From Chlamydiia bacterium (GTDB lineage: Bacteria > Chlamydiota > Chlamydiia > Chlamydiales > Parachlamydiaceae), in NCBI GenBank assembly GCA_038257035.1, contig JBBSJT010000030.1, positions 1 to 21,054 on the forward strand: DNA of 21,054 bases. Reading direction: 5' to 3'. The number at the start of each line of letters is the position of its first letter. Positions within the stretch are counted from its first letter, which is position 1. Below the pieces are notes generated by a model that saw nothing but the letters and a program-made list of their open reading frames with translations, searched no databases and was not told where the DNA came from. This document shows, one piece after another, positions 1 through 21,054 of the stretch. Position numbers and translations under genes: made by a program.

Positions 1-350
1 ATGGGACAGGAAAATCTTATAACAGCTTCAATCCTTTGCTCTGCTGAGCGAAATGGGTCAATTTTGCCTTGAGAGAAATAAAAAAAATGTATTGAAAATG
101 AAAAAAGCTTGACTAAATGCGCAATTAGAGAACTTTTAATCAAAATAGAGATTTATAAAGATTGTGAATTCGATTAAAAATTACGTAACTTTGCGAGAAC
201 CGTCCCCACTCGATTCTAACGTTTGAAAAAGTTAAAGTGCATTGAAATGAAAAATGAATTATTTTTGTGCAGTTTTAATGATAAATTCGAGGGCCTATGT
301 GTACACATGGCCCGAAGGATTTAGCACTAAAGATGCTAAAAAGAAACATT

Positions 351-677
351 TTACATTTTCAAAGCTGAAGTGGGGCAGGCTGTGATGCATGGGTAGCCTG
401 TGCAGTGAAGACATGGGGAAGTTTCCGGGTAGATGATGGGGTATCTTGTATTTTGATCTTCGATGAAGATGATGTTTACGGGACATGCGATCATGCAGGC
501 ATCGCAGCCGGTGCATAACTTTTGAAAGGTGGCATCGGGTGTTACGGCACCTGGCGGTCTTTCTTTAGGTTGAGATGATTTTTCTAGGTAGGAGATTACG
601 GGGTTATCTGAAAAAATTTCCAAACCCTTGCCAATTAAGCACTTAAATGATTCTCTGAAGAAGTCTTTTCGATCCAT
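351..677 (-). CDS. NapF/MauM-like ferredoxin-type protein (two 4Fe-4S clusters)
   Basis: N-terminal MDRKDFF, RPPGA motif, then CTGCDACMIACP and CLHCTGYPCITACPTSAL cysteine motifs typical of NapF/NapG/MauM ferredoxins. Confidence 0.8.
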   Translation of the reverse strand: MDRKDFFRESFKCLIGKGLEIFSDNPVISYLEKSSQPKERPPGAVTPDATFQKLCTGCDACMIACPVNIIFIEDQNTRYPIIYPETSPCLHCTGYPCITACPTSALKM

Positions 678-691
678 TATAAATATAAATT

Positions 692-848
692 GCTAATTTG
701 GAGTGCGGTGACTCGTCGCCGCTCTTTACTCAAATCGACTCGTCGATTTGCCTTTATTTTTGAATTTTTTGTAAAAATACAAAAATAAAGGGCCCGACAA
801 GTCGGGCTTAGGGCAAAGCGGCGACAAGTCACCGCACTCCAAATTAGC
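692..848. repeat. REP/REPIN-like palindromic element, copy A
   Basis: 32-bp inverted arms GCTAATTTGGAGTGCGGTGACTCGTCGCCGCT (692-723) and AGCGGCGACAAGTCACCGCACTCCAAATTAGC (817-848), 1 mismatch. Internal hairpins at ~731-750 and ~792-807. Central 12-bp inverted repeat CCTTTATTTTTG (751-762) / CAAAAATAAAGG (780-791). Confidence 0.9.
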
Positions 849-864
849 TGCTTTTTTCAAAACC

Positions 865-1110
865 TTATCTTGCTAAGAGCTCGATTGCAAGATCAACGCC
901 GTTTTTGGTCAGGTAAATGTCGGTCTCGCCCGATTTTTTAATAAAATTGGCCTGCATCAGCAATTTGCAGATAGCGTTAATACCGCGATCATGAAGGCCC
1001 ACTTTTTGACCTAAATCATAGCGGTTAAATTTGGTTTCAAGATCACCTGCCTTTAACGATAACTCGTAAAGCATGATCATTAATTTTTCATCTTGTGTTA
1101 CTGCTTTCAT
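865..1110 (-). CDS. Small hypothetical protein, probable winged-helix fold
   Basis: 81-aa ORF starting 4 nt after the cysS stop. The pattern 'RYDLGQKVGLHDRGINAICKLLMQANFIKK...IYLTKNG' resembles a MarR-type winged helix-turn-helix. Confidence 0.65.
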   Translation of the reverse strand: MKAVTQDEKLMIMLYELSLKAGDLETKFNRYDLGQKVGLHDRGINAICKLLMQANFIKKSGETDIYLTKNGVDLAIELLAR

Positions 1111-1113
1111 ATA

Positions 1114-2541
1114 TTATATACCCTTTTTTAGTTTGGGCCCATGAACTGTATCCTCAATGAAATAACCGCTCTTGATGATTTGGTCACGAAGCTCATCCGA
1201 TAATTTAAAATCCTTATCTTTTCTTGCCTGAATTCTTCTTTCCAGGGCTTGTTGCAATTCATTTGGAATTGCCTCTTCTTGTGCTTTAAAAGATAAAACG
1301 CCAAGAACATTATCAAATTCTTTTAACAATTCAATCAATGAAGTAGCCCCTTGGCTTGAAACCTCCTGTTTATCGCAAAGCGAATTCACTTCGCGAACAA
1401 GATCAAATAGGGAGGCCAAAGCAGATGAAATATTTAAGTCATCTGCTAAACTTGTCTTAAACTTGAATTTAGCCTCATCGATAATTTTTTTCAAAGAAGA
1501 ATCGTTATTTTTTTTTGATTTTTGATCTTCAATTTGATTTAAGCGATATATGAAGTCATCAAGCCTTCTTAAAGTCTGATTGACGGCATCAAGGCCTGTA
1601 AATGTGAAATTCACCTGTGTCTTATAATGAGTTTGAAGTAGCATGTAACGCACTTGTCTGCCGGAATACCCTTTGTTGATTAAATCCCGTAAAGAGTAAA
1701 AATTGCCAAGACTCTTTGACATTTTCTTTCCATCAACAACCAAATGCTCAGAATGCATCCAGATGTTAGAAAAGCGTTTATGCGAATAGGCTTCAGATTG
1801 CGCAATTTCATTTTCATGATGTGGAAACATATTGTCTATCCCACCAACATGAATATCAATTTCTTCGCCAAGAATATTCATCGCCATTGCAGAACATTCT
1901 AAATGCCAGCCGGGACGCCCTTTTCCGTAAGGGCTTTCCCAAAATATTTTGCCATCACGTGTTTCATCATAGGCTTTCCAGAGAACAAAATCAGCAACAT
2001 TGTCCTTTTCATACTCATCGCTATTGATGCGATTCGATGCACCTGTTTGCAACTCATCCAGGTGAATGTGTGAAAGGCAGCCATATCTTGGAAATTTATT
2101 AATCGCAAAATAAACGCTTCCATCAGCTCCTTTATAAGCCACACCATCAATTAATAGTTTGTCGATCATCACAATCATTTCTTTGATGTAGTCTGTTGCT
2201 GCCGGATAATGCTCAACAGGCTCAATATTTAATTCTTTAAGATCTTCAAAAAAAGCATCCTTAAAAGTCTTCGTGAATTCATCAAGCGTTACGTTATTGG
2301 CAATAGCTCCTTTTATTGTTTTATCATCAACATCGGTAAGATTCATCACCTGCGTGATCTCCATCCCAAAAAACTTGATTGTGCGTCTCAATAGATCTTC
2401 AAACACATAAGTTCTAAAATTGCCGATATGGGCATAATTGTAAACAGTAGGTCCGCACGTGTACATTTTGATCTGATTGCCAACTAACGGGGTCACCGGT
2501 TGCTTTTGGCGTGTTTCTGTATTAAAAACTTTTAATTGCAT
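1114..2541 (-). CDS. cysS: Cysteine--tRNA ligase
   Basis: MYTCGPTVY, HIGN, DFVLWK, GRPGWHLECSAM, FPHHENEIAQ and KMSKS motifs. Start moved to ATG 2541 (MQLKVFNT), which overlaps the end of aas. Confidence 0.97.
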   Translation of the reverse strand: MQLKVFNTETRQKQPVTPLVGNQIKMYTCGPTVYNYAHIGNFRTYVFEDLLRRTIKFFGMEITQVMNLTDVDDKTIKGAIANNVTLDEFTKTFKDAFFEDLKELNIEPVEHYPAATDYIKEMIVMIDKLLIDGVAYKGADGSVYFAINKFPRYGCLSHIHLDELQTGASNRINSDEYEKDNVADFVLWKAYDETRDGKIFWESPYGKGRPGWHLECSAMAMNILGEEIDIHVGGIDNMFPHHENEIAQSEAYSHKRFSNIWMHSEHLVVDGKKMSKSLGNFYSLRDLINKGYSGRQVRYMLLQTHYKTQVNFTFTGLDAVNQTLRRLDDFIYRLNQIEDQKSKKNNDSSLKKIIDEAKFKFKTSLADDLNISSALASLFDLVREVNSLCDKQEVSSQGATSLIELLKEFDNVLGVLSFKAQEEAIPNELQQALERRIQARKDKDFKLSDELRDQIIKSGYFIEDTVHGPKLKKGI

Positions 2542-5279
2542 TTGATTACCCCTTTTTCTTCTACACAAAGCTCGTCCAATCCACGATAATTAATTTTTCC
2601 TGATCCCATCAAAGGAATCGCTTCCAATTTTGTTATTGAAGAAATTTTTACAATATTACTAAAGCCAGATTCTTTCAATAATTTATTAATCTCTTCAAGA
2701 GAAACATCAAATCTTGTGAAAAGAAAAATCTTTGGTTTTTCACCTAAAATTTCTTTTGCAGAAATTGCAAGCGATGGGCCATCATTTTCAACATGCCATT
2801 TATTTTCAAGTGACATTTTTAAAAGAGCTTCTTCAATAGCACCCAAACTTACCATTTCAGCGCCAACTTTAATGAACCGTTTGAGTCTACCCGAAATCGT
2901 TAAACAGTTATTCGCATCTAAAAAGCCAAGGTCACCTGTTTTATACCACTCTTTACCCTGAACTGTGATGAAAGGCGATGATAACCCTTGATTCAAATAA
3001 CCTGCAAAAATATTTGGTCCTCTTGCTAGAATATGACCAGGAGTTTTTTGTTGCGCCTCTTTTGATAGAACTTCATTTGTTTCAGGGTGAACAATCAAAA
3101 GTTCAACACCATCGACAGGTTCACCCACACCTTTAGGAGTTTTTCCTACTCGGTTCATAGTTAAAATAGGTGAACATTCTGTAATTCCGTACCCTTCTAG
3201 AATGCAATCGCCTTTCCCAATTTTTTTCATCATCTCAAAAAGTTCAGGTGGTGCTTTTTCAGCTCCTGAAACCACAAGGCGAACAGTTTTTAGTTGCCCC
3301 TCTTTTGCTTGTGCAAGCATCCCTTTTACAAATGTTGGCGCTCCGCCAACTAGTGTAACACCCCATTTTTCTGCATTGCTTGCAAGCTTACTTCCTTCAT
3401 TGGGGTTGGGATAAAAAGCGACTCTTACACCGCTAAGAAGGCCAAGCATGGTGCTGACTGTAAAACCAAAAGCATGGAAGGGTGGCAAAATTCCGTATAG
3501 AATGTCTTTAGGGGTTAAATTAACTGTTTTTAGGCCAGCCCTTAAATTACTTAATATATTTTCATGAGATAACGGCACGCCCTTTGGCATGCTTTCTGTG
3601 CCGCTTGTAAAAAGTAAAACGGCAGGCGTAGAACTTTTCACCTTAAATGTTTTTAATAAGCTCTTTGTAGACAATTTAGAACGATAAAAGGCTTTGATTT
3701 TACTTTTTAGACCGATTTCTTTTTTCACATCTTCCAACATGATAAGTAAGGATTCGATCGGATCAAAATTAACATGATCAAGCCGGTCAAGAAAGTTTCT
3801 TGAGGAAAGAACTACTTGAACCTTGGAAAGTTTGACGACAGATTCCAAGTGGGCAGCTCCTACAGTCCAATTGATCATCAAGGGGGTTTTGCCGGCTAAC
3901 TGTGTGGCAAGAATTAAAATAGCAGCTCCGACACTCGAAGGAAGTAAAATACCTATGTAGTCCCCGGGTAATTTTGAAATGTAATCTGCAATAACAAGAG
4001 CTCTCATTTTAAGATCTTTATAGGTCAACACCCCTGAAACTAAATCCACACAAGCAGGATCAGTTCCTCGTTTTTCACAAATATTTAAGAAAACTTCAGG
4101 AATTGTGCTGCCCTCAGGTATTCCAATTTTAGCCTCGTTTGAAACTTTATGCCATTTGGAAAGATTGACATCTTCTTCTTGAGCTTCATCTTCACAAACA
4201 ACATCGCCTGCTGCAATTGCCATTAAATGGGCGACAGTCGTTAGATTTGCAGCAGATACATTAGCAACGTCAAATTCGTCATGTAAATAGGCTGTAAGTT
4301 CTGCCGTATCCAATGAGTCCAAACCAAGATCTGATGAAATCATCATTTCAGGCTTTATTTTTGAGGGTTCAAATTCGGTCATTTCAGACAATTTCGCAAT
4401 AACCTTATCCTGGATCTCTGTTGGAATTTTCTCAAGTTGAACATCTGTGACTTCGCTTGTTTTTTGCTTTTCCATTACAGGGTAATCCTCACCCCACATA
4501 CTTTGCGAAACAAGCATCAATGAGTCACCTGGCAGATCCCCTTTCTGAGAAGTCAGGCCATCCGGCAAATTGTACCAATCCTCCAGATATTTATTTAACT
4601 CAAGTCGAGTGGCATTTCTTGGAAAATCTTCTGGTGCCGGAAAAAATTCGATGATGATTTTTCTTCTTGGCGTAAAAAAAATTAAATTTTTAAATACATG
4701 TTTAATGCCTTCAATGATGGTTGGAAAAAGCGGTGGTGTTACGCCAAGAAATGCGCGTGAAAAGCTGCTGCCCCAAAGACCTTTTATGCGGACTAAAACA
4801 ATGTTTGCATCAGGAGAATCTTCAATAATATGATGAACGGCAGAAGCCCCTCCGATGACTTCAAGAGATGAATCTTTTAATCTTCCGGCAGGATAGATGA
4901 GAAAATTCTCTCCGTTCTTTAAACCCTCGATTATGCTTTTATTGACAGCTTCAAGTTTCTTTTTTTTCAAACTATTAGATGAAGTGCTGAAATTGGGAAC
5001 AGGGAGGGCATCCACAAAACGCATAAGAGTGTTAACAAATGGCAAATAGTACATGTATTCGACAATCATTGGGCGTATTGGGTATTTACCAAGCAAACTT
5101 AAGCTTATAGTCACTGGGTCGGTGAAACTTGCGGGGTGATTGGGCAGAAAAAGAACCCCTCCCGGTTTGTTTAAAGTTTTGGAATTAAGATTTTCCAAAC
5201 CCTTTACTTTAATTCTATAACGAAACCAAAGAGCAGCTTTTAGTAGATATGCAATGAAATATGAAATGATTGTTTTCAA
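2532..5279 (-). CDS. aas: Aas-like fusion: PlsC-type acyltransferase + acyl-carrier domain + acyl-ACP synthetase (AMP-binding)
   Basis: Acyltransferase motifs LPNHPASFTDP and FLIYPAG, carrier motif DLGLDSLD, adenylation motifs FTSGTESMPKGV, EGYGITECSP and YKTGDLG...SGRLKRFIKVGAEMV. Likely start is TTG 5279, 8 nt after an AAGGAG Shine-Dalgarno; the ORF track extends to 5318. Confidence 0.88.
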   Translation of the reverse strand: MKTIISYFIAYLLKAALWFRYRIKVKGLENLNSKTLNKPGGVLFLPNHPASFTDPVTISLSLLGKYPIRPMIVEYMYYLPFVNTLMRFVDALPVPNFSTSSNSLKKKKLEAVNKSIIEGLKNGENFLIYPAGRLKDSSLEVIGGASAVHHIIEDSPDANIVLVRIKGLWGSSFSRAFLGVTPPLFPTIIEGIKHVFKNLIFFTPRRKIIIEFFPAPEDFPRNATRLELNKYLEDWYNLPDGLTSQKGDLPGDSLMLVSQSMWGEDYPVMEKQKTSEVTDVQLEKIPTEIQDKVIAKLSEMTEFEPSKIKPEMMISSDLGLDSLDTAELTAYLHDEFDVANVSAANLTTVAHLMAIAAGDVVCEDEAQEEDVNLSKWHKVSNEAKIGIPEGSTIPEVFLNICEKRGTDPACVDLVSGVLTYKDLKMRALVIADYISKLPGDYIGILLPSSVGAAILILATQLAGKTPLMINWTVGAAHLESVVKLSKVQVVLSSRNFLDRLDHVNFDPIESLLIMLEDVKKEIGLKSKIKAFYRSKLSTKSLLKTFKVKSSTPAVLLFTSGTESMPKGVPLSHENILSNLRAGLKTVNLTPKDILYGILPPFHAFGFTVSTMLGLLSGVRVAFYPNPNEGSKLASNAEKWGVTLVGGAPTFVKGMLAQAKEGQLKTVRLVVSGAEKAPPELFEMMKKIGKGDCILEGYGITECSPILTMNRVGKTPKGVGEPVDGVELLIVHPETNEVLSKEAQQKTPGHILARGPNIFAGYLNQGLSSPFITVQGKEWYKTGDLGFLDANNCLTISGRLKRFIKVGAEMVSLGAIEEALLKMSLENKWHVENDGPSLAISAKEILGEKPKIFLFTRFDVSLEEINKLLKESGFSNIVKISSITKLEAIPLMGSGKINYRGLDELCVEEKGVIKCN

Positions 5280-5414
5280 ACCTGAAACTCCTTGAAATTT
5301 AATGATCAACCGGACCACGTCAGCAAGATAGAATTTACAGGACTATACCAGGTTTTCCAACTGTGCTACTTGAAAGTGAAAAAAATTAACCTCTACAATT
5401 TATAACATCTTAAA

Positions 5415-5463
5415 TTTTTTACAGGATATTCAGCGTTAGCGATCATGAATATTCTGTAAAAAA
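5415..5463. terminator. Stem-loop with T/A tracts, possible intrinsic terminator
   Basis: TTTTTTACAGGATATTCA (5415-5432) / TGAATATTCTGTAAAAAA (5446-5463): 18-bp stem, 1 mismatch, 13-nt loop, ~120 nt downstream of the 5584 stop. The stem is AT-rich for a terminator. Confidence 0.5.
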
Positions 5464-5583
5464 TAAGAAAAGATATAATCATTTCCGGTCAGGATTTTTA
5501 ATTTCCGGTGGCACCAGTATATTATCCGCAAATCTTATCTTGACAATGTGCCATTTTCCCAGATTAAAACATAAAATTACAAG

Positions 5584-7230
5584 TTATTTTAATGATATAT
5601 CGTATTTGCACTCATAATCTTCTATTTGAAGCGCCCCATCAGCATCGAATTTCAAACTGTAGTTAAAATAGATGATAATGGGATCCTTTATAACAATTTT
5701 ATTTTGGCCTATATTAAGTTCATTAATAACGTTTTTTTCGCTTATCTGAACTCCCCCCTTAATTTTAACATTTACTTTTTCAATATTTCCTAAAGTATCG
5801 TGAATCACTTCGACTTTAATTTTTGCATGATCTGTCGTTTCCCATCGAAACTCATGTACCCCATCACTCCAAGTATAAAGATATCCGGGTTGGAAGTGAA
5901 AACTCATCGCGGCTTCTCCAAACACACCCAAACTCATTTGAGTGACAGCCATTTGGATTATTGGTATGAACCTTTGATTATGTGCATTATCTGGTAGACA
6001 AAGCTCTCTTACCGCATTAGCCGCAAATTTTAATCTTTCATCAAGATTATTGTAATCATGTGGAACAGGCAATTCATCTATAATTTTATTGTAAGAATCC
6101 TCTCTTTCAAATTCCATTGTCCTTAAATAATCTTTTTTAAATTGAGGAATGACTTTCAAATCGGAACCATCAGAAATTTTATTAAATTCTTCAATAGCAG
6201 AATTAAAAATTTTTAAAGTTAAATCCTGACTATTAGGTAAGTTTTGCAAAAAATTATGAATGACTTCAAATCGATAACTTTCAAGAAATTGATTTAAAAG
6301 CTCATGTTTCTCTTCATCAAGAAAATTACGAGCCGTCTGTTCCGTCATTCCTACTGAAAACTGATAATCTGGGTAATTTATTAAATTTTTTAATTTCTGA
6401 CCTGTTTCATTGGTCTCAACAAAAGATTTAAACAATAATTTATTTAATAAATCCTTTATTTTCAAAGCATCATCATCTGAAACTTCCCAAGTTTCAGGTT
6501 TAATATCATCAAAAGTATCAAAAGCTTTCATATCGCCTTTAAAGCTTTGCTTAATCATATTTTTTAAATTTTGATCCTTGTCTTGTTGGAGTATGGATTT
6601 TAATTTAATGAAGGTTTTGACGCTGATTTCGTTTTTAAGTAGCAATTGTAAATTTCCAACAATCTCTTCTGCCTCTTTTACATTTATTTCTTCAGTTTTC
6701 CCAATTTTTTCAAGTATTGTTTTTGGAATGTAATAATAAGCAACCCCCAAGTCTTTACTTGGTTCTATGTCTTTACCGTTATATTTCATTGAAAAGTTCT
6801 CTTGCAATTTATGAATATCGGTCATTGCCTGATTAATAATTTTTAGAGTGGAGTTATCTAAGGTTTTGAATGATCGAACTTTTTCCAAACCATTATATGC
6901 CATTTCCAATTCTTTAATGGTTTCTTTTAATTTGTACTCACCGGGATGTGAATCAGTAAATTCTATTTTTAGTTGAGTGATTGTTTTATTCAATAGGGAA
7001 GGAAGACTATTAAGTCCGGGTTGCTGCCAGCTCAACCAGTTCTGCCATTCTTCTTTGCTTGTCCAACTTTCAAAATGAGACTTTGCTTGAGCTTTGACTT
7101 TTACTTCAAGATTGTTATCAAAAATAATAAGCTGCGGCAGTCCCTCTTGATCTTCTTCAAATTGACGCATCATTGCAAGCTTGTGCAAAACTTCATGTGA
7201 GGGCAAGATATTTACATTAGACGGTTCCAT
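5584..7230 (-). CDS. Large hypothetical protein (orphan, candidate secreted effector)
   Basis: Long AT-rich ORF. ATG 7230 (MEPSNV) is preceded by AAGGAG. No motif recognised. Confidence 0.8.
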   Translation of the reverse strand: MEPSNVNILPSHEVLHKLAMMRQFEEDQEGLPQLIIFDNNLEVKVKAQAKSHFESWTSKEEWQNWLSWQQPGLNSLPSLLNKTITQLKIEFTDSHPGEYKLKETIKELEMAYNGLEKVRSFKTLDNSTLKIINQAMTDIHKLQENFSMKYNGKDIEPSKDLGVAYYYIPKTILEKIGKTEEINVKEAEEIVGNLQLLLKNEISVKTFIKLKSILQQDKDQNLKNMIKQSFKGDMKAFDTFDDIKPETWEVSDDDALKIKDLLNKLLFKSFVETNETGQKLKNLINYPDYQFSVGMTEQTARNFLDEEKHELLNQFLESYRFEVIHNFLQNLPNSQDLTLKIFNSAIEEFNKISDGSDLKVIPQFKKDYLRTMEFEREDSYNKIIDELPVPHDYNNLDERLKFAANAVRELCLPDNAHNQRFIPIIQMAVTQMSLGVFGEAAMSFHFQPGYLYTWSDGVHEFRWETTDHAKIKVEVIHDTLGNIEKVNVKIKGGVQISEKNVINELNIGQNKIVIKDPIIIYFNYSLKFDADGALQIEDYECKYDISLK

Positions 7231-7407
7231 AAAACTCCTTTTTACGAACAGAATACCATACAATTATTAATAAACCGTTAAGATTAATTAAATTTATTGT
7301 AAATCAAACTTACTCAATCAATAATTAATAATTATAGCAGAATCTTAATTATATTACATCGGTTTTATTTGATAATTTAACATTTGCAAAAACGAGAAGA
7401 TTTGTTT

Positions 7408-9066
7408 ATGAATGACAAAAAATTAAAATATTCTTACATTGAGAATATGAATAAAGAACAAAATTTTGAAGTTGCCGGCAATTATGTCGACTTGATCAAT
7501 AGACGTATATACCCGGCTACTGTAATAGTTAAAAATGGCAAAGTTTTTGACGTTAAGGAAGACCCATTCCCGAAAAATTCTTATTTTATCATGCCGGGCT
7601 TTATTGATAGCCATGTGCATATTGAAAGTTCCATGTTAACACCAACAGAATTTGCAAGACTTAGCACCCCGCATGGTACCGTAGCTACAATCTCCGATCC
7701 GCATGAAATAGGCAATGTTTTGGGTCTTGAGGGCGTAAGGTACATGATTGATAATGCTAAGAATACCCCCTTTTACTTTTATTTTGGAGCACCCTCCTGT
7801 GTTCCTGCTACAACGTTTGAAACTTCCGGTGCAACCATTGATGCCGATGCTATTGGCACCCTTTTTAAAGAAGATGGATTAAAATATTTAAGCGAGATGA
7901 TGAATTATCCGGGTGTTTTAAACCGTGATGCCCAAGTCATGAAAAAAATCGAAATGGCACAAAAATTTAATCTTCCTATTGACGGTCATGCTCCCGGTTT
8001 AAGAAGCCACGATGCTAAAACCTATGTAGATGCAGGAATTTCCACTGATCATGAATGTTTTCAACTCGATGAGGCGTTGGAAAAAATTAAATATGGAATG
8101 AAAATTCTTATTAGGGAGGGGTCTGCTGCAAAAAATTATGAAGCCTTGCACTCGTTGATTCAAACAAACCCTGAAAAAATCATGTTTTGCAGCGACGATA
8201 AACATCCACATGAATTAGTAAGCGGCCACATTAACCAACTTGTCAGAAGATCGATCGAAAAGGGCTATGATGCCATGGATGTGCTGTCTATTGCAACTCT
8301 TCATCCGATCCTTCATTACAAATTGGATGTTGGACTTTTGAGAAAAGATGATGCGGCTGATTTTATTATTGTCGACAATCTAAAAGATTTGAAGGTGCTT
8401 AAAACGTACATTAAAGGCATTCTTGTGGCATCCGATGGCAAATCACTATTGCCTTACCAACGAGGAGAGATCCTAAATCATTTTGATGTAAAAGAAAAAA
8501 GCGTTGAAGATTTCAAATTAAATTTAAGTGATGAGGACTCCCCTATCATTCAGGCGATAGACGGTGAACTTATCACCAAAAGGTTCGATGCCAAATTAAA
8601 TAAAGACAACCCGATAGATATTCAAAAAGACATTCTTAAATTAGCAGTTGTTTGCCGATACAATAACAAGCCACCTGCTGTTTCTTTTATTAATGGTTTT
8701 GGATTGAAAAAAGGGGCCATAGGATCAAGTGTTGCACACGATTCGCATAATATAATTGTTGTTGGAACAAATGATGATGAAATTTGTAAAGCTGTCAATG
8801 CGCTCATAGAAGCAAAAGGCGGTATCGCCATTTCATCTGATGGAAGTGTGGATATTTTAAAACTACCAATCGCCGGTCTAATGAGCCCGGAAGATGGTTA
8901 TACGGTTGCAAAAGATTATACCCGGCTTGACTTAAAAGCAAAAGAGCTAGGTTCTACCCTACAAAGCCCATTTATGACACTTTCATTCATGGCACTTCTT
9001 GTGATACCCTCTCTAAAATTAAGCGACAAGGGCCTCTTTGATGGCACCTCCTTCAAGTTTATTTGA
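7408..9066 (+). CDS. ade: Adenine deaminase
   Basis: PGFIDSHVHIESS, SDPHEIGNVLG, IDGHAPG, DHEC, REGSAAKN, SSVAHDSHN and PFMTLSFMALLVIPSLKLSDKGLFD motifs. Start uncertain (ATG 7408 or 7447). Confidence 0.95.
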   Translation: MNDKKLKYSYIENMNKEQNFEVAGNYVDLINRRIYPATVIVKNGKVFDVKEDPFPKNSYFIMPGFIDSHVHIESSMLTPTEFARLSTPHGTVATISDPHEIGNVLGLEGVRYMIDNAKNTPFYFYFGAPSCVPATTFETSGATIDADAIGTLFKEDGLKYLSEMMNYPGVLNRDAQVMKKIEMAQKFNLPIDGHAPGLRSHDAKTYVDAGISTDHECFQLDEALEKIKYGMKILIREGSAAKNYEALHSLIQTNPEKIMFCSDDKHPHELVSGHINQLVRRSIEKGYDAMDVLSIATLHPILHYKLDVGLLRKDDAADFIIVDNLKDLKVLKTYIKGILVASDGKSLLPYQRGEILNHFDVKEKSVEDFKLNLSDEDSPIIQAIDGELITKRFDAKLNKDNPIDIQKDILKLAVVCRYNNKPPAVSFINGFGLKKGAIGSSVAHDSHNIIVVGTNDDEICKAVNALIEAKGGIAISSDGSVDILKLPIAGLMSPEDGYTVAKDYTRLDLKAKELGSTLQSPFMTLSFMALLVIPSLKLSDKGLFDGTSFKFI

Positions 9067-9086
9067 GCCGTGTAACCATACGTTTT

Positions 9087-9540
9087 TTTTTAACACAGAG
9101 ACCACTGAGGAGCAAGAGAGAGGGGCAAAAAGTTTCAATCACAATTTTTTCATTTTTTGCATCGTTGGGAGGGACTTTTTTACCGCGAAGGACGCGAAGA
9201 AGCGCAAGCTACGCTGCGGGAGAAACGCGAAGAAGCGCGCTTTCGCGCGAAGAAGAAGACTGTCCATACATAATAGATGTTAATGTTTGTATTAAATTTT
9301 TTTTGACAAAAAAATTTACAACTCATCCTCTTTGCAAGTGCAAAGAGGAATAATTAAATACTCGCCGATAGTTCAAAAATCTTGATTCTTTTTCCTTCTT
9401 CGCGCGAAAGCGCGCTTCTTCGCGTTTCTTCCCGCAGCGAAGCTTGCGCTTCTTCGCGGTCTTCGCGGTAAAAATTGGAAAAGAAACCGGGTATTTTTTA
9501 TTACCTCTTTGTTACTCTCTTGTTCCTCTCTGTGGTGAAA
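9087..9540. repeat. Degenerate outer inverted-repeat element (CACAGAG type)
   Basis: Left TTTTAACACAGAGACCACTGAGGAGCAAGAGAG (~9088-9120). Reverse complement of the right arm (~9515-9540) is TTTCACCACAGAGAGGAACAAGAGAG. Confidence 0.6.
9177..9474. repeat. GC-rich long inverted-repeat element (CGCGAAG units), MITE-like
   Basis: ~80-bp arms at 9177-9256 and 9395-9474 differ by 3 substitutions and 1 indel. Each arm has four CGCGAAG units. The AT-rich spacer has internal hairpins. Confidence 0.92.
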
Positions 9541-9543
9541 TAG

Positions 9544-10383
9544 CTAGAGGAGGTTCAGGGTGGGTGCCATGACGATGTTGTTAAAGCGGTAATAATCAAA
9601 GGTGACACAAATTCCCAATTTTGAAAAACCCACAATTACCTGTTTATTACCGAATACCATGCTATTGAGGCTCTCTTGACATCTTGTATAAAATTCGTAA
9701 AAGATTTTTTCTTGTGATAAAAAAAATTTAACTGAGATACAGATAATAGCCTCTAATGCAGTAGGGATGCTGTATCGATCAATGATTTCACGATTAAGCT
9801 CATTTACCATTTCACATTGTTGAGAAAAGGTTTTGCCACCACTTTCCGGAATTGGTTTATTTACCATCAATACCCAACTGCCTTGTTTAGTGAGCACCTT
9901 GCCATACTCATCAGGTATCTTTGGATAGAGAAATTGATAACCTTGATCAAGCTTATTGAATTTATGTTTTAAAAACTTACCATATTTTTCAATGCTTAAA
10001 TTTTCAGGAACCCAAAAAAGCAAATGGGTATCACATACTTTTTCACCAGCGAATATTTTGCAATTACTTTTATAAAGATCTACAATTGTATTAGGTAATT
10101 TTTCAAATGCAAAAGGGCCATCATTTGCCCCAAAAGAATCATTTCCAAAATGATCGCACCAGTCATCCGGATTAAATGCATTTTTGTAGATCACTCTTTT
10201 TAAGAAAAAAGGGTCTGTCGATATTTTATTACAATTTTTATCGATTAATGAAATTGTGCTTAAAATTTCAGTAAAGTCCAGATTAGTAAAAATTTCTTTA
10301 AGAATATCGTCGTAATGATTAACTTTAAATAATTGATCTAAAACTAAAATAGGCTCAACGATTGCATCATAGGATCTTATCAT
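9544..10383 (-). CDS. F-box-like domain protein (chlamydial effector-type family)
   Basis: N-terminal DDILKEIFTNLDFTEILSTISLIDKNCNKISTDPFFLK fits an F-box pattern. The downstream segments (AFNPDDW..HFG, THLLFWVPE, SWVLM, YTRCQE) resemble, from recollection only, F-box proteins expanded in environmental chlamydiae. Confidence 0.7.
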   Translation of the reverse strand: MIRSYDAIVEPILVLDQLFKVNHYDDILKEIFTNLDFTEILSTISLIDKNCNKISTDPFFLKRVIYKNAFNPDDWCDHFGNDSFGANDGPFAFEKLPNTIVDLYKSNCKIFAGEKVCDTHLLFWVPENLSIEKYGKFLKHKFNKLDQGYQFLYPKIPDEYGKVLTKQGSWVLMVNKPIPESGGKTFSQQCEMVNELNREIIDRYSIPTALEAIICISVKFFLSQEKIFYEFYTRCQESLNSMVFGNKQVIVGFSKLGICVTFDYYRFNNIVMAPTLNLL

Positions 10384-10386
10384 TAA

Positions 10387-11274
10387 TCAAACTCCAAATT
10401 CATTCTCTAGTTTTAGGATACGATTTTGTTGACTTTGCTTGCAAGGTATCAATTGTCCTAATGATTTAATATAATCAATTGCCGATTCAAGTTCATCTAT
10501 TCCAATCAAATGAATCACATTGCACTTTTGCGACTCTCGTTGAAAAATTTCTTTTATGGTTTCAATATTGATTTCATTCGCTATGACAATCGCCAAATCT
10601 TTGTTTGTAAAATAAAGTTTTTCCAAGACAATCGTTAAATTTTTATATTCTTTTTTTAATGCTGAAATATAATCTTGCTCTTTATTTGCCTTAATACTGG
10701 AGGCATCAGGATAACGTCCTGTAAACCATAATCCGGCCATAGCATTGAGAAATCCTATTAAGGCACTTGCACCCGTAATTAGCCCGATTTGAACCCCTTT
10801 AGTTGCAATATCATTCACAGCAGTTGTATTAGTCCCATTTTGAGCATGCACATTGGAATTGAAAATTGTGATGTAATTAAAATAATTAATGCCCCCTGTA
10901 GCGCCGGCAAGTATTCCAAAAGCAATTATGGCTTTATACCCTAACCAATCCTGGGTTTTTTCATTAGCGAGAGAGCTTTCTTCAAATAGCTGATAACCAC
11001 TTTTGGTAATTGGATATTGTTCGTTTTTTACCAATGTTAAAAATATGAGCCTTAAAAGATCTTCCTCAGGTGGCATCCATTTATCGATGTTGCGTATTTG
11101 CATGCGTTGAGTTTTACCAGGAAGAAAATTTTGATTGAGCAACTCTTCGATTTTATCTTTTAATTCAGGAAAAGCTTGGATTGCAAGCGGAATTGCTAAA
11201 CCTTGCTTTGCTTCCATTTGAATGACTTCTTCACTTGTTGGCAAAGAATGATTTGAACTTATATTGATATTCAT
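10387..11274 (-). CDS. Hypothetical membrane protein with two hydrophobic segments (Inc-like candidate)
   Basis: GGAGG Shine-Dalgarno before ATG 11274. Hydrophobic stretches AIIAFGILAGATGGINYF and IGLITGASALIGFLNAMAGLWF, followed by a charged helical region. Stop lies 3 nt before the F-box gene start. Confidence 0.7.
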   Translation of the reverse strand: MNINISSNHSLPTSEEVIQMEAKQGLAIPLAIQAFPELKDKIEELLNQNFLPGKTQRMQIRNIDKWMPPEEDLLRLIFLTLVKNEQYPITKSGYQLFEESSLANEKTQDWLGYKAIIAFGILAGATGGINYFNYITIFNSNVHAQNGTNTTAVNDIATKGVQIGLITGASALIGFLNAMAGLWFTGRYPDASSIKANKEQDYISALKKEYKNLTIVLEKLYFTNKDLAIVIANEINIETIKEIFQRESQKCNVIHLIGIDELESAIDYIKSLGQLIPCKQSQQNRILKLENEFGV

Positions 11275-11419
11275 AATTACAGCCTCCCTGCCGTCTTTCT
11301 CACTAGCTAAATAACCTAAAATTTTTTACTTTCAAGGGTCACCAATATTTACACATTACTTCAATCTAAAAATTCATCATTAATTATTCTCTAAGTCATC
11401 TATACCGTAAAGAATGATC

Positions 11420-11519
11420 TTTTTAACGCAAAGGCGCAAAGGTGCAAAGATTAAATATCCTTTCTCTAGTTCAAAAAGTTATTTTTACCCTTTGCGCCTT
11501 TGCGCCTTTGCGTTAAAAA
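11420..11519. repeat. Tandem-unit inverted-repeat element (CGCAAAGG x3)
   Basis: TTTTTAACGCAAAGGCGCAAAGGTGCAAAG (11420-11449) / CTTTGCGCCTTTGCGCCTTTGCGTTAAAAA (11490-11519), 1 mismatch, 40-bp spacer. Confidence 0.92.
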
Positions 11520-11581
11520 AATGTAAAAATAACGGTTATATTTTCACTTTTCCGTTAGTAGCAGTATACTAGAGCAGTTTT

Positions 11582-12139
11582 TTAAATGGATTTCTTTTTT
11601 AAAAGGCCAAGAGTAAATACGCACTTAAGAAATTCGCCCGGTACAAAAGGAATAAAGCCAGCCATTAGAGCATGATTTAAGCCGATAAAACTGCTTAACC
11701 ATAACATACCTAAGAACAATTGTAATCCAGAAATCATCACAAGGGATATTAACATTGTCCCATAGGAAATAGCTTTTGAGGAAGCTTTTTCAAAAAGAAG
11801 GCCGCTTAGATAACACTGAATAATAAAACCAAAAAGATAGCCCCCTCGCACACCCACAATGGCAAGCGGCGATGATGCTGCATTTGCAAGTACCGGCAGA
11901 CCGATCATTGTTTCTATAAGGTAGGCTACAACAGCCAATGTACCTTTAACACTACCAAGAGTAAGGGCTAAAACCATTACAGCAAACGTTTGCATTGTTA
12001 AAGGAACAGGAGTTAAAGGAATTGTAATTTGGGATGCTAAACTTAAAAAAAGTGCTCCTCCTAAAATTTGAGTCAAATCTTTTGCAAGCTTAAATGTTTG
12101 GCTTGAAATTTGATTTTGAACGAGTGGATAACTTTGCAT
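11582..12139 (-). CDS. bioY: Biotin transporter BioY
   Basis: SQITIPLTPVPLTMQTFAV, GLPVLA, GGYLFGF and GFIPFVPGEFLK motifs. Start ATG 12139 follows GAGG. Confidence 0.93.
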   Translation of the reverse strand: MQSYPLVQNQISSQTFKLAKDLTQILGGALFLSLASQITIPLTPVPLTMQTFAVMVLALTLGSVKGTLAVVAYLIETMIGLPVLANAASSPLAIVGVRGGYLFGFIIQCYLSGLLFEKASSKAISYGTMLISLVMISGLQLFLGMLWLSSFIGLNHALMAGFIPFVPGEFLKCVFTLGLLKKKSI

Positions 12140-12164
12140 AAATACCTCTTTAAAAAGATGATGA

Positions 12165-12590
12165 TTACTTAATTTCAGATAGAATGTCAATAATTTGTTT
12201 ACATAGCAACTTGCCTTGTGAAAAGGTTACTAAATCGCAAGCCTCTTCAAGACTTACCCATTTAGCTTCTAGAATCTCGTCCTCTTGCACTTTCAAAACA
12301 CCTGTCACAAGAGCTATAAAATAAAAAACGGTTTTATCGATGGGTGTTCCATGATTAAAAAAACTATAGCGCTCAACAATTGGTTCATCAACAAGCAGTT
12401 TTGTTACAACAAGACCAGTCTCCTCTTGCAATTCCCTTTTTGCAGCTTGCAATGGGGTTTCATTAACTTCCTTATGCCCTTTTGGAAATGACCAATATTT
12501 TGCGTTCTGATGAACAAGTAAAATAGACCATTGCAGGTCTATTTTTTTTAATGGAATCACCCCATAAGAGAAATCTTGAAAGCTATTCAT
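12165..12590 (-). CDS. Nudix hydrolase (Ap4A hydrolase-like)
   Basis: Nudix box FPKGHKEVNETPLQAAKRELQEETG, with SYGVIP near the N-terminus. Confidence 0.92.
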   Translation of the reverse strand: MNSFQDFSYGVIPLKKIDLQWSILLVHQNAKYWSFPKGHKEVNETPLQAAKRELQEETGLVVTKLLVDEPIVERYSFFNHGTPIDKTVFYFIALVTGVLKVQEDEILEAKWVSLEEACDLVTFSQGKLLCKQIIDILSEIK

Positions 12591-12595
12591 AAATC

Positions 12596-13828
12596 CTAAT
12601 TTTTAAAAGGAGCAAAAACAACCGTGGCATTGTGCCCGCCAAAACCAAATGAATTTGAAATGGCTACTTTGACATCAAGTTTTTCTTTTGTTGTAGGAAT
12701 ATGAAATCCAAGATCAGGTTCCGGATTTTCAAGATTTATTGTTGGATGAACTTCACCTTTAGCAATCGTCAACACTGTAACAACAGCTTCAAATCCACCT
12801 GCTGCACCAAGAGCATGGCCTAACATGGATTTTGATGAATTCATTGTGATTTTGGATGGGTCTTTAAAAACTTTTTTCATGGAACTAACTTCGATAAGAT
12901 CACCAACAGGTGTTGATGTTCCATGAGCATTCACATAATTGACATCTTCGGCAAGAACCCCGGCATCTTTTAAAGCGTTTTGAATACAAATGCTTTGTCC
13001 ATCAACACCGGGCTCTGTAATATGATGCGCATCACAAGAAATACCACCACCCAAGTATTCGGCAAGAATTGTGGCTCCACGAGCTGTTGCATGCTCAAGG
13101 GTTTCGAGCAACAATACACCGGCACCCTCGCCCATTAAAAAGCCATCGCGATCTTTGTCCCAAGGTCTTGAAGCACGTTTAGGCTCATAATTTCGCTGAG
13201 AGAGCGCTTTACAGGCAGAAAATCCGGCAACTCCCATTGGAATGATTGGGCTTTCAGTACCCCCGCAAAGCATTAAGTCCGCATCACCATTCCTTAAGTG
13301 ATTAGCAGCTGCAATAATAGAATTATTACCTGTTGCACAGGCTGTTGAAATAGAATAATTTGGGCCTTGAAATTTGATATCCATGGCAAGCATGGCACCC
13401 GGCATATTTGTCAAAATGTAGGGAACAAAAAACGGAGAAACACGTTTAACGCCTTTTTCAAGCAATGTTTCCACGCCCTCGCAAAACATGTTCATTCCGC
13501 CCATGCCAGAGCCAATGATTACTCCACAACGTGAAGGATCGAGATTTTCAAGTTTTACTTGACCTGATTCCAAAGCTTTTTTCCCTGCCACAACAGCATA
13601 GGAAATGGCTTTATCTACACGGCGACCATTTTTTTTGTCCATATATTCGCCCGGATCAAAATCATGAATAGGTGCTGCAATGCGCGTTGGGAAATCTTCA
13701 GTGTTAAAATGTGTGATTGTGCAAGCACCGCTTGTACCATCAAGTAATTTTTCAAAAAATTGGTCAGCTTCATTTCCAAAACAAGAAACTACGCCAACAC
13801 CTGTGACTACAATCCGCTTTTTTGCCAT
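12596..13828 (-). CDS. fabF: 3-oxoacyl-ACP synthase II
   Basis: RIVVTGVG, STACATG (catalytic Cys), NAHGTST, KSMLGHALGAAG and SNSFGFGGHNA motifs. Confidence 0.97.
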   Translation of the reverse strand: MAKKRIVVTGVGVVSCFGNEADQFFEKLLDGTSGACTITHFNTEDFPTRIAAPIHDFDPGEYMDKKNGRRVDKAISYAVVAGKKALESGQVKLENLDPSRCGVIIGSGMGGMNMFCEGVETLLEKGVKRVSPFFVPYILTNMPGAMLAMDIKFQGPNYSISTACATGNNSIIAAANHLRNGDADLMLCGGTESPIIPMGVAGFSACKALSQRNYEPKRASRPWDKDRDGFLMGEGAGVLLLETLEHATARGATILAEYLGGGISCDAHHITEPGVDGQSICIQNALKDAGVLAEDVNYVNAHGTSTPVGDLIEVSSMKKVFKDPSKITMNSSKSMLGHALGAAGGFEAVVTVLTIAKGEVHPTINLENPEPDLGFHIPTTKEKLDVKVAISNSFGFGGHNATVVFAPFKN

Positions 13829-13836
13829 ACCTTTTC

Positions 13837-14190
13837 CTATTTTTGTTCAGTCAAAATATCCAAATCTACAATTTTTGCTTCTTTCCAAAGAAATTCAATC
13901 CCATATTTTTCACGAAGGTCAGGGGTCAACAGATGAACGATTACATCACCGGCATCGATGACAAGCCAATCTCCGACTTTGTCACCTTCAGTATGCCAAG
14001 GGGGATTATTCATTTCGCGTAATGTTTGAGAGACTGCAGACCCAATCGCCTTAACATGTCTATCAATATTGCCTTCAGCCACAATCATGTAATCTGTTAA
14101 GGAAGATAATCCTCTTACATCAAGGGCGATAATATTAAAACCTTTTTTATCAAAAATAGTTTGCGCAATTGCATTTAGGATTTTTTTCAC
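13837..14190 (-). CDS. rsfS: Ribosome silencing factor RsfS (Iojap/YbeB)
   Basis: DKKGFNIIALDV, DYMIVAEG..RHVKAI and WLVIDAGDVIVHLL...REKYGIEFLW motifs; adjacent to nadD as is common. Confidence 0.93.
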   Translation of the reverse strand: MKKILNAIAQTIFDKKGFNIIALDVRGLSSLTDYMIVAEGNIDRHVKAIGSAVSQTLREMNNPPWHTEGDKVGDWLVIDAGDVIVHLLTPDLREKYGIEFLWKEAKIVDLDILTEQK

Positions 14191-14247
14191 AATATTCTTC
14201 TTATTTAACTTTAGTTAACTTAAGCTCTTTCTAATTTTTTAGAAATC

Positions 14248-14853
14248 TTAAGGGGATAATGAATTAGAGTATAACTGATTCTCATATATGTAGTCTACTA
14301 CTTTTGATGGAACAAGGTGTCGGATATACTCACCTTGGCGAATGCGCTGCCTGATTTTGGTACTGCTGATATCCAAAATAGATGTTTTGGTAAGATTTTT
14401 TTTAAAGAAATTCAAGTTATTAGTAAAGTTTTTCTCCCCTTGATCATTTTCTCTATAGCCGATAAGTGGGGTTGCAAGGTTTAAAATCTCATCGGGATTT
14501 TTCCACTTTGGAAAATCAAGTGCAGAGTCCATTCCTAAAATTAAAAATAGCTGATCATCTTTAAATTTTAATTTTAACTCTTTTAATGTATCTACCGTAT
14601 AGGATATACCGCCCCTTTTTAATTCAAGATCAATGCATTTGAAATGAGGAATGTCTTCGATTGCAAGCTCTACCATTTTTAATCTTTGTGCAGAAGTTAC
14701 CGGGTTAAAATCACGTTCTTTATGGGGATTTACATTTGCAGGGCAAAAAAGAACGCTATCGAGACCATGAATTTCGGCCATCTCAAGCGCTAAATTAATA
14801 TGCCCAAAGTGAATCGGGTCAAATGACCCGCCGTAATAACCTATCTTCTTCAT
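14248..14853 (-). CDS. nadD: Nicotinate-nucleotide adenylyltransferase
   Basis: GGSFDPIHFGH, SYTVDTL, ILGMDS...W and ISSTKIR motifs. Confidence 0.95.
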   Translation of the reverse strand: MKKIGYYGGSFDPIHFGHINLALEMAEIHGLDSVLFCPANVNPHKERDFNPVTSAQRLKMVELAIEDIPHFKCIDLELKRGGISYTVDTLKELKLKFKDDQLFLILGMDSALDFPKWKNPDEILNLATPLIGYRENDQGEKNFTNNLNFFKKNLTKTSILDISSTKIRQRIRQGEYIRHLVPSKVVDYIYENQLYSNSLSP

Positions 14854-14912
14854 ATTTTAACGATTCCTTTGCTTTAAGGTTAGGGAAATAGCTCGTAATT
14901 GAAGGGATTTTT

Positions 14913-15073
14913 AAAGGACTAAAAGGACAAAAAGGACTTAAAGGACTAAAAGGACATCTATACCCTTTTTGATATAATTCTAAGCAAAACGTTTGCAATA
15001 AAACAACTATTAGATAGAATACAAAAGTTTATAAATTTGTCCTTTTTGTCCTTTTTGTCCTTTATGTCCCTTT
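14913..15073. repeat. Tandem-unit inverted-repeat element (9-bp AAAGGACWW units)
   Basis: Five AAAGGAC units at 9-bp period (14913-14956) face four TGTCCYTT units (15038-15073) across an ~80-bp AT-rich spacer. Confidence 0.88.
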
Positions 15074-15077
15074 TTTC

Positions 15078-15725
15078 CTAAAGGATTTCCCAGTTATTGG
15101 CTTTAGCGTGGCGTCTTAATTGTCGATCCGGGTTGACGGCAACCGCTTGGCCTGCAGCCTTTAAAAATGGTAAATCCAAAATACTATCTGAGTATGCTGT
15201 CGTACTTATCTTTACTAGATTAAATTGTTGAAGAAAAGCATTTAAATAGTTTGCTTTATCAGTCCCTTCAACAAAGCTTGAAATTTTTGAAAATTGCCCC
15301 TTTTCATCAACGTCATAAACGGTTGCTTTCCAAATTTTAACGCCAAGAGTTGAAGCAATAGGACCGACAAGAAAGTCCGGTGAATTTGATAAAATAGCAG
15401 TAAATTGACCCTTCGATTTGGCACCCTCAAGACGATCAATTGCAGGGGGGTAACTATATTTTTTTAAAAATTCAGGGATGAAGGATTCGATCAATAGATT
15501 TAAATGATTTGCATTTTTTTTAAAAAAGATGAGTTTAAAAACTAGCGTGTGAAGTTGCTGTAAATTAATAATGCGAAGTTTTTGCAAAAAATAAACGCCG
15601 ACAAGCTTTAACATTGTCGGCGTTTTAAAGTAGCCATGGCGATAAAGATACGCACCAAAATGATAACTGCAGTTAGCAGATAGAAGGGTATGGTCTAAAT
15701 CAAAAAGCGTGATTTTTTCAATCAT
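15078..15725 (-). CDS. HAD-superfamily subfamily IB hydrolase
   Basis: FDLDHTL (motif I), ILSNSP (II), K in GTDKA (III), AYSDSILDLPFL...AVAVNPD (IV). Confidence 0.92.
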   Translation of the reverse strand: MIEKITLFDLDHTLLSANCSYHFGAYLYRHGYFKTPTMLKLVGVYFLQKLRIINLQQLHTLVFKLIFFKKNANHLNLLIESFIPEFLKKYSYPPAIDRLEGAKSKGQFTAILSNSPDFLVGPIASTLGVKIWKATVYDVDEKGQFSKISSFVEGTDKANYLNAFLQQFNLVKISTTAYSDSILDLPFLKAAGQAVAVNPDRQLRRHAKANNWEIL

Positions 15726-17497
15726 TTAGCTTTTTTTTTCAGATCATTTATCAATTGCTCAATTTCCTTAACTGCTAGGTCAATTTTGTTAAGACGTTCT
15801 TTTTCTTCATTGATCAATTCATTCGTTTTCATTGCTTGCTCAAAATCAAAACCGGAAGATCCATTTGACTTGCGAAGCGCATCCAGTTGGTTTTTGCTTT
15901 CTTGACGTCGAGCTTTTCTTTGATTTAAAACATCTGTCAATTGGATGAATGCTTGTTTATCATCATCCGATAGTGACATTAAAGCATTTTCGCGTTTGTC
16001 TTGAATAATATCTTTAAGCGATTTCAGACGTTTTTCAAGATCATTTTTTTCCATTTTATTTAATTTGGAATCATTGATTTTTCCAATAATTAAATCTCTT
16101 GTCGATGCGATTTGTTCAACGTCTAACGTTTTGCACTGCTCAAACAAGTTTTCAATCTCAGTTTTCAAATCTTCAACAAGTTTTTTCTTCTGATTTTCGC
16201 GCTCAATTTCTTGTGCATTTCTTTCATCTTCAGCAAGCTTAATTTTTTCAAACACTGGTTTTCTAGCTTCGATCATCTCTTCACGTAAAAACTTCACTTC
16301 ATCACGACCAAGTTCAACATTTCTCATGAAGTGAGCAATTTCATCCAATGCAATATTTGCATCATTAATTGACATTTCACCAGTTTCAAATGTTTCTTTA
16401 AAGCCTTTAATTTTCTCCAAGATAGCTTCTACATTTTGCTTAAAGAATACTTTTTGTTGTGCTCTTTCTTTTTTGCGCTCTTTTTCTACACCTTTTAGTT
16501 TGTCCCAGCAATCGCTAAGGCAAGTACGAGTATGCATAAAAGAATGTGTATTTAAAGTTAATAACTTTGCAAGACCTTGTAGGGCTTTAATCTCTTCTCT
16601 TAAGAAAAATAGAGCTTCTTCCGTTCTTGTATTCACAAAATATTCTACAATGAATTGATCGATATCGGCAGAAAATTCTTGGCTAACATTTTTGATAAGT
16701 TCTTTTCGACGAGGAAATACTTGATCACCGATAGCAGAAAGTCTTTGAAAGAATTTGTTTTTTGTTTTGATGCGCATTTCAGTGCGAATCAGTTCTTTTC
16801 TTAAAGCATTGATGCGTGAGGCTTGCGTGTTTAAAATATTGAGTTCACGTTGAAGCTGATCATAAAATGAGTATTTGTTTTCGAAAAAATTAGCTTTTAG
16901 GCCAAAATCGATTGGTTTGGATTTTTCGATGTTGATAGCAGCTTCTGTCAAGTCTGTTTCTAAAGCATGGATAGCAATTTCAATTTGTTCTGCTGCAAAT
17001 GAGCTTTGCTCATCAAGAATTTCTTTTAATCTGCGTGCTTCTTTAGAAAGATCGGTATATTTTGCCCACATTTCAGAACGCATTGCTTGTGGGATATTTT
17101 CTTTAAAAAGTTGTAAACAGATTGTTCTTGCATCCCAAAACGATTTAAAGTGTGGATTTCCTGCTTGTGCCAAGGAAATTTCCATAAAATCAATCGTCAT
17201 TTGAAGTTTTGCTTCAACGTTTGTAGCTTTTTCATATTCGGTCAAATAATGATCGTACTGGGAGTGATTTTTCTTTTCTCTAGTAGGTGCAGAAACTTCT
17301 GCCGTATTTGGGCTTTCGTTTTCTAGATTTTCCACGCTTTCATTTTTTTCATCATTTTCAATCTCGTTCATTTCGATAAGAATGTCAGAATCATCCTCAT
17401 CTAAAGACACGTCCAATGTATCAATAAAAACCGGATTGTCGTTTTCAGCAATTTCATCAGTTTCAAGGACTTCTAACTCGTTTTCATTTAAATTCAT
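15722..17497 (-). CDS. Conserved chlamydial coiled-coil protein (CT768-like by gene order)
   Basis: 591-aa E/K-rich helical protein with acidic N-terminus, lying between miaA and rsfS-fabF as in Chlamydiae. Orthology is inferred from synteny only. Confidence 0.7.
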   Translation of the reverse strand: MNLNENELEVLETDEIAENDNPVFIDTLDVSLDEDDSDILIEMNEIENDEKNESVENLENESPNTAEVSAPTREKKNHSQYDHYLTEYEKATNVEAKLQMTIDFMEISLAQAGNPHFKSFWDARTICLQLFKENIPQAMRSEMWAKYTDLSKEARRLKEILDEQSSFAAEQIEIAIHALETDLTEAAINIEKSKPIDFGLKANFFENKYSFYDQLQRELNILNTQASRINALRKELIRTEMRIKTKNKFFQRLSAIGDQVFPRRKELIKNVSQEFSADIDQFIVEYFVNTRTEEALFFLREEIKALQGLAKLLTLNTHSFMHTRTCLSDCWDKLKGVEKERKKERAQQKVFFKQNVEAILEKIKGFKETFETGEMSINDANIALDEIAHFMRNVELGRDEVKFLREEMIEARKPVFEKIKLAEDERNAQEIERENQKKKLVEDLKTEIENLFEQCKTLDVEQIASTRDLIIGKINDSKLNKMEKNDLEKRLKSLKDIIQDKRENALMSLSDDDKQAFIQLTDVLNQRKARRQESKNQLDALRKSNGSSGFDFEQAMKTNELINEEKERLNKIDLAVKEIEQLINDLKKKAK

Positions 17498-17600
17498 GTG
17501 TAACCTGGCTTTATGTGTACATTGTAAAAGATAGTAAAATCTTAATGTTTTTAGAAGTGGAAGTATATTATAAGTGGATTTTTATTGGAAGAGAAAAATG

Positions 17601-18644
17601 CTATGTAGCTTCATACTCCTGCATAATCTTATCCATAATTACTTCATAATCATGCAATTCCAGATCAATTTTGTTGAATAGAGGTTCCTTATTGAACCAA
17701 GTTGCCTGCCTTTTTGCATAGTTACGAGAGGCTTGCTTAAATTTTTGAACAAAATTGATATAATCAGCTGCAGTTTTTCCGCTATCCAAATATTCCAAGC
17801 TTTGACGATAGCCAATTGCTTGAGCAGCTGAAGAATTAGAGCGGAGCCCATCTTTTTCAAGGCGAATGACTTCCTCAAGTAAACCGCTTTCAAGCATGAT
17901 ATCGCACCGTTTTTCAATACGCTCATAAAGATGTGGTCTTGGTCTATCAAGAAACCAGCAATGGAAGTCATAATTTAAGGGCTTTTGCCTACCCTTCCAA
18001 GACAATTTACTAACGAGTTTGCCTGTTAAAGTGATAATCTCAAGCGCTCTTATTATTTTTTGCTTATCATTTTTTGTGATTGTGCTAGCATATTGCGGAT
18101 CTAATTTTAAAAGTCTGTCATAAAGGGCTTCTGCTCCAAAATTCTCCATTTCATCTTCTAAAGATTTTCGAAGCTCAGGAATGGAAGGTGGACCGCTTGG
18201 TGGTCCATACATTAAGGAATGAATATAAAAACCTGCTCCCCCTACAATGATCGGAATGTTATCTCGGGCTAGAATCAACTGACAGCAGTGGCGCGCTTCG
18301 TAATAAAAATCGACCACATTGAATGGGTCTTTAATGTTACGAATATCAATTAAATGATGGGGTATGTGTAGACGATCTTCCATGGGGGGTTTTGCTGTGC
18401 CAATGTCCATGCCTTTATACACTTGCATCGAATCTGCAGAGATAATTTCTCCGCCCATTTTTTCTGCAAGCCTCATTGCAAAATCGCTTTTACCGCACCC
18501 TGTAGGGCCGGCAAGCACAATGACCTTTTTTTTCTGTTTGGGCATGCTATTGGAAAGACGCTTATGAGCCTCTATGGCAAGACCTGAAAAAATTCTTTGA
18601 ATTTCATCTTTTTCTACTGTTAATCCAACCGGCACTTTTGACAC
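17601..18644 (-). CDS. miaA: tRNA dimethylallyltransferase
   Basis: LAGPTGCGKS, IISADSMQVYKGMDIGTAKP, PHHLID, QAIGY and RNYAKRQATWF motifs. Start codon uncertain (GTG 18644). Confidence 0.96.
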   Translation of the reverse strand: MSKVPVGLTVEKDEIQRIFSGLAIEAHKRLSNSMPKQKKKVIVLAGPTGCGKSDFAMRLAEKMGGEIISADSMQVYKGMDIGTAKPPMEDRLHIPHHLIDIRNIKDPFNVVDFYYEARHCCQLILARDNIPIIVGGAGFYIHSLMYGPPSGPPSIPELRKSLEDEMENFGAEALYDRLLKLDPQYASTITKNDKQKIIRALEIITLTGKLVSKLSWKGRQKPLNYDFHCWFLDRPRPHLYERIEKRCDIMLESGLLEEVIRLEKDGLRSNSSAAQAIGYRQSLEYLDSGKTAADYINFVQKFKQASRNYAKRQATWFNKEPLFNKIDLELHDYEVIMDKIMQEYEAT

Positions 18645-18820
18645 CCCTTTTATAAATTCTAGTCTACCATAACATCCCTTTTTTAACTAGCGTGGTTTTT
18701 ATTTCGCTAATTTTCTTAACGCTTAAGATTTTAGAGAGAAAAATTGAGTGAGTAGAAGTAAAAATTTTCAAGTTTGAATAAAAGCATGCAATTAAAATTA
18801 TATAAAGTTATAAGGATGTT

Positions 18821-19294
18821 ATGGACACAAATAAAATGTATCATAAGCTCATTGAGAGACCGGAAAAATTGGCTAAGGGTGGCCATATTACAAAAGCCTT
18901 GGTGCTTATTAAAGCAATAGCTGATGAAAGATATAAAAAAGAGGCCATTTTACATATTATAGTACTTGTACTTCTTGAAAATAAAAAATTCGATCAATCA
19001 ATTGAAATTCTAGAAAAGACTAAATCTTATTTTGCAGACAAGGATATATTGGATGAGCTGATTCAGGATGCCACTTTTTGTATTATTTTAGCATTATCAG
19101 CCAATAATCAACTTGATAGAGCACTCTTAATGGCGAATGGAATAGTGGAGATCTCTCAAAAGAATAACGCCCTTTCCCATTTAGCAATCTCTCTTTCCGA
19201 CAATGGTCAAAAAGATCAAGCCATAGCAGTTGCCGAAAAAATATCCGATCCCCTTCAAAAAACATCCACCCTTAAAACCATTCATTTCAATTAA
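18821..19294 (+). CDS. TPR-like helical repeat protein
   Basis: Repeats such as LAKGGHITKALVLIKAI..., LSANNQLDRALLMANGI... and LSDNGQKDQAIAVAEKISDP. AAGGA precedes the ATG. Confidence 0.75.
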   Translation: MDTNKMYHKLIERPEKLAKGGHITKALVLIKAIADERYKKEAILHIIVLVLLENKKFDQSIEILEKTKSYFADKDILDELIQDATFCIILALSANNQLDRALLMANGIVEISQKNNALSHLAISLSDNGQKDQAIAVAEKISDPLQKTSTLKTIHFN

Positions 19295-19424
19295 TTTTAT
19301 ATTGAATCGATTTAATTCGATTAATTAATTTACACTTGTAAATCAATATTTATTATAACATATTAAAATTAAAGGAATTAAAGATAAAAAAATATTGCAT
19401 TACCTATTTAAAAGGCGGCAAGTT

Positions 19425-20405
19425 ATGGAACCGACAAAAGATATGGATGGGGAAAACTATCACTATAATGCTCAACCTTCCAAAAAGCTTGCCAAATTAC
19501 CCTCATTGCCGGAAGAATTAGTTACTTATGTTTTTTCAAACCTAAATGACAAAGATTTCCAAGGTACACTCTTAACGAACAGAGAGTGGAATTCAATAAC
19601 AGAAGAATACGAGAAATCATCCCTTAAATTTCTTGTTCACTGGTTAATATCTCATCTTGAAATTTCTAATGTCGATCAAAATAACGCTCTGAAAAGTGCA
19701 AATCTTACAGAACAAGTCATTGAAATTTTGATAAAATTAGATGTGACTGATTTGGAAATTTTGAAAAAAATTTTTAAATCAGAAAACAAGCATCAGAGAT
19801 TTGAAAATTTTTTTGATTTGAGTTTAATTTATAAAAGAATTGACACCATTGAAAATAAATCTCAAAAAAAAACAAGAGATTTAGCTTTAAGTAAAACTGT
19901 TGGATCGCTTGTTGCACTTGGAGAACTTGAAAAAGCTCTAGAAGTTACCAGGACAATTGATTGCACCCCGTTTAGAAATAAAGCTATTTTAAATATAGTT
20001 AGGGCTTTGGGAAAATTCCATCAAAGATTGTATAAACTGAATCAATATGTTGGAGAATATCATTATAATGATGCGACTAAAATTGTGAGCCTATTAGAGA
20101 ATTATGATTATTCGGCCAATTTTGATCCGAAAAAATTTGATTCGATTGAAGAATTCAATATCACGGTTTTTGTGAACTTAAGTTTGCAGTTGTTTATGCT
20201 TAATCAACACCATAGAGTTATTGAGTTTGCAAGTAAATTTAGCGATAAAGATGTTATTTTGGAAAGTATGGCGATCGAACAAGCATTAAAGCATCCAACT
20301 TATAATCACTCACGAATGATTCAACTCGTTAACGAAATATCAGACCCTCTTAGCAAAGATCTAGCCCTTCATCATATCAAATCCGTTAGACCTTATTCAG
20401 GATAA
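19425..20405 (+). CDS. F-box protein with C-terminal TPR-like helical repeats
   Basis: LPSLPEELVTYVFSNLNDKDFQGTLLTNREWNSIT is a clear F-box pattern. Later repeats include LVALGELEKALEVTRTID and LVNEISDPLSK. Likely start ATG 19425. Confidence 0.82.
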   Translation: MEPTKDMDGENYHYNAQPSKKLAKLPSLPEELVTYVFSNLNDKDFQGTLLTNREWNSITEEYEKSSLKFLVHWLISHLEISNVDQNNALKSANLTEQVIEILIKLDVTDLEILKKIFKSENKHQRFENFFDLSLIYKRIDTIENKSQKKTRDLALSKTVGSLVALGELEKALEVTRTIDCTPFRNKAILNIVRALGKFHQRLYKLNQYVGEYHYNDATKIVSLLENYDYSANFDPKKFDSIEEFNITVFVNLSLQLFMLNQHHRVIEFASKFSDKDVILESMAIEQALKHPTYNHSRMIQLVNEISDPLSKDLALHHIKSVRPYSG

Positions 20406-20426
20406 TTAATCCTAATTACCATTTAG

Positions 20427-20498
20427 GGTCAGGTTCTCATTTTCGTCATACTCGAAAGGTCAGGTCTTCAATTTCGAGATACTTATTTGGGGACGGTT
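20427..20498. repeat. Degenerate ~31-bp tandem repeat (GGTCAGGT.../GGGACGGT)
   Basis: GGTCAGGTTCTCATTTTCGTCATACT (from 20427) and GGTCAGGTCTTCAATTTCGAGATACT (from 20458) match at 21/26 positions. A third partial unit GGGACGGTT starts at 20490. Confidence 0.6.
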
Positions 20499-20516
20499 AT
20501 ATCGCTTGTTGATTAG

Positions 20517-20744
20517 TTACAACCTAATATAGTAAATACCACATACCATCTCATCCCCCCTTTTTATAATATCCCTTATGTAGCATCTGAAGGTTTGAAA
20601 AATGCCGGACAAGAAAAGGCTTTAAAACTTGCCTCAAAAATTTCTGATCCTATTGTTCAAGCAGAAGTTGTTAATCTTCTTAATAAATATTACGATGCGG
20701 TAGATTTAATTCACATACGTGCTCATTACGGTATAATCAAATAA
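20517..20744 (+). pseudogene. 3' remnant of a helical-repeat paralogue
   Basis: Open frame without ATG reading ...GLKNAGQEKALKLASKISDPIVQAEVVNLLNKYYDAVDLIHIRAHYGIIK*, sharing the A..ISDP repeat ending of the two upstream proteins. Confidence 0.6.
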
Positions 20745-20809
20745 TAGCTGGGACTCGCTCTTTAAGATTATATCTTGCATGTCTTCTTCAGACCGATTTA
20801 TCGGGCTGA

Positions 20810-20940
20810 TTTGGAGTGCGGAGACCTGGCTCCGCTTTGTTTTCAAATCGACCAGGCGATTTGCAAGCTCAATTTAAAAACGACATTGTCGATTTAGCAG
20901 ACCGCCAGGTCGGTCTGAAAACAAAGCGGAGCCAGGGCCT
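20810..20940. repeat. REP/REPIN-like palindromic element, copy B
   Basis: Starts TTTGGAGTGCGG like copy A. Perfect 21-bp arms CCTGGCTCCGCTTTGTTTTCA (20825-20845) / TGAAAACAAAGCGGAGCCAGG (20916-20936). Inner hairpins CAAATCGACCAGGCGATTTG and CAGACCGCCAGGTCGGTCTG. Confidence 0.88.
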
Positions 20941-21031
20941 TACAGTCGGACACATCTTTTTCTTGACATTTGATTTCCCATATAACCTCTTAAGTAGTAT
21001 AAGTTTGCAATTTATCACTTAGGAGGCTATC

Positions 21032-21054
21032 ATGACATGTTCTCAGAATTTCTC
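21032..21054 (+). CDS. 5' end of a gene running out of the window
   Basis: Perfect AGGAGG at 21021-21026, then ATG at 21032 (MTCSQNF...). Confidence 0.6.

Follow-up and report, generated by a model that had tools for sequence, protein, structure and literature searches.

The closest published relative of the elements described here is the intervening sequence (IVS) of the Coxiella 23S rRNA. According to the published account (PMC4990558), the IVS has a 28-bp terminal stem and is excised by RNase III; next to the stem it contains GACAGAT heptamers in tandem, more in some strains than in others, and its loop encloses a short S23p reading frame, S23p being a four-helix-bundle family. It is regarded there as selfish, its origin and mobility being obscure. 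A second family that bears on our argument, GxxExxY (PF13366/TIGR04256), has only passing mentions in the papers found by full-text search; the one survey with an entry for it (PMC3424549) gives 'Unknown' under function and reports that it has been transferred multiple times. We have analysed a stretch of 21,054 nucleotides from a member of the Parachlamydiaceae (the window) and argue that four hairpin elements within it are probably gene-less, non-autonomous miniature copies of hairpin cassettes, elements 1–3 belonging to what we define here as the GxxExxY hairpin cassette class, in which arrays of C-R-C-R-R-A-G units, inverted relative to each other, flank a PF13366 gene.

The four elements of shared design that the initial annotation had described were all recovered at their places, with arms and units confirmed; all lie between protein-coding genes, and no strand is assigned to them. 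Element 1 (9088..9540) is an outer hairpin of purine-rich units of the CACAGAG/CACTGAG type, with outer termini TTTTAACACAGAG at 9088–9100 (+) and TTTCACCACAGAG at 9528–9540 (−), and holds element 2 in its loop, so that the four elements occupy three sites; with the inner element removed it still folds as a single hairpin, with an MFE (taken without shuffle control) of −46.3 kcal/mol. Element 2 (9177..9474) is a long-form member of the CGCGAAG family with arms of about 80 nt each, in which 9177–9221/9430–9474 are 93% and 9218–9255/9395–9432 are 97% complementary. Its terminus TTTTACCGCGAAG stands at 9178–9190 (+) and 9461–9473 (−), short side palindromes (GCGCAAGCT..GCTGCG and GCGCGCTTTCGCGCG) occur within its arms, and its predicted RNA fold reaches −180.5 kcal/mol (z −19.65). 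The loop core (9296..9350, likewise unstranded) comprises two hairpins, an A/T palindrome around TTGACA followed by CCTCTTTGCAAGTGCAAAGAGG. Just outside lies a weakly conserved module, CGTTGGGAGGGAC (9160..9176, +), which is found upstream of the T-run at many CGCGAAG termini; information content over 197 termini is raised from positions −19 to −1 and falls to background beyond, and this module may represent either an outer layer of greater age or a sequence context favoured for landing.

Element 3 (11417..11522), between the 3′ end of bioY and the next gene, is a short hairpin of the CGCAAAG family; each arm has three 8-bp units, and the loop measures about 22–40 nt. Its terminus TTTTAACGCAAAG occurs at 11421–11433 (+) and 11506–11518 (−), its 42-nt arms are 88% complementary, and the z scores of its RNA fold are −10.8 and −13.5 on the two strands. 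Element 4 (14905..15079) lies between nadD and a HAD hydrolase gene, its right end abutting the HAD stop codon, and is an AAAGGAC-family hairpin (z = −7.8) with four to five 9-bp units per arm, an 81-nt AT-rich loop and arms (14915–14956/15038–15079) that are 83% complementary. Tandem Repeats Finder reported the units CGCAAAGG (2.9 and 3.0 copies), AAAGGACTA (4.8 and 4.9 copies) and TCTTCGCGG (2.1 copies).

The terminus pattern TTTYAMCRCRRAG occurs six times in the window, as against 0.04 expected, a number reached in none of 100 shuffles, and the six termini form three pairs that bound elements 1–3. These three elements have inverted arms with at least three tandem units of the form C[AG][CG][AGT][AG][AG]G (read on the purine-rich strand from the outside inwards), the first unit directly following an outer A-[AC]-C. 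Element 4 has neither feature: its AAAGGAC unit does not match the pattern, and its outer end, found in 19 paired copies, is GGGATTTTAAAGGAC, unlike the ACC terminus. A common outer terminus had been claimed for three elements and holds for exactly these three, while the proposal of one system for all four goes too far for element 4, which resembles a sister class carrying four-helix-bundle (PF05635) genes. Within the four window elements there is no ORF, and hence no PF13366/TIGR04256 gene.

When the scan was extended to the genome, as had been suggested, the terminus pattern was found 392 times (193+199), compared with 4+0 for the control pattern read backwards, and 186 paired elements, amounting to 33,741 bp, make up 1.4% of the 2.37 Mb. 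Since 26 of the 420 contig ends of this 210-contig assembly fall in these elements, the counts are floors. The mirroring of the unit variant on both arms, noticed in the window, extends to 168 of the 186 pairs. The CGCGAAG family has 104 bracket-paired members, and 32 paired copies share the CGCAAAG unit of element 3. Spacers do vary in length, as had been noted, but many of them are related: of 99 loops in the CGCGAAG family, 72 have matches of 73–93% identity among the loops of other loci (for element 2 the best match is C79:7944–8227, 84% over 118 nt), and a strict pattern for the loop core of element 2 has eight occurrences in the genome, all within CGCGAAG elements. Because loops as well as arms are held in common, these are copies of whole elements, although at 73–93% likeness it does not follow that they are currently active in this genome. 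Within one family length is continuous, from 128 to 320 bp, since both unit number and loops vary, and otherwise identical copies in one related genome (G035) have three and five units. Two comparisons count against our reading: arms of the same element resemble each other only modestly more than arms of different elements (median likeness 0.87 versus 0.77), and in no more than 8 of 89 cases was the partner arm of the same element the closest match.

The copies are confined to certain lineages, and even closely related genomes do not have the same set. Nearly all of them lie between genes, with more than their share at gene 3′ ends. In the metagenome relative L071, our reference for site comparison (85–92% nucleotide identity), a spacer of 12 bp is all that stands at the site of elements 1 and 2, the matching 206-bp spacer lacks element 3, and site 4 is occupied by a different hairpin family with CACGAAG units; in a genome of the same genus (G002) the nadD/HAD junction has almost no spacer and is essentially empty. 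The presence/absence polymorphism anticipated from the window alone is seen at all three sites against L071. Moreover, the CGCGAAG terminus numbers zero or one per genome in 40 relatives, two of the same genus included, and repeat depth is raised in three other metagenome runs too. We could delimit neither a target-site duplication nor an exact junction between filled and empty sites, the inverted repeat continuing into variable flanks, and this counts against our reading.

The link to a gene is made by one locus of this genome (G000:C7:926-1588), where CGCGAAG arms enclose a TIGR04256 GxxExxY gene (138 bits); among 16 long-range terminus pairs this cassette is the sole single element with an ORF. 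GxxExxY corresponds to PF13366, a PD-(D/E)xK nuclease: the C7 product keeps the catalytic residues intact, E37, D76, E86 and K88 are invariant among 23 proteins, and the predicted model (pLDDT 92) has PD-(D/E)xK nucleases as its structural neighbours. A second GxxExxY gene (C17) has a complete CGCAAAG element a few bases 3′ of it, but this association is weak and counts against us, the upstream 'arm' being degenerate and missed by BLAST. At 80 GxxExxY loci from many phyla, at least three units stand on the proper strand in 59 right and 54 left flanks, whereas the wrong strand gives 13 and 12. CACAGAG ranks first among the units at 32 loci, and cassettes ending in ACCACRGAG...CTCYGTGGT include acidobacterial, cyanobacterial, Streptomycetaceae and archaeal examples. 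Within the order, the same threshold is reached by 17 of 27 right and 12 of 27 left flanks (distant controls, 1/26 and 0/23). The gene itself is present in 17 of 20 terminus-rich but 23 of 99 terminus-poor genomes (odds ratio 18.7, p 3e-7, with kin that are not independent); its absence from the other three terminus-rich genomes speaks against our reading. Nor do unit types cluster on the protein tree, a further point against us: they require 15 changes, the mean after shuffling being 15.6, and 79 of 200 shuffles give as few. Given that the gene-less copies have only their arms in common with the C7 cassette, and that the loop core is without counterpart there, descent by internal deletion does not follow; the many GxxExxY copies in G132/G110 and G035/G092 lie inside larger IS-like repeats, so that their copy number is uninformative on mobility of their own.

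A similar architecture accompanies a second family. Genes for the four-helix-bundle 23S IVS protein (PF05635) have mirrored tandem-unit arms at 7 of 16 loci (0 of 16 control windows), and these cassettes share the design, with many unrelated units that are other than those of GxxExxY. As they contain no nuclease, the design does not need GxxExxY. The initial annotation had placed both gene families between such arms in other bacteria, correctly in each case. Its reading of the window elements as empty, non-autonomous copies was to fall if the terminus pair were not enriched, if no recurrent gene family were enclosed and if no polymorphism were found; the reverse was observed in each case, and the reading is supported.

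On our reading, a full-length cassette consists of one small gene between inverted arms of three to five tandem units of 7–9 bp, the arms of the GxxExxY class being built of C-R-C-R-R-A-G units with ends ACC...GGT and the gene encoding a minimal PD-(D/E)xK nuclease (PF13366/TIGR04256). The gene-less elements might then be moved in trans, and the GxxExxY nuclease, recognizing the unit arrays or the hairpin or cruciform that they form, is our leading candidate, though a tentative one. Unit number would be altered by slippage, and by analogy with what is published for the Coxiella 23S IVS the 30–85-bp stems may be cut out of transcripts by RNase III, in which case insertions within operons and in 3′ regions would be tolerated. 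On a wider scale we offer the speculative proposal, in our view more doubtful than otherwise, that PF13366 proteins are mobility nucleases of an undescribed pan-prokaryotic class of hairpin cassettes and recognize ACC-ended arrays of CACAGAG-type heptamers, that the gene-less chlamydial copies are their MITE-like dependants, and that rRNA intervening sequences are elements of the same kind that landed in rDNA.

The alternative that survives best, although we consider it rather unlikely, is that the cassettes are mobile and that GxxExxY and the four-helix-bundle protein are mere cargo, the arms serving, much as attC sites do in integrons, for recombination or recognition by an enzyme whose gene lies elsewhere, either one of the host or an unrecognized recombinase. 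That two unrelated cargo families share one design would fit such an arrangement, as would the tandem arrays of cassettes and fragments in G035 (spacings of about 343–350 bp and about 540 bp), the cassettes travelling as passengers in IS-like repeats, and the terminus-rich genomes without the gene. Yet GxxExxY genes keep the C-R-C-R-R-A-G unit and the ACC terminus across phyla while the units of the four-helix-bundle cassettes vary, and constancy in the one and diversity in the other fit recognition by the linked protein better than one shared enzyme; additionally, no candidate enzyme was seen, no ORF in the genome having more than two paralogues.

We think it very improbable that the elements are ordinary MITEs of a DDE insertion sequence, for instance of the TA-duplicating IS630/Tc1 type, with the termini as transposase binding sites. 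They are indeed small, high-copy and intergenic with terminal inverted repeats, and their ends read ...TA-CC...GG-TA..., but the genome has neither a DDE_3 (IS630-type) match nor a multi-copy transposase ORF, and none of the 16 long-range pairs represents a long element with these termini around a transposase. Neither at the window sites nor at the cassette ends from other phyla could we see a direct repeat, the flanks prolonging the inverted repeat instead, and the one IS3-type IS found, within an AAAGGAC element, is an insertion with its own ends. Still harder to credit is a REP/REPIN-type origin, with movement by one of the RAYT (Y1/HUH, IS200-like) transposases of this genome: Y1_Tnp matches do occur at about seven loci and the elements are high-copy intergenic hairpins, but inspection of 500-nt flanks gave each of the seven loci a palindrome family of its own (e.g. 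AATTTGGAGTGC..., ATAAAGCAGGCC...CCTAGGGC...), tandem-unit arm pairs bracket none of them, and across the 80 loci from many phyla the same arms accompany GxxExxY, not Y1, genes. A CACAGAG-type terminus does lie about 250 nt downstream of the broken Y1_Tnp gene on C7; we read it as a neighbouring element. Lastly, the notion of immobile local hairpins (RNase III sites, terminators or protein-binding arrays) growing by slippage is disfavoured and the least credible, for although slippage does alter unit number, the predicted stems are very stable and convergent gaps have an excess of elements (54 of the 160 that were classified, versus 226 of 1603 gaps overall), homology between loci that are not linked extends over whole elements including loops, close relatives differ in what their sites contain, with different families at one site in two strains, and the stems have T-runs on the 5′ side and A-runs on the 3′ side, the reverse of an intrinsic terminator.

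The reading that we prefer, of gene-less copies of hairpin cassettes, ties a large orphan family, PF13366/TIGR04256, to a defined DNA architecture kept across phyla and to bursts of gene-less copies, and so supplies a concrete, testable substrate. It also connects the elements to rRNA intervening sequences, whose 'functionality and origin ... remain unclear' (PMC4990558), and thereby offers a testable explanation for these as well as for the nuclease family. The preferred reading also accounts for much of the intergenic repeat load of chlamydial genomes; the elements are often inside operons, and by breaking contig ends they limit assembly too. Were the wider proposal true, a PD-(D/E)xK enzyme of 125 residues would be driving a transposon or homing class that is new.

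Finally, several described systems share part of this design. Drosophila foldback (FB) elements have long inverted arms of short tandem repeats and a variable centre; the resemblance is one of design only, for FB elements are eukaryotic and of far greater size, have unrelated sequences and presumably use an unrelated enzyme. The Correia elements (CREE) of Neisseria, which are MITEs, are, like the window elements, small, non-coding and numerous, with terminal inverted repeats, and both kinds are often co-transcribed with the genes beside them. In contrast to CREE, no duplication of TA or any other target was seen for the elements here, which vary continuously in length and have no DDE transposase found as partner. 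The REP/REPIN sequences and their RAYT genes are likewise abundant, lineage-specific, non-autonomous intergenic hairpin repeats presumed to be moved by a bracketed single-copy gene, but there the arms are REPs of 20–40 nt and the gene is of the Y1/HUH type, whereas here 30–85-nt tandem-unit arrays bracket a PD-(D/E)xK nuclease and the RAYT genes of this genome are bracketed by other repeat families. The Coxiella IVS (PMC4990558) has both the stem of terminal inverted repeats and the variable number of tandem heptamers that characterize the window elements. This assembly contains no 23S gene, and the window elements are intergenic rather than set in helix 25 or 45 of 23S rRNA; unlike the IVS they are gene-less, have hundreds of copies, and combine C-R-C-R-R-A-G units with ACC at the terminus; in their full-length relatives a GxxExxY nuclease gene takes the place of S23p.

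We show that tandem-unit hairpin elements are copied as whole elements, that element content differs between strains, and that the arm design and unit motif are physically linked across phyla to genes of the GxxExxY family (PF13366/TIGR04256; small PD-(D/E)xK nucleases). Within the window, the four hairpins of common design that the initial annotation had described between positions 9087 and 15073 were each located with their units and arms: element 1 (9088–9540) has purine-rich units of the CACAGAG/CACTGAG type; element 2 (9177–9474), nested in the loop of element 1, has CGCGAAG units in arms that are 93–97% complementary; element 3 (11417–11522) carries three CGCAAAGG units, and element 4 (14905–15079) four to five AAAGGACTA units, in each arm. 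The terminus proposed for three of them, TTTYAMCRCRRAG, is genuine, with six copies in the window that form three inward-facing pairs (0.04 expected; six were reached in none of 100 shuffles). As RNA, the window elements fold much better than shuffled sequences (z = −19.7, −10.8/−13.5 and −7.8), and the hairpins are real. The whole window, searched against Rfam at gathering thresholds, matched no family. The elements are flanked by ordinary housekeeping genes, among them those for adenine deaminase, a NUDIX protein and a HAD hydrolase, together with bioY, fabF, rsfS and nadD.

The enrichment expected of the terminus extends to the whole assembly (2.37 Mb, 36% G+C, 210 contigs), with 193 + 199 occurrences against 4 + 0 for the pattern read backwards; the most frequent form, TTTTACCGCGAAG, occurs 183 times. 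Bracket-like pairing of a broader terminus pattern yields 186 elements, ten of them nested within another element; together they cover 33,741 bp (1.4% of the genome). The mirroring of the unit variant on both arms, seen at first in the window only, recurs in 168 of the 186, which carry an identical unit at both ends (CGCGAAG in 85, CGCAAAG in 32, CAGTGAG in 30 and CGCAGAG in 15). The AAAGGAC family has a terminus of its own, GGGATTTTAAAGGAC, and 19 paired copies; one of its hairpins (contig C4, 32346–33818) is split in the loop by an IS3-type insertion sequence, comprising a 260-aa integrase-like ORF and a small ORF upstream. Another tandem-unit family, with CAGGAT units and the terminus TTTTTTACAGGATATGCA..., has the T-run-AC start in common, and a window palindrome with 33-nt arms (5400–5478), which contains TTTTTTACAGGATAT, resembles a minimal member of it. 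Long inverted repeats number 444 in the genome as a whole, unrelated REP-like families among them. Co-directional gene gaps hold 82 of the 160 elements whose setting could be classified, and divergent gaps 24; since convergent gaps make up just 226 of 1603 gaps yet hold 54 of the 160 elements, the 3′ ends of genes are favoured. Six further elements lie inside crude ORF calls.

Spacer length does vary, as had been claimed, but most loops are related: among the 104 bracket-paired members (128–320 bp) of the CGCGAAG family, 72 of 99 loops align with those of other loci at 73–93% identity. A core of two small hairpins is common to the long forms of this family; a strict pattern finds it eight times in the genome, once at window position ~9296–9350. 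Whole elements were therefore copied, with deletion variants, and the hairpins did not arise in place; joints in metagenome-run contigs (e.g. 9254→9400) correspond to other family copies without the core. In genome G035, unit number differs (3 against 5) between otherwise identical copies. Arms are somewhat more alike within one element (median 0.87) than between elements (0.77), and an arm's own partner is its best match in only 8 of 89 cases, so that arm-to-arm homogenization is weakly supported; subfamily structure accounts for this modest likeness, and a special correction between arms need not be invoked. A weakly conserved module of ~19 nt (ACCGTT..GGG..) is frequently found upstream of the T-run at the termini. 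A TTGACA within the conserved core was considered as a promoter and rejected, no −10 hexamer standing at workable spacing by manual count on the core sequences.

Presence/absence polymorphism, which the initial annotation had anticipated, is found at all three window sites when these are compared with L071, a metagenome contig of a close relative that is colinear with the window (85–92% DNA identity; nadD protein 93% identical). The adenine deaminase gene and the convergent ORF are separated by 12 bp in L071 as against 485 bp, with elements 1 and 2, in the window; element 3 is absent from the L071 spacer downstream of bioY (206 bp); and the nadD/HAD spacer of L071 (reverse complement 5660–5880) contains a hairpin with CACGAAG units where the window has its AAAGGAC element. 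One site has therefore been taken independently by two families, and from these sequences it may be either a hot spot or a place where one element was replaced by another. In a genome of the same genus (G002) nadD and the HAD gene nearly touch, and hence the site of element 4 is empty there. No target-site duplication was visible at the window/L071 sites, where the flanks are too diverged for exact junctions, or at cassette ends elsewhere. In 40 relatives, two of them congeneric, the CGCGAAG terminus occurs at most once per genome; a degenerate terminus pattern gave 10 matches (control 7) and 26 (control 4) in the two congeners. Contigs of three further metagenome runs contain a relative that is ~92.5% identical over 11581–14853, and depth is raised on the repeats in them; the families are therefore not private to this assembly. 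Two neighbouring ORFs of 279 and 295 aa on the minus strand of the window (9544–11274), which lack Pfam or PADLOC matches, show 85% nucleotide identity in L071 and were not found by DNA search of the two same-genus genomes.

Sixteen long-range pairs of matching termini occur in the genome, 15 of them formed by adjacent elements that flank ordinary genes. The suggestion that similar arms flank GxxExxY genes proved correct: at C7:926–1588, a single element with CGCGAAG arms encloses a 135-residue ORF encoding a GxxExxY protein (TIGR04256, 138 bits; PF13366). This cassette and the gene-less copies share ~120 nt of left arm and ~80 nt of right arm, and nothing between. The second and last GxxExxY gene of the genome, on contig C17, has a complete CGCAAAG element within a few bases downstream and, as weak evidence, a degenerate arm-like stretch upstream; from these two contexts, each resident gene is associated with one of the two largest families. 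In the order, 41 of 120 genomes have a GxxExxY gene. In 29 loci, drawn from as many genomes, at least three proper-strand units lie within 200 nt downstream of the gene in 17 of the 27 that could be evaluated (distant controls 1/26), and within 200 nt upstream in 12 of 27 (controls 0/23). Moreover, gene carriers make up 17 of 20 terminus-rich genomes (15 or more terminus matches), these 17 spanning 13 families, as against 23 of 99 terminus-poor ones (odds ratio 18.7, P = 3e-7, with kin not independent). In genome G035, GxxExxY cassettes or C-terminal fragments follow one another in tandem (C44:93816–94678, C30:90266–90758, C30:108913–109754 and C5:35468–36905), with spacings of ~343–350 bp for fragments and ~540 bp for whole cassettes, which looks like a cassette array.

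The association extends to 80 loci outside the chlamydiae (planctomycete, acidobacterial, chloroflexal, bacteroidetal, verrucomicrobial, proteobacterial, cyanobacterial and actinobacterial records and one archaeal), in which at least three units are found in the right flank of 59 and the left flank of 54, compared with 13 and 12 on the wrong strand. The leading units are CACAGAG (32 loci), CACGGAG (11) and CGCAGAG (8), and the cassettes end in ACCACRGAG ... CTCYGTGGT; since the same arm ends recur across phyla, the consensus drawn from the window is a hallmark of GxxExxY cassettes in general. Retention of the heptamer despite protein branches of 0.4–0.7 substitutions per site argues for constraint on the sequence itself, beyond pairing. 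Unit type does not cluster overall on the protein tree, which is poorly resolved and in which some 'none' labels are artefacts of ORF-end calls, except that the CGCGAAG pair formed by the C7 protein and that of genome G047 is a clade with 100/100 support.

Across an alignment of 23 proteins, the residues of the GxxExxY motif (G32, G34, E37 and Y40) and of the PD...ExK triad (D76, E86 and K88) do not vary. AlphaFold gives a confident model (pLDDT 92), whose structural neighbours are dominated by restriction-endonuclease-like PD-(D/E)xK nucleases, including the BpuSI nuclease domain, Cas4 SSO0001 and Hjc, with a best Z of 7.8 (VIA-align, wide) and no specific subfamily standing out. Foldseek of the model against the PDB gave nothing at E ≤ 0.001, a sequence search of the PDB found no relative, and PADLOC matched neither this protein nor the two unnamed window ORFs. 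Full-text searches for GxxExxY, PDDEXK_3 and accession numbers returned only passing mentions, one survey giving the function as unknown.

The four-helix-bundle genes (PF05635, '23S rRNA IVS protein'), for which similar arms had likewise been suggested, constitute a sister class. Twenty of the 120 genomes of the order have such genes, and a strict scripted test (at least three contiguous copies of a 6–9-mer, mirrored on the opposite side of the gene) detected mirrored arrays at 7 of 16 loci and in none of 16 control windows. One-sided or unmatched arrays were seen at 4/16 loci (controls 1/16) and none at 5/16 (controls 15/16), several of the latter loci showing irregular arrays by eye. The units are diverse (GTTCGGA, CGGGCA, GGGCAA, AAGATY, CGTAAC, AAAGGCT and TCAATG), and element 4, with its AAAGGAC units, appears to resemble this class in style. 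The only PF05635 gene of the window's own genome (C166:470–900) lies on a 3-kb contig between short inverted stretches of AATTCCA units, which the strict array test did not count; this contig could come from another organism (contamination estimate 0.73%). Curated descriptions of both protein families presumably link them to rRNA intervening sequences.

Taken as a whole, the interpretation first offered holds. The elements are gene-less, are copied whole and vary between strains, and elements 1–3 are tied through their arms to GxxExxY genes. The gene-less copies would depend on an enzyme supplied in trans, and we tentatively favour as its leading candidate the GxxExxY nuclease, which may act on the arrays of units or on a hairpin or cruciform formed by them. 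Nearly as probable is the main alternative, in which the two small proteins would be cargo of cassettes that some other enzyme moves; in its favour, four-helix cassettes need no nuclease, and the many GxxExxY copies of genomes G132/G110 and G035/G092 ride as passengers close to an end of larger IS-like repeats. In G132 (L043–L058) the gene, with one or both arms, lies near the right end of a repeat with at least 16 near-identical copies (IS ends ...ATGCAACAACGCC), and it is similarly placed in G035 (L059–L067, L070), where the repeat was present in at least 10 of 12 loci viewed (IS ends ...TTCTGAACAGGCTCTTAG). An HUH gene enclosed by such arms, which had also been envisaged, was not found among the genome's seven Y1_Tnp loci, and a RAYT partner was rejected: each of these loci is bracketed by another palindrome family and none by a tandem-unit arm pair, the one CACAGAG-type terminus ~250 nt downstream of the broken Y1_Tnp gene on C7 being read as a neighbouring element. 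REP-like nested palindromes of the AATTTGGAGTGC... family, a system separate from the tandem-unit hairpins, occur in the window at 692–848 and 20825–20936 and also bracket a Y1_Tnp (RAYT-like) gene at C68:12300–12539. A DDE-type MITE origin is unsupported, there being no IS630-type transposase, no transposase within the 16 long-range terminus pairs and, among 1943 ORFs of at least 120 aa, no multi-copy transposase ORF with more than two paralogues.

Finally, the window elements are IVS-type or MITE-like hairpin elements. As far as our searches show, a link of such hairpins to the orphan nuclease family GxxExxY is not in print, and the pan-phylum unit motif, the polymorphism at the window sites and the four-helix sister class come from this analysis. 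The 23S rRNA gene, sought for an intervening sequence, is absent from the assembly. Among published systems, the 23S rRNA intervening sequence of Coxiella comes closest, described (PMC4990558) as a selfish element of 428 nt with a terminal stem of 28 bp, an S23p four-helix ORF and three tandem GACAGAT heptamers whose number is strain-dependent; it is excised by RNase III, and its origin and mobility are there left unexplained. By analogy, the stems of the window elements may be removed from transcripts by RNase III. The two are alike in design, whereas the window elements differ from the Coxiella sequence in location, copy number, unit type and cargo, and in having no gene.
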